Under the pieces are notes generated by a model. The model ran no database searches. It worked only from the letters and a program-made list of their open reading frames with translations, and had not been told where the DNA came from. Shown one piece after another: positions 1-64,000 of a stretch of DNA of 64,000 bases. The position numbers and the translations under genes are program-made. The number at the start of each line of letters is the position of its first letter. The stretch's first letter is position 1. The stretch comes from a bacterium (GTDB lineage: Bacteria; Bacillota; Clostridia; Oscillospirales; Acutalibacteraceae). The stretch spans positions 21,197 through 85,196 of the forward strand of contig CAVJZG010000003.1 of NCBI GenBank assembly GCA_963654285.1, in the 5' to 3' direction.

Positions 1-752
1 GGAACACTTACACAACCTCGTATTGTGTAAGAAATTCGCCTAATAAAACGGATGTTATTTCTGAGGTTGCAAAGGCTTGCAAAAAATACGGTGTGAAGCT
101 CGGCTTTTATTATTCCCTGTGGGACAGACATGAGCATTGCTATAAAAACGACGAAGCATATGTAAGATACATGGAAAAGCATTTAACGGAGCTTTTGGGC
201 GGCAAATACGGAGAGATTGTTGAGCTTTGGCTCGACGGCGGATGGGATAAAGCCTGCCGCCGTTGGCAGCTCGACAGATTATACGGCCTTGTAAAAACGC
301 TGCAACCGAAGTGCCAAATCGGCGTTAATCTTACAATCGGTAAATTTAACGGTCAAAAAGGCATTCCCGGCAAAAGATATCTGCCTCAAAATTACAGATA
401 CGGTGATCCTATCAGAATGTTTCCGTCTGATTTCAGGCTTTGGGATCCGCATATGTGCAGGAGCGACGACCCTAAAATTTACACATTTAAAGGCGAAAAA
501 TATTATTTGCCTTTTGAGCAAACCGTGTGCTCAAGAATTAACAGATGGTTTTATTCGGACACATATGAAAATCAGCCTCTTCAAAATCCCGATGAAGCGG
601 CAAAAAATTACCGCATTCTGGAAAAAGAGGATAATATTATGATAATCAATTTGCCTCCGGATAAAAGCGGCATGCTCGTTAAAAGCGATGTTGAGAATCT
701 AATGCTGATTGCCGATAAGCTAGGTATAAGAAGAACGGCAAAGAAAACATAA
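1..752 (+). CDS. alpha-L-fucosidase (GH29), 5'-truncated by the window edge
   Basis: Frame is open from base 3 (NTYTTSYCVRNSPNKTDVISEVAKACKKYGVKLGFYYSLWD). GH29-like motifs: KLGFYYSLWD, ELWLDGGW (nucleophile region), INLPPDKSG. Confidence 0.85.
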   Translation, partial: NTYTTSYCVRNSPNKTDVISEVAKACKKYGVKLGFYYSLWDRHEHCYKNDEAYVRYMEKHLTELLGGKYGEIVELWLDGGWDKACRRWQLDRLYGLVKTLQPKCQIGVNLTIGKFNGQKGIPGKRYLPQNYRYGDPIRMFPSDFRLWDPHMCRSDDPKIYTFKGEKYYLPFEQTVCSRINRWFYSDTYENQPLQNPDEAAKNYRILEKEDNIMIINLPPDKSGMLVKSDVENLMLIADKLGIRRTAKKT

Positions 753-775
753 TCTTTGCCCGGCATTAAAAAAAC

Positions 776-812
776 AAAATCCCGTTGGTTTTAAAAATCA
801 ACGGGATTTTTT
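776..812. terminator. intrinsic terminator, probably bidirectional
   Basis: AAAATCCCGTTG / CAACGGGATTTT stem followed by a T-run, between convergent genes. Confidence 0.8.
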
Positions 813-914
813 ATGCTGCGATTATGATTGCGTAAAACGCCGTATCCGTTTTGCGCGCAATATTCCACGGGTGGGGATGTTGCCCTGTGCTTATGATAAA
901 TTCGCAATATGTAT

Positions 915-1133
915 TTATTTTTTTGAAGGATATTTTTCCCTTTTATCGGTTCTGTCCATCAAATAATCAAGGCTGGTATTATAAAAATCGGCAAGAATCA
1001 TTAAATTCTCCGTTGTGGGGATAAGATCGCCGCTTTCGTATTTTGAAAGCATGCTTTGGCTTATGCCTGTTTCCATTTGAACCTTGAGCTGGGTGTAATC
1101 GCTGGTTACTCTTAACAGTTTTATATTTTTCAT
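915..1133 (-). CDS. XRE-family HTH transcriptional regulator
   Basis: 72 aa with HTH_3 pattern (TGISQSMLSKYESG...LADFYNTSLDYL); GGAGG RBS. Confidence 0.85.
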   Translation of the reverse strand: MKNIKLLRVTSDYTQLKVQMETGISQSMLSKYESGDLIPTTENLMILADFYNTSLDYLMDRTDKREKYPSKK

Positions 1134-1245
1134 TTGTGTTCCTCCGCGAAAATATAAAATTTAAAAAAGCTTTTTTTGAATTTATCTAAAGCAGGTTTGA
1201 GTTGGTTTTGTTTGTAAAACACTTGTTTTGTACGACATGCTGTTT

Positions 1246-1276
1246 AAAAACGCACACCGCACGGGTGTGCGTTTTT
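1246..1276. terminator. intrinsic terminator
   Basis: Perfect stem AAAAACGCACACC / GGTGTGCGTTTTT directly after the 1279-1569 ORF. Confidence 0.8.
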
Positions 1277-1278
1277 GC

Positions 1279-1569
1279 TTATTTTTTCAATTCTCTCTGA
1301 AGCCAAACCGCGCCTAAATCAAGCGCGTTGAAAATGCCCTCTTTTTCGCTTTTTTTAACGATTTTTTCCTTTGGGCCCACTTCCGGGTCGGTGTTTATGA
1401 TCTGAATTAAAACCTTGTCCGAAAGCTTAATATCCTTAAAATCTTTATCGGATTGAACCTGAAGGCAGGCAACAAACGGATCTGCCATATCGCCGTAGTA
1501 TATGGTTTTGCCGCATCTTACCAAAGGTTTTCCTTTGTAGGTAAGAAATGTATCCTTTAATTCTGCCAA
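1279..1569 (-). CDS. hypothetical protein
   Basis: 96-aa ORF with AGGAGG RBS and TTG start; co-oriented with the IreB-family gene. Confidence 0.7.
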   Translation of the reverse strand: MAELKDTFLTYKGKPLVRCGKTIYYGDMADPFVACLQVQSDKDFKDIKLSDKVLIQIINTDPEVGPKEKIVKKSEKEGIFNALDLGAVWLQRELKK

Positions 1570-1606
1570 AGAAAACCCTCCTTTTCATTTATTTTGTTGT
1601 GTATAC

Positions 1607-1852
1607 TCAGGTGTTGAGGTAAGACTTTACCATTTCCGCAAGCAATTCGTCTCGGTCGATTTTACGAATTAGACTTCTGGCATTGTTATGCGTTGTAATA
1701 TAAGTCGGATCCTCCGAAAGGATGTATCCCACGATCTGGTTTATGGGGTTGTAGCCCTTTTCTTTAAGCGCGTCGAACACTTGGGTCAGCGTTTCCCTCA
1801 TATAATCCTCATGGTCGTCGCCGAGCTTAAAAGTCATTGTTTTATCTGTCAC
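1607..1852 (-). CDS. IreB/ReoM family regulatory phosphoprotein (UPF0297)
   Basis: Signature [44 protein letters not shown]. Confidence 0.92.
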
Positions 1853-1936
1853 AGTAAAGTCACCTCCGAACTAAGCCGCTTTGCGCTTTCGGCAACCGGG
1901 TTAAACACCCCTTTCGGCTTAATAATATACAACTTC

Positions 1937-1965
1937 ATTATATACAATTTTTACGCCGATTACAA
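1937..1965 (-). promoter_or_regulatory. sigma-A promoter for the IreB-family gene
   Basis: Minus strand TTGTAA-17 bp-TATAAT. Confidence 0.55.
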
Positions 1966-2018
1966 CTAAAATTTTTCAATTATTGTAAAATTCAGGTAAA
2001 AATGCGTAAATTTATGCA

Positions 2019-4421
2019 TCAGGAACGCAAATTTATGCCAAGCTTAGCCAAAGCCTTGATAACGCGTTTCATTGCGGCGTCTGCTTCATCGTCTGTAAGG
2101 GTTTTATCCGCGCTTCTCATCTTGATGTTGAAAGCAACGCTCTTTTTGCCTTTTTCAATCTGTGAACCCTCGTAAACATCAAAAAGCTTAACCTTTTCAA
2201 GCGTTTTACCGACAGCATCGCCGATTGCTTTTTCAAGCGAAAGAACGGGAATGTCTTTGCTGCAAACGAATGCAAGGTCGCGCGTAACTGCAGGGAACTT
2301 CGGCAACGGCTTGTGTGTCTTGCCCGGAAGCCTGTTTTCATATGCCGTGTTGACATCGATTTCGGCAACATAAACTCTGGTGCCGATATTGTAGTTTTCG
2401 GCAACAACGGGGTGAATTTCGCCAAGCTCCGCAAGCACTTTGCCGTCAATAACAAATCTTGCCGTTCTGCCCGGGTGGAAAGACGGGTCATCCTTAACCG
2501 GCTCAATGTCGTATTCCTTGGTGTTGAGCATGGAAAGCACTTTTTCAACTATGCCTTTAAGCGCATAGTAATCCGCATTTCCGCCGTAAATTCCGATGGC
2601 TGCCTTTTGGCTTTCAATCGGCAGCTTGCCCTTTTCTGTAGGCTGATAAACCGTGCCGATTTCATAAAGGCAGGCTTTTTCGTTTTTGTGGTTGTAGTTG
2701 TGCGAAAGCACATCAAGCATTGAGGGAAGAATTGTGGTTCTCATAATGCTTGTGTCTTCGCCGAGCGGATTTTTAATGACAACGGATTCCCTTTGAGGAT
2801 CATTTTTGCCGAGATTGATTTTATCGTATGCTTTCGGGCTGATGAAGCTGAAGGTTGAGGTTTCCGTGCAGCCGCAAGCAATTAAAGCCTCGTTCATCGA
2901 ACGAATGTATTTTTGCCATTCCGTAAGTTTGCCCACCGCAACGCCGTTGAGCATTCTGTTCGGAATGTTGTGGTAGCCGTAAAAGCGTGCAACCTCTTCG
3001 GAAATATCGGCAATGTGCTCGATATCGTTTCTGAACGGTGGAGCAACAACATTGCCCTCGCCGTCAAATTTGAATTCAATCTTTTCAAGAATTTTCTTTT
3101 GTTCTGCCTCGCTGAGGTCAATTCCTATGAAGTTGTTTATCCATTTATAGTCAAATTTAACCTTGGCAGGCTCTTTGGGCTTAACGAAGCAATCAACAAC
3201 GCCGTTTACAACATCGCCGGCGTCAAGTTGCTGCACAAGCTCAAGTGCTCTCATAAGCGCATTCATCGTTGCGCCGGGGTCAAGCTCTTTTTCATATCTG
3301 CTTGATGCTTCGGTTCTCATACCGAGGGCTTTAGCCGTGCTTCTTACCGATAAGCCGTTAAAGCAGGCGGATTCAAAAACGATTGTGGTGGTGTCGTCCA
3401 TAATTCCGCTGTATTCGCCGCCCATAACGCCGGCAACGGCAACGGGTTTCTTTTCGTCTGCGATAACAAGCATGGAGTCGTCAAGCGTGCGCTCAACACC
3501 GTCAAGCGTAGTGATTTTTTCGCCATTTGCGGCGTTTCTTACATTAACCGTGTTGCCCTCCAAAAAGCGAAGATCAAAAGCGTGCATAGGCTGACCGAAT
3601 TCAAGCATAACATAGTTTGTGATATCAACAATGTTGCTGATGGGGCGAACGCCGCTTGCGCGCAGCCTTTCCCTGAGCCAGCGCGGGCTTTCCTTAACGC
3701 GTACGTTTTCAACTACGGCACCTGTGTAACGATAGCATTTGTTCGGTTCTGCAATATTTACTTTAAGCAGGTCGTTTACATCGCCGTGACCGGGCTTAAC
3801 AACGGGGGTTTTTAAAACAAAATCCCTGTCAAAGGTTGCCGCAGCTTCGCGCGCAAGCCCTGTTACGGACATGCAATCGCAGCGGTTTGAGGTGATTTCA
3901 AATTCAACGCAGGTGTCGTCGTAGCCGATTGCCTTGTGAATGTCCTCTCCCGGTGTGCGGTCGCAATCGTCGCCCAAGATGAAAATTCCGTCAGCCGCGG
4001 CATAGGGAAAATCGTTTTGGGTAAGACCGAGCTCGTCAAACGAGCAAAGCATGCCGTTTGATTCAACGCCTCTGAGCTTGCCTTTTTTGATTTTTTCTAT
4101 GCAATGGTCTTTTCTGTTGTAAACCGTTGCGCCGGGAAGTGCGGCAGGCACATAATCGCCGACGGCAAGATTTTGCGCGCCGGTAACGATTTGCTCATCG
4201 CTATCGCCGCCGACATCAACCTTGCAAATCCAAAGATGGTCGGAATCGGGGTGGTGTTCAAGCGATTTTATTTGACCCACCACGATGTTTTCAATTTCGC
4301 TGCCCTCTTTCTTAAATTCCTCAACCTTGGAGCCGGAAAGGGTCATTTCATCGCAAAATTCCTTGTCGGAAATATCATCCAAATTAACATAGTCTTTAAG
4401 CCATTTTCTTGATAAAACCAT
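2019..4421 (-). CDS. pheT: phenylalanine--tRNA ligase beta subunit
   Basis: 800 aa; KLRGVESNGMLCS, RPISNIVDITNYV, C-terminal FPAVTRDLAF anticodon-binding domain. Confidence 0.97.
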   Translation of the reverse strand: MVLSRKWLKDYVNLDDISDKEFCDEMTLSGSKVEEFKKEGSEIENIVVGQIKSLEHHPDSDHLWICKVDVGGDSDEQIVTGAQNLAVGDYVPAALPGATVYNRKDHCIEKIKKGKLRGVESNGMLCSFDELGLTQNDFPYAAADGIFILGDDCDRTPGEDIHKAIGYDDTCVEFEITSNRCDCMSVTGLAREAAATFDRDFVLKTPVVKPGHGDVNDLLKVNIAEPNKCYRYTGAVVENVRVKESPRWLRERLRASGVRPISNIVDITNYVMLEFGQPMHAFDLRFLEGNTVNVRNAANGEKITTLDGVERTLDDSMLVIADEKKPVAVAGVMGGEYSGIMDDTTTIVFESACFNGLSVRSTAKALGMRTEASSRYEKELDPGATMNALMRALELVQQLDAGDVVNGVVDCFVKPKEPAKVKFDYKWINNFIGIDLSEAEQKKILEKIEFKFDGEGNVVAPPFRNDIEHIADISEEVARFYGYHNIPNRMLNGVAVGKLTEWQKYIRSMNEALIACGCTETSTFSFISPKAYDKINLGKNDPQRESVVIKNPLGEDTSIMRTTILPSMLDVLSHNYNHKNEKACLYEIGTVYQPTEKGKLPIESQKAAIGIYGGNADYYALKGIVEKVLSMLNTKEYDIEPVKDDPSFHPGRTARFVIDGKVLAELGEIHPVVAENYNIGTRVYVAEIDVNTAYENRLPGKTHKPLPKFPAVTRDLAFVCSKDIPVLSLEKAIGDAVGKTLEKVKLFDVYEGSQIEKGKKSVAFNIKMRSADKTLTDDEADAAMKRVIKALAKLGINLRS

Positions 4422-4435
4422 TACTCTGCACCTCC

Positions 4436-5455
4436 TTAAAACTGATTTAAAAATCTTGTGTCGTTTTCGTAAAGCAATCTCATATCGTCGATGTTGAAGC
4501 GGAACATAACAAGCCTTTCAAGACCGACACCGAATGCAAAACCGCTGTATTCCTCAGGGTCTACGCCGCCGTTTTTAAGCACTTTCGGGTGCACCATGCC
4601 GCCGCCGAGAATTTCAATCCATCCCTCGCCTTTGCACATCGGGCAGCCCTTTCCGCCGCATTTAAAGCACGAAACATCGATTTCGCAGCTCGGCTCCGTG
4701 AACGGGAAGTGGTGGGGACGAAGTCTGATTTTTGTATTTTCGCCGTAAAGTCGCTTTGCAAATGCTTCAAGCGTGCCTTTAAGGTCTGCCATCGTAACGC
4801 CTTTGTCAACAACAAGACCCTCAATTTGATGGAAAAGGGGAGAGTGAGTGGCGTCAACGGCATCCGAACGGAAAACTCTGCCGGGTGCAATCATTCTGAA
4901 AGGCGGCTCGTGCTTTTCCATATATCTGATCTGAATTGGCGATGTTTGCGTTCTTAAAACGATGTTGTCGTCAATATAGAAAGTATCCTGTGTGTCCCTT
5001 GCAGGGTGACCCTTGGGAATGTTGAGTGCCTCAAAGTTGTAGTAATCGTATTCAACCTCAGGTCCCTCGGCAACATCAAAGCCCATGCCCATAAATATTT
5101 CCTCAATTTCATTCAGCACAATCGAAAGCGGGTGCTTGTGGCCGATTTCGGGCTCCTTGCCGGGCATGGTAACGTCAATTGACTCGCTTTGGAGCCTGTG
5201 CTTCAGCTCGGTCTCCTTAATTTGTGCGCTCTTTTCGGCAATTTTTGTTTCAATATCGGCTCTGATTTCGTTTGCAAGCTGACCGATAACAGGTCTTTCC
5301 TCCGCGGAAAGCTTGCCCATCTGCTTCAAAATTGAAGTAAGCTCGCCCTTTTTGCCGAGATATTTGATTCTTGCTTCTTCGATTTGCTCCTTCGTTTCAA
5401 AGGAGTCGAGTGCCTTTTTTGCGGCTTTTCTGATTTCTTCAAGCTCGGTTTTCAT
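4436..5455 (-). CDS. pheS: phenylalanine--tRNA ligase alpha subunit
   Basis: [28 protein letters not shown]. Start moved to ATG at 5455 (AAGGAAG RBS); the longer ORF extension overlaps the T-box. Confidence 0.97.
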
Positions 5456-5490
5456 AAAATCTTCCTTTCGTTTTTTATTGATTTCGGGAC

Positions 5491-5752
5491 AAAAAAATAC
5501 TTGCCCCCGTAAGATAGGGACAAGTATGTTAAATACCTGCGGTACCACCCTTGTTTTTGCAAAGAGTTTAAATCCAAGCAAACACTCTTTGAGCCATTAA
5601 CGCAGCTCATCCCGTCTGCGCTTAATGGGATATCCGTTCGGCACAGCCGCTCTGAAGGGAACTTCACCTGAATTTAATCTTCCGCGCTTTCAGCCGTGGC
5701 GCGGTTCTCTGAAAGAATCAAAGCAGGCTACTTTTCTTCGTCTTCGCGTTTA
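5491..5752 (-). promoter_or_regulatory. T-box riboswitch (Phe specifier)
   Basis: Minus strand: AGAGA and GCTGA distal-loop motifs; specifier GAAG-UUC-C (UUC=Phe, 5659-5661); T-box AAGGGTGGTACCGC (5539-5552); terminator ATACTTG...CAAGTAT + T7. Confidence 0.93.
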
Positions 5753-5802
5753 ATATGGAATAATTATAATATATTATTTGCAGTTTTTCAAGTGTTTTTT
5801 GC

Positions 5803-7146
5803 TCACTTTGTGATTTCACTTATTTTAAATGTTTGAAATTCAATGTAGCTGCTCGGTTGCGATTCGTAAAGCACGCCGATTGTGTCGTCATCAATCTGTG
5901 CAAGGCAGGAATAGGCAAAAAAACCGTTGTTTATTTCAATATCCTTAAACCAGTCTATGTGCTCATAGCTGCCCTTAATCATTCTGGGCTTGCCGATCGA
6001 AATAACGCCGTTTTCGCGACCTTTTCCTGCTGGGTGCGAGCAAAAAACATATCCTCTTGCAGTGATAACGCTTTTTTGACATTGCGGCGCGTTTAATGCC
6101 GTCTTTTTGCATTTCAGCCAGCTTTTTGCGCCGTTGTCGGAAATGCAAACGGGCGTTTTGCCAAAGCTTTTTTGCCTGCCGATGCCGATTATCGTGCCGT
6201 TCGGCGCGGATATCATTTGCCATTCGCCGCTGTTTTGGGCATAGGGATTGCGCCTCATTCGGTGCCAGGTTTCGCCGCTGTCCGTTGTGAAAACGGAAAC
6301 ACTGCCGTCTTTAAGCGTGTAAAGAGGCATAACAACCTTGCCGTCCTCAAGTGTTAATCCCACTCCGGGCGCGACCCCGAGGAAGGTGCCGTCCGTTTTT
6401 TCAATAATCATATTTGTTATGTCTTTCGGCTCGCTCCAGGTTTTGCCGCCGTCGCTGCTTTTGAGCATAAAAACATAGCAACGCTTCGGCGCCTTGAGCG
6501 GCGCGCCGAAGGTGGTTTTTGCGTTTTCTTCGTTTTTACCCATGGCTCCGTTCAAATAAATGTTGCCGAGGTATTCGCCATCCCTGTAAAGCGAGCCGAG
6601 GGGAGATTTTATCGTGTAGTCAGTAAGCTCTTTTTTTGAATTAAGAATTTCGCCGTTCGGCAAAACATAATAGAAATTATTATTTCTGTCATAGATCAGC
6701 GGCAGCATTTTGCCGTCGTGCATGGCGTAGGCGATTTTGTTTTTGTCGAGCAATTTGTTTTTGTGAATACCCATGCATTCCGGCCAAAAATCGGCAAGCA
6801 TAATTATTTCGCCCTCTTTGGTAACTGCCATGCAGGGGTCTATGTAAAAAGCGGAGGCATAGCATTCTGCGCTTTTTCTTGTTTCGCGCGCCGGCGGAAC
6901 GGCGATTGTTTCAATATCGCTCCAGGTTTTGCCGCCGTCCTCGCTGCGACGGATTGCCAGTTCTATGTAGCCCCAATCCGCTCCGCAGGATGCTTTGTCG
7001 GCAGCGGCAATCAGCGTGCCGCCTGCATTTATCAGGCTCGGTATTCTGAACGCCGTGCCGCCGTTTGCCGCGGTGCTTTTTTTTGTTAATTCTTCATCAA
7101 GGAATGCGGGGCTGTTGCCGCAAAATATCAGGCTTTTGTTGTTCAT
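5803..7146 (-). CDS. sialidase/neuraminidase family (GH33)
   Basis: FRIP motif; Asp-boxes SEDGGKTW, SSDGGKTW, TTDSGETW, SDNGAKSW; C-terminal FAYSCL...VLYE. Start set at ATG 7146 (GGAG RBS). No signal peptide seen. Confidence 0.85.
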   Translation of the reverse strand: MNNKSLIFCGNSPAFLDEELTKKSTAANGGTAFRIPSLINAGGTLIAAADKASCGADWGYIELAIRRSEDGGKTWSDIETIAVPPARETRKSAECYASAFYIDPCMAVTKEGEIIMLADFWPECMGIHKNKLLDKNKIAYAMHDGKMLPLIYDRNNNFYYVLPNGEILNSKKELTDYTIKSPLGSLYRDGEYLGNIYLNGAMGKNEENAKTTFGAPLKAPKRCYVFMLKSSDGGKTWSEPKDITNMIIEKTDGTFLGVAPGVGLTLEDGKVVMPLYTLKDGSVSVFTTDSGETWHRMRRNPYAQNSGEWQMISAPNGTIIGIGRQKSFGKTPVCISDNGAKSWLKCKKTALNAPQCQKSVITARGYVFCSHPAGKGRENGVISIGKPRMIKGSYEHIDWFKDIEINNGFFAYSCLAQIDDDTIGVLYESQPSSYIEFQTFKISEITK

Positions 7147-7302
7147 ATAAACATCTCCGTGCTTGTGTAAGGTTTTACCGATATATTTTAACATATTTTC
7201 GCTTTTTAATAAAGCGGGAAAATAACTTTTGTTTTTCTATTGCAAATTTTCTGCGTTTTTAGTAAAATGATAGTTGGAATTTATTGTAAAGGAGGAATAT
7301 TG

Positions 7303-8508
7303 ATGCTTTGGGAATTAAAAAAGTGCTGGTATCGTGTGTACCAGGGCGTATTTAAGCTTGCCATGAATTTTATGGATTGGTCCGAGCCGCAGCTGCTTGA
7401 AGGCAAAGGCTCCGTTTTAAGACTGCCGGAATTTATTAAAAGCAAGGGAATCAGTAAAGTGCTTGTTGTTACCGATAAAGGTCTTATGAGCCTTAATCTG
7501 CTTGATCCCATGTTTGAAAAGCTTAAAGAAGCCGGTGTTGACTATGTCGTTTACGACGGCGTTCAGCCCAACCCCACAATCCCCAACATTGAGGCGGCGC
7601 GCGAAATGTATTTGAAAAACGGCTGCGAGGGCTTTATCGCTTTCGGCGGCGGTTCTTCGATGGACTGCGCAAAGGTTGCGGCTGCAAGGGTCGTTAAGCC
7701 GAATCAAACCGTTCGCCAAATGAGGGGTTATCTTAAAGTGCTCAAAAAGCTGCCCCCGTTCTTCGCAGTGCCCACCACTGCCGGAACAGGCTCTGAAACC
7801 ACTGTTGCCGCTGTTGTAACAGATCCAGAAACTCACGAGAAAAACGCAATCAACGATATCTGCCTTCGTCCGAAATTCGCGGTGCTTGACCCGGAACTTA
7901 CCGTAGGTTTGCCGCCGCACATCACATCGACAACAGGTATGGATGCGCTTACTCACGCTGTTGAGGCTTACATCGGCAGAAGCAACACAAAGCAAACGAG
8001 AGAGCAGGCCGAAAAGGCTACAAAGCTTATCTTTGATAATATCGAAGAGGCTTATAATAACGGAAAGGATTACGAGGCAAGAGCAAATATGCTCAAGGGC
8101 TCCTACTGGGCAGGCTGTGCATTCACACGCGCTTATGTAGGCTATGTTCACGCTATCGCGCATAACCTCGGCGGTCTTTACGGCACGCCGCACGGTCTTG
8201 CAAATGCTGTTATTTTGCCGTATGTTCTTGATTGGTACGGCGATTGCATTTATCCTCAGCTTGCAAAGCTTGCGGATATCGTTGGCATCACAGGCTCTTC
8301 CGAAGCCGAAAAGGCGCAGGCATTCATCGCTGCAATCAAAAAGCTTAATGCGGATATGAATATCCCTGCCACCTTCGATTTTATCAAGGAAGAGGATTTG
8401 CCCACGCTTATTCACCGTGCTCTTAAAGAGGGCAATCCCGGATATCCCGTTCCGCGCATTATGGATTATAATGATATGGAAGGCGTTATCCGCACCTTTA
8501 TGGCTTAA
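7303..8508 (+). CDS. iron-containing alcohol dehydrogenase
   Basis: GGGSSMDCAK, PTTAGTGSE, DALTHAVE, HAIAH, PHGLANA; AAGGAGG RBS before ATG 7303. Confidence 0.92.
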   Translation: MLWELKKCWYRVYQGVFKLAMNFMDWSEPQLLEGKGSVLRLPEFIKSKGISKVLVVTDKGLMSLNLLDPMFEKLKEAGVDYVVYDGVQPNPTIPNIEAAREMYLKNGCEGFIAFGGGSSMDCAKVAAARVVKPNQTVRQMRGYLKVLKKLPPFFAVPTTAGTGSETTVAAVVTDPETHEKNAINDICLRPKFAVLDPELTVGLPPHITSTTGMDALTHAVEAYIGRSNTKQTREQAEKATKLIFDNIEEAYNNGKDYEARANMLKGSYWAGCAFTRAYVGYVHAIAHNLGGLYGTPHGLANAVILPYVLDWYGDCIYPQLAKLADIVGITGSSEAEKAQAFIAAIKKLNADMNIPATFDFIKEEDLPTLIHRALKEGNPGYPVPRIMDYNDMEGVIRTFMA

Positions 8509-8535
8509 TTGCCGCTTTGTAATTTTATATTATTT

Positions 8536-8569
8536 AAAAGAGCGTGTCGTTTTACGGCACGCTCTTTTT
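8536..8569 (+). terminator. intrinsic terminator
   Basis: AAAGAGCGTGTCG / CGGCACGCTCTTT stem with T-run. Confidence 0.8.
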
Positions 8570-8723
8570 GGTTAATATGTACATGCTTTGCGAGGGTTAT
8601 TTGGCGTATCTTACAATTGTTTTGCTCCGCTCTATGAGTTATAATAATAGTATTATTAAGGAATATTAAACCGCCCGTAATATTTTATCGGCCGGTTTAT
8701 TTTTCCGTTATAGGGGTGAATAT

Positions 8724-10307
8724 ATGGGTAGTCAAGTAAAAACTTACACCAAAAAAGAACTTGTGGGTTACCTTGTGGGTATGTTCGGTCAAAACCTTAT
8801 ATACAACATCGTTTCCACCGGTCTTTATTTCTATTTCCAAAATGTTATTTGCCTTCCGGCAATGGCGCTCGGCTGGATTATGACGATCGCCAGAGTATGG
8901 GATGCTATTAACGACCCGATGATGGGCACAATCGTTGATAAAACCAAATCCAAATGGGGTAAATGCAGACCGTATCTTATCATTTTCCCGGGAATCATCG
9001 GGCTTGTTACCATCTTGGCGTTCTTAAACGGCAACTATGCAACGGCAGACACAACATCTCAAAAGGTGCTCATCGTTGCTTGGGCTGCCATTTCGTATAT
9101 AGCTTGGGGTATGTGCTTCACCGTTTGTGATATTCCGCTTTGGGGCATCACCTCGCTTATGACAGAGGATGAAAACGACAGAAGTAAGATCCTCGGTCTT
9201 GCCCGTATGGCTGCCGGCGTGGGCGGCATAAGCGTACTTGTTGTTCAGATTGCGCAGGCTCTCGGCAGCGCGTTCGCAGGCAAGATCGATAAAAGCGCGG
9301 AAAATTACGAGGTGCTTGTTCAGCAGGCAAATCAAAAGGGCTTTATAGTAACAGTTATTATAATGACTGTTATTGCCGTTATTCTTTTTGAATTTGCAGG
9401 TGTTTCCACTCGCGAAAGAGTTGAAAAATCCGAAAAGAGCTACACCTTTAAAGAAAATTTCCAAACCATGTTCGGCAACAAGCCATTCAGGCAAATTCTT
9501 ATTTCCGGCATTTTAAGAAGCCCCATTCAGCTTCTTATGATTGTTGCCATGACTCTTGTTACATATTATTATGCAAACGGTAATATTATGAACATAATCA
9601 AGAGCAATGAAGACGGCAGCTTTGCCGGTCTTGATTGGCAAATCCTTATCGGTCTCGGCAGCGTTGCAATCGGTCTTTTCGTGGGTCAGTTCGTTGCAAT
9701 GGGTATAACACCTGTTATTATCAAAAAGGTTGAAAAGAAAAAGCTTTATAACATTTATTCAATCGGCGGCGCAGTTCCTTTTGCACTTATTTATGTGTTC
9801 TATAAGGTTTCCGGCGGCGATCTTACCTCCACATTCTGGTCAATTGTCATCGGCGTTTGCATGCTGTTCGGCAGTGCGGCTTTCGGCGGCATAAATGTTC
9901 TTCAGTCCGTTATGATTGCAGACTGCGTGGATTATGAGGAATATACAAACGGTGTTCGCACAGACGGTGTATTCTTCTCCGGTCAAAGCTTTATCACAAA
10001 GCTGGCTGCAGGTATTTCCACAATCATTTCCTCGGCTGTTTATGCCGCGGTAGGTTACAGCGGCGCAAATGTTGATACTCTTAATAAGGCAATCGAAAAG
10101 GGCGCAAGCTTCATTACTTACGACGGCGGTTCCGGCTCGGGTAAGTATGCGGCTGCAATGTTTTTCCTTATTTCCATTCCACCGGCAATCGGCATGGTGC
10201 TTTCCGCAATTCCTACTCTCAAATATGCGCTTTCGGATAAAGAGCATTCAAGAATTCTTGATGAACTTGTTGCAAAGCGCAAGAGCGAAGGCAAAGAAGC
10301 CGAATAA
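8724..10307 (+). CDS. MFS glycoside-pentoside-hexuronide (GPH):cation symporter
   Basis: ARVWDAINDPMMGTIVDKTKSKWGKCRPY; ADCVDYEEY...RTDGVFFS; multiple TM segments. Confidence 0.88.
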   Translation: MGSQVKTYTKKELVGYLVGMFGQNLIYNIVSTGLYFYFQNVICLPAMALGWIMTIARVWDAINDPMMGTIVDKTKSKWGKCRPYLIIFPGIIGLVTILAFLNGNYATADTTSQKVLIVAWAAISYIAWGMCFTVCDIPLWGITSLMTEDENDRSKILGLARMAAGVGGISVLVVQIAQALGSAFAGKIDKSAENYEVLVQQANQKGFIVTVIIMTVIAVILFEFAGVSTRERVEKSEKSYTFKENFQTMFGNKPFRQILISGILRSPIQLLMIVAMTLVTYYYANGNIMNIIKSNEDGSFAGLDWQILIGLGSVAIGLFVGQFVAMGITPVIIKKVEKKKLYNIYSIGGAVPFALIYVFYKVSGGDLTSTFWSIVIGVCMLFGSAAFGGINVLQSVMIADCVDYEEYTNGVRTDGVFFSGQSFITKLAAGISTIISSAVYAAVGYSGANVDTLNKAIEKGASFITYDGGSGSGKYAAAMFFLISIPPAIGMVLSAIPTLKYALSDKEHSRILDELVAKRKSEGKEAE

Positions 10308-10323
10308 TCAAAGGCAAACAATA

Positions 10324-10359
10324 AAGGTGATCGAGTTATTCTCGGTCACCTTATTTTTT
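10324..10359. terminator. intrinsic terminator
   Basis: AAGGTGATCGAG / CTCGGTCACCTT stem plus T-run, between convergent genes. Confidence 0.75.
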
Positions 10360-10390
10360 GCGTAATTCGGTTTGAAAATAATTGCATCGG

Positions 10391-10938
10391 TTAAAAATCG
10401 CCTTGCATCAGTATTTCCGTTTTGAAATATTTTTCCTGAAAATCGGTTGCCTTTGCGATGTCCTCTTTGGTAAATGTGTATTCGTTGGGGCAAACCACCC
10501 ATTTATTTTCAATATCGTCAAATCGGCGTATAACGGCAATAACCCTGCCCCTGAAAGCGGAAATCGGTTCGTATATGCCGAGTAAGTAAATATCCTGCGG
10601 TTCGCCGTTCGCGGCATAAACTCGCAATATCCGTAATTGACGGGATAAACAATATCACTGTGTTTGGGATGGCGGGAACCGAGCGGTCTGTCAACCGCAA
10701 CATCGATAACCTTGCCTAAATATTGTTTGCCCGTTTGCAGAGCTTCCGCCTGCTCAAGAAAAACGGAATATTCATGCAAAAGATTGTTTTCCTCGCAATA
10801 AAGTTGGCATGCTTTAACAACTTGATCGTTGCTCATTTCATCGGTTTTAAGCAAGCGGTATCTGTTTACTCCGTTCTTCTTAAAAAATTCCCTTGCGATA
10901 TATGCGGCAAAATCATCGTAATTCTTAAAATCATTCAT
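10391..10938 (-). pseudogene. inorganic pyrophosphatase-family protein, frameshifted near 10620
   Basis: VDRPLGSRHP..IVYPVNYGY is in one frame and VYAANGEPQDIYLLG...IRRFDDIENKWVV in another; the junction reads TGC GAG|TT TAT GCC. Confidence 0.75.
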
Positions 10939-10956
10939 TGCTTTTTACTTGTGATG

Positions 10957-12276
10957 TTATTTTTTGCGTACCCAAATAGCAGGCAAAATCACGGGATCTT
11001 CTTCGCCTGCCGCTTTCATTTGCTCAATAAGCATGAATTTTAAATCCTGCCTTATTTCGGCGTATTCCGGGGCTTTAACAAGGTTTGTTTTCTCATTTGG
11101 ATCTTTTTCCAAATCGTAAAGGAAATCCTCAAAATAAACCATGCTGCTTGCCCTGAGCGCGCCGCTCGGGCGTATGTCACGCACGGAATACATATATTTC
11201 GGTGTCCTTATTGCTCTGCCGCATTGGCTTTCGCTTATTTGCAAAAAAACGCATTCGCGCGCCAATGTCGGGTTTGTGATTTGCGCTGTTAAATCAAATC
11301 CCTCGTATTCGCGAGGGATCGGAATTTCGGCAAGCGAAAGTATGGTGGGCGGAAGGTCGATAAGGCTTGCAAGCCGCGTTTCGCGCCTGCCTCCGCAAAA
11401 TTTGCCGCCTTTAATTATCAGCGGCGTGTGTATGCAGCTGTCGTGGCAACTGCGTTTGTATTCAAGATTGCGCGTTTTGAAATGGCAACCATGGTCGCTT
11501 GAATAGATTAAAACGGTGTCGTCGTATATTCCAAGCTCTTTAAGCTTGCTCACAAGCCTGCCGAAATTGTAATCAAGTCTGTTTATTGCTGATATGTAGT
11601 CGGGATACATTTCTTCGTAATCGCCTTTTAAAAATGTTAAATCGTTCGGAATAGGGTAATCCTTGTAATCGGCAACGGTTTCTTTGTAACCCTCAAATCT
11701 GTGCCTGTCGTTTTGATGGTGCGGTTCAAGCTGGCTCACAAACATAAAAAATGGCTTGCTTTTATCGCATTTATCAAGGTATTCAAGTGCAAAATCGTTT
11801 ATTTTGTCTGCGCGGTAGCCTTTAAAATCTATTCTTTTTTCGTTTTCGTCAAAAACAAAGCCGTCATAGCCGTGTGATGTAAATTCAAGGCAGTCTGCCG
11901 CGCGCCAGTATTGATAGCCGCCTTGCCGCTCTCGCGGAACGGCGGTGTTTTCACAGTGAATTCCCACTCCGGGCAATTTGTTCGAGCCAAGGTGCCATTT
12001 GCCGATGTATGCCGTTTGCCAGCCTGCTTCATTAAAATAATCGGCAAGCGTTTTCGTGCCGCTCGGCAGCGGAATTGCGTTGCTGTGGCAGCCGTTTTGC
12101 GTGGCGTATGTGCCGGTTTGCAGGCAGGCTCTTGCAGGTCCGCAAACAGGTTGGCAGGTAAATTCGTTTTCAAACAGAACCCCTTCGTTTGCAAGCTTCC
12201 ATAAATTCGGCGTTATGTTTTCGTTTATTGTGTCCCATCTTTGTTGGTCGGAAAAATAAAAAATTATGTTTTTCAT
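10957..12276 (-). CDS. Cys-type sulfatase (S1 family)
   Basis: SDQQRWD, CGPARACLQTG (CxPxR formylglycine motif), GKWHL, SDHG, LYDLEKDPNE. Confidence 0.92.
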   Translation of the reverse strand: MKNIIFYFSDQQRWDTINENITPNLWKLANEGVLFENEFTCQPVCGPARACLQTGTYATQNGCHSNAIPLPSGTKTLADYFNEAGWQTAYIGKWHLGSNKLPGVGIHCENTAVPRERQGGYQYWRAADCLEFTSHGYDGFVFDENEKRIDFKGYRADKINDFALEYLDKCDKSKPFFMFVSQLEPHHQNDRHRFEGYKETVADYKDYPIPNDLTFLKGDYEEMYPDYISAINRLDYNFGRLVSKLKELGIYDDTVLIYSSDHGCHFKTRNLEYKRSCHDSCIHTPLIIKGGKFCGGRRETRLASLIDLPPTILSLAEIPIPREYEGFDLTAQITNPTLARECVFLQISESQCGRAIRTPKYMYSVRDIRPSGALRASSMVYFEDFLYDLEKDPNEKTNLVKAPEYAEIRQDLKFMLIEQMKAAGEEDPVILPAIWVRKK

Positions 12277-13337
12277 TTTGTTTCTCCGTTTTGGGATTCG
12301 ATGTAAACGCTTTGCGTGGGATATGCAAAGTCGGTGTCGTTTTTCTCGATTATTTCTTTCACAGCAAAATTCAATTCCTCAATAAAAGCGTAATATTCTT
12401 CTAAATCCGTTATTGTTATGTAGCACCTGATTTGCAGGTTGAGCGAGGATTCGTCAAATTCGCAAAATCTTACTCGAATAAGCGTGTTTTCAACCTTTTC
12501 GTGAGTCACGAGAAAATCGTAAATTTCCGCCTTGCATTTTTTCAGCACTTCGCTTGATGTGGAATAGAGCAATCCGATTTTAAATTCAACAAGTCTTTTC
12601 GTCATCTTTGCATAATTTGTTATGGGTGAATCTGAAAGCTTTGTGTTGGGCACGGCAATGACCGTGTCGTCAAGTTTGCGAACTCTTGTGGAACGCATTG
12701 TAATATCTTCCACATAGCCCGAAAAATCGCTTGTTTCGATAAAATCGCCCACATCAAAAGGTTTGTCAAACATAATCACAAAGCCGGAAATCATGCTTTT
12801 AAGCGAATCCTGTGCTGCAAGCGAAACGGCAAGACCGCCGACGCCCAGCCCCGTAAGCAAACCGTTTATGTTATATCCGAGCTCGGATATAACCATAACA
12901 ATCGCAATGCAAACGGTGAGCACCTTTAATATGTTTGAAACAAATTTAACGGCAATCGAGTTCACTTTTTGGTCGCCGCTTTTGGTGCCGAGATAATCAA
13001 CAAGATTTTCCGATATAAAGCTGATAATGCACCAGCAGGCGATTAAAACGGAAACAATTTTAAATGTGTCGCGAATAATTGTGTGATTGTAGTTTATTAC
13101 AATGCCCAAAAACAAACCCAGCACAATGAAATAAATCGCAACGGGGTGCATAAGGCTGCTTTTGTAACCCTGTCTGCGCTGCGGATATTTGGCAAAAATA
13201 ATTTTGCCGGTTATGCCGAGCACAAGCGAAGCAAGCTTGTTTCTGAATGCCGTAAACAAAATAAAAATCACGGCGCCGATTGCTATGTTGATATATGTGC
13301 CGTAGGTTGTGAAAAATTCTTTGATTGCCTCCATCAT
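12273..13337 (-). CDS. MscS-family mechanosensitive channel
   Basis: GLGVGGLAVSLAAQD...DKPFDVGDFI...GYVEDITMRST...FAYPTQ. Confidence 0.92.
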   Translation of the reverse strand: MMEAIKEFFTTYGTYINIAIGAVIFILFTAFRNKLASLVLGITGKIIFAKYPQRRQGYKSSLMHPVAIYFIVLGLFLGIVINYNHTIIRDTFKIVSVLIACWCIISFISENLVDYLGTKSGDQKVNSIAVKFVSNILKVLTVCIAIVMVISELGYNINGLLTGLGVGGLAVSLAAQDSLKSMISGFVIMFDKPFDVGDFIETSDFSGYVEDITMRSTRVRKLDDTVIAVPNTKLSDSPITNYAKMTKRLVEFKIGLLYSTSSEVLKKCKAEIYDFLVTHEKVENTLIRVRFCEFDESSLNLQIRCYITITDLEEYYAFIEELNFAVKEIIEKNDTDFAYPTQSVYIESQNGETK

Positions 13338-14410
13338 TTGCACTCCTTTTCATCGCAAACGCAGTAAAAATTGCTTTCCCATGCGGGAATGTATGCACTG
13401 TGGCGAAAATAAATTTTATAGTTTTTGTTTAATTCCCAAATTTTTTGCGGCAGCGCAAACATATCCTCGTTTCTGTGATATGCGCATATGTAAAGTTTCG
13501 GCAGGCAGCGTTTTATCGTTTTTTCGCAGCCGCAAAGCGCGTTTAATTCCGCTCCCTCAATATCCATTTTAATAAGCGAAACGGTGTTATCGTTGATTAA
13601 ACCGTCAATCGCTTTAAATTGCGTCGGTTCGCCGCAGGCGGAAAGCCTTGAATTTCTGCCGGCTTTTTTTTCAAAAAACAGGGTTTCGTTTTTGCACCAC
13701 GCTCCTGCATTGTAAAGTAAAACGCCTTGCATACTGTCGGTGTTGCGGCACAGCTTTTTAAAGTTTTTGCCGTCTGGCTCCAGGGCGTAAATGCGGTTGT
13801 ATTTTCCGCCCGTGTATGCAGTAAACTCGCGGATTGTGTCGCCGTCATAAGCACCGCAGTCGATTATTGTTTCGTTGCCGCTTAGGCGGAGGATTTCGTT
13901 GTATATTTTGTTTTTATCCGTTTCGTTGCAGCTGTAAAGGTAATCGACTTTACCGCTGATTTTGAATTTCAGCACATTTGCATATACTCTGCGGCTTTCG
14001 TCGTCTGCCAAATTGTCGTAAACCCGGTGAAATTCGGCTTCGTGCTCCTCAAAATATTTCCCGGTAAATAAGCCGTTGCCGGCAACGGGTATGTCGGGCG
14101 CAAAAACCGGGTGTTCGGCATTCATCGCCTTTATTCTTTCAAGCACATCCGGCAGGTGGGTGGCAAATGCAAGCACAATGTTGAATTCATTGTATTTTTC
14201 GCAAACCTCGCTGTATTTAAGCACTTTTTTGCCCAAAAACGAATGCCCTCTCACAAATTCGTCGCTCGCAAAAATTTCGTTTATTTCAATTCCGTTTTCA
14301 TGCAAAATTTTTATTATTCGTTCGGCAGCGTTTCCCATTCCGTAAACTGCGATTGGCTTGCCGCTTTCCCTGAGCCTTTGCCAAACATCTTTTTCGTTGA
14401 TTTCAAGCAT
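13334..14410 (-). CDS. FkbM-family SAM-dependent methyltransferase
   Basis: IIDCGAYDGDT, ALEPD, IKMDIEGAE, LYICAYH. Confidence 0.88.
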   Translation of the reverse strand: MLEINEKDVWQRLRESGKPIAVYGMGNAAERIIKILHENGIEINEIFASDEFVRGHSFLGKKVLKYSEVCEKYNEFNIVLAFATHLPDVLERIKAMNAEHPVFAPDIPVAGNGLFTGKYFEEHEAEFHRVYDNLADDESRRVYANVLKFKISGKVDYLYSCNETDKNKIYNEILRLSGNETIIDCGAYDGDTIREFTAYTGGKYNRIYALEPDGKNFKKLCRNTDSMQGVLLYNAGAWCKNETLFFEKKAGRNSRLSACGEPTQFKAIDGLINDNTVSLIKMDIEGAELNALCGCEKTIKRCLPKLYICAYHRNEDMFALPQKIWELNKNYKIYFRHSAYIPAWESNFYCVCDEKECK

Positions 14411-14435
14411 AATTTATCATTCCGTTTCCGTAGAT

Positions 14436-14497
14436 ATTATAATATTTAAAATCTTACAAATCAAGGTATTTACAAAGAGTTTAAAAAAGTTTATAAT
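14436..14497. promoter_or_regulatory. back-to-back sigma-A promoters (FkbM operon and phoH operon)
   Basis: Minus: TTGATT-17-TATAAT (14464-14436). Plus: TTTACA-17-TATAAT (14469-14497). Confidence 0.6.
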
Positions 14498-14522
14498 ATA
14501 TCAATAATGTGAAAGGCGAGGT

Positions 14523-15488
14523 ATGATTACGGAACAGATTATCACATTTGACGCTATGGAGCAGGCTGTGAGCCTGTTCGGCTCCTTTGATGAAAATGTT
14601 AAGCTGATTGAAAAGGAATTTGCCGTTTCAATCATAAGCCGAGGCAGCGATTTAAAAATCGTGGGCGATGCGGAAAATGTTTCCCTTGCAGCCCGAGCGG
14701 TAAATGCTTTGCTCACCCTGATAAATAAGGGCGAAACGCTTTCGGATCAAAATGTGCGCTATGCCGTCGGTCTTGTTAAAGAGGGAAACGACGATAAACT
14801 TGCCAACATGGCAACGGACACGGTTTGCATCACGGCAAAGGGCAAGCCGATTAAAGCAAAAACCCTCGGTCAAAAAAAATATTGCGAGGCAATAAGCAAA
14901 AACACAATCACCTTCGGCGTCGGTCCCGCCGGCACGGGCAAAACATATCTTGCTGTTGCTCTTGCAGTAACGGCTTTTCGGGCAAAGCAGGTTGATAAAA
15001 TTATTTTAACACGCCCAGCCGTTGAAGCCGGCGAAAAACTCGGATTCCTGCCCGGCGATTTGCAGAGCAAGGTCGATCCCTATCTTAGACCGCTGTATGA
15101 CGCGTTGTTCGATATGCTCGGCGCGGAAAATTTTCAAAAATATCAGGAGCGCGGTTCAATTGAAGTTGCTCCGCTTGCCTATATGCGCGGCAGAACGCTG
15201 GACGACAGCTTCATCATTCTTGATGAAGCACAAAATACCACGCCCGAGCAAATGAAAATGTTTTTAACAAGGCTCGGCTTTAATTCCAAAATGGTTGTTA
15301 CCGGGGACATCACACAAATCGATTTGCCGGCAGGCAAAAGATCCGGGCTCACAAAGGTTATGCGCATTCTGAAAAACGTAGATGATATCGAAATTTGCAA
15401 ATTCACGCAAAAAGATGTTGTGCGCCACAGACTGGTGCAGGAAATAATCAAAGCGTATGAAAAATACGAAAATGATGAGAGGAAATGA
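14523..15488 (+). CDS. phoH: PhoH-family ATPase
   Basis: GPAGTGKT, RPAVEAGEKLGFLPGD, AYMRGRTL, DEAQN. Confidence 0.95.
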   Translation: MITEQIITFDAMEQAVSLFGSFDENVKLIEKEFAVSIISRGSDLKIVGDAENVSLAARAVNALLTLINKGETLSDQNVRYAVGLVKEGNDDKLANMATDTVCITAKGKPIKAKTLGQKKYCEAISKNTITFGVGPAGTGKTYLAVALAVTAFRAKQVDKIILTRPAVEAGEKLGFLPGDLQSKVDPYLRPLYDALFDMLGAENFQKYQERGSIEVAPLAYMRGRTLDDSFIILDEAQNTTPEQMKMFLTRLGFNSKMVVTGDITQIDLPAGKRSGLTKVMRILKNVDDIEICKFTQKDVVRHRLVQEIIKAYEKYENDERK

Positions 15489-15491
15489 AAA

Positions 15492-15998
15492 ATGGAAAGG
15501 GTAAAGGTTGTTATCAGAAACGATCAAAAAAAGGTTAAGGTGCCGACGGGAATAAGGCTTCTTATCCGCCGTTGCTGCCATGCTGTGCTTGAGCTTGAAA
15601 ATTTTGACGGCTCGGCAGAAGTTTCCGTTCGCTTTGTGGATAATGAGGAAATCAGGCAGCTGAACGCAGAGTACAGAAATATAGACAGGGAAACAGACGT
15701 GCTTTCTTTTCCGCTCGGCGAAAACGGCGTTTACGATGTTAATATGGACACGGGCGCAAAACTGCTCGGCGATATTGTTATTTCCATGGAAAAAGCTATG
15801 GAACAGGCAGAACTTTATAACCATCCGCTTCAGCGCGAAATCGGCTTTTTAACCGTTCATTCCATGCTTCACCTTTTGGGATACGATCATGAAAACGGCG
15901 GCATAGAGGCTGTTCGTATGCGTGAAAAGGAAGAAACCGTGCTCACTCAAATCGGCTGGAAAAGAGACAACAGCTATTATATGGGAGACGAAGAATGA
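15492..15998 (+). CDS. ybeY: rRNA maturation RNase YbeY
   Basis: TDVLSFP, HSMLHLLGYDH. Confidence 0.95.
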   Translation: MERVKVVIRNDQKKVKVPTGIRLLIRRCCHAVLELENFDGSAEVSVRFVDNEEIRQLNAEYRNIDRETDVLSFPLGENGVYDVNMDTGAKLLGDIVISMEKAMEQAELYNHPLQREIGFLTVHSMLHLLGYDHENGGIEAVRMREKEETVLTQIGWKRDNSYYMGDEE

Positions 15999-16891
15999 CG
16001 AAATCCTCATTTATAGCAATAGTAGGCAAACCGAATGTGGGCAAATCATCGTTGCTCAACAGATTGCTCGGTGCAAAAATCGCAATCGTTTCCTCAAAGC
16101 CGCAAACTACGCGCACAAAAATTATGGGCGTGCTCACCTTGGGCGAAACACAGCTTGTGTTTACTGATACTCCGGGCTTTCATAAGCCGCACAATAAACT
16201 CGGCGAATATATGAACAATGCCGTGGGTGACAGTATCGGCGGCACCGATTCGGTGCTTTTTGTAACGGAGCCGCGCGGCGAACTTGACGATAAGGAACTT
16301 GAACTCATAAAAAAGCTTAAGCAGGAAAAGCGAAAGGTTATTCTTGCAATCAACAAAATTGATGTGCTTAAGGATAAAAAAGAACTTTTTGACCGCATTG
16401 TTTATTTGACAAAATTTTATGATTTTGACGCGGTTGTTCCCGTTTCCGCCACAAGGGGCGACGGTATGGACGAGCTTGAGGACGAACTTGTTAAAACCGC
16501 ATGTGAAAGCGTTCACTATTTCCCGGACGATACTTTAACTGATCAGCCGGAAAGAGTGCTTGCTGCGGAAATCATAAGGGAAAAAATCCTGCGCCTTATG
16601 GATAAGGAGGTGCCGCATGGCATTGCCGTTGCCGTTGAAAAAATGCGTGAACGCGACGATAAGGATATTTTGGATATTGACGCCACAATTTATTGCGAAC
16701 GCGAAACGCACAAGGGTATGATTATAGGCAAGCACGGCGCAATGCTCAAAAAAATATCCACTTTTGCAAGGCAGGATCTTGAAAGCTTTTTTGAAATAAA
16801 GGTTAATCTGCACACTTGGGTTAAGGTTAAAGAGGGTTGGAGAAACAAAGAAGGCCTTATTCACAACTTCGGTCTTGACGGGCAGGATTAA
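15995..16891 (+). CDS. era: GTPase Era
   Basis: GKPNVGKS, QTTR, DTPG, NKID, KH domain IIGKHG. Confidence 0.96.
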   Translation: MTKSSFIAIVGKPNVGKSSLLNRLLGAKIAIVSSKPQTTRTKIMGVLTLGETQLVFTDTPGFHKPHNKLGEYMNNAVGDSIGGTDSVLFVTEPRGELDDKELELIKKLKQEKRKVILAINKIDVLKDKKELFDRIVYLTKFYDFDAVVPVSATRGDGMDELEDELVKTACESVHYFPDDTLTDQPERVLAAEIIREKILRLMDKEVPHGIAVAVEKMRERDDKDILDIDATIYCERETHKGMIIGKHGAMLKKISTFARQDLESFFEIKVNLHTWVKVKEGWRNKEGLIHNFGLDGQD

Positions 16892-17009
16892 AATAAAATT
16901 TGTAAAGTCTATTAGAAATCAAATGCATTTTAAACCGCTTTGATTTGGTTTAAAATGGCACAAATGAACGCCGCCGACATAGGATAAAATATTAACGGCG
17001 GTGTTTTTT

Positions 17010-17156
17010 ATGCTTAATGAATATTGGGATAAATTTACGACCACGGGCAGCGTGAATGATTATTTAAGCTATGTTGCCCACAGTCGAAATCAAAAGGCAG
17101 AAATTGATGAAAACAGCAACAAAGGCACTTGTGATAAAGGAACAAACGATAGGTGA
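17010..17156 (+). CDS. YqzL-like small protein (48 aa, not in the ORF track)
   Basis: MLNEYWDKFTTTGSVNDYLSY... resembles the YqzL W..F..TG.I..YL pattern; lies between era and recO, as yqzL does in Bacillus. Confidence 0.7.
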   Translation: MLNEYWDKFTTTGSVNDYLSYVAHSRNQKAEIDENSNKGTCDKGTNDR

Positions 17157-17841
17157 AAGTGACAGGCTTATAACTCTGCTTTCGGCAGAGCGCGGGCTTA
17201 TCCGCGCTTTCGTGCGCCGCGCAAAACTTGCTAAAAGCCGTTCGGCAAGTGCCACCTCGCTTTTTGCCTACGGCGATTTTTCGCTTTATCGCGGCAGAGA
17301 CGCTTACACGGTGGATGATGTTACGCCGATTGAAGTGTTTTTTGATTTGCGAAAGGATATCGAAAGGCTTTCCCTTGCCCAGTATTTTGCACAGCTCTCT
17401 TTTGAGGTCGGCTCGGAGGAACAGCCGTGCGGAGAACTTTTACGCCTTATGCTGAATTCGCTGCATTTGCTTTGCAAGGGCAGCAAGGGGCTTTCACACA
17501 TTAAAGCCGTGTTTGAACTGCGTGCGATGTGCCTTGGCGGCTATATGCCGAGTGTGCTTGCGTGCGATAATTGCGGCACTTATGAAACCGAACTTATGTA
17601 TTTTGATACTTTGGAGGGCAAAATATATTGTGAGAATTGCCCGAAGCCCGGTGCCGTTCCCGTGCCGAAAACGGTGATTAAGGCAATCAGATATATATGC
17701 CTAACGGAGCCGGCAAAGATTTTTTCTTTTTCCTTAAGCGATGAGAATACAAGGCTTCTTGCCGATGTTGCCGAAAAATACACAATTGGCAGAATACAGC
17801 GCGGTCTTTCCGCACTTGAATTTTATAAGGCACTTAAATAA
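17107..17841 (+). CDS. recO: DNA repair protein RecO
   Basis: IGESDRLITLLS N-terminus, CDNC...CENC zinc finger; downstream of era. Confidence 0.92.
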   Translation: MKTATKALVIKEQTIGESDRLITLLSAERGLIRAFVRRAKLAKSRSASATSLFAYGDFSLYRGRDAYTVDDVTPIEVFFDLRKDIERLSLAQYFAQLSFEVGSEEQPCGELLRLMLNSLHLLCKGSKGLSHIKAVFELRAMCLGGYMPSVLACDNCGTYETELMYFDTLEGKIYCENCPKPGAVPVPKTVIKAIRYICLTEPAKIFSFSLSDENTRLLADVAEKYTIGRIQRGLSALEFYKALK

Positions 17842-17872
17842 ACGGTTTATTGAAAAATTTAGGAATACTGAT

Positions 17873-20245
17873 ATGAACAAACATTTTGAAGCACTTGAAC
17901 TGAATATTGTGCTTGATATGCTTGCCGCCGAAACCTGCTGCCCCGATGCGGCAGAGCAGGCGAAAAGCATAAAGCCTGTTTTTGACATGGCAGACGCGGA
18001 AAGGCTGCTTTGCCAAACGGAGGACGCGTTTTCTTTGCTTGCGCGTTTCGGTGCGCCGTCTTTTTCGGGGCTCGGAAATGTAAACAACGCATTACACAGA
18101 GCCGCTGCCGGCGGCGAACTTAATACATATGAACTGCTTGAAATCGGCAGCACGCTTCGCGCTGTGCGCACGCTTTACGAATGGTACGGTCATTGCAGCG
18201 GAGTGCGCACCGCGCTTGATTATTTCTTTGAGGGAATCACGGTTAACAAATATCTTGAAGATAAAATTTTTTCCGTTATTGTTTCAGAGGATGAAATTTC
18301 CGATAAGGCTTCGGACGGGCTTTTTGAAATCAGGCGCAAAATGCGAGCCAAGGCAAATTCCGTGCGCGAAAAGCTTGATTCTATGATTCATTCCACGCAT
18401 TATCAAAAATTTTTGCAGGAGCCGATTGTAACCCAACGAAACGGCAGATTTGTTGTGCCTGTAAAATCGGAGCATCGTGGCGATGTGCCGGGGCTTGTGC
18501 ACGATATGTCCGCCTCCGGAGCCACTGTGTTTATCGAGCCGGTTTCCGTTGTTGACGCCAATAACGATATTAAAATGCTGCAAAGCAGCGAGCGTGATGA
18601 AATTCGCAGGATTTTGTTTGAACTTTCTGGCGAGGCAGGCAATTTTTCGGAAAGCATAAAGCATTCCTACGAAAGCGCGGTGCAGCTTGATTTGATTTTT
18701 GCAAAGGCGCATCTTGCATATGATATGAAAGCCACGAAGCCGATTTTGAACAACGAGGGAATAACACTGCTCAAAAAGGCGCGACATCCTTTACTTGAAC
18801 CTAAAAAAGCCGTACCCGTAAATATTTCACTCGGTGAAAAGTTCGACACACTTGTTATCACAGGTCCGAACACGGGCGGCAAAACCGTTTCGATAAAAAC
18901 GGTGGGTCTGCTCAGCCTTATGGCAATGTGCGGTCTTCTTGTGCCTGCTGCGGATCAATCAAGAATTGCCGTTTATAACGGAGTTTATGCCAATGTGGGT
19001 GATGAGCAGAGTATTCAGCAAAATCTTTCCACATTTTCGGCAAATATGGTAAACGTGATTGAAATTATGCGCGAGGCAGGCGAAAACTCCCTTGTTCTTA
19101 TAGACGAACTCGGCGCAGGCACGGATCCTGTTGAGGGTGCTGCGCTTGCTGTTTCAATCATTGAATATCTGCGTGCCAAGGGAGCGAAGATCGCCGCAAC
19201 AACTCATTACGCGGAGCTTAAAGCATATGCGCTCAACACCCCGGGCGTAATAAACGGCTGCTGTGAATTTGACGTGGAAACCTTAAGACCCACATATAAT
19301 TTGCTTATTGGCGTGCCCGGCAGGTCAAACGCCTTTGCAATTTCCGAACATCTCGGAATGGAAAAAAGCGTTATAGAAGAAGCAAAAAAGTTTATCGGTA
19401 GCGAAAATCAGTCGTTTGAAAGCGTTCTTCAAAAGCTTGAGGAAACCAGGCTTGAGCTTGAAAAAGAAAAAGAGAAAGCTGAAAAAGCAGTGCAGGATGC
19501 CGATAAAATGCGCAGCCGCGCACAATCGGAAAAGGACAAAATCGCTCAGCTCAAAGCAAACGAACTCGAAAAAGCAAAGCGAGAGGCGAAAAAAATCATC
19601 GATTTGGCAAAACGCCAAAGCGCGGATTTTCTGCTTCGCCTCGATCAGCTTAAAAAAGAGGCGAATTCCCAAACTGCAACGGATGTGGCAAGAAAAACAC
19701 GCCGCGAAATCAAAAACAGAATCGGTGAGATGGAGGAAACGGTTGATCCGCGCACGCTTGCCGAGGAATGGGACAATGATTATAAGCTTCCGCGCCAAAT
19801 CGTTAAGGGCGATGCCGTAATAATCAGAGGCATAGGATTGGGCGAGGTGCTCGAAGTTAATAAAAACAATGTGCTTGTGCAATCCGGTATGCTGAAAACA
19901 CGTGTTAAAATGAGCGATTTAATGCTTACGAAAAAGCCGAAAAAAGCTCCGGCTCAACAAACACGTTCGGTTTACCGAACCACATCGCGCGCGGACGCGG
20001 ATGTTCGCACAGAACTTGATTTGCGCGGTCAAACCGTCGAGGAAGCAATTGCAAATGTGCAGATCTTCATCGATAAATGCGTGCTCAACAATATTTCGGA
20101 AATCAGAATAATTCACGGCAAGGGCACCGGAGCATTGCGCGCGGCGGTTACGCAGGAACTGAAAAACCACCCGAATGTGTCTGAATTCAGGCTGGGCGTT
20201 TACGGAGAGGGCGAAAGCGGCGTAACAATCGCAAAACTTAAATGA
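17873..20245 (+). CDS. mutS2: MutS2 endonuclease / ribosome-collision factor
   Basis: TGPNTGGKT, DELGAGTDP, coiled coil, C-terminal Smr domain (LDLRG...IIHGKGTG). Confidence 0.95.
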   Translation: MNKHFEALELNIVLDMLAAETCCPDAAEQAKSIKPVFDMADAERLLCQTEDAFSLLARFGAPSFSGLGNVNNALHRAAAGGELNTYELLEIGSTLRAVRTLYEWYGHCSGVRTALDYFFEGITVNKYLEDKIFSVIVSEDEISDKASDGLFEIRRKMRAKANSVREKLDSMIHSTHYQKFLQEPIVTQRNGRFVVPVKSEHRGDVPGLVHDMSASGATVFIEPVSVVDANNDIKMLQSSERDEIRRILFELSGEAGNFSESIKHSYESAVQLDLIFAKAHLAYDMKATKPILNNEGITLLKKARHPLLEPKKAVPVNISLGEKFDTLVITGPNTGGKTVSIKTVGLLSLMAMCGLLVPAADQSRIAVYNGVYANVGDEQSIQQNLSTFSANMVNVIEIMREAGENSLVLIDELGAGTDPVEGAALAVSIIEYLRAKGAKIAATTHYAELKAYALNTPGVINGCCEFDVETLRPTYNLLIGVPGRSNAFAISEHLGMEKSVIEEAKKFIGSENQSFESVLQKLEETRLELEKEKEKAEKAVQDADKMRSRAQSEKDKIAQLKANELEKAKREAKKIIDLAKRQSADFLLRLDQLKKEANSQTATDVARKTRREIKNRIGEMEETVDPRTLAEEWDNDYKLPRQIVKGDAVIIRGIGLGEVLEVNKNNVLVQSGMLKTRVKMSDLMLTKKPKKAPAQQTRSVYRTTSRADADVRTELDLRGQTVEEAIANVQIFIDKCVLNNISEIRIIHGKGTGALRAAVTQELKNHPNVSEFRLGVYGEGESGVTIAKLK

Positions 20246-20448
20246 TTTTGCGCCTGCACGGCAGGTTTATTTCCGGGAATTTCAATGTTCTTAATATCAA
20301 TGTATATAATTAAATATTTAGATCCAAAACGGGCGGTGCGAATTTTGATTTGCACCGCCTCATTTTGTGTGTTGTGCTTGCTTGCGTGCGATATTTTGTG
20401 TCAATCTGAAACGGTAAAATATTCTTTGTAAAATATTTGTTTTTATGC

Positions 20449-20477
20449 TTGACTTATTGCCTCCGTTTATGTATAAT
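20449..20477 (+). promoter_or_regulatory. sigma-A promoter of ylxM-ffh
   Basis: TTGACT-17-TATAAT. Confidence 0.7.
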
Positions 20478-20548
20478 AACTCTTGCTGTAAAGACTAAAT
20501 ACTTTACATATGTTTCATCTTGCAAAGCGTTCGGAAAGAGGGATAATA

Positions 20549-20914
20549 GTGGCGAAAAATCTTGAAATATCGTTTCTTCTTGATTTTTACGGCGAAATGC
20601 TCACGAAAAAGCAGCATGATTTCCTGATTTATTATTATGACGAGGATTTGTCGCTTTCCGAAATTGCGGAAAACGAGGGCATCACGCGCCAAGGGGTGCG
20701 CGACGCTATTAAAAGAGCCGAAAATCAGCTCTTTGATATGGAAAACAGATTGGGTCTTGCAAAGCGTTTTAATTTAATGCGTCGCGGGCTTGATGAAATT
20801 GTTGAAAGTGCTGAGGCTATAAACGAATATAACCTTAACCACAGCCTTTCAAGAGAAATTAACGACAGTGTTTCAAAAATCAAATCAACTGCGGATTATC
20901 TTTTAAAGCTTTGA
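20549..20914 (+). CDS. ylxM: YlxM family DNA-binding / SRP-associated protein
   Basis: LLDFYGEMLT.KQ...DLSLSEIAE..ITRQGVRDAIKR; GTG start; precedes ffh. Confidence 0.92.
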   Translation: MAKNLEISFLLDFYGEMLTKKQHDFLIYYYDEDLSLSEIAENEGITRQGVRDAIKRAENQLFDMENRLGLAKRFNLMRRGLDEIVESAEAINEYNLNHSLSREINDSVSKIKSTADYLLKL

Positions 20915-20948
20915 TTGATTTTATTTAAGCAGCAGGGAGTTGATTGCT

Positions 20949-22349
20949 TTGGCATTTGAAGGTCTTTCCGAAAGACTTGAAAATTCCTTTAAAAAACTTC
21001 GTGCCAAGGGTAAATTAACCGAGGCAGATGTTAAAGACGCTATGCGTGAGGTTCGCCTTGCATTGCTTGAGGCGGATGTAAACTATAAGGTTGCCAAGGA
21101 TTTCACAAAATCCGTAACCGAAAGAGCCATCGGCGAGGATGTTATGGAATCTTTAACACCCGGCCAAATGGTTATCAAAATCGTTAACGAAGAGCTCACG
21201 AAGCTTATGGGCAGCACCGAAAGCCGCCTTGCATGTGCAAATCACCCGCCTACGGTGGTTATGATGTGCGGTCTTCAGGGCTCGGGTAAAACGACCCATT
21301 CAGCAAAGCTTGCTTTAAAGCTTAAAAACGAGGGTCACCGCCCGATGTTGGTTGCCTGCGATATTTACAGACCCGCCGCTATCAAGCAGCTGCAGGTAGT
21401 TGGCGAGCAGGTGGGTGTTCCCGTGTTTGAGCGCGGCACGCAAAACCCGGTAGATACCGCACTTGAAGCCATAAGCTATGCCAAGGATCACGGTCATGAT
21501 TATGTGTTTCTTGACACGGCAGGTCGCCTTCATATAGATGAAGCACTTATGCAGGAACTTCAAAATATTAAATCTGCCGTGCATCCGCATGAGATTTTGC
21601 TTGTTATTGACGCTATGACGGGTCAGGACGCCGTTAATGTTGCAAAAAGCTTTAACGAAACGCTCGGCATAGACGGCGTTATTCTCACTAAGCTTGACGG
21701 CGACACAAGAGGCGGTGCGGCATTATCCGTAAGAGCCGTAACCGGCAAGCCGATTAAATTTGTCGGCACGGGCGAAAAGCTCGGCGATCTTGAAACATTC
21801 CATCCCAATCGCATGGCTTCAAGAATTCTTGGCATGGGCGATGTGCTTTCGTTTATCGAAAGGGCAGAGCAAAGCCTTGACGAGAAAAAAGCCGCAGAGC
21901 TTGAAAAAAAGCTTGCAAAAAACAAATTCGATCTCAACGATTTGCTCGATCAGTTTGATCAGATCGCAAGAATGGGAAGCCTTAAGGACACCATTAAGAT
22001 GATTCCGGGCATCGGCTCCAAAATCAAGGATGAGGATATCGACGAAAATGCCTTCGACAGATTCAGAGCTATCATTTATTCGATGACGAAAGCCGAGCGC
22101 GAGCACCCCGATATCATAAATCCCTCGCGTAAGCGCAGAATTGCCGCAGGCTGCGGAATGCAGGTTGAGGATGTTAATAAATTGCTTGCTCAGTTCAGGC
22201 AAATGAAAAAGATGATCAGCCAGTTCGGCGGCAACAAAGGCCCTAAAATGAGCAAAAAAATGCGCCGAATGATGCAACAAAATCCCGATATGGCTCAAAA
22301 GATGATGGGTATGACGGGTAGCGGAAAAAACAATCCTTTCGGCTTTTAA
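20949..22349 (+). CDS. ffh: signal recognition particle protein Ffh
   Basis: GLQGSGKTT, DTAGR, TKLDGDTRGG, Met-rich M domain. Confidence 0.97.
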   Translation: MAFEGLSERLENSFKKLRAKGKLTEADVKDAMREVRLALLEADVNYKVAKDFTKSVTERAIGEDVMESLTPGQMVIKIVNEELTKLMGSTESRLACANHPPTVVMMCGLQGSGKTTHSAKLALKLKNEGHRPMLVACDIYRPAAIKQLQVVGEQVGVPVFERGTQNPVDTALEAISYAKDHGHDYVFLDTAGRLHIDEALMQELQNIKSAVHPHEILLVIDAMTGQDAVNVAKSFNETLGIDGVILTKLDGDTRGGAALSVRAVTGKPIKFVGTGEKLGDLETFHPNRMASRILGMGDVLSFIERAEQSLDEKKAAELEKKLAKNKFDLNDLLDQFDQIARMGSLKDTIKMIPGIGSKIKDEDIDENAFDRFRAIIYSMTKAEREHPDIINPSRKRRIAAGCGMQVEDVNKLLAQFRQMKKMISQFGGNKGPKMSKKMRRMMQQNPDMAQKMMGMTGSGKNNPFGF

Positions 22350-22426
22350 ACAAGTATTAACCCGAGAAATCAAAATCGGTTAGTAAATATAATAATTTTT
22401 TATAATATTTTTTGGAGGTAACAAAA

Positions 22427-22669
22427 ATGGCAGTAAAAATCAGACTTCGCAGAATGGGCGCAAAAAAGGCTCCTTTCTATCGTGTAGTTGTAGCAGATTC
22501 AAGATTCCCGAGAGACGGCCGTTTCATTGAGGAAATCGGCACTTATAACACAATGGTTGATCCCGCCGAGGTTAAAATCGACGCCGAAAAGGCAAAGAAA
22601 TGGATTGCCAACGGCGCACAGCCCACAGACACAGTTAAGAGCATTCTTAAAAAAGAAGGCATTCTTTAA
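22427..22669 (+). CDS. rpsP: 30S ribosomal protein S16
   Basis: [26 protein letters not shown]. Confidence 0.98.
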
Positions 22670-22709
22670 TCTTTAATCGCTCAATTTAAAGATTAGTGGA
22701 GGTGTTTTC

Positions 22710-22943
22710 TTGAAAGATTTGTTAATATCCATAACAAAAGGCTTGGTGGATAATCCCGATGCCGTTTCTGTTGATGTTGATGAACCTAATGAAGAAGGCG
22801 TTGTCTTTTATCATCTGCATGTTGCAGAGGAAGATATGGGCAGAGTCATCGGTAAGCAGGGAAGAATAGCAAAGGCTATTCGCGTTGTTATGCGCGCGGC
22901 AGCAACAAGAAACGATGAAAAAATTTCCGTTGAAATCGATTGA
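22710..22943 (+). CDS. khpA: KH-domain RNA-binding protein KhpA
   Basis: DMGRVIGKQGRIAKAIR; located between rpsP and rimM. Confidence 0.92.
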   Translation: MKDLLISITKGLVDNPDAVSVDVDEPNEEGVVFYHLHVAEEDMGRVIGKQGRIAKAIRVVMRAAATRNDEKISVEID

Positions 22944-22985
22944 TTTCGCGAAAATCCCGCAAGGGTGTTAAAAACATATAAAATC

Positions 22986-23013
22986 AGCCGCAATTTTAAG
23001 TTGCGGCTTTTTT
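22986..23013 (+). terminator. internal terminator/attenuator between khpA and rimM
   Basis: AGCCGCAA / TTGCGGCT stem plus T-run. Confidence 0.7.
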
Positions 23014-23027
23014 ATTTAGAGGTGCTT

Positions 23028-23537
23028 ATGAAAAAATATCTTGAAGTGGGCAAAGTCGTGAACACCCACGGCATTCGCGGCGAGCTCAGGCTGCAACTTT
23101 GGTGCGACAGTGCCGAATATTTAAAGCATTTTAAAACGCTTTATTTTGATGAAAACGGCAAAAAAAGCGTGAAGCTTCTTTCAGTTCGCCCGCATAAAAA
23201 TGCCGCCATCATAAAGCTTGAGGGCGTTGATGATATGGACTCTGCCGAGCGGATTAAAAACAGCATTTTGTTTGCAGACAGGGATGATGCACCGCAAGAA
23301 GAGGGTTCGCATTACATTCAGGATTTAATCGGCTGCGAGGTGCTTGACAGCGAAACCGGCGAAAGCTACGGCAAGGTGAGCGATGTGCTCAATTACGGTG
23401 CTTCGGATATTTTGGAAATCAAAAATGGGAAAAAAGCAAATCTTGTGCCGCTTATTGATGATATCGTTTGCGAAATAGACGAAATCGGCGGCGTGATTAA
23501 AATTAAACCGATAAAGGGGCTTTTTGATGAGAATTGA
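23028..23537 (+). CDS. rimM: ribosome maturation factor RimM
   Basis: VGKVVNTHGIRGELR, DLIGCEV, PRC-barrel end. Confidence 0.95.
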   Translation: MKKYLEVGKVVNTHGIRGELRLQLWCDSAEYLKHFKTLYFDENGKKSVKLLSVRPHKNAAIIKLEGVDDMDSAERIKNSILFADRDDAPQEEGSHYIQDLIGCEVLDSETGESYGKVSDVLNYGASDILEIKNGKKANLVPLIDDIVCEIDEIGGVIKIKPIKGLFDEN

Positions 23538-24252
23538 TATTTTAACCCTTTTTCCCGAATTGTGCTACTCGTATCTTGACGAAAGCGTGATCGGCAGAGC
23601 GCGCAAGGCGGGCGTGCTTGAAATCGAATGCACGGATATAAGAGATTATACTGCCGATAAGCACAACAGAGTGGACGATGCTCCTTATGGCGGCGGAATG
23701 GGTATGATTATGCAGGCACAGCCCGTTTATGATTGCTACAGCGATATTTGCAAAAAAGCCGGTGCAAGGGTTCATTTGATATATTTGACTCCGCAGGGCA
23801 AAACGCTTACTCAGCAGCGTGTTAAGGAACTTGCGAAATACGATAATTTGGCATTGCTTTGCGCTCATTACGAGGGTATGGACGAGCGTGTCGTTGATGA
23901 ATTGCAGCCGGAGGAAATCTCGGTGGGCGACTATGTGCTCACGGGTGGAGAACTGCCGGCGCTGATTGTTGCCGATTCGGTGGCAAGAATGATTCCGGGC
24001 GTGCTTTCCAACGAGGAATGCTTCACCGAGGAAAGCCATTTTTCCTCGCTTCTTGAATATCCGCAATACACGCGCCCCGTTGAATGGAAGGGCAGAAAAG
24101 TGCCGGACATTTTGCTTTCCGGTCACCACGCAAATATCGAAAAATGGCGCAGGCAGCAGTCTGTAATGCGCACCAAAGAACGCAGACCGGATATGCTCGA
24201 AAAAGCGGAGCTGACGGCGGAAGAACGCAAATTTCTGTCTGATTTAAAATGA
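23527..24252 (+). CDS. trmD: tRNA (guanine-N1)-methyltransferase
   Basis: VDDAPYGGG, SVGDYVLTGGE, EYPQYTRP. Confidence 0.97.
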   Translation: MRIDILTLFPELCYSYLDESVIGRARKAGVLEIECTDIRDYTADKHNRVDDAPYGGGMGMIMQAQPVYDCYSDICKKAGARVHLIYLTPQGKTLTQQRVKELAKYDNLALLCAHYEGMDERVVDELQPEEISVGDYVLTGGELPALIVADSVARMIPGVLSNEECFTEESHFSSLLEYPQYTRPVEWKGRKVPDILLSGHHANIEKWRRQQSVMRTKERRPDMLEKAELTAEERKFLSDLK

Positions 24253-24339
24253 TAATAAAAAATTATGTGTATTTTGCACAAATCAAGGCAGTTCATTTTG
24301 TTTTTAATTCATAAGTCATACGAAGTTTGCTTCATTTCA

Positions 24340-24367
24340 TTGACCTAAATAAGTTTAGTGGTATAAT
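24340..24367 (+). promoter_or_regulatory. sigma-A promoter of ptsH
   Basis: TTGACC-16-TATAAT with extended -10 TG. Confidence 0.65.
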
Positions 24368-24425
24368 ATGTAATGCAGTCAAAAAGGCAAACTTATTTTT
24401 TTTGATTTTGATGAGAGGTTTTATT

Positions 24426-24689
24426 ATGTTTGTTAAAGATGTAACGGTTGAAAATCAGGTTGGCTTGCATGCCCGCCCGGCAACATTTTTTATCCAAAAG
24501 GCAAATGAATTTAAGTCTTCAATCTGGGTTGAAAAGCAGGAAAGAAGAGTTAATGCAAAATCCCTTTTAGGTGTTCTTTCTCTCGGCATTATGGGTGGTA
24601 CGGATATCCGTATTATTGCAGACGGCTCTGATGAAAAAGAAGCTGTTGAAGGTCTTGTTGCCCTTGTTAAAAGCGGCTTCACAGATTGA
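24426..24689 (+). CDS. ptsH: phosphocarrier protein HPr
   Basis: GLHARPA (His15), NAKSLLGVLSL (Ser46). Confidence 0.95.
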   Translation: MFVKDVTVENQVGLHARPATFFIQKANEFKSSIWVEKQERRVNAKSLLGVLSLGIMGGTDIRIIADGSDEKEAVEGLVALVKSGFTD

Positions 24690-24705
24690 TTTGTTTGCAA
24701 AATCT

Positions 24706-24739
24706 TACGGCACAGATTTTTTCTGCGCCGTATTTTTTT
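24706..24739 (+). terminator. intrinsic terminator
   Basis: TACGGCACAGA / TCTGCGCCGTA stem plus T7. Confidence 0.7.
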
Positions 24740-24789
24740 ATTTACCGGCATTTTAATTTGTGGTAATATATTTTTAGGCAGGTGAGAGA

Positions 24790-26610
24790 ATGACAGAAAA
24801 AGAACTTCGCAAAAAAGCAATGGCACTTCCGCTTCAGCCGGGCGTTTATATAATGAAAAATAAGGATAAAAAAATAATCTATATCGGAAAGGCGAAAAAA
24901 CTTAAAAATCGTGTTTCTTCCTATTTCGGCTCGCACTCAAATCATTCTCTCAAGGTAATCAAAATGGTTGAAAATGTTGATGATTTTGATTACATTCTTG
25001 TGAACACCGAATTTGAAGCCCTCGTGCTTGAGTGCTCGCTGATTAAGCAGCATATGCCGAAATATAATATTTTGCTTAAAGACGATAAGGGCTATAACTA
25101 TATAAAAATCACCAAGGGCGATTTTCCGATGATTTCGGAATGCAAGCGCATTGATGACGACGGCGCAACCTATATCGGACCGTATATTTCAAATTTTTCC
25201 GTTAAGCAGGCGGTTGAGGAAACACTCAAAATATTCAAGCTTCCCCGTTGCAGCAAGCGTTTTCCGCAGGATTACGGCAAATCGCGCCCGTGCCTTAACG
25301 GCTTTATGGGGCTTTGCTCCGCACCGTGTGCCGGTAAAATCACGCAGGCGGAATATCTTAAAAATGTAAACGATGCCGTGGCGTTTCTTAAAGGCGGCAG
25401 CCAGGCGGCTGTCAGAGAAATGACAGCGCAGATGAACGAGTTTTCGGAAAATCTGCAATTTGAGGAAGCGGCTAAATTACGCGACAGAATTCGTGCTGTC
25501 AAAAATCTTGACGAGCGGCAAAATGTGGTTTCCATCAATGTGCCCGAGGAGGATGTGTTTGCCCTTGTAAACGGCAAAAAGAAAGCATGCTTCGAGGTTA
25601 TTCGTTTTCAAAACGGAAAGCTTACCGACACTGAATTTTGGCTTATCGATTCGCAGGATGATCTTGAAAGTGCACGCACGGAGCTTATTGAGCAATATTA
25701 TTCCATGCGCGAGCGAGTACCTGCCAGAATAGCACTGGACGGTGCCTGCGAGGACGAAGCTTTGCTGCGCGATTTTCTTGAAAACAAAAGGGGCAAAAGG
25801 GTGGAATTTATTCATCCTCAAAAGGGCGAGCATCTTTCGATTGTGAATATGTGCATAAGAAATGCGAACGAGCATTTGGCACAAAACGAGGGCAGGCTCG
25901 GCAGGGAATTTGCCGCGCTTGAGGAATTGGCTTCGCTTCTCGGGCTTAAAAAGCCGCCCGAATACATCGAAAGCTATGATATTTCACACACCTTCGGCGC
26001 GGATAATGTGGCAGGTATGGTGGTGTTTCACAACGGCAGACCGATGAAATCTGCATATAAACGCTTTGCCGTTAAAGGGTTTGACGGGCAAAACGATGTC
26101 GGCTCGATGAATGAGGTGCTCACGCGCCGTTTTAATCATTATTATAACGATGAAGAGGGCAGCACCTTTAAAATTTTGCCCGATTTGATTTTGCTGGACG
26201 GCGGTCAGCCACAAGTGCACGCCGTGTTGCCGGTTATAGAAAAGATGGGGCTGAATGTGCCGGTTTTCGGTATGGTTAAGGACAATAAGCACCGCACGCG
26301 CGCAATTGCGTTCGGCGGTGGTGAAATAGAAATAAATTCGCACCGCTCGGCGTTTACTCTTGTTTCCAATATTCAGGAGGAGGTGCACCGCTTTGCAATT
26401 TCCTATCATCATAAAAAACACGCTAAAAGCACTTTTTCGTCCGGCTTGCTTCAAATTGACGGCATAGGCGAAAAAAAGGCAAAGGCACTGCTTCGCTGTT
26501 TTAAAACAATAGGAAAAATCAAGGAATGCAATGAAGCACAGCTTCGGGAATGTCCGTCAATAAGCGAAAAAAACGCACGGGATATTTACGAATTTTATCA
26601 TAAAATGTAA
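24790..26610 (+). CDS. uvrC: excinuclease ABC subunit C
   Basis: GIY-YIG (PGVYIM..IYIGKAK), UVR motif FEEAAKLRD, IESYDISH, PDLILLDGG, HhH tail. Confidence 0.97.
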   Translation: MTEKELRKKAMALPLQPGVYIMKNKDKKIIYIGKAKKLKNRVSSYFGSHSNHSLKVIKMVENVDDFDYILVNTEFEALVLECSLIKQHMPKYNILLKDDKGYNYIKITKGDFPMISECKRIDDDGATYIGPYISNFSVKQAVEETLKIFKLPRCSKRFPQDYGKSRPCLNGFMGLCSAPCAGKITQAEYLKNVNDAVAFLKGGSQAAVREMTAQMNEFSENLQFEEAAKLRDRIRAVKNLDERQNVVSINVPEEDVFALVNGKKKACFEVIRFQNGKLTDTEFWLIDSQDDLESARTELIEQYYSMRERVPARIALDGACEDEALLRDFLENKRGKRVEFIHPQKGEHLSIVNMCIRNANEHLAQNEGRLGREFAALEELASLLGLKKPPEYIESYDISHTFGADNVAGMVVFHNGRPMKSAYKRFAVKGFDGQNDVGSMNEVLTRRFNHYYNDEEGSTFKILPDLILLDGGQPQVHAVLPVIEKMGLNVPVFGMVKDNKHRTRAIAFGGGEIEINSHRSAFTLVSNIQEEVHRFAISYHHKKHAKSTFSSGLLQIDGIGEKKAKALLRCFKTIGKIKECNEAQLRECPSISEKNARDIYEFYHKM

Positions 26611-26627
26611 AAATAATATTTACTCAC

Positions 26628-26656
26628 TTGACTATGGCGGCGTTCGTCTGTATAAT
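26628..26656 (+). promoter_or_regulatory. sigma-A promoter of rsmD-coaD
   Basis: TTGACT-17-TATAAT. Confidence 0.7.
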
Positions 26657-26714
26657 GTGATATGTATAAATTTAAGTGTGCGGAACCGTCCGCCGCTTTT
26701 AAGGAATTTTTATT

Positions 26715-27260
26715 ATGAGAGTTATTACCGGCTCGGCACGCGGCAGAAAGCTTGAAACTCTGCCCGGCGAGGATGTAACAAGACCGACTTCGGAAAGCGT
26801 TAAGGAAGCTCTTTTCAGCATGATTCAATTTGAAATCGATGGCAGGCGTGTGCTTGATCTTTTCGCCGGCTCCGGTCAGCTCGGAATTGAGGCTTTGTCA
26901 AGAGGGGCAGCGTCCTGTGTTTTTGTTGAAAACAATAAAAGCGCAAAAGCCGTTGTTGAAAAAAACATTTTGCATTGCGGCTTGCAGGACAGGGCTAATA
27001 TCTATCTTAGCGATGCCGTTTCATATGCTTCAAGAAGCGCAACCTATGATATAGCTTTTCTTGATCCACCTTATTACAAAAATCTTGTTGATAAAGCGTT
27101 ACCTCTTGTGGCAGCCAATATGAGCGATGACGGCATAATTGCCTGCGAAACCGCTAAGGATGAGATCTTGCCACAGTCCTGCGGCGGATTTTCGGTTGCC
27201 AAAGAGAAAAAATACGGAAAAATCAAGCTTACGCTTTACCGAAAGGATGCCGAAGAATGA
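26715..27260 (+). CDS. rsmD: 16S rRNA m2G966 methyltransferase RsmD
   Basis: MRVITG..RG, TRPT, LDLFAGSG.LGIEALSRGA, DPPY. Confidence 0.95.
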   Translation: MRVITGSARGRKLETLPGEDVTRPTSESVKEALFSMIQFEIDGRRVLDLFAGSGQLGIEALSRGAASCVFVENNKSAKAVVEKNILHCGLQDRANIYLSDAVSYASRSATYDIAFLDPPYYKNLVDKALPLVAANMSDDGIIACETAKDEILPQSCGGFSVAKEKKYGKIKLTLYRKDAEE

Positions 27261-27748
27261 AAATAGCATTGTGCCCTGGGAGTTTTGATCCTGTAACCTT
27301 GGGTCATATTGATATAATTGAACGCACGGCTGAGCTTTTTGATAAGGTTATCGTGCTTGTGATGAGCAACAGCGCAAAGCATTCGCTTTTCAGTATTGAC
27401 GAACGGGTGGAATTGCTTAAAAGATGCATAAAAAACAGCAATGTTGAGGTTGACACATATAACGGTCTCCTTGTTGATTATGCAAAAAAGATTGATGCCG
27501 TTGCCATTGTTAAGGGCTTGCGCGCCGTTTCCGATTTTGATTATGAATTTCAGCAGGCTCTCACAAATAAAAGCCTGTTGCCGCAGATTGAAACGGTCTT
27601 TCTTGCGGCAAAGGGCGCAAACATGTTTTTATCATCAAGTATGGTTAAAGAGGTTTGCAGCCTTAACGGGGATATTTCCCGATTTGTTCCTAAAGAAATT
27701 TTAAATGATGTTATATTAAGATGTAAAGGAGAAATTGCAAATGACTAA
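27257..27748 (+). CDS. coaD: pantetheine-phosphate adenylyltransferase
   Basis: PGSFDPVTLGH, GLRAVSDFDYE, SSSMVKE. Confidence 0.96.
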   Translation: MKIALCPGSFDPVTLGHIDIIERTAELFDKVIVLVMSNSAKHSLFSIDERVELLKRCIKNSNVEVDTYNGLLVDYAKKIDAVAIVKGLRAVSDFDYEFQQALTNKSLLPQIETVFLAAKGANMFLSSSMVKEVCSLNGDISRFVPKEILNDVILRCKGEIAND

Positions 27749-28301
27749 TACGGATATATTGCTTGAAGACCTTGAGGATGTGCTTGATGACGCAACCTCT
27801 ATGCCGATGACCAAAAAAAGTCTTGTGGATGTGGAAAAAATTAAAACTATAATCGAGGATATTCGCCTTAACACTCCGCAGGAAACAAAGCAGGCAAAGG
27901 CTATTGTCGATTCAAGAAACAGCATTATTGAAGAGGCTAAAAAGGAAGCTGCCGATATCATAGCTCAGGCTCAGGAACAGGCTCGTGAGCTTGTTGCGCG
28001 CGATCAAATAACCCAAACCGCCCAGGCGGAAGCTGCGGATATCACCGCAAAAGCCAAGGAAGAAGGCGAGGCTTATGTTCGCGATGCTCAAAATCAGGCA
28101 AGCGAAATCCTCGGCAATGCCACAACTCAGGCAAACGAAATGGTAACCAACGCTCAAAACAAGAGCCGTGAAATGCTTACCGCAGTTCAGAATTATGCTG
28201 ACGACACTCTTCTTTCCATTGACGATTCACTTTATAAAGCACTTGCCGATGTAAGGAGAATTCGCCAGGGCATCAACAACACAAAAAATCATGCCGAGTA
28301 A
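27741..28301 (+). CDS. coiled-coil protein (ATP synthase b / DivIVA-like; commonly follows coaD in Clostridia)
   Basis: LEDLEDVLD...IRLNTPQE..QAKAIV; Ala/Gln/Glu-rich helical repeats. Confidence 0.75.
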   Translation: MTNTDILLEDLEDVLDDATSMPMTKKSLVDVEKIKTIIEDIRLNTPQETKQAKAIVDSRNSIIEEAKKEAADIIAQAQEQARELVARDQITQTAQAEAADITAKAKEEGEAYVRDAQNQASEILGNATTQANEMVTNAQNKSREMLTAVQNYADDTLLSIDDSLYKALADVRRIRQGINNTKNHAE

Positions 28302-28312
28302 TTAAGGCATAT

Positions 28313-28356
28313 AAAGCAAAACGGCGTAGCTTTTATCAGCTGCGCCGTTTTGCTTT
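28313..28356. terminator. bidirectional terminator
   Basis: AAAGCAAAACGGCG / CGCCGTTTTGCTTT. Confidence 0.8.
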
Positions 28357-28398
28357 GCCGTTTGATTTTTTACTTGCTTAAGAAAGAAAAATTTTAAT

Positions 28399-28692
28399 TT
28401 ATGCGGCTTTTTCAAAGTTTTTTGCTTCTTCGTTGCATTTAAGCCCGAAATAAGCATTTTCTTCAAGCCTTGCCTTGCGGCAGGCTCTTTCGTTGCGCCT
28501 TTGCGCTTTTCTGTCTTTTTTTAAAAACACTGCCGAATATATTGCCGCGCATGCGATAAGCTCAGCAGCAAAAAGAATTCTCATCTGTGTTTGCGTTAAG
28601 CTGCCTAAAAGTCTAAAGGGAAGCACCATTGCCGCAAAGCCCGCAATTGCCGTTGCCACCGCCGTTAAAATTGTTTTTATCATGTTATTCAT
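28399..28692 (-). CDS. small membrane protein (2 TM, basic tail)
   Basis: Two hydrophobic stretches; AAAGGAG RBS. Confidence 0.6.
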   Translation of the reverse strand: MNNMIKTILTAVATAIAGFAAMVLPFRLLGSLTQTQMRILFAAELIACAAIYSAVFLKKDRKAQRRNERACRKARLEENAYFGLKCNEEAKNFEKAA

Positions 28693-28817
28693 AATTGAAA
28701 GCTCCTTTCAAACATTTGTTTTGTTTTTGCTTACAATTACATTTTACACAAAGAAAACAAAATTGCAACAGCCTATTTGCGCAAAGTCCCAAAATGTGGA
28801 CTGATAGAACAAAAATT

Positions 28818-30083
28818 CTAAAAAATCATTGCATTTCTTAATGCTTTAACGGCATTTTCGAGTTCGTTTTCTGGTATGGAGGCAGGATTGAGCACCAAGG
28901 TGATAAATCCGTTTTCCATGCTTTCAATAAAAACAGAAATGCCTTTTTTGTCAAAAGATTCGACAGTGCCGTCAAATTTTGTGCGCAATATTATTTGAAG
29001 CGAATTTTCGCTTATTTCTATATTTGCGCCGTTAAATTCGTTTTGAAGCAGCTTTTTCAGCTTTTTTGTTTTTGCCGTGTAAAAACGTCTTGTTTTTCTT
29101 GTTTGCGAGGCAAGATAACCGTCCCTGACAAATCCGCAAAGTGCGATTTGCTCCGTTTTGCTTGCCGTTTGGCTGAATTTGTAAATGTTTTCGTTGTAAA
29201 TCGCGGCAAGTTCCTCCGTAAGTACCATAAAGCTAATGCGAATTGAGGGCAAAAGCAGGCGTGAAAACGAGCCTATGTAAACCACATTCGTGCCGCCTGC
29301 AAGTGCGTGAAGCGACGGGGTGGGGCGGCTGTTGTATTGAAAATCGCTTTCGTAATCATCTTCGATAACGATGCTTCCGTGCACCGCGGAATAGGAAACG
29401 AGCTCTATTCTGCGCTTGTTCGGCATAACATCGCCCCATCTCGTCATATGCGATGGTGAAACATAAATTATGTCTGCATCCTTATATCTGTAGTGCACAT
29501 CGAAGCCGGCTTCGTCGAATTGAGCTGCACTTTGCTTAAAGCTTTTGTCGGGAAAAGAAACAGAACTGCCTTTTTTCAGCAACGAGGTCAGCACAAAAAG
29601 CAGGCTCTGCACCCCGGCACCGATTATAATTCTGTCCGGCGAGGCGGTAACGTTTCGCTTTTCTCTAATATATTCTGAAATTGCTTCTCGAAGCTCTTTT
29701 TCGCCGCGCGGCTCGCTGTATGTTAAAAGTTTTTCGTCCTGCCGCAGTGCCGCCTTTATATGCCTGCGCCAAACATCAAAATCAAAGCTTTCGCGGTCTG
29801 CCGCAGTGCCGTTAAAATCATATTTCGTGCGGGTGGGAATGCTGCTTTCGCGCTTTTTTTCGTTACTTTTCGGCGATTTGTAGGAAACATAGTATCCGCT
29901 TTGCGGCTCGCTTATTATATATCCGTCCGCGGCAAGGGCAAAATAAGCGTTTTGAACCGTTGTGCGGCTCAGCGAATAAAGTGCACTTGCTTTGCGAACG
30001 GACGGCAGCTTGCCGCCGTATTCTATTTGCCCGCTTGTTATTTCATCTTTTATGATGTTGTATAAATCATTATATTTGCTCAT
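28818..30083 (-). CDS. MocR/GabR-family regulator (GntR wHTH + aminotransferase-like domain)
   Basis: KLPSVR...SRTTVQNAY..L.ADGYI; LREAISEY; IEDDYESDF; YIGSFSR. Confidence 0.9.
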   Translation of the reverse strand: MSKYNDLYNIIKDEITSGQIEYGGKLPSVRKASALYSLSRTTVQNAYFALAADGYIISEPQSGYYVSYKSPKSNEKKRESSIPTRTKYDFNGTAADRESFDFDVWRRHIKAALRQDEKLLTYSEPRGEKELREAISEYIREKRNVTASPDRIIIGAGVQSLLFVLTSLLKKGSSVSFPDKSFKQSAAQFDEAGFDVHYRYKDADIIYVSPSHMTRWGDVMPNKRRIELVSYSAVHGSIVIEDDYESDFQYNSRPTPSLHALAGGTNVVYIGSFSRLLLPSIRISFMVLTEELAAIYNENIYKFSQTASKTEQIALCGFVRDGYLASQTRKTRRFYTAKTKKLKKLLQNEFNGANIEISENSLQIILRTKFDGTVESFDKKGISVFIESMENGFITLVLNPASIPENELENAVKALRNAMIF

Positions 30084-30199
30084 GTCTGTACCCTAAAAAA
30101 TGATAAAAACTGTGTCTGTAAATAATGCCGATTTCATTATATAATTATTTGATAAGATAAACAAGCCCTTTTTTGGCTTGATGAAAGGTTGCGCATCTT

Positions 30200-30811
30200 A
30201 TGGCAGATATTATTTATACTTGGGACGGTAATACTTATTTTAACCTCACAAACAAATGCCCTTGTAATTGTGCATTTTGCATAAGGTCAAAGCAGGATGC
30301 CGTAGGCGAAGCAAAACGCCTTTGGTTTGATGAGGAACCAGGCTTTGATGATGTTAAGGCGGCGATAGGCGCATATGATTTTTCGTCCGTTAAGGAAGCT
30401 GTTTTCTGCGGCTACGGCGAGCCTACAAATGCTTTTGATTTGCTTATAAAAACGGCAAAATATCTTAAATCGCTTTATCCTGATATTAAACTCAGGCTGA
30501 ACACAAACGGGCTTTCCGATTTGATAAACAATAAGCCTACGGCAGCCGAAATATGCTCCGCTATAGATATTGTTTCCGTTTCGCTCAACGATACGGATTC
30601 GGAAAAATACGATAAAATCACGCGCAATATTTTCCCGGGCAGGGCGTTTGACGCAATGCTTAAATTCACAAAGGAATGCGTTTCACTCGGCGCAGAGGTA
30701 TGGATGACGGTTGTGGATGTTATTCCACGCGGCGAAATCGAAAAATCGCGCGAAATCTGCAAGAACTGCGGCGCACATTTCAGGGTGCGCTCCTTTGAAA
30801 GAGGTAAATAA
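30200..30811 (+). CDS. TatD-associated radical SAM protein
   Basis: YFNLTNKCPCNCAFCIR (CxxxCxxC), VFCGYGEP, RLNTNG. Confidence 0.88.
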   Translation: MADIIYTWDGNTYFNLTNKCPCNCAFCIRSKQDAVGEAKRLWFDEEPGFDDVKAAIGAYDFSSVKEAVFCGYGEPTNAFDLLIKTAKYLKSLYPDIKLRLNTNGLSDLINNKPTAAEICSAIDIVSVSLNDTDSEKYDKITRNIFPGRAFDAMLKFTKECVSLGAEVWMTVVDVIPRGEIEKSREICKNCGAHFRVRSFERGK

Positions 30812-30841
30812 TTAAATATTCGTTTTTAACGTGACCATGCG

Positions 30842-30875
30842 AAAAACCGCTTTGCAATTTTGCAAAGCGGTTTTT
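30842..30875. terminator. bidirectional terminator
   Basis: AAAAACCGCTTTGCAA / TTGCAAAGCGGTTTTT perfect stem. Confidence 0.85.
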
Positions 30876-30905
30876 ATATGCGCTATATTTGATTTGAATT
30901 TTCGT

Positions 30906-32306
30906 TTATTTCTCGCTGTGTTCTGCCGCACGCTTGCTTGAAATATGATCGTGCACATGTTCCTTTAATTCGCCGTGGATTTTGAATTTTGCGCTGAAAA
31001 CGATAAGCGAAATTACAAGCAAAATCGGCGGCACGCCGAAGCAAAGAATGCCGATGGCATTTTTTGTGGCGTTGTTTATAACGCCGTTTGAAATTTGCTT
31101 GTTGTAGCCCATAATTCCGAGTCCGCCGAAAAGGAAAACTGTTTGAATGGTGTATGCCATCTTTTGCAAAAAGCCCTTCATTGAAAAAGTGATGCTTTCG
31201 TATCTGTTGCCGTTTTTAAATTCGCCGTAATCAACAATATCGGCAAGGAAAATCGTTTGAGCCACAAACATTGAGCCGATGCCGATGCTTGCAATGATGT
31301 AGCAAATGTCGAGCACGATTGTGATTTTTAAAATCGGACCGAAAACAAACATCAACACATAGCCGATAATTGCCATAAGCAGCGAAATTTGATAAATTGT
31401 GCGGTTTGAGAATTTCTTGCCCAAAACGGGTATAACAAGCAGACCGATAACCGAGCCGACCGCGCCTATCATTGAAAACAGACTCTGTGATTTAGGCTCG
31501 CCGAGCACATCGGTGAAATAATAAACAGCCGTGCCGCTTGTGAGATACCAGCCTGCGTTTGATATCATTGCAAAAAGCATAAACACAAGTAATTGGTCGT
31601 TTGAGCCGATAACCTTAAACATTTTTTTAAAGCTGAATTTTTCTTGGTTATAAACGACATTGCGCTCTTTTGTGGACAAAACGCAGGTAACGGCAAATAA
31701 AATCAATAAGCCGCCGCAAATCATTGCCCAGCGTGAAAATCCGCTTGCACTGTAGCCTTTATCGGTTACTTTGTCCATATCCGAAGCGAGCATCGGCAAT
31801 ATAATCGGTGTAAGCACGGTTATAACGCCCTGACCGAAGCCACTGAAAGTTCTTGCCACGGTGGCAATCAAATTTCTGTCCTTCGGGTCGTTGGTAAAGC
31901 TGGGCACCATAGACCAATAGGGAATATCAGCCATGGTGTTCGTCATTCCCCAAAGAACATACATAAAGCCTATGTAAACATAAAGCCTTGTGCCCTGCAT
32001 GCCGAATGAAGTGAACAGCAGCGAAAGCACAATCGCATTTGAAGCCGCGCCTATGATTATCCAAGGTCTGTATTTGCCCATTTTTGTTTTGGTGCTGTCA
32101 ACAATCGTGCCCATAATCGGGTCGTTAATACCGTCCCAAATTCTTGCAAGCGGTGTAAGAATAAGCAAAAATGCCTCTTTAAGCCCGAGCACGCTTGAAA
32201 GATAATAGGATAGATAAGAATAAAATAATCCGTAAGAAAGATCAAGACCGATGGCACCTACGCCGTATCCGATTTTTTCCCTCCATGTGGTTTTGTAATC
32301 CGCCAT
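30906..32306 (-). CDS. GPH-family sugar:cation symporter (MelB-like)
   Basis: ARIWDGINDPIMG..D.TKTKMGKYRPW; ADIPYWS; ADIVDYGE. Confidence 0.9.
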   Translation of the reverse strand: MADYKTTWREKIGYGVGAIGLDLSYGLFYSYLSYYLSSVLGLKEAFLLILTPLARIWDGINDPIMGTIVDSTKTKMGKYRPWIIIGAASNAIVLSLLFTSFGMQGTRLYVYIGFMYVLWGMTNTMADIPYWSMVPSFTNDPKDRNLIATVARTFSGFGQGVITVLTPIILPMLASDMDKVTDKGYSASGFSRWAMICGGLLILFAVTCVLSTKERNVVYNQEKFSFKKMFKVIGSNDQLLVFMLFAMISNAGWYLTSGTAVYYFTDVLGEPKSQSLFSMIGAVGSVIGLLVIPVLGKKFSNRTIYQISLLMAIIGYVLMFVFGPILKITIVLDICYIIASIGIGSMFVAQTIFLADIVDYGEFKNGNRYESITFSMKGFLQKMAYTIQTVFLFGGLGIMGYNKQISNGVINNATKNAIGILCFGVPPILLVISLIVFSAKFKIHGELKEHVHDHISSKRAAEHSEK

Positions 32307-32494
32307 GTTTTTGCCCTTTCGGCTGCTGAATTGCGCGCCTTTTCCGCTGCAGCCGACGGGGCGCGTTTTTTTGCGCGTTTTCGCTTGTTTTTGCGAAAGT
32401 CTGCGCTGATTTGTGTTTAATTATAGCATAAAACGTCTGCCAAAACAACAGTTGTTACAATTATGTTACAAATGTAAATGTGTGTAATTTTTGC

Positions 32495-32523
32495 TTGACA
32501 ATAATGGTTTGTATTATTATAAT
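32495..32523 (+). promoter_or_regulatory. sigma-A promoter of the dcw cluster
   Basis: Perfect TTGACA-17-TATAAT. Confidence 0.85.
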
Positions 32524-32540
32524 TGTTTGTATGAGGAATA

Positions 32541-32580
32541 AAATCCATTAAAATCCCATTAAATCCATTGAAATCCCATT
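32541..32580. repeat. four 10-bp direct repeats AAATCC(C)ATT; probable MraZ operator
   Basis: aaatccatta aaatcccatt aaatccattg aaatcccatt, between the promoter and the mraZ RBS. Confidence 0.7.
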
Positions 32581-32600
32581 TTTGAAAGGAGGGGGCAGCA

Positions 32601-33116
32601 TTGTTATTCGTAGGCACTTATGAAAATTATAAGCTTGACGGCAAAGGCAGGCTGTCCGTTCCCGTTAAATGGCGCGAAAGGCTCGGCAGAGATTTTTATA
32701 TGGTTGCCGTAACGGTTAAGGGATGCAAATGTATAACTCTTTATCCTATTGAGGAGTTTGAAAAAACCTACAGCCAAATGCAGCGCGGCACAGAAAATCA
32801 AAAATATGCCACATCAAAGGATTTTCTTCGCAATGCGGAAGAATGCTCGATGGATGCGCAGGGCAGATTAACTCTAAATCAGCGTCTTAAAAAATTGGCT
32901 TTGCTTGAAAACGAAAGCGAAATTGTTTTTGAGGGCAACGGCGAAACGATTGAAATTTGGAGTCCGCAGGAATTTAAAAAGATGGATGAAACCTTTGATT
33001 CCGCTCTCGGCATTTATGACCTTATGGATAAGGTAAACGAATCTCACGGTGCCAATAACGGCACTTCGGCAAACAAATCTGCCGGCGATAACGAAGCATC
33101 CGAAAACGGAGATTAA
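32601..33116 (+). CDS. mraZ: division/cell-wall cluster repressor MraZ
   Basis: Two DxxGR motifs (LDGKGR, MDAQGR) and IEIWS; first gene before rsmH. Confidence 0.88.
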   Translation: MLFVGTYENYKLDGKGRLSVPVKWRERLGRDFYMVAVTVKGCKCITLYPIEEFEKTYSQMQRGTENQKYATSKDFLRNAEECSMDAQGRLTLNQRLKKLALLENESEIVFEGNGETIEIWSPQEFKKMDETFDSALGIYDLMDKVNESHGANNGTSANKSAGDNEASENGD

Positions 33117-33122
33117 GCGGCA

Positions 33123-34037
33123 ATGGAATTTATTCACAAAAGCGTGCTCTTTGACGAGGCGATTGCCGCGTTGGAGCTTAATGAAAACAAAATCGTTGCA
33201 GACGGGACTGCCGGCGGCGGCGGTCATTCCCGCGAAATCGCTAAAAAAACGAAAAAACTTATCGCGATAGACCGTGATCCCGATGCCGTTAAAGTACTCA
33301 GCGAGCGGCTTGCCGAGTTTGACAATGCCGTGGTTGTTCACGATAATTTTGCCAACATAAAAGGCATTTTGAATGATTTGAATATCGGAGGGATAGACGG
33401 ATTCTTGCTTGATCTCGGCGTCAGCTCTTTCCAGCTTGACAACGGCGAAAGGGGATTTTCGTTTCATCAAGACGCTCCGCTTGATATGCGAATGTCAAAA
33501 GAGGGGCTTTCCGCAAGGGATGTTGTGAATAACTATTCGCAGCATGAGCTTGCAGATATAATTTATTGCTACGGCGAGGAAAAATTCAGCCGCAGCATAG
33601 CAGCGAATATTGTTGCCGCAAGGGAAAAAGCACCGATTGAAACCACATTTCAGCTTGTGGATATAATTAAAGAATCAATGCCGGCAAAGGAACTTCGCAA
33701 GGGTCACCCTGCAAGAAAAACCTTTCAGGCAATAAGAATAGAGGTAAACGGCGAGCTTGATAAGCTTAAAACCGCACTGGACGACGCTTTTGATTGCCTT
33801 AATCCGGGCGGGATCATAGCCGTTATAACCTTCCATTCGCTTGAGGACAGAATTGTTAAAGAAAAATTTGCCGAATGGACAAAGGGTTGCACCTGTCCGA
33901 AGGAATTTCCCGTGTGCATATGCGGCAACAAGCCTAAGGGCGAATTGCCTTTTAAATCAAAGTCGCCCACGCAGGCGGAACTTGAGGAAAATCCGCGTGC
34001 AAGGTCGTCAAGGCTTCGTGCGTTTAAAAAATACTAA
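33123..34037 (+). CDS. rsmH: 16S rRNA m4C1402 methyltransferase RsmH
   Basis: HKSVL, DGTAGGGGHS, DLGVSSFQLD, FHSLEDR, NPRARSSRLR. Confidence 0.97.
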   Translation: MEFIHKSVLFDEAIAALELNENKIVADGTAGGGGHSREIAKKTKKLIAIDRDPDAVKVLSERLAEFDNAVVVHDNFANIKGILNDLNIGGIDGFLLDLGVSSFQLDNGERGFSFHQDAPLDMRMSKEGLSARDVVNNYSQHELADIIYCYGEEKFSRSIAANIVAAREKAPIETTFQLVDIIKESMPAKELRKGHPARKTFQAIRIEVNGELDKLKTALDDAFDCLNPGGIIAVITFHSLEDRIVKEKFAEWTKGCTCPKEFPVCICGNKPKGELPFKSKSPTQAELEENPRARSSRLRAFKKY

Positions 34038-34083
34038 GCGGCAAAATGCCGTTTTGCAAGAATTTTAAAAGGAGGAAGTAAAT

Positions 34084-34590
34084 ATGGTAAACACCAATGA
34101 TTTCAGACGATATTCTTACACTTACGATGCGGCTTATGCCGTTGATGCGTTTAATCAAACCCGTTCCTCCGCAGCACCCGATGTTCGCAGGGGAAAGGAA
34201 AAAAAACGTAAGTTCACCTTAAGCCCGAATACAAAGCTAAAAAGCCGCGAAGAGGTCAGGGCAGACGAAAAACGTTCGCTTTTGCAGGCAATTAAAATCT
34301 GCGTTGTAACCGCACTTGCCGCTTCAATGCTTTTCGGCGTGCTTTTTACCTATGTGCAAAAAAACGAGCTTACAAAAAGCATTGCAAGCATAAAAAAAGA
34401 TATCTCGGTAGCACAAAGCGAAAATGTAAGCCTCAATTCGGAATTGGAGGCTCTTGTTTCCGTGTCGCAAATAGACAGTTATGCGGTTGAAAAGCTCGGT
34501 ATGACACGCGTGCAGGGTAATAATATAAAATATATCGATTCGGCTGAATACGATGCGGTGCAAAGTGCCCAAAATTCGGACGCCGAGTAA
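34084..34590 (+). CDS. ftsL: FtsL-like cell division protein
   Basis: Single TM, coiled coil, YAVEKLGM; located between rsmH and the PBP gene. Confidence 0.75.
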   Translation: MVNTNDFRRYSYTYDAAYAVDAFNQTRSSAAPDVRRGKEKKRKFTLSPNTKLKSREEVRADEKRSLLQAIKICVVTALAASMLFGVLFTYVQKNELTKSIASIKKDISVAQSENVSLNSELEALVSVSQIDSYAVEKLGMTRVQGNNIKYIDSAEYDAVQSAQNSDAE

Positions 34591-34714
34591 TATCAACGGC
34601 AAAAAAGAAGTATTATATTGAGAGTCGGTTTATCCGGCTCTCATAAAATATTTAATTAAAATCTTATAAGATTTTAAATATAGCGAAAACACTGTAATGA
34701 AAGGGCGGAATGAA

Positions 34715-36928
34715 ATGTCGATTTTAAAAAAAGGCTTTGTGGGCAGGATTATGATAATCGGGCTCGTAATAGCTTTTCTGTTTACGGCAGATGCATGCCG
34801 CCTGTTTTATATTCAAATCATCAAGGGCGAGGATTACAAAAACAAAGCCGAAAGCCAGCAACTTTCCGACACGGAAATAGAGGCAAAGCGAGGCACGATT
34901 TATGACAGCGACGGCAATGTGCTTGCTCAGTCCGCAACGGTGTGGACTGTGTTTCTCGATCCTTCAAACATCAATCAGGAAACCACGCGCACAAAGATTG
35001 TGGATTATCTTGCCTCGGTTTTTGAGTATGACGATGAGGAAAAAGCCAAGCTTACCGAAAAGGCAAACGCCGCAAACCAGTATCAAATCGTTGAAAAAAA
35101 TGTTGAAAACAGGGTAAAGGAAAAAATCGCGGAATTTGTTTCCGAAAACAAACTTGCAAAGGTTATCGGCTTTCAGGAGGCAACGGAAAGATATTATCCT
35201 TACGGCTCGCTTGCTTCTACGGTTATAGGTTTTATGGGCGAGGATTCGGGGCTCGCCGGCATTGAGGCTTATTACAACGACGAGCTCACCGGCACAAACG
35301 GTAGGCTTATAACCGCAAAGGACGCCAAATCAAATTCCATTTCAAACGATTACGAAACCACGGTTGACCCGCAGGACGGTTATTCGCTGAATTTAACGAT
35401 AAATACTACAATTCAATACTATCTTGAAAAGGAATTGCAAAGAACGCTTGAGGAATATTCGGCAAAGGGCTGCTACGGCGTTGTTATGAATTGCAAAACC
35501 GGCGCGGTGCTTGCAATGTCTTCAATGCCGGACTATGATTGCAACGAGCCGTATAAACTAACCTATCAAAAATATACGGATGAGATTGATAAGATAACCG
35601 ATTCAACCGAAAAAGCGGAAAAGCAAAGCGAATATGTGCAAAATCAGTGGAGAAACTTTACTGTGTCGGACACATATGTTCCCGGATCCGTTTTCAAAAC
35701 ATTTATGGCTTCTGCGGTGCTTGAAGAGGGCGTTGCAACGCTGGACACAAAATATACCTGCACCGGCTACATCAATGTTGATAAATACAAAATGAATTGC
35801 CATTACCATGCAGGGCACGGCACGCAAACATTAACTCAGGGACTTGAAAATTCGTGCAATCCGTTCTTTATCACACTCGGTCAAAGGCTTGGAGTGCACA
35901 ATTATTTTAAATATTTTGACGGTTTCGGTTTTACGCAAAAAACGGGCATAGACCTCCCGGGTGAGGCAAGCCCGCAGTATTACGAGGAAAATCAATACGG
36001 AATTGTTGAACTTTCATCGGCTTCGTTCGGTCAAACAAACAGCTTAACGCCGATTCAGGTTTGCACAGGGCTTTGCGCAATTGCAAACGGCGGCAAGCTG
36101 ATGAAGCCCTATGTTGTTTCCGAGATGAAAGATCAGGACGGCAATACCGTTTCAAAAACGGAGCCGACGGTGATTCGACAGGTAATAAGCGAGGATACGT
36201 CAAAAAAGGTTTGCCAAATGATGCAGTCCGTTGTTGATAACGGCACGGGCAAAAACGCATATGTTGCAGGTTATAAGGTCGGCGGTAAAACGGGCACGTC
36301 AACAAAGCTCGGCGAATCGAAGGACGGCGAAAAAAATAAATATGTCGTTTCCTTTGCGGCGATTGCCCCGGCAGACGATCCCGAAATCGCAATGATTATT
36401 ATTTGCGATGAACCGAATGTGGATCTCGGCGGCGGCGCAATCTGCGCTCCCGTTGCAGCAACGGTAATTAAAGAGAGCATGGCAGTGCTTGGCGTTGAAC
36501 CAACCTACACAGATGAGGAGAAAAAATCACTTTCCGTTAAAGCTCCGAATGTTATCGCAAAATCCGTTTCCGATGCCGAAGAGGCAATAACAAGCGTGGG
36601 TCTTGAATATAAAATAGTCGGCACCGGCGATAAAATCACAAATCAGTCTCCGGCGGCAGGAAACACGGTTCCGTCCGGCGGTCAGGTTGTGCTTTACACT
36701 TCCGGTTCGGAAAAGGAAACCGTAACCGTTCCAGATTTCACTGGTCTCACCGTTTCGCAGGCAAACAGTCTTGCGGCAAGCTGTGGGCTTAATATCGAAA
36801 TTTCCGGCAATTCTTCGTCAGATTCGCTTGTTGTGGCATATAAGCAAAGCGAGGAGCAGGGCAAAGAAGTGGACGCAGGCACGGTTATTACCGTAAGCTT
36901 TAAATCAACAAAAGCCGTTCTTGATTAA
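34715..36928 (+). CDS. class B penicillin-binding protein (FtsI/SpoVD-like) with 2 PASTA domains
   Basis: KRGTIYD; SxxK (GSVFK), SxN (SCN), KTG; VPDFTG PASTA. Confidence 0.93.
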   Translation: MSILKKGFVGRIMIIGLVIAFLFTADACRLFYIQIIKGEDYKNKAESQQLSDTEIEAKRGTIYDSDGNVLAQSATVWTVFLDPSNINQETTRTKIVDYLASVFEYDDEEKAKLTEKANAANQYQIVEKNVENRVKEKIAEFVSENKLAKVIGFQEATERYYPYGSLASTVIGFMGEDSGLAGIEAYYNDELTGTNGRLITAKDAKSNSISNDYETTVDPQDGYSLNLTINTTIQYYLEKELQRTLEEYSAKGCYGVVMNCKTGAVLAMSSMPDYDCNEPYKLTYQKYTDEIDKITDSTEKAEKQSEYVQNQWRNFTVSDTYVPGSVFKTFMASAVLEEGVATLDTKYTCTGYINVDKYKMNCHYHAGHGTQTLTQGLENSCNPFFITLGQRLGVHNYFKYFDGFGFTQKTGIDLPGEASPQYYEENQYGIVELSSASFGQTNSLTPIQVCTGLCAIANGGKLMKPYVVSEMKDQDGNTVSKTEPTVIRQVISEDTSKKVCQMMQSVVDNGTGKNAYVAGYKVGGKTGTSTKLGESKDGEKNKYVVSFAAIAPADDPEIAMIIICDEPNVDLGGGAICAPVAATVIKESMAVLGVEPTYTDEEKKSLSVKAPNVIAKSVSDAEEAITSVGLEYKIVGTGDKITNQSPAAGNTVPSGGQVVLYTSGSEKETVTVPDFTGLTVSQANSLAASCGLNIEISGNSSSDSLVVAYKQSEEQGKEVDAGTVITVSFKSTKAVLD

Positions 36929-36956
36929 CAGCTTTAAACATATTGGGGGAACAATA

Positions 36957-38393
36957 ATGAAATTATCAGAAGTATTAAACGGCATTAAAACAAAAAATGA
37001 GTTTGCCGAAGCTGAAATTGCCGATGTTACTCAGGATTCAAGGCTTGTTAAGCCGGGCTCGCTCTTTATTTGCATTAAGGGCAATACGTTTGACGGACAT
37101 TCCGTTGCAGCTGATATGGTTAAAAACGGCGCAGCAGCAGTTGTGTGCGAGCGTGATCTCGGTATTGAAAATCAGATTGTGGTTGAAAACACCAGAGCAG
37201 TTTATTCAAAAATCTGCGCAAACTTTTTCGGAAATCCTGCCGAAAAGCTTAAGCTTATCGGCGTAACGGGCACAAACGGCAAAACCACAACCACATTCCT
37301 CGTTAAACAAATTCTTGAAAACGCCGGCAAAAAGGTCGGTCTTGTTGGCACGGTGCAAAATATGGTTTGCGATGAGGTTTATCCTGCCAAATACACAACC
37401 CCCGATCCGCACGAGCTTCAAAAGCTTTTTTCACTTATGGTTAAAGCAGGCTGCGAATATTGTGTTATGGAGGTTTCGTCTCAGGCACTTGCTCAGGGCA
37501 GGGTAAACGGTCTTATCTTTGAAATCGCCGCTTTTTCAAATTTAACTCAGGATCATCTTGATTATCATAAAACATGGGAAAATTATTTTAAGGCAAAAAG
37601 AATGCTCTTTGAGCAGTGCAAAACCGCCGTTACGAATAAGGACGATAAATACGGGCTTGAAATCGTTGAGGGTTTGCCTTGCAAAGTTGTTACCTATGCC
37701 GTAAACAGCAACGATGCAGATTATGTTGCCAAAAATGTCAAATTTAAGGCAAACGGCATTGAGTACGAGCTTGTAAGCGACAAAATCGGCAGAGTTAATT
37801 GCCCGATTCCCGGCAGATTTTCCGTTTATAATTCGCTTTGTGCCGCAAGCATTGCATTAACCCTCGGCATTGAATTTGAAGAGGTTCTCTGCGCAATAGC
37901 AAAGTCCGCAGGCGTAAAGGGCAGAATTGAGGTTGTGCCCACAAATACGGATTACACGGTTATTATCGACTATGCGCATTCACCGGACGGTCTAGAAAAC
38001 ATCATTACCTCGCTTCGTGAAATCGCAAACGGCAGAGTTGTTACTGTTTTCGGCTGCGGCGGCGACAGAGATAAAACAAAACGCCCCAAGATGGGCAAAA
38101 TCGCTGCCGAACTTTCGGATTTTTGCGTTGTAACCTCCGATAATCCGCGCTCGGAAAACCCCTCGGCAATCATAAAGGATATTCTTGAGGGTATGAAGGG
38201 CGTTTCAACGCCGTATAAGGTTGTTGAAAACAGAAAAGAAGCAATCAAATGGGCAATGGATAACGCGCAAAAGAACGATATTATCCTGCTCGCAGGCAAG
38301 GGGCACGAAACTTATCAGATTTTGCCAACGGGTACAATTCATTTTGACGAGCGCGAAGCAGTTGCCGATATTTTGAAAAACTCCGACAAGTAA
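36957..38393 (+). CDS. murE: UDP-MurNAc-Ala-Glu--mDAP ligase
   Basis: GVTGTNGKTT, MEVSS, DYAHSPD, DNPR (DAP-specific), AGKGHE. Confidence 0.96.
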   Translation: MKLSEVLNGIKTKNEFAEAEIADVTQDSRLVKPGSLFICIKGNTFDGHSVAADMVKNGAAAVVCERDLGIENQIVVENTRAVYSKICANFFGNPAEKLKLIGVTGTNGKTTTTFLVKQILENAGKKVGLVGTVQNMVCDEVYPAKYTTPDPHELQKLFSLMVKAGCEYCVMEVSSQALAQGRVNGLIFEIAAFSNLTQDHLDYHKTWENYFKAKRMLFEQCKTAVTNKDDKYGLEIVEGLPCKVVTYAVNSNDADYVAKNVKFKANGIEYELVSDKIGRVNCPIPGRFSVYNSLCAASIALTLGIEFEEVLCAIAKSAGVKGRIEVVPTNTDYTVIIDYAHSPDGLENIITSLREIANGRVVTVFGCGGDRDKTKRPKMGKIAAELSDFCVVTSDNPRSENPSAIIKDILEGMKGVSTPYKVVENRKEAIKWAMDNAQKNDIILLAGKGHETYQILPTGTIHFDEREAVADILKNSDK

Positions 38394-38468
38394 TCGGCAA
38401 AAAGCGCATTTTATGCAGGCTTGATTTTCGGCTTGTTTTTTAGGAAATAATAAAAGGTAGGAATTTTA

Positions 38469-39521
38469 ATGAGCGTAACCGCTGCAATTGCCGTTGCCGC
38501 CGTAGTTGCTTTTGCAATCACCGGCGGGCTCGGATTTGTGATCATTCCATGGCTTCATAAGCTTAAATTTGGGCAAACCATTTTGGATATCGGTCCGTCG
38601 TGGCATAAGAAAAAGCAGGGCACTCCCAATATGGGCGGCTTAATGTTTATAATCGGCATCATTGTTGCATTTGCCGTAGGCGCAAGTCTTTTTACAGGGC
38701 TCGGCGGTAATCTTGAAACGGATTATTCCGCAATATTTGTCGGAAGGGAAAGGGTGTTTTTGATTGCAAGCCTTATGCTCGGCACAGGTTGCGGTCTTGT
38801 CGGCTTTGCTGATGATTTTATAAAAATCAAAATGAAAAGAAATGAAGGGCTCACACCCAAGCAAAAAACAATCGGTCAGCTTGTTATGACGGTCGGTTAT
38901 GTTGCAACGCTTTGGCTTTCAAAAAACACTGTTTGGTATTTTCCTTTTATCGGAAGCGTTGATTTTTCAAAAAATATGTTCACCGGCATTGTGTTTTGGT
39001 CACTTTCCGTTGTTATAATTTACGGCTGTGTAAATTCCGCAAATTTAACGGATGGGATTGACGGACTTTGCGCCTCGGTAACAGCTGTTATTGCCGTTTC
39101 ATTTGTCGTTATGGCGTATATAATATCATTTTCGGGGCTTGGTATTCTTGCCGCGGCTTTGCTCGGCGGTATGTGCGGCTTTCTTTGCTGGAATCATAAT
39201 CCTGCCAAGGTTTTTATGGGCGACACAGGCTCGCTTTTTATCGGCGGCGTTGTTGCAGGGCTCGGATTTGCCGTAAAATGCCCGATTTTGCTGCTGCCGA
39301 TATGCATTGTTTATGTTTGCGAAACGATGAGCGATATCATACAAATAGGGTATTTCAAAATCACTCACGGAAAAAGAATTTTTAAAATGGCTCCCATTCA
39401 CCATCATTTCGAGATGTGTGGCTGGAAAGAAAAGAAAATCTGCCGCGTGTTTTCACTCGTTAATGCAATCGGCTGCCTTGTTGCCGTGCTGATAATATAC
39501 TACGGCAGCGCAATATATTGA
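38469..39521 (+). CDS. mraY: phospho-MurNAc-pentapeptide transferase
   Basis: KQGTPNMGG, NLTDGIDG, VFMGDTGS, MAPIHHHFE. Confidence 0.97.
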   Translation: MSVTAAIAVAAVVAFAITGGLGFVIIPWLHKLKFGQTILDIGPSWHKKKQGTPNMGGLMFIIGIIVAFAVGASLFTGLGGNLETDYSAIFVGRERVFLIASLMLGTGCGLVGFADDFIKIKMKRNEGLTPKQKTIGQLVMTVGYVATLWLSKNTVWYFPFIGSVDFSKNMFTGIVFWSLSVVIIYGCVNSANLTDGIDGLCASVTAVIAVSFVVMAYIISFSGLGILAAALLGGMCGFLCWNHNPAKVFMGDTGSLFIGGVVAGLGFAVKCPILLLPICIVYVCETMSDIIQIGYFKITHGKRIFKMAPIHHHFEMCGWKEKKICRVFSLVNAIGCLVAVLIIYYGSAIY

Positions 39522-39545
39522 TTAAATAATGAAAGGAAGAGCTTA

Positions 39546-40877
39546 ATGCCGGATAAACTTACTCCGCCGGTGCATTACAGGCGTGACGACGATTCTGAAA
39601 AGCCTGCTAAAAAAAGACGCACCCGTTATGATAAAAAAAGAATAAGCAGGGCGCAGCGAACCGGCTCGGCTCAAAGTGAAGCCACCGTATTGCGCCCGAA
39701 AAGCAGTTTTGGCAAGCTCAACAAAAAAGATATTTTTACGCGCGGCGGCATGGATATTCCGCTTTTCGCGCTCACAATAATTATTCTTGCAATCGGGCTT
39801 GTAATGCTTTTTTCGGCTTCGTATCCGTATTCTTATTTTAAATATGACAATTCATACAAATTTTTTGTAAAGCAGCTTATTTTCGCCGTTGTGGGAATAG
39901 CGGCAATGCTGTTTGTTTCAAAAATAAATTACAAGATTTTTCAGGCAACGGCAAAATATTGGCTCGGGCTTACTTTGTTTTTGCTTGTGCTTGTTTTGTT
40001 TTATCACACAAATGTTGCTACCGATGAGGGCGAGGCGTTCAAAAGGTATATTCAAATACCGGGTTTATTTCAGTTTCAGCCGTCCGATGTGGCAAAATTC
40101 ACGCTCACCATCGTGCTTGCATCATATGTAAGCATTTATCATAAATGGATGGGCACCATGAAATACGGCATTATTTATCCTGCCGCAATTGTTGCCGTTT
40201 ATTGCTTGCTGATATTTGCGGAAAATCATATGTCAGGCACAATAATTGTCGGCGTAATCGGGCTTACGGTTATGTTTGCCGGCGGTTCAAATAAAAAAAT
40301 ATTCGCAATCGGCTTGGCGCTCGTTGTTGCCGCGGTATTCGTCGTGATTTTGTTTCCGCAGATTTTACCGAATTATGTTCAGCGAAAACTTATTGCGTTC
40401 ACGGATAAGGATTATCAGCCGCTCGGCGCACGCTGGCAAACAAATAACTCTCTTTATGCAATCGGCTCCGGCGGCTTGTTCGGCACCGGGCTCGGCAATT
40501 CAAAACAAAAATATCTTTATGTTTCTCAGCCACAAAACGATTTTATTTTTTCAATTGTGTGCGAGGAACTTGGATTTGTTGGTGCACTTGCGATTATTCT
40601 TCTTTTTGCTGCGCTTGTTGTTCGCGGATTTTATATTGCCACCAAAATTAAGGACAGCTTTGCTTCGCTTACCGTTATAGGAATTATGACTCAGCTCGGC
40701 GTGCAGGTGGCTCTTAATATACTTGTTATAACGGATTCGATTCCGAACACGGGCATTTCGCTTCCGTTTTTCAGCTACGGGGGTACGGCGCTTGTTATGC
40801 AGCTGTTTGAAATCGGCGTGGTGCTTGCCATATCCAGAAAAGCCAATTTAAGAAAAGCAGACACGGAGTTTGTTTAA
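39546..40877 (+). CDS. ftsW: FtsW/SpoVE SEDS peptidoglycan polymerase
   Basis: FQPSDVAK, AIGSGGLFG.G, NDFIFSIVCEELG, PFFSYGG. Confidence 0.9.
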   Translation: MPDKLTPPVHYRRDDDSEKPAKKRRTRYDKKRISRAQRTGSAQSEATVLRPKSSFGKLNKKDIFTRGGMDIPLFALTIIILAIGLVMLFSASYPYSYFKYDNSYKFFVKQLIFAVVGIAAMLFVSKINYKIFQATAKYWLGLTLFLLVLVLFYHTNVATDEGEAFKRYIQIPGLFQFQPSDVAKFTLTIVLASYVSIYHKWMGTMKYGIIYPAAIVAVYCLLIFAENHMSGTIIVGVIGLTVMFAGGSNKKIFAIGLALVVAAVFVVILFPQILPNYVQRKLIAFTDKDYQPLGARWQTNNSLYAIGSGGLFGTGLGNSKQKYLYVSQPQNDFIFSIVCEELGFVGALAIILLFAALVVRGFYIATKIKDSFASLTVIGIMTQLGVQVALNILVITDSIPNTGISLPFFSYGGTALVMQLFEIGVVLAISRKANLRKADTEFV

Positions 40878-40942
40878 TCCGTGTATATCAAAACGAAAAC
40901 TCGGCTCGTTAGATTACAGAACACGAGAAATCGGAGGAAATT

Positions 40943-42061
40943 ATGAAAATATTATTTGCAGCCGGCGGCACGGCGGGTCACATAAACCCGGCACTTGCCG
41001 TTGCGTCATATATCAGGGAAAATTATCCCAAAACCCAAATTCTTTTTGTGGGCACGGCAGATCATATGGAGGCACGCCTTGTTCCGAATGCGGGCTTTGA
41101 TTTTAAAACAATCGAAATCAGCGGTTTTCGCCGTTCTCTTTCGCCGTCTGCAATATCGCATAATATAAAAACCGTTTCTCAGCTTGTTAAATCCGAAAGC
41201 AAATGCAAAAAAATCATCCGGGAATTTGAGCCTGATGTTTGCGTGGGCTTCGGCGGCTATGTTTCCGGTCCTGTGCTTGAAAAAGCCGCCGCGCTCGGTA
41301 TTCCTACCTGTATTCACGAGCAAAATGCATTCCCGGGCATTACGAATAAGGCACTTGCAAAAAAAGCCGATAAGGTTATGATAACCGTTTCGGATGCTGC
41401 CGGCAGGCTTGAATCAAAAAATGAGCCTATTTTAACAGGTTTACCCGTTCGCGGCGAAATATTGCGTGCAAACCGTGATTTTTCGCGCGCAGAGCTCGGT
41501 GTTGGCGATAAGCCGCTTGTGCTTTCGTTCGGGGGTTCGCTCGGCGCAGCTCCGATAAACGAGGCAATGTTTGATATTCTTTTAAACAGTGCCGAAAGCG
41601 GAAATTATTATCACATTCATTCCGTGGGCACAAACGGCGGAGAATATCTTGAAAAGTTTGAAAAAGCCGGCTTTGTAAACGGCAAAAAGGGCACGGTTGA
41701 GGTTAGGCAGTATATAGATAATATGGATATTTGCATGGCTGCCGCCGATCTTGTTATAGGCAGGGCAGGGGCGTCATCTCTTTCGGAAATAGAGGCACTT
41801 GGCAAGGCTTCGATTCTTATCCCAAGTCCGTATGTTGCCGAAAATCACCAATATCACAATGCAATGGCTCTTGTGCGCAGAAACGCCGCGAGAATTATAG
41901 AAGAAAAAGAACTCACTTCGGAAAGGCTGCAAACCGTTATTGACGAGGTGCTTGGAAATCCGCAGGAACTTGCGGAAATAGAAAAAAACGCAAAAAATAT
42001 GGCAGTCAGAGATTCCGCCAAAATAATTGCCGATATTATTATGAAAGCGGCAAAAAAATAA
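40943..42061 (+). CDS. murG: lipid I GlcNAc transferase
   Basis: GGTAGHINPA, HEQN, GGSLGA, GRAGASS. Confidence 0.96.
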   Translation: MKILFAAGGTAGHINPALAVASYIRENYPKTQILFVGTADHMEARLVPNAGFDFKTIEISGFRRSLSPSAISHNIKTVSQLVKSESKCKKIIREFEPDVCVGFGGYVSGPVLEKAAALGIPTCIHEQNAFPGITNKALAKKADKVMITVSDAAGRLESKNEPILTGLPVRGEILRANRDFSRAELGVGDKPLVLSFGGSLGAAPINEAMFDILLNSAESGNYYHIHSVGTNGGEYLEKFEKAGFVNGKKGTVEVRQYIDNMDICMAAADLVIGRAGASSLSEIEALGKASILIPSPYVAENHQYHNAMALVRRNAARIIEEKELTSERLQTVIDEVLGNPQELAEIEKNAKNMAVRDSAKIIADIIMKAAKK

Positions 42062-42121
42062 TTTAGCAAAGCCGACCGCGCAGGCATAGTATGTAAAAGA
42101 ATATGCTGGCAGGTGGCTTAA

Positions 42122-43384
42122 ATGGAAAAATTGATAATAACGGGCGGAAAAAAGCTTGGCGGCGAAATATCCGTGCACGGCTCAAAAAATGCCGTGCTGC
42201 CGATTATGGCGTCTGCTTTGCTGATAAATGGCGAAACGGTGCTACATAATGTTCCGAATTTATCGGATGTTGATGCCTCTGCGAATATATTGCGCAGACT
42301 CGGCGCATCCGTTGAGCAAAGCGGCGGCACTTTGGTTGTAAACGCTTCCGCTGTTAATAATAATGCAATACCCGAGGAAATGATGCGCGAAATGCGTTCC
42401 TCGATAATTTTTCTCGGCGCGCTTCTTTCGCGTTGCGGCGAGGCAAAACTTTGCCCTCCGGGTGGCTGCGATATAGGCGACAGACCGATTGATTTGCATA
42501 TTTCCGCGCTGAAAAAGCTTGGTGCTCAAATCACGCAAAGCGGAAATTGCATATGTTGCAAGTCTGCAAGGCTTCGCGGTGCGAAAATATTTTTATCTTT
42601 TCCGAGTGTGGGCGCAACCGAAAATATAATTCTGGCTGCCGTTTGCGCAAGCGGAAAAACCACTATTATAAACGCTGCACGCGAGCCGGAAATATGCGAT
42701 TTGGCAGTTTTCTTAAACTCCTGCGGCGCAAAGATTTACGGTGCCGGCGAAACCACAATTGAAATTGACGGTGTTGAAAAACTTTATCCGTGCACTCATC
42801 GTGTTATTCCGGACAGAATCGTTGCAGCCACATACATGTGCGCAGGCGCAATGCAGGCGGATGAACTTCTTATAAAAAATATTCGCGCTTCGCATTTAAC
42901 ACCGATAATTCCCGTGTTCTGCGAAGCAGGGTGCAAAATATATCTTTCGGGCGGCAATTTAAAGCTTGTTTCGCCCAAAAGGCTTAAAGCGGTTAAAAAA
43001 ATCAAAACAATGCCTTATCCCGGTTTCCCCACAGATTGTCAATCCGTTGTTATGGCAGCAATGTCGGTCGCACGCGGCACTTCTGTTTTTAACGAAAGTG
43101 TGTTTGACGGCAGATATAAGCATATAAGCGAATTTAAAAGATTCGGCGCTGATATAACCGCAGACGGAAGAATTGCCGTTGTGAACGGTGTTAAGGAATT
43201 GTACGGCGCAAATGTGTATTCCACTGATTTGCGCGGCGGTGCGGCTCTTGTGCTTGCGGCACTTTGTGCAGGCGGCACATCCTGCATAGGCAATGTTTAT
43301 CATATAGACCGCGGCTATCAATGCATAGAAAAAGATTTAAGCAAAATAGGCGCAACAATTAAGAGGATAAGCGATGAAGGATAA
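42122..43384 (+). CDS. murA: UDP-GlcNAc 1-carboxyvinyltransferase
   Basis: GSKNA, PGGCDIGDRPID (catalytic Cys), PGFPTD, DLRGGA, HIDRGY. Confidence 0.95.
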   Translation: MEKLIITGGKKLGGEISVHGSKNAVLPIMASALLINGETVLHNVPNLSDVDASANILRRLGASVEQSGGTLVVNASAVNNNAIPEEMMREMRSSIIFLGALLSRCGEAKLCPPGGCDIGDRPIDLHISALKKLGAQITQSGNCICCKSARLRGAKIFLSFPSVGATENIILAAVCASGKTTIINAAREPEICDLAVFLNSCGAKIYGAGETTIEIDGVEKLYPCTHRVIPDRIVAATYMCAGAMQADELLIKNIRASHLTPIIPVFCEAGCKIYLSGGNLKLVSPKRLKAVKKIKTMPYPGFPTDCQSVVMAAMSVARGTSVFNESVFDGRYKHISEFKRFGADITADGRIAVVNGVKELYGANVYSTDLRGGAALVLAALCAGGTSCIGNVYHIDRGYQCIEKDLSKIGATIKRISDEG

Positions 43385-44273
43385 AAGAAATGTCAAAAGG
43401 CAACAGCCGGGGCAATACAATGTGCCGCGCGAGCTTATGCCGGGCGAGATAGAACCGCCGAAGATTTATAATAATCACGGTGAAAACAAAAAGCCGAACC
43501 GCACCCAAACAAGGCACAGGCAAAACAAAAAACGCCGTCTTAAAAACAAGGTTCGCAAGGCGTTGCTTGCCGTAATATTGTTTATAGTGCTTATAGCGGT
43601 CGGCGCGGTACTGTCGCTCACGGTGTTTTTCAAGGCACAGACGGTAAACGTTTCGGGCAGCGGCATATATTCGCAGGAACAGATTGTGAACGCGTCTGCA
43701 ATAGACATAGGCGACAATCTGTTTTTGATAAATTCGAATAGAGCTGCACAAAAAATCACAACTCAGCTGCCATATATATATAATGTTAAAATAAAAAAGC
43801 AGCTTCCGGCAACAGTTAAAATCACGGTTACGGACGCAACTGTCGCATATGCAATCGAAAACGGCGATGAAACATTTATTTTGGCAGATGGTAATTATAA
43901 GGTGCTTGAAGTTTCGGCTGCCGAGCAGCCGGCGGGGAGTGTGCTGATTACCGATGCGGCGATTAAAAGCGCAGAACCCGGAAGCCGGCTTGAATTTGAT
44001 GACGACACAATATCGGATTGTTTAATTAAAATTACCGATGCAATCAAAGCAACGGAGATGAAAAGCGCAACGGCGATAAGTTGCAAGGACATAAATAATA
44101 ATTATATTATTTATGACGGGCGCATAACTTTTGAACTCGGTTCTTGCGATGATTTGGAAATCAAAATCAAACGCGGCGTTTTGATTTGCGATGAAATGAA
44201 TGAAACAAACCCAAGTATAAAAGGAAAGATAAACTTAAAATCAGGCAAGCAAAGTTACTTTACACCGGAATAA
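43374..44273 (+). CDS. ftsQ: FtsQ/DivIB cell division protein
   Basis: Basic cytoplasmic N-terminus, one TM, POTRA-like region (VNVSG...GDNLF...LPYI..V.IKKQLP). Confidence 0.8.
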   Translation: MKDKRNVKRQQPGQYNVPRELMPGEIEPPKIYNNHGENKKPNRTQTRHRQNKKRRLKNKVRKALLAVILFIVLIAVGAVLSLTVFFKAQTVNVSGSGIYSQEQIVNASAIDIGDNLFLINSNRAAQKITTQLPYIYNVKIKKQLPATVKITVTDATVAYAIENGDETFILADGNYKVLEVSAAEQPAGSVLITDAAIKSAEPGSRLEFDDDTISDCLIKITDAIKATEMKSATAISCKDINNNYIIYDGRITFELGSCDDLEIKIKRGVLICDEMNETNPSIKGKINLKSGKQSYFTPE

Positions 44274-44427
44274 GTAATTTTAAAAGTTACAATATCGTAA
44301 AGCAAACAGCTTTACAAAATTCGATCAATTTCGGGCGAAATTTGCTGTTTTGTCTATTGTGCACAAACTAATAAAAAATAATTCTATTATTTTTGAAAAA
44401 AATATTCAGCAAAAATCAAAAAATACA

Positions 44428-44456
44428 TTGCAAAATGATTACAATATTGTTACAAT
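44428..44456 (+). promoter_or_regulatory. sigma-A promoter of ftsZ
   Basis: TTGCAA-17-TACAAT with extended -10 TG. Confidence 0.6.
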
Positions 44457-44512
44457 AGGTAAGTGAAGACAACAGTCAGTCTGTCAATAATACATATAAG
44501 GAGAATAAATCT

Positions 44513-45628
44513 ATGGGACGTTATGAAATAGATACCGAGGATACAAAAGTTGTTTCCATTAAAGTAGTAGGCGTAGGCGGCGGCGGCGGAAACGCCGTAA
44601 ACCGCATGGTTCATTGCAATATTCAGGATGTTGAGTTCATCGCAGTAAACAGCGATAAGCCGGCTCTTGCAAAATCACAGGCTTCTCAAAAAATTCTTAT
44701 CGGCGAAAAATCAACAAAGGGTCGCGGCGCAGGCGCAAAGCCCGAGGTTGGCAAAAAGGCCGCTGATGAAAGCAAAGAGGCTATTACAGACGCCATCACA
44801 GGCGCAGAAATGATATTCATAACCGCAGGTATGGGCGGCGGCACGGGCACAGGTGCGGCTCCCGTGGTTGCTCAGGTTGCCAAGGATCTTGGCATACTCA
44901 CCGTCGGCGTTGTTACAACTCCGTTCGCCTTTGAAGGCAAGCATCGTATGGATCAGGCTCAGGCGGGTATCAATGAGCTTGCTCAGTATGTTGATTCAAT
45001 TATGGTTATTCCAAACGAAAACCTTAAGTTCATCACAAATGAAAGAATTACTCTTCTTAATGCGTTTGAAATTGCAAACGATGTTCTTCGCCAGGGTGTT
45101 CAGTCCATTTCCGATCTTGTTAATGCAACGGGTCTTGTAAACTGCGACTTTGCCGATGTTACCGAAATTATGAAGGATTCAGGCTACGCTCATATGGGTG
45201 TTGGTCACGGCAAGGGTAAGGATAAGGCAGAGGTTGCCGCTCAGGCAGCTATCTCCAGCCCGCTCCTTAACACTTCTATCGACGGTGCCCGTGGCGTTCT
45301 TCTTAATATCACGGCTTCTTCCGATATCGGTCTGGAAGAAATCGATATCGCTTCCACAATTGTTAAGAATGCCGTTCATCCCGATTGCGAAATTATTTGG
45401 GGTGCAAATGTTGATGAAAATCTTGAGGATGAAATGGTTATCACCGTTATTGCAACGCGCTTCGGCGAAGAGGGTCCCGGTGCTCCGATTAAGTCCACAA
45501 CTGCTAATATTGAGGTTGCTCCTCCTGTTGCAAACGCTGTTCCCGCTCCAGAGCAGGCAAGTAGTGCTTTTACAACAAAGGATTCCGACACTTTCGACAG
45601 CATCGTTAGCCTTTTCAACAAAAAATAA
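44513..45628 (+). CDS. ftsZ: cell division protein FtsZ
   Basis: VGVGGGGGNAV, AGMGGGTGTG, PFAFEG, NCDFAD. Confidence 0.98.
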   Translation: MGRYEIDTEDTKVVSIKVVGVGGGGGNAVNRMVHCNIQDVEFIAVNSDKPALAKSQASQKILIGEKSTKGRGAGAKPEVGKKAADESKEAITDAITGAEMIFITAGMGGGTGTGAAPVVAQVAKDLGILTVGVVTTPFAFEGKHRMDQAQAGINELAQYVDSIMVIPNENLKFITNERITLLNAFEIANDVLRQGVQSISDLVNATGLVNCDFADVTEIMKDSGYAHMGVGHGKGKDKAEVAAQAAISSPLLNTSIDGARGVLLNITASSDIGLEEIDIASTIVKNAVHPDCEIIWGANVDENLEDEMVITVIATRFGEEGPGAPIKSTTANIEVAPPVANAVPAPEQASSAFTTKDSDTFDSIVSLFNKK

Positions 45629-45641
45629 TTTTGATATGATT

Positions 45642-45670
45642 AAGCCTGCGTCTTATGATGCAGGCTTTTT
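45642..45670 (+). terminator. intrinsic terminator after ftsZ
   Basis: AAGCCTGCGTC / GATGCAGGCTT stem plus T-run. Confidence 0.8.
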
Positions 45671-45948
45671 GTATATAACCATTGTTATATTATTGTCAAA
45701 GTGTATAACAAACGTCAAAATTGTTGAAAACTCTGTTGAAATTATTGATTGTAAAGTATAATGCCTTACAAATTTTGAAAAATTTTAAAACCAAGAGTAT
45801 ACTTCAACATTTTAAACACAGTTTTCAACAAACGGTTCAACAAGAAATCGTGTGTAAAGCTGTTGGTCTTTACGCAAAAATTAAGGCGCTTATGCAATCA
45901 ATGCATAAACGCCTTTTTCATATTTATGAATTTTTCACTGTATATGAA

Positions 45949-48900
45949 TTACCATTCCGCTTTTGTGTAGGAGCGGATAATGTTTGTTATGATATTGTCG
46001 CGCTTAAAACCTTTGCCCTTGCCGCTGTTTTGCTGATCCTTGATTTTTCCGGCACGAATTGTTACAAAATCCGCCTTGTCGATTATTTTGTCTATCGGCG
46101 GAATATCTCCGAACGAATAATCCGCTGTCGGAATTTCATCAATCAGACTTGTGGCTCTTTTGGTGCTGCTGAATTTTTTAACAGCCGTCATTGCCAAAAT
46201 TATTATGCGATTATCCTCCGGCAGGGTAAGCGTTTTTGCGTTCCTGATATCAAGCTCATATAAATAGAAATAAGCTATGCCGTTCGGAATGTCTCCCTCG
46301 GGGTGATGCGTGTGGGTAAATTCAAAGGCTATCGGCGCATTTTTGTGCGCGGCTTTTATGTCTAGCCCTGCCATATCCCAATTGCCGTAATGCTCTGTCA
46401 TGGCGGCAATTTGAATTTGCTTTTCTCTGCCGTCAAGGTAAAACGTTGTGTCTCTGTCGCCGAGGGTGGAGGCTGCAACTATGTAAAGCTTTGTCATGCT
46501 CTTCGGCAATTCGACTGTTTGCCCTCTTGCCACCGTAACATCGCTTGTTGCTTGCGTGTCGGGCATTTTAAAGCTTATGCCGCCTGCGGTGAAGCTCTGC
46601 GGGCAAAGCTCGTCAGGAAGCGAACATCCGCTGCCCTGAAGAATCACATTGCGCATGTTTTCGTTTTTGGTGAAGCCCTTTGAATTGTATTCAAGATCAA
46701 GCTTTTTAAAGTTTTCGCGTCCCTTTTTATCGGGTGCGTCAAGCTTTATGCGAAATGTTTTAATCCCGTAGGGCTCAAGGTTAAATCTGAGCTTTTTGCT
46801 CTTAATGTCTGCCTTTTTGATTTCTTGCTCGTTTGCAAGGCATTCGCTCGCTTCAAGTATTCTTTCGGCAAAGGTAAGCTCAACATTTTTTATTGCTTCG
46901 CCGCTGCCTTCGTTTATGCGCACGATAATTCCGTTGCCGTTCTGAGCAAGCTTGCAGCAGCGAAGAATTGCGTTTTCGTTGTTGATTTTAAGAAACGAAT
47001 ATCCGCTTTCGAGGCTGCCCTCACGGCGTGAGGAGGTTTGGTATGCAATCATCGGCTTTTGGAAAATTTCGCTTTGGCGTTGTGTTCCGTTTGCAAATCC
47101 GCCCTCGTGGCTGAAAATACCGAATGCAAAATTATTTCTGCCAAGGTCAAGCAAATCCTGCCTTGCAAACTTTGTGAATGCGCCTGCCGGTGTGTGCAGG
47201 CACGTGAGCCTCAATGTGTTTGAAGCCGGCTTATCCCAGCCGTATTTGCAGTCGCTGAAAACGGAAACGCCGTACTTACCGCTGCCTGCGGTGATGTCTG
47301 CCCATTTTTGAGCCGGCACTTCGTAAAGCTTTTCGGAATTGTTTTCTCTTTTTATAACGCCGAGCCCCAAATCATAGCTTGCCGTTTTGTTGTAGCAGGA
47401 GAAGGGGAAAACGGCTTTTAGCATTGTGCGCCTGTTGCGCCAATCAACCGTGTTTTCAACCCTGATAAATTCTCCGCCGCTTTCAAGCGAAACGGTTTGC
47501 TCAATAAACGAATGGTCTAACTCGCGAGAAACCCTGATTGCGATTCGCGCAGGTCCGGCTTCAACAATTTCAAATTCGGGTGAGTTTGCAAAAAATTCGG
47601 GCTCTTTGTCAATATCCTTTTTGCGCATTTCCCAAGCGGGGTAAGGCAAATCGCCGATGTCGGCAAGACCTGCCATTTTAATCGGCGCGTCAAGCACATT
47701 GATGTTGTTTTTCTTGTCTATCACCGTGGCAATGTCGCCGTTTTTATTGAAAATAACTCTGTATTTTTCGTTTTCAAGCGTATGAAGCGAAACGGTAAGC
47801 TCCGTTTTGATTTCACAAGCCTTGTTTGCCGGCACAATATCATAAACGGCATAGCCCATGGCGTTTACCTCGGCAATAAAAATAATGTCAAATTCCTTGC
47901 CGGATTTTTTCATGATTTGGCTCGGCACTTCGTTGCCGGTTGAATCCAAAACCTTAATAAATGTGGAATTGTGCACAACCTTTATGTGCGCCGAAACCGC
48001 ATTTTTGCGTCTGAACGGTGAGGGGTTGTAAACCATAACGCCGCATTCGGTTACAAAGCTTGTGTTAAGCTCGTTCGCCATTGCGCCTGCCGCGCCGTCA
48101 AGCTCCGTTTCAAATTCGCTGAGCGAGGCGTAATAATCGCTTTGCCCGTCAATATAAATATCCATATTGCCCGTGCCGGTAATGTCGTCGTGGAATTGGT
48201 GCCTGATAACACGCTTCCAGGCGCGGTCGAGATTTTCTTTGGGATATTTATAAACGCCGTTTGCCTCTGCGGCGGTGCACATTTTTTCGGCAATGTCGGC
48301 AATGTTTTCGTTTTGCGCGTTTAGCCTTTTGTTCATTCCTCTCGAAGTGTATGCGCCTGCACCGTGCGAGGTCATAAGCAATTCGTTGTTCCAAATTTTA
48401 AGGCGTGCTGTTTCGGATTTGGGCATTTTGTCCAAATCGCGGAATATTTCATCGCTTGTTGCGGAAACAACCTCAAAATCGCCTGCGGAGTTTTTTTCAA
48501 CACTTTCTTCGATTGCCTGTACGCTTTCCTCAGTGGGTGCGCCGCCCCAATCGCCTGTGCCGTAAAGGTGCAGCGTTTGCGGAATGCCGCTTTCAAAAGC
48601 ATTTTGCGTTATTTTGTTTATAACCGAAACATCGCCTCTGATGTCGCCGCTGAATTTATAGCGATATGATTGCGCGTTAAGGCAGGCATAAACCTTTGAG
48701 CCGTCAACACCCTGCCAAAGTCCCAAATCAAACGGCACACCGTATGCAGAGCCCCAACTCAACTTTTGCGTGGTGAAGCCTTTAAGACCGGCGTGCTTCA
48801 TAATGCTTGGTAATGCGTAGCCGAAGCCGAAACAATCGGGCAGAAAAATATCGCAGCTTTCTTTACCGAATTTTTCCTTAAAATAGCCGTTACCGTATAT

Positions 48901-49212
48901 AATGTTTCTGAAAAGTGCTTCGGGCGAGGGAATGTTTACATCGCCGTTTTCATAGCTTGAACCTGCCACATTCCAGCTTCCTTTTTCAACAAGCCCTTTA
49001 AGATATTCAAAATGCTTGGGATAATATTCCTCGGCAAGCTCGTATCTGAACGCACCCTCGAAATTAAATTTGTAGTGTGGATATTTATCCGCCAATACAA
49101 AGTTTTTTTCAAGCGTGTCGGGCAGGTATTCTTTAATGGTGGTTGCCAAATTCCAACGCCAAACCGTGTCTAAATGCGATGTGGCAACTGCATAAACCTT
49201 TTTCTTTTCCAT
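45949..49212 (-). CDS. alpha-mannosidase (GH38)
   Basis: SHLDTVWRW (Zn ligands), LPDCFG (nucleophile), GDWGG, HQFHDDITG, YEVPAQKWAD, DCKYG. Confidence 0.93.
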   Translation of the reverse strand: MEKKKVYAVATSHLDTVWRWNLATTIKEYLPDTLEKNFVLADKYPHYKFNFEGAFRYELAEEYYPKHFEYLKGLVEKGSWNVAGSSYENGDVNIPSPEALFRNIIYGNGYFKEKFGKESCDIFLPDCFGFGYALPSIMKHAGLKGFTTQKLSWGSAYGVPFDLGLWQGVDGSKVYACLNAQSYRYKFSGDIRGDVSVINKITQNAFESGIPQTLHLYGTGDWGGAPTEESVQAIEESVEKNSAGDFEVVSATSDEIFRDLDKMPKSETARLKIWNNELLMTSHGAGAYTSRGMNKRLNAQNENIADIAEKMCTAAEANGVYKYPKENLDRAWKRVIRHQFHDDITGTGNMDIYIDGQSDYYASLSEFETELDGAAGAMANELNTSFVTECGVMVYNPSPFRRKNAVSAHIKVVHNSTFIKVLDSTGNEVPSQIMKKSGKEFDIIFIAEVNAMGYAVYDIVPANKACEIKTELTVSLHTLENEKYRVIFNKNGDIATVIDKKNNINVLDAPIKMAGLADIGDLPYPAWEMRKKDIDKEPEFFANSPEFEIVEAGPARIAIRVSRELDHSFIEQTVSLESGGEFIRVENTVDWRNRRTMLKAVFPFSCYNKTASYDLGLGVIKRENNSEKLYEVPAQKWADITAGSGKYGVSVFSDCKYGWDKPASNTLRLTCLHTPAGAFTKFARQDLLDLGRNNFAFGIFSHEGGFANGTQRQSEIFQKPMIAYQTSSRREGSLESGYSFLKINNENAILRCCKLAQNGNGIIVRINEGSGEAIKNVELTFAERILEASECLANEQEIKKADIKSKKLRFNLEPYGIKTFRIKLDAPDKKGRENFKKLDLEYNSKGFTKNENMRNVILQGSGCSLPDELCPQSFTAGGISFKMPDTQATSDVTVARGQTVELPKSMTKLYIVAASTLGDRDTTFYLDGREKQIQIAAMTEHYGNWDMAGLDIKAAHKNAPIAFEFTHTHHPEGDIPNGIAYFYLYELDIRNAKTLTLPEDNRIIILAMTAVKKFSSTKRATSLIDEIPTADYSFGDIPPIDKIIDKADFVTIRAGKIKDQQNSGKGKGFKRDNIITNIIRSYTKAEW

Positions 49213-49220
49213 GGTGTTCC

Positions 49221-49439
49221 TTATTTCTCTATGATTTCATATGTAAATTCGTATTTTTCCTGAAGTGCTTTAACTTTTGCTTCGTTATCCTCAATAAAGC
49301 TTTCGGAATAAATCGATTTGCCGTCCACGGAATAATCCTTAACTATTTTGTTAAGCTCGTCCCATGCTTCGTCGGCTTTGTCGTATCCGTCCTCAAACTT
49401 AATTAAAAACTCTCTGTGCTTCGGTAATCTTACTTTCAT
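49221..49439 (-). CDS. hypothetical protein
   Basis: 72-aa acidic ORF with AGGAG RBS, immediately upstream of the GH38 gene. Confidence 0.65.
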   Translation of the reverse strand: MKVRLPKHREFLIKFEDGYDKADEAWDELNKIVKDYSVDGKSIYSESFIEDNEAKVKALQEKYEFTYEIIEK

Positions 49440-49492
49440 TGTATTTGCTCCTAAATCTTTTTTTATAATTATATATTTTTATGCCCAATATA

Positions 49493-49933
49493 TCAAGTGT
49501 TGTTTTTATTTATAAGCTGCGTCAACGCGCGCTCAAAAGCTGTGTCCTGCTCTTTTGTCCGTTTTGACGGTCCTTTGAGATGCATTCCGCTTCTGCGCGC
49601 CTTTTTTGCCATGTGGCGTGAATAAAGTATACCGTCTATGTTGAAATCGTTTATTATTAGCCCGTTTTGCGTTATAACACACGCTTTTTTTGCAAGTGCC
49701 ATTGCAGCAAGACCGTAATCTTGGGTAATAACAATGTCGCCCCTTTCGGCTTTGTTCACAAGTGCGAAATCGGCACTGTCCGCACCCTTGGAAACGGTTG
49801 TGACTTCTGCGCCGTCAAGCGCAAATTCGTGGCTTGTGTCACAAAATATAAGGGCTTTTATTTTGTGCGTGTTTGCAATTTTAACGGCAAGCGTCGTAAC
49901 GGGGCAGCCGTCTGCGTCGATAAGTATTTTCAT
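49493..49933 (-). CDS. YaiI/YqxD family protein (DUF188)
   Basis: ILIDADGCPV, DSADF, DIVITQDYGLA. Confidence 0.92.
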   Translation of the reverse strand: MKILIDADGCPVTTLAVKIANTHKIKALIFCDTSHEFALDGAEVTTVSKGADSADFALVNKAERGDIVITQDYGLAAMALAKKACVITQNGLIINDFNIDGILYSRHMAKKARRSGMHLKGPSKRTKEQDTAFERALTQLINKNNT

Positions 49934-50016
49934 ATGTATGTCTTTAAATTAAGACGGCGCGCCCCGCTTTCGGAGTGCGCCGCCTGTTTTGTTTTCCGAT
50001 TGCTTGGTTAAACGGT

Positions 50017-51960
50017 TTAAGCCGCTTTTTCGGTTGCCTTTTCAGTCGGTTTTTCGGCTTTATCGGGCTTTTCTTTTTTATCGGACTTGTTATGATTGCC
50101 ATTGTGCGTTGTTGTTTCTATTGTTTCTTTGCCGTTTGCCTCGGGATTTAAAAGAATTGTCGAATTCATAAATTCGCTCTTTTTTTCAAGCTCGGTGTTG
50201 GTGTATTCAACTCCGTATTCTTCAAAAATCGTGGGTGTGTTTGAGAAAAGATTTGTGCCTATTCCGAGCCTGTCGCCTTTAATCTTAACACCCATGGAGG
50301 CAAGAATGGTTGGGAACATATCGAAGTTTGCCCATTTTCTGTTTGTGAAATCGGATTTTGAAGTGTCCAAATCCGGCGAGGGATTTAATATAACATTGTA
50401 TTGCGTTCTTAAATAATCGGGGTCGAAATTCTCAAAGAAATCCGTGTCCATGCTTAAATGGTCGCCGATTAAAACGATTGTGGTGTTTTCGTAAAACGGC
50501 TGTTGTTTAATCCATTCAACGAATTTGTAGGTTTCGTTTTGGCTGTAGTTGATAGCGTTTGAATAATGATCGCCGAAGGGCGTCGGTGCGTTTTGGCTTA
50601 AATATCCGCCCGGGCGGTGAGTGTCGGCAGTTTCCATCGTAAGGTTAAACGGCTTGCCGGTTTCATAAAGTCTGGTAAGTTCTTCCTTGGCATATTCGTA
50701 AAGCTTATCGTCCTCGTAACCCCACCATTCTTTGTAATCCTGCGGAATCAAGCCCTCACGCTTTGCATAGCGGTAATCCATAATTTTGTAATCGCCGTGG
50801 TCGTGATAATAATATGAAAGTCCGCCGAAATTGGCGTCTGCGCCGAACATAACCGTTTGTTCGTAGCCCTGGTCGTGAAGAATATCGCCGAAATTGTATG
50901 CTCCCGGGAAGAAATTGCCCTCTGAGCCGTAGGCGTTTTGCTCCGCCGGCACTTTCATGGGCAAGCCCGTTGTCATATTAACCATTGATGCAACAGACCA
51001 TTGCGTGCCGGTTGCTTTGAGCGGACCGCCGAATTTTGTGTCGTTGTTTGAAAATGTATAACCTTCGTAAGCGAGCTCGGTGAGCTTGGGGATAAGATTG
51101 GTATCCATATATCCGCCGAGGTCTTTGGAAAGATAGCTGTTTTCCATCGATTCGAGATAGATGTGAATAATGTTTCTCTTTTGTTTCGGGAAGGTTAGTT
51201 TTGTTGTGCGTGCGTCCCTGTAGTTTGCTTCGATAAAATCGGATTTGGCAATATAGGCGTTATAAAGCTGCTTGAGCTGAAATTCATTTACGCCGTACCA
51301 AATTCCGCCGCCGAGCATTGCAATCGCAAGAATAAAGCTTATAATTCTGTGCACCAAATCGTTAAAGAATGTGATGTTCTTTTTAATTCCGTGGTAAACA
51401 AGCTTGAAGTTTGAATAAACGAAAAGGCAAAAAACGGATGTGAGCAGCATAACGGGATAAACAAGCCCTTCGATGCCCTCAATGTAAACGGCACTTTCGG
51501 CACCGCCGGCAGGGGAAATGAGATTGATTAAAAGCTGATCCGCCGTTACATCGCCGTAAGAGCCTTTGCCCCAAACCGTGCCCACAAGGCACAGACTGCC
51601 GAGACAAAACAGAATAACGCTTATAAGCTTTAACACCCTTGCACTCTTCTTTTTCGGCACTTCGTGCTCAAAGGTGATGTATTTGTAAACTATTGCGTAA
51701 ATGCCAAGCAAAATAATACCCACCAAAAACGCAATTATGAAAAATTTAATAAACGATGTGGCACCGTAGCCGCCTGTCCAAACGAAAAAATGCTTGTATT
51801 TAAGCACATATTTTTGGAAAAAGATTGCAATAAGATTTATAACAAACACATTTCTGATAACCATGTGAATGCATTTTCCCACTGTGCGATTTTTGCAAAA
51901 TGCAAAAATCTGAACGGCACTGATGATAAGCGCGGCAACCGTGCCCAAAAGTAAAAACAT
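50017..51960 (-). CDS. LTA synthase / phosphoglycerol-transferase family membrane protein
   Basis: N-terminal TM bundle; NIIHIYLESME, WSVASM, TADTH, IGDHL; Lys/Glu-rich tail. Confidence 0.85.
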   Translation of the reverse strand: MFLLLGTVAALIISAVQIFAFCKNRTVGKCIHMVIRNVFVINLIAIFFQKYVLKYKHFFVWTGGYGATSFIKFFIIAFLVGIILLGIYAIVYKYITFEHEVPKKKSARVLKLISVILFCLGSLCLVGTVWGKGSYGDVTADQLLINLISPAGGAESAVYIEGIEGLVYPVMLLTSVFCLFVYSNFKLVYHGIKKNITFFNDLVHRIISFILAIAMLGGGIWYGVNEFQLKQLYNAYIAKSDFIEANYRDARTTKLTFPKQKRNIIHIYLESMENSYLSKDLGGYMDTNLIPKLTELAYEGYTFSNNDTKFGGPLKATGTQWSVASMVNMTTGLPMKVPAEQNAYGSEGNFFPGAYNFGDILHDQGYEQTVMFGADANFGGLSYYYHDHGDYKIMDYRYAKREGLIPQDYKEWWGYEDDKLYEYAKEELTRLYETGKPFNLTMETADTHRPGGYLSQNAPTPFGDHYSNAINYSQNETYKFVEWIKQQPFYENTTIVLIGDHLSMDTDFFENFDPDYLRTQYNVILNPSPDLDTSKSDFTNRKWANFDMFPTILASMGVKIKGDRLGIGTNLFSNTPTIFEEYGVEYTNTELEKKSEFMNSTILLNPEANGKETIETTTHNGNHNKSDKKEKPDKAEKPTEKATEKAA

Positions 51961-52053
51961 AAAAATATCCTCTCTTTGTTTTGTTTTTAGATATGATATC
52001 ACATTGGATTGAACAATGCAATGCTTTTACATTGCATGTGTTCAAAAAGTGGC

Positions 52054-54015
52054 TTATTGTGCCGGCGCACATTCAAAATCCGGCTCAAAAATAACGCCCT
52101 TTTGCGAATAATATTCCTTTTGCTTCATAAGCTTTCGTGCCTGAATGTATGAATATGCTTTTTTGTGGAAGCGGTCAAGCTCCTTGGAAGCGGCTTTGAG
52201 CGCAGCTTCCTTGGCAGCAGCCTCTTCGCGCGTGTTTTCGCTCATGGCTTTTGCAGCGTTATATGCCGTCATATCCGGCTCGCTTATGCCATAAAGCTCT
52301 TCAACCGTGTGCGAAAGCAGTTCTTCGGCTTTTTGAATTTTTTTAATCATCTTAGGCTCGTTAAAGCGGTCTTTTTCATTTACTATGATTTCATATGCAT
52401 TTATGCGGTTTTTAAGCTTGCGCTTTTCCTTGCCTTTTGCCGTTTTGAGTTGTTCCTTGCATTTGGCAAGCTTTGCAATCGCATCGGCGTAAATTGCCTT
52501 TGCCTCTTCAAGCTCGCCCTCGGTAAGCGAATTTGTGGCATAATCTTCAAGTGCGGCACGGATTTTAAGCACGGCAATGTGCGCGTTGTGTTCTTCTTCC
52601 GTAAGTGTATACATAGTTGTGAACGGAATAAGTGAAAGCACATAGCCTGCAATGGCAATCACTATAACTCCGCGCGAAATCGGCTCGCGGAAGCTGCTCT
52701 CATAAAGCATATCGTAGTTATCCGTTAAGCCATAGTGGTTTTGCATGACTATCGTTTGAATAAAATATGTTACGCCCATTGAAACAAATGTGCCTATGAT
52801 TCCCACAAACTGACCCATAAGCCCCTCAAGGCGTTCGCCTGTTTTGTATTGCTGGTAGTCAAGCACATCGGCGTTCATGGCACCGTCGGTTATAAGCGTA
52901 AAGGTTGAGAAAAAGCCCCTGAGCCACACAAATGCAAACAGCACCCAAATTTGCTTTATAAATAAATACATTCCTGCCATGCAAAGCGCATTGCAAATTG
53001 TGTAAAAAATAACAAGGTTTCTTTTGCCGATTTTTCTGATAAGAATGGGGGCAAGCAGCATTGCCGGTGTTGCGGCGGCACCCAAAATCGTTGTGAGTGT
53101 GCCGTTTAAAACGCCTTGTTGCTCTGTTGAAAGGTTTAAAACATCTTTAATGCCGTAGTAAAAATACCAAGTCGTAACATTGCCCACACCTGCCTGAAGC
53201 AGAATAAGCCAGGAGGTTATGGAACGCGCCCACTGATATTTGTTTTGTATGCCGGAGGCAATGCCTTTGAAAAACGGAACTTTTGGCGTGTAATCTTTTG
53301 AAACTATAATTCGCTCGTGCGTGCCTGCATAACTGAACATACCTATGATTGCTCCGCCTATGCCGAATATCGGCATAATAACGCGGTAGGCATTTATGTG
53401 CTCAAGTCCGCCAGTGAATCCTGCTATAATAGGAACGGCAAAGCCCATAATCGTCGGCGCAAGCGAATAAACAAAGGTGGAAACGGTTATTATGTCTGCA
53501 CGCTCGGTTGAATTCGGGCTCATAACCTGCACCAGCATCGAATAAGCCTGGTCGTAAAACGGATAGCAAAGCTGAAGCATCATATATGTTATGAAAAGTG
53601 CCCACAGCTTTTGATTGTAGCCCATTTCTTCAAACGGCAAAAAGGCAAACACTGTTGTGATTATTGCCGAGGGAATGCCTGTGTAAAGCAAATAAGGTCT
53701 GAATTTACCCTTTTTGCTGCCGGTATTGTCAAACATCATTCCGCGAATCGGACCCAAAAACATTCCTATAACCGTGGCTGTAAGATTCAGCTTAACAAGA
53801 TCACCGTTTTTCAGCCCGAGTGCGGAGCCTGCCAAAAGGCTTGTGGCAGAAAGAGTGATGTACCAAATTGTGTAAACCAGCGATTTAACGCCGATACCGC
53901 CCACACTGTAAGCAAGTATTTCCTTATAGGGCACATATCGCCCGTTCGGCGGCGTTTTCCAGTGCGTTTTAACATTTGATATAATGCCTTTTGCTTTGTC
54001 TGTTAATTTAGACAT
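52054..54015 (-). CDS. GPH-family MFS transporter with long cytoplasmic C-terminal extension
   Basis: DNTGSKKGKFRPY, ADVLDYQQYKTGERLEG; about 170-aa charged helical tail. Confidence 0.82.
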   Translation of the reverse strand: MSKLTDKAKGIISNVKTHWKTPPNGRYVPYKEILAYSVGGIGVKSLVYTIWYITLSATSLLAGSALGLKNGDLVKLNLTATVIGMFLGPIRGMMFDNTGSKKGKFRPYLLYTGIPSAIITTVFAFLPFEEMGYNQKLWALFITYMMLQLCYPFYDQAYSMLVQVMSPNSTERADIITVSTFVYSLAPTIMGFAVPIIAGFTGGLEHINAYRVIMPIFGIGGAIIGMFSYAGTHERIIVSKDYTPKVPFFKGIASGIQNKYQWARSITSWLILLQAGVGNVTTWYFYYGIKDVLNLSTEQQGVLNGTLTTILGAAATPAMLLAPILIRKIGKRNLVIFYTICNALCMAGMYLFIKQIWVLFAFVWLRGFFSTFTLITDGAMNADVLDYQQYKTGERLEGLMGQFVGIIGTFVSMGVTYFIQTIVMQNHYGLTDNYDMLYESSFREPISRGVIVIAIAGYVLSLIPFTTMYTLTEEEHNAHIAVLKIRAALEDYATNSLTEGELEEAKAIYADAIAKLAKCKEQLKTAKGKEKRKLKNRINAYEIIVNEKDRFNEPKMIKKIQKAEELLSHTVEELYGISEPDMTAYNAAKAMSENTREEAAAKEAALKAASKELDRFHKKAYSYIQARKLMKQKEYYSQKGVIFEPDFECAPAQ

Positions 54016-54160
54016 AACATCTCTCTCCAAAAATAAAAATCAGTACTGTTTTCATTATAGCATTTGTTCATATTTTAAACTATTATCTTAATAGCCAAAA
54101 AAAGCGACAGTTTTTTATCATATATAACAATAATTTTATTGTGTGGATTTATATTTTTGC

Positions 54161-54195
54161 AAAAAAAGGGGAGAAGCGAAATAATCCGCTTCCCC
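54161..54195 (-). terminator. intrinsic terminator after the GH18 gene
   Basis: Minus strand GGGGAAGCG...CGCTTCTCCCC plus T7. Confidence 0.65.
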
Positions 54196-54220
54196 GCGCT
54201 TTTATGTGTTGCTGTTTTGT

Positions 54221-55642
54221 TTATGCTTTTGCGTTTTTTGTGTCGTTAATCGCTTTAAAAAGCGAAAGCTCGTTGTCGTAAGGCAAATCGCAGCTCATAT
54301 GCCAAACCATAATTCCGCCAAGTCCGGCGTCAATGGCAAAGGCGGTTTTGTCCGATATCATTTGCACGGAATTTATATATTGCGGTGCCGTCATCGGATT
54401 GCCGGAATGGTCAAAATCGTTAAAATAAATAAGGTTTGTATATTTATCCAGCTTATCGCCGTATTGATTGTAATTGCCCCAATAGCCGAGTTTGTTTGTG
54501 GGACGCGAATAAAACGGCACACCCAAATCAAGCTGCTCTGCCTTGAAGCCGCCATTAAGCATTTTATTTATGCCGTTCACGGTAACAGGGAAGATCGAAT
54601 GATATCCGTGCGCTGTAAACATATCGTAAAGCATAACCTCGGCATGGTCTATTATTTCAATCACATCATCGTCAAACTGCAAATCCCAGGGCGCAATCGC
54701 AAGGGAAATGATTTTGTCGGGAATTGCTTTGTCAAGCAGCCTTAAAAACGAATTGAAAAGTTTCCATTCCTTTTTGCTGTTCGGAAATTCGTAATCCATG
54801 TCATAGCCGTCAAAATCGTATTTCTCAACAAGAGCTTTTATGCTTTCGATTGTGCGACCTACATTTTCCTCGCTCAGCATCGAGATTATATCGGCATTTC
54901 CGTCGTTATAAGGCATTGCCACATCGCAAATTAGATTTATATTTCTGCTGCCCACGGCTTCTTTTAAAATGCGTATTTTTTCGGCGTAAACGGATTCGTC
55001 AAGCGTGTTGCCGTCATCGTCAACAAAAATTATGTTTCCGCTTTTATCGAATTTTGCCGTGCCGAAAACTATTATGTCCGTAACGCCGTCAAGCATTGAA
55101 AAATCCGCGTCTTCGTTTATGTTTGAAGCCACAAGGTAGGCGTTAACTCTTAAATTCTTAGCATTGTCGTTTTTTATGTTGTAAACCTCGGCGGCGGTAA
55201 GCTTAAAGTTGCCGCTTGCCTGATTAACGAAAATGCGCAGATATCTGTAGCTCACATCGCCCAAAAAGCAAGTGTGCCCACCTTCAATGCAGTCGCTTTG
55301 GTAAAGGAATTTATAGTCGTTGTCGGCATTGTTGCTGCCGTAAATTTCAAAAAGAGTCACCTTTTTGCCGCTTTCTTTCAGCACAACGGTGTTGAATTCT
55401 TTTTCCTCGCCCAAATCCAGGGTGGCATATACGTTTTCCTCTGCCTTCCCGCTGAGCTTGAAGGACGAGGATTTTTTTCCGTCTTGGCTTGTAACTGTGC
55501 TGCCAAGCGCCAAGTTGTTGTAGAGACCGTATATTCGGTTCATAATTTCTTTTCCGTTTGCCGCACAGCCCGTGAACGTGCCGGCAATCAGCACTGCCGC
55601 CAAAAGAGCGGCAAGCAGTCTTTTAAATTTTGCTTTTTTCAT
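54221..55642 (-). CDS. GH18 glycoside hydrolase lipoprotein with N-terminal beta-sandwich domain
   Basis: Lipoprotein signal MKKAKFKR...FTGC; catalytic FDGYDMDYE (DxxDxDxE); MLYD, LGVPFY, GLGGIMVW. Confidence 0.88.
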   Translation of the reverse strand: MKKAKFKRLLAALLAAVLIAGTFTGCAANGKEIMNRIYGLYNNLALGSTVTSQDGKKSSSFKLSGKAEENVYATLDLGEEKEFNTVVLKESGKKVTLFEIYGSNNADNDYKFLYQSDCIEGGHTCFLGDVSYRYLRIFVNQASGNFKLTAAEVYNIKNDNAKNLRVNAYLVASNINEDADFSMLDGVTDIIVFGTAKFDKSGNIIFVDDDGNTLDESVYAEKIRILKEAVGSRNINLICDVAMPYNDGNADIISMLSEENVGRTIESIKALVEKYDFDGYDMDYEFPNSKKEWKLFNSFLRLLDKAIPDKIISLAIAPWDLQFDDDVIEIIDHAEVMLYDMFTAHGYHSIFPVTVNGINKMLNGGFKAEQLDLGVPFYSRPTNKLGYWGNYNQYGDKLDKYTNLIYFNDFDHSGNPMTAPQYINSVQMISDKTAFAIDAGLGGIMVWHMSCDLPYDNELSLFKAINDTKNAKA

Positions 55643-55707
55643 ATTTATCCCCCAAAAAAGTGAGTCGCAATTTGCATCTGCAGGTAACAGCCCGAATGCG
55701 ATTTTTA

Positions 55708-55770
55708 ATTGCAATATTCTAATTATATACTAACACACGCATATCGCACGGCGCAAGGGTAATTTTTATG
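55708..55770. repeat. 63-bp direct repeat, copy 1 (promoter-like on the minus strand)
   Basis: attgcaatattctaattatatactaacacacgcatatcgcacggcgcaagggtaatttttatg; matches 56437-56523. Confidence 0.95.
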
Positions 55771-55849
55771 ACGGTTGCATAGGCAGGATTATTATATAAA
55801 CGGCATATTGCCACACGAAAAAAGTACTTTGTTTTGAAATTAAGCGAAT

Positions 55850-56398
55850 TTATTTGTAAATTCTATATTGAAATATATCAAATTGTTCCGTTTCAGCCTT
55901 TGCATCATTTGAAATTTTCGGCGTTTTCAGTACATCAAATGCACTACTGTAGCCGATGTATGAAGCACCGAGCTTCTTTGCAAGTGCAATACTTGCTTTA
56001 TTATATTTGAATGTGTTGTAAGAAATGTATTCGTAATTTGTTTTTTCAAACAGTTTATTTATAAGCAATCGGCAGGTCTCGAATCCATATCCGTTGCGTT
56101 GATACTTTTCAGCCAAATCAATGCCTATTTCGGTTGTTTCGTCAAGATTTTTCAGTTCTGTATATCCTATAAAATCACCACATTCCGAATAAATAAGAAA
56201 GTGAACCTTATATTTGTCACTAAGTGTTTTTATACACTCGTTTTTCATAAGATCCGAAAATTTTTCGGAAACATTTAATGTGCCGTATATATAGTTTAAG
56301 AGTAAATCAGTGTTGTCGGGGGTAAGAACATGAAGTGTAATCCTTCTGCCGGATATAGATTCATTGCCAAATAATTCTAAAAGTTGATCTCGCTTCAA
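55850..56398 (-). CDS. GNAT N-acetyltransferase (RimJ/RimL-like)
   Basis: FIGY..L, EIGIDLAEKYQRNGYG, NKASIALAKKLG; AT-rich relative to core genes. Confidence 0.82.
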   Translation of the reverse strand: MKRDQLLELFGNESISGRRITLHVLTPDNTDLLLNYIYGTLNVSEKFSDLMKNECIKTLSDKYKVHFLIYSECGDFIGYTELKNLDETTEIGIDLAEKYQRNGYGFETCRLLINKLFEKTNYEYISYNTFKYNKASIALAKKLGASYIGYSSAFDVLKTPKISNDAKAETEQFDIFQYRIYK

Positions 56399-56436
56399 AT
56401 TTCACTCTCCAATACTGTCCTTAGTTTTAATTTTAC

Positions 56437-56523
56437 ATTGCAATATTCTGATTATATACTAACACACGCATATCGCACGGCGCAAGCACACGCATATCGC
56501 ACGGCGCAAGGGTAATTTTTATG
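56437..56523. repeat. 63-bp direct repeat, copy 2, with internal 24-bp tandem duplication
   Basis: One mismatch to copy 1; cacacgcatatcgcacggcgcaag occurs twice (56463-56486, 56487-56510). Confidence 0.95.
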
Positions 56524-56805
56524 CAAAGGTTTTTGTGTGAATTTTGTGTTAATTTGCTTTTTTGCTTGTTGACTGTTTTGCGCGGCGGGAATACGATGTC
56601 AACATTAGAAGTTCTAAAATTAGAATAATTAAAAGAAGTGATTAACTTGGCTCCGCTTGAAATGATAGCAATAGGGAAAAAGCTTTCAAATATTTATCAA
56701 AATCTTTCCGCACCTGTTTGCCAAGCAGAGTTACTTCCTGAAGAAATGAAAATTACAGCAGTCGCCGCCATAGCCCAATGTCTTGGTTCTTGAAAAGTAT
56801 TTTAT

Positions 56806-56979
56806 TTAATCCGCCGTAATGTCTCTAATATCGCCTTTTATAAGCGGAGCGGAGTGGTTTGCTTCATATGTTGCCCATATACCCTTGTCATATTCATTAG
56901 CCATAGATATATTAAAACCTGCTTTTTCAAAACCTAAATCCAGACCGCCGGCTCCGGAAAATAAACTGATTAAATTCAT
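56806..56979 (-). pseudogene. truncated C5-cytosine DNA methyltransferase (M.HaeIII-like N-terminus)
   Basis: [57 protein letters not shown]. Motifs I-III are present; it stops before the catalytic PC motif IV. GAGG RBS. Confidence 0.88.
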
Positions 56980-57260
56980 AATTAAACCTCGAAATTTTAT
57001 ATGACGATTATATCATAATTTATAAAAAAATTAAAGATAAATTCTTAACTTGGAAAGATTGGTACATGTTATTGTACCTTTGGGCTTTGCATAATATATT
57101 TTTGGTTTTTCATGGAGTGTGGTGTGTTTTCACGCAATGCATTAAATTTCACGGTGTGCAATAATTGAGTGAAAACCGCAAACGAATAACTAAGCCCATA
57201 TTAAGATTTAAGAGCAAAGTGTTGATTTGAAAAGTGTTGGAAAAAGTGTTAGAAAAGGGC

Positions 57261-57298
57261 AAAAAAATTAAGCCAAACTTTTAAAATTTGGCTTAATT
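57261..57298 (-). terminator. intrinsic terminator downstream of a tRNA-3'-like fragment
   Basis: AATTAAGCCAAA / TTTGGCTTAATT stem; T-run on the minus strand. Confidence 0.7.
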
Positions 57299-57437
57299 AC
57301 TGTGGTACGGATGTTCATAACCAACCTAAAATCTATATTTAAAATCCGGCTGAAAGCTCACATATTTCCCCGTACATTTGCCGATTTACCTCCTCTTTGC
57401 TATGATAATATCACAAGATTTTAAGGAGGCTGTTTTT

Positions 57438-57818
57438 ATGAAAAAGTACATTACAGACGAACGCACGGGGCTGAAATATGAGTTGGTCGGTGATTATTAC
57501 CTTATTGCCGGAGACGGTGAGCCGGATGAAGAGCAAAAACCAATCGGGATATGGGGACAGCGGCATCTTCGCTATCTGAAAAATCACCGCAAAGTGCTTT
57601 ACGCCAACTTGCTGACAAGCGGTAAATTAAATGATTATCTTGCTGACATTGACCGACAGGCTAAGGAAATGTTTGAACGGCTAGTAAAGCAAATGACTGC
57701 GGCGGAGGGCATAACGGAGCAACTGAAAGCCACCGACCAAATGGCTTGGGTCGGCAGAATGAACAGCATACGAAATCGAGCTATTGAGATCGTAAACCGT
57801 GAAATTATTTTTATATAA
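57438..57818 (+). CDS. tnpV: TnpV family protein
   Basis: YELVGDYYL, IGIWGQRHLRYLK, EGITEQLKATDQMAWVGRMNSIR; AAGGAGG RBS; TTGCCG-17-TATGAT promoter. Confidence 0.9.
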   Translation: MKKYITDERTGLKYELVGDYYLIAGDGEPDEEQKPIGIWGQRHLRYLKNHRKVLYANLLTSGKLNDYLADIDRQAKEMFERLVKQMTAAEGITEQLKATDQMAWVGRMNSIRNRAIEIVNREIIFI

Positions 57819-57821
57819 GAA

Positions 57822-57856
57822 TAGAGGGTATGCAGTATTGAGCCGCATACCCTCTA
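57822..57856. terminator. hairpin between convergent tnpV and cargo genes
   Basis: TAGAGGGTATGC / GCATACCCTCTA perfect 12-bp stem. Confidence 0.7.
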
Positions 57857-57859
57857 AAA

Positions 57860-58267
57860 TTATTTGTTAATGTTAAAATCCAACAGGGCTATTACCTGTA
57901 AATAGGCATCTTCTTGCGATATTTTCTTCGATGAAACATCGTTCCTTAATGCATTAAATGCTTCTACTTTTTCTTTTGGCGTAATTACTGTGAAAACCGG
58001 ATGGAAATGAGCGTATAAATCCCTTTCTTCATTTAATAATTCTCTTGCAATTTTGCTTGATGAAGGATCCGGCATATCTTCATACAAGGCTATTCTTGAA
58101 CATAAAGATATATACCTGATTGCATCGGCATATGTATTTATTTTTAACTCTAAAACCACGCGCTCTTTTTCTCTTTTGTTACGCCAAATCTCTATCAAAA
58201 AAGAAATGCCTACACCCAAAAGCGCCCCGACCGCACCAATGATCGCCCCGACTATTGTTTCGCACAT
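57860..58267 (-). CDS. hypothetical protein with N-terminal TM anchor
   Basis: IVGAIIGAVGALLGVGISFLI followed by a charged helical domain. Confidence 0.7.
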   Translation of the reverse strand: MCETIVGAIIGAVGALLGVGISFLIEIWRNKREKERVVLELKINTYADAIRYISLCSRIALYEDMPDPSSSKIARELLNEERDLYAHFHPVFTVITPKEKVEAFNALRNDVSSKKISQEDAYLQVIALLDFNINK

Positions 58268-58298
58268 AATTATTTACCCATACAGTATTGTTAGTTTA

Positions 58299-59426
58299 TC
58301 AAATATTAGCAAGTAATTCTTCCATTTTCTTGTTATATAGCTCATCGGGAATTTTCCCTTTAAGCATTTCCAGTTTTTTTAATCGTGTTTCAAAATCAGA
58401 GGTGGTATCGGCAACCTGTGGAGAAATCTCACCTACACCATTACCCATCATATTTCCAGTTGCATTTGCCATATTCATACCAGCAAAAGCCATAAAAGCT
58501 CCTGCATTTTCATTAGATGCAGCTGCTCGCAAAGCGTCTGCCTGCGCCTGAGCAAAATTCGCCGCGGCCATCTGAGAATTTGTAAACACCTTTGTTTCTT
58601 GAAGCTTTGTAAGAATTTTTTGTTCATCATCCGGAACAGAAATAGATTCAAATGCTATAGAGAATATTTTTAAACCTCGCATATCAATCCATTTCTTTTC
58701 TAATAACTTGTTCATCTCATCGACTAATTCGATGGTTTCACCCAATAGATCGCTTGGACGAACGCCACGTGAAGAAATTGGTGCAAATGCAGCCTGTAAA
58801 TAAGTAACAAACTCTGCGCGTAACTGGTCAAGAAGCTGATTGGAAGTAAAGTAATCCTGTATGTTTGCGGCAATTCTTGTGTAAAACACTATCGGATTAT
58901 CAATAGTATAAGAAAATCGCCCTCTACAACGAACATGCAAATCAATATCAGCACCAATGCTTTTGTCCACAAATCTGAACGGTATTGGTGTATACGTACC
59001 AAAAAGATTATTTTCTATCGGCTTGATATTTATAAAGTAAACACGTTGATCTTTTCCGGTGCTACCGCCAAAGGTAAAACGCTTACCAATTTGTTTAAAA
59101 GTATCTTTCAATGATTGTCCGAAATTACCTACAAATATAGAAGGTTCAGTTGAAGTGTCATAGATAAATCTACCTGGTTCGCAAGTTAATTCAACTATCT
59201 TTCCATCTTCAACAATTAAGGCACACTGCCCTTCGTTTACCGCAATCACACTACCATTGCTTATAATGTTTGATTCGCCTCTGAAATTGGTTCCTCGTTG
59301 CGTTTGCTGTTTCTGACCTTTGCACATTAAAACATTTTGAGCTAAGCTATCACAATAAAAATATTCTTTCCATTGATCTCCAAGAGAACCGCCTACAGAA
59401 TTAACGAGAGCTTTTATGAGTCCCAT
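58299..59426 (-). CDS. SPFH (band 7, YdjI-like) domain protein with SHOCT-like C-terminus
   Basis: DQWKEYFYC, NIISNGSVIAVNEGQ, RFTFGG...QRVYFIN, AAASNENAGA; tail RLKKLEMLKGKIPDELYNKKMEELL. Confidence 0.85.
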   Translation of the reverse strand: MGLIKALVNSVGGSLGDQWKEYFYCDSLAQNVLMCKGQKQQTQRGTNFRGESNIISNGSVIAVNEGQCALIVEDGKIVELTCEPGRFIYDTSTEPSIFVGNFGQSLKDTFKQIGKRFTFGGSTGKDQRVYFINIKPIENNLFGTYTPIPFRFVDKSIGADIDLHVRCRGRFSYTIDNPIVFYTRIAANIQDYFTSNQLLDQLRAEFVTYLQAAFAPISSRGVRPSDLLGETIELVDEMNKLLEKKWIDMRGLKIFSIAFESISVPDDEQKILTKLQETKVFTNSQMAAANFAQAQADALRAAASNENAGAFMAFAGMNMANATGNMMGNGVGEISPQVADTTSDFETRLKKLEMLKGKIPDELYNKKMEELLANI

Positions 59427-59438
59427 ACAAATCGCTCC

Positions 59439-59945
59439 TTATCCAACGGTAGGCCTTCCGCAATAATCACATTTTGCCGCATTCCCAGCGGTCGTAATTA
59501 CAAAAGCCCCGCACCCTTGACACTGAATTACTTTGATTTGAGCCGATATATTCTCCTTGTCCTCTTCCGGAATATTGGCTGGAAAAGAAATTCGAGAACG
59601 AGCTAAAGAGGTCACGGCTTCAGTTATCTGTCGAATCCATTCGTTTTTCTGGCTTCTTGTTACAACAAAGGAAAGTTCCTCACCGTACTTTGTATAAAAT
59701 GTGATATTAAAAGAAATCAAATTTGTTGTTGTTTTTATGTTGACGGTATTACCTTGCGTTTGAATATCAGAAAGTTGATATTCATCAAATTTAGAACCAA
59801 AGTTAAAACCATGTGCTTGGAAAACGATTCTTTGATCTGTCAAAAACAGTTTCCCGCCTTTGCTTCCAAAAGTTTCCCATTTGTTGGCCGAGCCAGACAT
59901 CAATAGCTTTTCATTTTGTCTGAGTGTTAATTCCTTAAATCCCAT
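59439..59945 (-). CDS. GRAM/PH-like domain protein with C-terminal zinc ribbon
   Basis: GGKLFLTDQRIVFQAHGFN; CQGCGA...CDYCG; GGAGG RBS. Confidence 0.78.
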   Translation of the reverse strand: MGFKELTLRQNEKLLMSGSANKWETFGSKGGKLFLTDQRIVFQAHGFNFGSKFDEYQLSDIQTQGNTVNIKTTTNLISFNITFYTKYGEELSFVVTRSQKNEWIRQITEAVTSLARSRISFPANIPEEDKENISAQIKVIQCQGCGAFVITTAGNAAKCDYCGRPTVG

Positions 59946-60148
59946 AATTGCCCTCCATTAATGTTAATACTAAAATATATAATCTTGTTTGACACACAAT
60001 GGTTGCTTAATAATTGTCGCACATTGTGTATATACCGATTATGCTTGGTGTTGGTAATGATAGATATATTGCCTTCTGTCCTGTTTGGTTTTTATACTCG
60101 AGAATGATATATAGGATGGTGCATTTATCCTAATTCGTTTTCGATAGC

Positions 60149-60355
60149 TTATTCATCGAAATGATGCAAACCATCATAGGTTAAATCAAATCCAACTGCT
60201 TGCATACCTATATATCGAACATTGTCAATAAGCCCCTCTTTTTTAAGTTTGTCAATAATTGCTCTGTCATCATAACTGATAGGCAAAAAATTAACTGAAC
60301 CAAAGTCGCTTTTTTGTTTGATTGCTTTAGCAAGAAAAGCTTCAAATTCTTTCAT
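60149..60355 (-). CDS. small hypothetical protein, possibly winged-helix-like
   Basis: 68 aa with GAGGAG RBS; IIDKLKKEGLI...LTYDG pattern resembles wHTH wings. Confidence 0.65.
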   Translation of the reverse strand: MKEFEAFLAKAIKQKSDFGSVNFLPISYDDRAIIDKLKKEGLIDNVRYIGMQAVGFDLTYDGLHHFDE

Positions 60356-60377
60356 GTAACATCTCTCCTCAGAATTT

Positions 60378-60405
60378 TAGCAACATAATTCTTATTATGT
60401 TGTAC
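60378..60405. other. dif-like tyrosine-recombinase site, left (IRL)
   Basis: TAGCAACATAA-TTCTTA-TTATGTTGTAC (11-6-11 layout). Confidence 0.8.
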
Positions 60406-60414
60406 ATAGAGCAA

Positions 60415-60442
60415 TAAAAAATCCTGCCACAAAGATAGCAGG
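60415..60442 (-). terminator. terminator inside the invertible segment
   Basis: Minus strand CCTGC-loop-GCAGG-ATTTTTT. Confidence 0.55.
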
Positions 60443-60567
60443 TCAAAAAAGAGTATAGCAAAGCAAGCCTTCTCAAAATTGTCGAAAAAGATAAGGAGAA
60501 AAGGCTTTATTGTCATGTTCACTTTCCGACAATTATGAGTTTTTCATACTTTTCTCAATCAAAGTGC

Positions 60568-60596
60568 TTTACAAACCGTCCTCGTTATGCTATAAT
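60568..60596 (+). promoter_or_regulatory. sigma-A promoter inside the invertible segment
   Basis: TTTACA-17-TATAAT with extended -10 TG; points toward the right site with no plus-strand gene downstream. Confidence 0.75.
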
Positions 60597-60639
60597 ACAA
60601 TACGTAAATTGAGTTTGCTATATCCGTCAAGGAAATTCA

Positions 60640-60667
60640 ATACAACATAATAAGAATTATGTTTCCG
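60640..60667. other. dif-like tyrosine-recombinase site, right (IRR), inverted relative to IRL
   Basis: ATACAACATAA-TAAGAA-TTATGTTTCCG. Spacer TAAGAA is the reverse complement of TTCTTA; 60641-60663 is a perfect inverted copy of 60382-60404. Confidence 0.8.
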
Positions 60668-60689
60668 CCGCCGATTTTGGTGGCTGTTT

Positions 60690-61532
60690 TTATATTATCA
60701 ACCGCATATTCTCCATACGCTGACGGTGTTCTGTTCCAGTGGAAATAATATAAATTCGGGTTGTATTTATGCTTGAGTGGCCGAGAATATCTGCAAGCTT
60801 GGCAATGTCCTTTTCAATTCCGTAAAAGACACGGGCGAACAGGTGACGCAGATTATGAGGAAACACCTTTTGCGGGTTTACATTTGCCTCTTCGCACAAC
60901 GCTTTCATTTCCCGCCAAATGTTAGTACGGCTTATCGGCTTGCCTGTCCTTGTCACAAAAATCATACCGCTTTTAATATTTTGCTCTGCTGCGTAGCGGA
61001 GTAATTTTTGTTTTAACTCCTTTACGATAAAAACCGACCGTGTTTTTGCTTTGCAGTTTACAACCGCCTCACCATGCTGTACCGCCTCAACCGTTATATA
61101 TTGCAGTTCGCTTACACGGATACCCGTGCCGCAAATCGTTTGCAAAATAAGATTAAGCCTTTCATTGTCTTTACGCTCCGCTGCTTTGCAAAGCCGCGCG
61201 TATTCCGCTTTTGTCAACTCTTTTTCTTCGGGGCAGAATACCTGTTGTTGCAGTTTAAGTGATTTTACCTTTAAATCGTGCCAACCTAAAAATGAAAACA
61301 AACTGTTGATACTTGCAAGCATTGAATTTACACTCCGCACGGCATAGTTTTCTTGTAAATGCTTCTTGTATGCGATTACAGTTTCTTTTGTAATATCAGA
61401 GTTTTGCGTATATACAGAAAACGCTTTGACATCACGGATATATTTTTCAACCGTTATTTCGCTCCTTTCCTCTAAGATAAGATGCTCCTTAAATTCGGCA
61501 ATCATTTTTGCCGTAATAAATCGTCCTTTCAT
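60690..61532 (-). CDS. XerD-like tyrosine recombinase
   Basis: 280 aa; catalytic residues intact: GIRVSE (R), CKAK (K), HNLRH (HxxR), LGHS (H), TTRIY (Y). GGAGG RBS. Confidence 0.93.
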   Translation of the reverse strand: MKGRFITAKMIAEFKEHLILEERSEITVEKYIRDVKAFSVYTQNSDITKETVIAYKKHLQENYAVRSVNSMLASINSLFSFLGWHDLKVKSLKLQQQVFCPEEKELTKAEYARLCKAAERKDNERLNLILQTICGTGIRVSELQYITVEAVQHGEAVVNCKAKTRSVFIVKELKQKLLRYAAEQNIKSGMIFVTRTGKPISRTNIWREMKALCEEANVNPQKVFPHNLRHLFARVFYGIEKDIAKLADILGHSSINTTRIYIISTGTEHRQRMENMRLII

Positions 61533-61828
61533 TTTGGTTTACCTCCGAGTATTTTCTAATATTTTACTCGAAAAGTATGAAAACAGAAATTGTCACTGTT
61601 TATTGTAGAAAAAACAGCGGCAATAATCGAATGTGCGGATAAGAACGAGCGTCAAATAACTTTATCGGACACCCAAAAGACTGATAGAAAAGTGGTAACG
61701 GGATATTTTGTCCCATTACCGAAATATGAATGAAGTTGGTAAAGGAACAAATTGTGCCTTTACCAAAAGTAATATAAAAACATAAGTGGCGGTTTCGAAA
61801 TTATGCGGTAACGGTAAAAAATATGGAC

Positions 61829-61878
61829 AAAAAGCCCCGATGAGTTTAGGTCTTCACCTAAATTCATCGGGGCTTTTT
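61829..61878. terminator. bidirectional terminator
   Basis: AAAAAGCCCCGATGA / TCATCGGGGCTTTTT long stem. Confidence 0.85.
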
Positions 61879-61883
61879 GCATT

Positions 61884-62793
61884 TTAATAGATTCCTTTTT
61901 CGGTCAGTTCTCTCCGTATCTTTTCGTATGCGCCGTTTACAATGCGGAAAGCGGTATCGGGTGAGGACAGCGTATGCTCGGCGGCAAGGTCTATGTAGGC
62001 TTTGCTTTTTCGCAGCAGCTTCACGGGCTTGCCGTTTTCGTCTTTGCCAAGCTCATAAATACCGTAACACTCCGTACAAAACCCAAGGTGATCGGCAACC
62101 ATCGTGCGCTCACGGTAATCGAGATTTTCGTAAGCGTCAAAAAGAGCGTCGGTTTGCCACTGTTTGAAAAACAGCCTTTCGGGATTGGATGTTCTGTCAG
62201 CGGGTATATCCTCCGCCGTGCTTTCGCCGTCCTCATCGGCATAACGGCGGTAAAAGTCTGTATAATGAGTGCTGTCAATGCCTGCTCGGATAATTTCTTT
62301 GGTATCCTTAATACTTTTGCCGATCTCTGCGGCAATTTTTGTTATGGTTTCCTCATCAAAATTATACTCGTGCTTTGCGTACAGCGCCATCACCTTTTTA
62401 AGCGTGCGGTATTCATCCACGCTCTGTACCGAATGGCCCTGTCGCATTGTGCGAATGTAGTTGTCTATCTCGCTTTTTACATAGAACTCTTTGAATATGA
62501 GAAACGGAACGCCCCGTGGAAATATCGTATTTTTGCAGTGTCTTGCAGATACCGAAAATATACGCCTGCTTTAGGTCGGCAAAATGCCCCTGCATAGCGG
62601 TTTCCTGCACTGTTTGCATGATGACCGTATTGAGCCGAGGTTCATAATAATGCAAAAACCAACTGAGATATTTTTCGTCTTTTTCAGCAAGGTAAAGGAC
62701 AATATACTCCTGAAAGTCGCTCACTTTCGGCGGCGCCGGTTTCATACGGTATAGGTATAGATCTTCCGTCCAACGATTATTTTTCACCGGCAC
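61884..62793 (-). pseudogene. sigma-70-like protein, frameshifted at 62512-62515
   Basis: Removing one G from ACGGGGCGTT joins the two ORFs: DLKQAYIFGICKTLQKYDISTG-VPFLIFKEFYVKSEIDNYIR (region 2-like) to YENLDYRERTMV...(region 4-like). Confidence 0.75.
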
Positions 62794-62803
62794 ACATCCT
62801 TTC

Positions 62804-63937
62804 TCATTTCATCTTTTTGTCCGTTTCGGCATACAGCGCCTCACGGCTCATAGCCTTTCTGTATTCCTCTTTTGCGTATCTGTCATCCATCTGCGCCCGC
62901 AGTTTATGCTCCTTGGCAAGCCGCTTTGCGGTTTCGGCAAACTCTGTTTTAATTGCTCCTCTGCCGCACTCAGTGCGGATAGCGGCACAGCGGCGGTTGT
63001 ATACTGCCGCAATCGGATCGTTCTCCGCCTTTTCTTTGCGGTTCAGTACAGCGGCGTATTTGCGGCAGGAAATTTTATTGCCCCTATATAATTCCGGCGC
63101 AATACCGTAGGAGCAATATTTCTGCCGCCGTGCGCTTTGCATAAGGAAATACTTGCCGCAGATCTCACACCTGCGTGGATAATGCCCATAGTGCAAGCCT
63201 TCAAAAAAGTCGGTCAGGATAAGGCTGTAATAACTATCAAAGTTGAGCCGTTTGGCAAGTGTTGCGTTTATGCTTTTGGTATTCTTCTTAACGGCAATAT
63301 ATTTACCGCTTTGCGTAAAATGATGTTCACCGAAAACCTCTAACGCCGGCGGCAGTAAATGCGCCTCGTCCAGGCGTTCGGCCTCGTCAACACGCTCACA
63401 GAATTTTATCAGTTTACCGTGAGCGTCAATTAAATCCTCTGAGAGCGTATCAAAGAAACGGAGTATGGATCGAATTTCTGCAATTCTTTCCTCGGTAGCC
63501 GAAAAATCTGCTGTGCGCTTTATTCTTTCCGCCGTGTCTGCGGCAATTTCGTCTTGCGGTAACAAACTGAGCTTTGCTTTTGCGGCGAAGTGTTTGCAAA
63601 TTTCTTGCCCGATCTGCTCTGTAAAGAGCGTTTCAACCGTATTCCGTATTTCTTCTACTTTCAACCTGTCAAAAGGCTTTAGTTTCGGCAGAGCATTTAA
63701 TGATTGCAGGGTATTAGCGCCTGTTTTCACAAAGTCGGAAATATTGAGATACCCGTCCTGCAACTGCCGCAATATATGAAAGTTCAACTCGTCCCGAAAC
63801 ACGGCGATTCGCGCAGCGGTATCGTTTATGTAAAACTGATTGAGCAGATGTACGGCGAACGTTCCGGCAGGATAGTGCTTGCCGCCGAATATTACTCTGC
63901 CGTCACGGTAGTCGGCGGTAAAAAACGAAGAAATCAT
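62804..63937 (-). CDS. DUF6076-like protein (C-terminal Cys cluster)
   Basis: 377 aa; RRCEICGKYF...QKYC...SCR followed by a basic helical tail; AAGGAG upstream. Confidence 0.7.
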   Translation of the reverse strand: MISSFFTADYRDGRVIFGGKHYPAGTFAVHLLNQFYINDTAARIAVFRDELNFHILRQLQDGYLNISDFVKTGANTLQSLNALPKLKPFDRLKVEEIRNTVETLFTEQIGQEICKHFAAKAKLSLLPQDEIAADTAERIKRTADFSATEERIAEIRSILRFFDTLSEDLIDAHGKLIKFCERVDEAERLDEAHLLPPALEVFGEHHFTQSGKYIAVKKNTKSINATLAKRLNFDSYYSLILTDFFEGLHYGHYPRRCEICGKYFLMQSARRQKYCSYGIAPELYRGNKISCRKYAAVLNRKEKAENDPIAAVYNRRCAAIRTECGRGAIKTEFAETAKRLAKEHKLRAQMDDRYAKEEYRKAMSREALYAETDKKMK

Positions 63938-64000
63938 TGTCCTTTGCTCCTTTGGATTATTCTATCATAAGTGCTGTACCATAAAACGGACTCGGCAAAA

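Follow-up and report, generated by a model that had tools for sequence, protein, structure and literature searches.

Invertible promoters that lie beside tyrosine recombinase genes are known from fimS, from the switches of Bacteroides and from the Cdi switches of C. difficile. They are well studied in Bacteroides and a few pathogens, and in the abundant but mostly uncultured Clostridia of the gut they come chiefly from catalogues. The locus described here lies within a 64,000-nt stretch of an Acutalibacteraceae genome (referred to as the window, by which the whole stretch is meant). It raises the question of whether a short, promoter-bearing segment next to a tyrosine recombinase gene is a switch of this kind, which enzyme would invert it and which genes it would control. 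We conclude, with a probability of about 0.88, that the locus is a phase-variation switch (inverton) in which the adjacent 280-aa tyrosine recombinase probably inverts a 236-nt segment. The original prediction, that of an invertible-promoter phase switch caught in the OFF state, is supported in substance, with several of its details revised as given below.

Anatomy of the inverted repeat and its segment

Positions 60382-60404 and 60641-60663 form an inverted repeat with arms of 23 nt that are 100% complementary and 236 nt apart, in full agreement with the perfect 23-bp inverted repeat originally described. When pairs up to 1500 nt apart were considered, this was the sole perfect inverted repeat of at least 18 nt with arms more than 60 nt apart in the 64-kb window. 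The 20-nt site was found without mismatch at only these two places in the 2.02-Mb genome. The elements of the repeat are as follows.

60382..60404, no strand: distal recombination site (left arm), AACATAAT-TCTT-ATTATGTTGTA; distal limit of the conserved module
60405..60640, no strand: predicted invertible segment of 236 nt between the repeats; homologues occur reverse-complemented between collinear flanks
60641..60663, no strand: proximal recombination site (right arm), TACAACATAAT-AAGA-ATTATGTT

Each arm of the repeat has the shape of a quasi-palindrome, ACATAAT-TCTT-ATTATGT, with an asymmetric centre that is oppositely oriented between the two copies, and the site arms AACATAAT and ATTATGTT are reverse complements of each other. 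The site had been proposed to have an 11-6-11 layout. The quasi-palindromic arms and the opposed asymmetric centres of that proposal stand; the 6-nt spacer does not, as only its central 4 nt vary in relatives and its outer T and A are kept (centre T-NNNN-A). Because the centre is asymmetric, inverted sites would give inversion, and the palindromic nature of the arms indicates one recombinase, not XerC plus XerD. An Rfam search of 59300-62000 returned nothing meaningful, the two matches being at E 0.16-0.8 and far under the gathering scores.

Within and beside the segment, scans for consensus matches, here as in the relatives examined below, revealed a predicted promoter and two predicted terminators.

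60568..60596, + strand: promoter, TTTACA-17-TGcTATAAT, an 11/12 match to the sigma-70-type consensus with TG before the -10; now facing the recombinase gene
60667..60694, + strand: guard terminator, a hairpin (60667-60684) followed by a T run, between the right repeat and the recombinase stop codon
60413..60442, - strand: intrinsic terminator within the segment, a hairpin (60442-60423) with a T tail

The promoter match was the best of 10 promoter-like sites detected in a scan of 59300-62000. All three elements had been anticipated, as a near-consensus promoter, a terminator-like hairpin near 60667-60691 and a minus-strand terminator, and each was found at the positions listed. By contrast, the distance from the right repeat to the recombinase stop codon had been given as 22 bp and is 26 nt. 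As predicted elements, the promoter and the internal and guard terminators make sense only for an ON/OFF switch.

The adjacent recombinase

The gene next to the proximal site, and the region upstream of it, are described by two features.

60690..61532, - strand: Xer-like tyrosine recombinase of 280 aa, presumed invertase (Phage_integrase, Phage_int_SAM_1)
61533..61641, - strand: conserved leader and promoter region of ~108 nt ahead of the recombinase ATG; the conserved module has its proximal limit here

The protein matched the Pfam families Phage_integrase (4e-26) and, in its N-terminal SAM-like domain, Phage_int_SAM_1. Its closest solved structures were the archaeal XerA-like 4a8e (1.6e-22), XerA (5hxy) and E. 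coli XerD (1a0p). Residues R139, K163, H226, R229, H252 and Y261 line up with the catalytic residues of XerD (six of six), in keeping with the earlier view of the gene as an intact tyrosine recombinase. When scored against models of named families, the protein gave 141 bits for XerA (cut-off 220), 61 for XerS (267), 117.4 for XerD (329.6) and 109.8 for XerC (335.15). Scores for the Fim-type invertase models NF007370 and NF007371 of NCBIfam (33.7 bits vs 221 and 25.8 vs 222) and for the integron integrase model (58.5 bits vs 265) likewise did not reach the cut-offs. The recombinase is under every named family cut-off and is therefore Xer-like in fold and size yet a member of none of these families. 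Its gene is present in one copy in the genome, in which the next-best two tyrosine recombinases are 25-27% identical to it. An alignment of 71 upstream regions displayed conserved blocks, the last of which is the ribosome-binding site TCGGAGGTAA. Based on its linkage to the sites and its intact catalytic set, we infer that the adjacent recombinase is the invertase and would act without need for a host Xer protein.

Matched site pairs beside related recombinases

A scan of one genome per species yielded 380 stretches that encode relatives of the recombinase, the best 80 of 380 (76-95% identity) being designated L008-L087. The genomes in which these relatives lie, metagenome assemblies as well as isolates, carry the labels Ruminococcaceae, Oscillospiraceae, Acutalibacteraceae, Roseburia, Agathobacter, Butyrivibrio and others. 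With the window included, 81 loci were available, and the 73 that extend at least 330 nt past the stop codon served as the denominator for site pairs. By this approach, paired sites of the form AACATAAT-NNNN-ATTATGTTGTA, with 4-nt centres that are exact reverse complements, were found at 67 of the 73 loci. Six of the 73 depart from this pattern: L018 and L029 carry two sites with centres 1 nt apart in sequence, and L021, L027, L040 and L069 have one recognisable site each. Read from outside to inside, the site consensus is (tac)AACATAAT-Cnnn-ATTATGTTGTA, with arms that are 92-100% conserved. The proximal site starts 27-45 nt past the stop codon in the great majority of the 80 loci (outliers, +11 to +57).

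The 4-nt core was found in 28 variants among the 67 loci, none of them palindromic, and was matched in inverted orientation within each locus; two such cores would match by chance at 1 in 256 per locus. Strand exchange by tyrosine recombinases requires identity between the partner sites. Arms that are constant, around a centre that varies between loci and is matched within each of them, are what would be expected of a strand-exchange region.

The elements within and beside the segment were also recovered from the relatives. A guard-type terminator directed against the recombinase gene was detected between the stop codon and the proximal site at 55 of the 67 loci, and a terminator in the sense direction in this interval at none of the 67. 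Promoter matches of at least 10/12 were present in 52 of the 67 segments compared to a mean of 16 in shuffled segments, and 42 of these 52 promoters face the recombinase gene. A strict rule placed a co-directional ORF after the distal site at 34 of the 67 loci.

An even sample across the order was used to gauge how widely such loci occur. Of 301 genomes, 85 gave matches to the recombinase at E <=1e-80 (at most four per genome), and these genomes represent 58 of the 153 genera sampled. This sample provided 29 loci (58-95% identity), 24 of which had enough downstream DNA; a site-like inverted pair was present at 21 of the 24, and none was found at the other 3 by exact-seed search. In the protein database, relatives of the recombinase form at least 7999 clusters, none of which is named among the matches listed. 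The switch belongs to a very large, little-described family in gut Clostridia. Conservation of the sites beside homologous recombinases had been put forward as a check on the original prediction, and it was observed among close and more distant relatives alike.

These counts bear on whether the XerC/XerD-type recombinases of the host invert dif-like sites, with the adjacent recombinase doing something else or only assisting, which we consider quite unlikely. The switch sites appear to have CATAA-N6-TTATGTT in common with the E. coli dif sequence, and the genome does encode the two other tyrosine recombinases noted above. However, the recombinase gene is linked to a site pair at most of the loci, and this linkage persists across 58-95% identity; the similarity of the module runs from the recombinase leader to the distal site (see below); and the arms are one palindromic half-site, as in single-recombinase systems, not two different arms. 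The term dif-like, as originally applied to the sites, survives as a statement of resemblance only, the recombinase being far below every Xer equivalog cut-off and the arms being palindromic. No host dif site was singled out among the 24 matches to CATAA-N6-TTATG in the genome (counted on both strands, at 12 places, with 8 matches expected from composition), and the term therefore depends on the general dif consensus.

Evidence for inversion

The reading of the locus as a switch operated by its own recombinase predicts that related loci differ by the orientation of the segment. Five sets of near-identical loci were found in which the flanks are collinear and the segment is reverse-complemented, with identities as listed.

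L017 vs L025: flanks 96% and 98%; segment 99% when reverse-complemented, 51% forward
L059 vs L053: flanks 99% and 96%; segment 98% when reverse-complemented, 55% forward
L053 vs L066: flanks 86% and 92%; segment 88% when reverse-complemented, 47% forward
L054 vs L068 and L072: left flank 91-92%; segment 87-91% when reverse-complemented, 56-57% forward
L050 vs L060, L042 and L067: flanks 87-92% and 90-95%; segment 74-81% when reverse-complemented, 26-47% forward

Inversion happens in nature, in close relatives of the window locus, and the search for both orientations at homologous loci that had been suggested alongside the original prediction has a positive outcome. In many relatives that share the orientation of the window, a co-directional terminator lies near the distal site, and in the inverted L053 and L054 it is found at the mirrored place. 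We infer that the window's own copy also flips.

Segments were also joined in an orientation graph. In a strict version with 37 segments, 35 were in the orientation of the window and 2 were inverted, and 0 of 370 edges were inconsistent; in a looser version with 63 segments, 7 were inverted and 32 of 989 edges were inconsistent. Since 35 of 37 loci are in the window's orientation, flipping may be rare or biased to OFF. One further locus, L047, was a candidate for the ON state by its promoter and was rejected, as its segment aligns forward with L039 and L041.

Four public sequencing runs (X1-X4) were analysed as assembled contigs and contain at most 46% of the sampled words. In X1, X3 and X4, the switch is crossed by one contig, which shows the window's orientation only, and these contigs are uninformative on minority forms because contigs drop such forms. 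In X2, one contig breaks off at 60404, where the left repeat ends on its inner side; a 282-nt contig (contig 8) covers exactly 60382-60663; and two 37-nt junction contigs have a depth of 2-3, with a depth of 5.2 for the flank and 6.3 for the segment. If the words of an assembly are longer than the repeat, its graph breaks exactly at both repeats only when both orientations are present, and the breaks in X2 are read as the graph signature of mixed orientations. The public contigs of L008, L014, L020, L048 and L058 break off precisely where the proximal repeat has its inner edge.

Proposed mechanism

We propose that the recombinase, probably alone and as a homotetramer, would bind the palindromic arms AACATAAT and ATTATGTT of both inverted sites, and that strand exchange across the asymmetric centre (T-NNNN-A; TCTT at this locus) would invert the 236-nt segment. 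In the OFF state, in which the locus was assembled, the promoter would fire at the recombinase gene from a start near 60603 and the guard terminator would end the transcript after ~90 nt, while the internal terminator would stop read-through from the recombinase gene and thus leave the cargo operon silent. This OFF geometry had been described before and follows from the coordinates, with the promoter directed towards the recombinase gene and the internal terminator placed to block read-through. In the ON state, the inverted promoter would be directed towards the cargo, with a start near 60442 (obtained by mirroring coordinates about the repeat centres), and the internal terminator would face away. 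A promoter-to-ATG distance of about 85 nt after the flip had been estimated; the ATG at 60355 and the geometry are upheld, and the 5' UTR would be ~87 nt instead.

Transcription of the recombinase gene runs into the switch, and only in OFF does it encounter the convergent promoter. Expression of fimE depends on switch orientation, and expression of the recombinase described here may also do so.

Cargo of the switch

The genes beyond the distal site are co-directional and would form the operon that is switched, composed of orf68, a GRAM/PH protein, an SPFH protein and a small membrane protein.

60149..60355, - strand: first cargo ORF, 68 aa (orf68), no family; GGAGAG ribosome-binding site, with the ATG 27 nt beyond the distal site
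59439..59945, - strand: 168-aa protein that combines a GRAM / bacterial PH domain with cysteine pairs at its C-terminus (Pfam GRAM 6.7e-6, bPH_3 5e-4)
58299..59426, - strand: SPFH / Band 7 family protein of 375 aa (Pfam Band_7_1 1.8e-14)
57860..58267, - strand: 135-aa protein, hydrophobic at its N-terminus and without a family; closes the presumed operon and is shared with L012

An identical orf68 is encoded by L012 and a partial relative by L046. All Atlas neighbours of the 375-aa SPFH protein were Band_7_1 proteins, and SPFH proteins are again cargo at L032, L077, L082 and L087. The cargo set of the window is common only to L012, and cargo differs at almost every locus. A survey of 89 co-directional ORFs, each the first or second past the distal site, recovered Eco57I-type and type III DNA methyltransferases; GGDEF cyclases, 4/5 of which had a VTC-domain partner or a second GGDEF; SPFH proteins, zinc-ribbon proteins, and BspA-type and other LRR proteins; a cohesin/Flg_new protein, a collagen-repeat protein, an FHA-ABC transporter and camelysin-like proteins; and an acyltransferase, an HNH protein and HTH regulators. 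As annotated, this cargo is typical of phase variation. When 14 cargo proteins (those of the window and nine others) were compared to the defence models of PADLOC, none matched.

Module limits and mobile-element context

Similarity of the window to the other loci starts 40-108 nt upstream of the recombinase ATG and stops at or before the outer edge of the distal site in 78 of 79 aligned loci, with only L012 continuing beyond it. These limits, from leader to distal site, therefore define a portable unit of ~1.26 kb.

The switch sits inside a Tn4451-like mobilisable element. Genes for TnpV (57378-57818) and a DUF6076 protein (62804-63937) flank it, and beyond the window, at G000:C3:87377-92038, are encoded a NikA-like protein, a relaxase, a ParB_N protein and a large serine recombinase with DUF4368. 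This brings together TnpV, a relaxase for mobilisation and a DUF4368 large serine recombinase, the combination by which Tn4451-like elements were recognised. An HTH/HipA-like pair is also present beyond the window, and housekeeping genes follow. The element has its own large serine recombinase as integrase, and the tyrosine recombinase is therefore free for the switch.

The abrupt end of similarity at the outer edge of the distal site, together with cargo that differs almost everywhere, could suggest that the distal site serves chiefly for gene capture or exchange, in an integron-like or Xer-mobile-element-like manner, with inversion as a side reaction. Two assemblies that each have two switches with the same core and different cargo, as well as weak partial matches to integron-integrase models, point the same way. 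We nevertheless hold this explanation to be improbable, as the recombinase scores 58 bits with the integron-integrase model, whose cut-off is 265, the cargo is not succeeded by a site array (further sites past the distal site were seen in only 2 of 64 loci), a search for a third site that would permit module excision gave only one weak match in 70 upstream regions, and the promoter and both terminators, as predicted, fit only an ON/OFF switch. Least credible of all is a chance insertion of a small non-autonomous transposable element beside the recombinase gene, with the repeats as its terminal inverted repeats: its 282 nt (repeats included) and perfect terminal repeats do resemble a miniature transposable element, but in most loci it keeps a constant position with respect to the recombinase stop codon, the repeat centre varies between loci while the arms are constant, the genome has one copy only, and both orientations occur between unchanged flanks.

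With the locus taken as a switch inverted by its adjacent recombinase, a broader proposal may be considered, which we regard as possible but doubtful: that the ~1.26-kb unit, made up of leader, recombinase gene, guard terminator, proximal site, segment with promoter and terminator, and distal site, is a self-contained, horizontally spreading plug-in switch and the main inverton system of gut Clostridia, that it is rewired to new cargo by recombination at the distal site, and that the 4-nt core, able to evolve, sets which sites pair. No excision or integration product was seen.

The end of similarity at the distal site, the differing cargo, the number of protein clusters (at least 7999) and the occurrence in 85 of 301 genomes and 58 of 153 genera are consistent with a plug-in unit.

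A related idea, that co-resident switches avoid a shared core and so keep a private address, was rejected. Among 10 assemblies with at least two switches, no avoidance was detected, 2 of 12 pairs being identical compared to 0.47 expected by shuffling; both core-sharing pairs, from two assemblies, are separate, real loci with different cargo.

Relationship to known systems

As at fimS with FimB and FimE, a short promoter segment predicted to invert adjoins recombinase coding sequence directed towards it, and a downstream operon would be under ON/OFF control. The fimS switch has 9-bp repeats and uses two recombinases and host accessory proteins. By contrast, the family described here has 18-26-nt sites, palindromic arms and one recombinase. 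Compared to XerA, XerH, XerS and XerC/XerD with dif, the likeness lies in a two-domain protein of ~280 aa and in palindromic arms around a short centre. Unlike XerC/XerD-dif, the locus has a pair of inverted sites, separated by 236 nt and carried on a mobile element, rather than one site at the replication terminus; the outcome is inversion rather than dimer resolution, and no site has two different arms.

Among Clostridia, passages on the Cdi switches of C. difficile describe the tyrosine recombinase RecV as inverting short segments upstream of surface, flagellar and c-di-GMP genes (PMC5903667). Both systems are tyrosine-recombinase inversion in Clostridia and share cargo themes, including GGDEF-type signalling. 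RecV is one distant master recombinase for several sites, whereas each switch in the present family adjoins its own recombinase gene.

The nearest published counterpart comes from a 2025 study of the hCom2 gut community, in which inverton group 139 (33 invertons, 32 of them from Clostridia) is tied to the tyrosine 'invertase group 35' (PMC11892184). Flipping at read level is reported for this group in Clostridium sp. D5 and Intestinimonas butyriciproducens, and its published examples have repeats of 13-25 nt that are spaced 206-228 nt apart (PMC11892184). An intergenic inverton adjoining a tyrosine recombinase in Clostridia, with similar repeat length and spacing, is common to group 139 and the present locus (PMC11892184). 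Compared by description rather than by repeat sequences, group 139 may be the family described here; the passages of that paper on the group describe neither the anatomy of the sites and covariation of their cores nor a guard terminator, limits of a module or a survey of cargo (PMC11892184). The site strings ATTATGTTGTA and TACAACATAAT occurred in no relevant paper among the matches listed, and no description of such a site or family in Clostridia was found beyond PMC11892184, whose repeat sequences may hold the motif.

Implications

What the comparison across the family adds is the portable, presumed one-enzyme unit, the matched variable cores, the guard terminator and the diverse cargo. The locus provides a testable model for gut Clostridia, with a defined site, one presumed dedicated enzyme, a guard terminator and clear module limits. 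Its compact, one-enzyme and core-addressable design could give orthogonal genetic switches for anaerobes. The family appears to control DNA methyltransferases, which would amount to a genome-wide methylation switch, as well as c-di-GMP cyclases, SPFH membrane proteins and LRR, cohesin or collagen-like surface proteins, and the traits encoded by this cargo are relevant to colonisation, phage resistance and immune recognition.

Genetic context of the predicted switch

The predicted promoter switch is housed in a Tn4451-like mobilisable element, recognised over 57378-64000 of the window and on the same contig beyond it (G000:C3:85306-92038, locus L088). The element was found to encode TnpV, a DUF6076 protein, an HTH and HipA-like pair, a NikA-like protein, a relaxase, ParB_N and a DUF4368-containing large serine recombinase; housekeeping genes come after it. 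Elsewhere in the window, a 28-nt inverted repeat was observed at 45721-45831, its arms 86% complementary and separated by 55 nt.

Upstream of the tyrosine recombinase gene of the switch, the following features were distinguished:

61642-61830, stretch of about 190 nt between a strong hairpin (61828-61879) and the conserved recombinase leader
61720-61694, minus strand, terminator-like hairpin within this stretch
61736-61766, 15-nt palindrome within the same stretch
61884-62793, minus strand, two overlapping ORFs of 126 and 187 aa, weakly sigma-factor-like

In several relatives the equivalent hairpin directly adjoins the recombinase leader. The counterpart of the two ORFs in related loci L022 and L057 is a single gene of 319-381 aa, and the pair in the window is split by a frame shift near 62512. 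Because of this shift, the ORF pair is a pseudogene disrupted by a frameshift, or else the assembly is wrong at this point.

Variation of sites and recombinase among related loci

L062 and the more distant relatives L103, L104, L105, L106 and L108 each have three sites that share one core, a direct pair and a third in inverted orientation, a layout that would permit two alternative inversions or a deletion. Among L018, L029, L021, L027, L040 and L069, two loci differ by 1 base in the core within the site pair and four have only one recognisable site; these six may represent locked or decayed switches. In the near-identical loci L017 and L025 (flanks 96-98%), the core is CATC versus CAGC, with both sites altered together. 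A core change in one site seems to have been transferred to its partner, and strand exchange across the core would carry a base change in this way.

A contig from public metagenome run X1 agrees with the window over the cargo and switch and departs at 60694, the recombinase stop codon. One cargo and switch combination can therefore be paired with a different recombinase allele, less than 90% identical.
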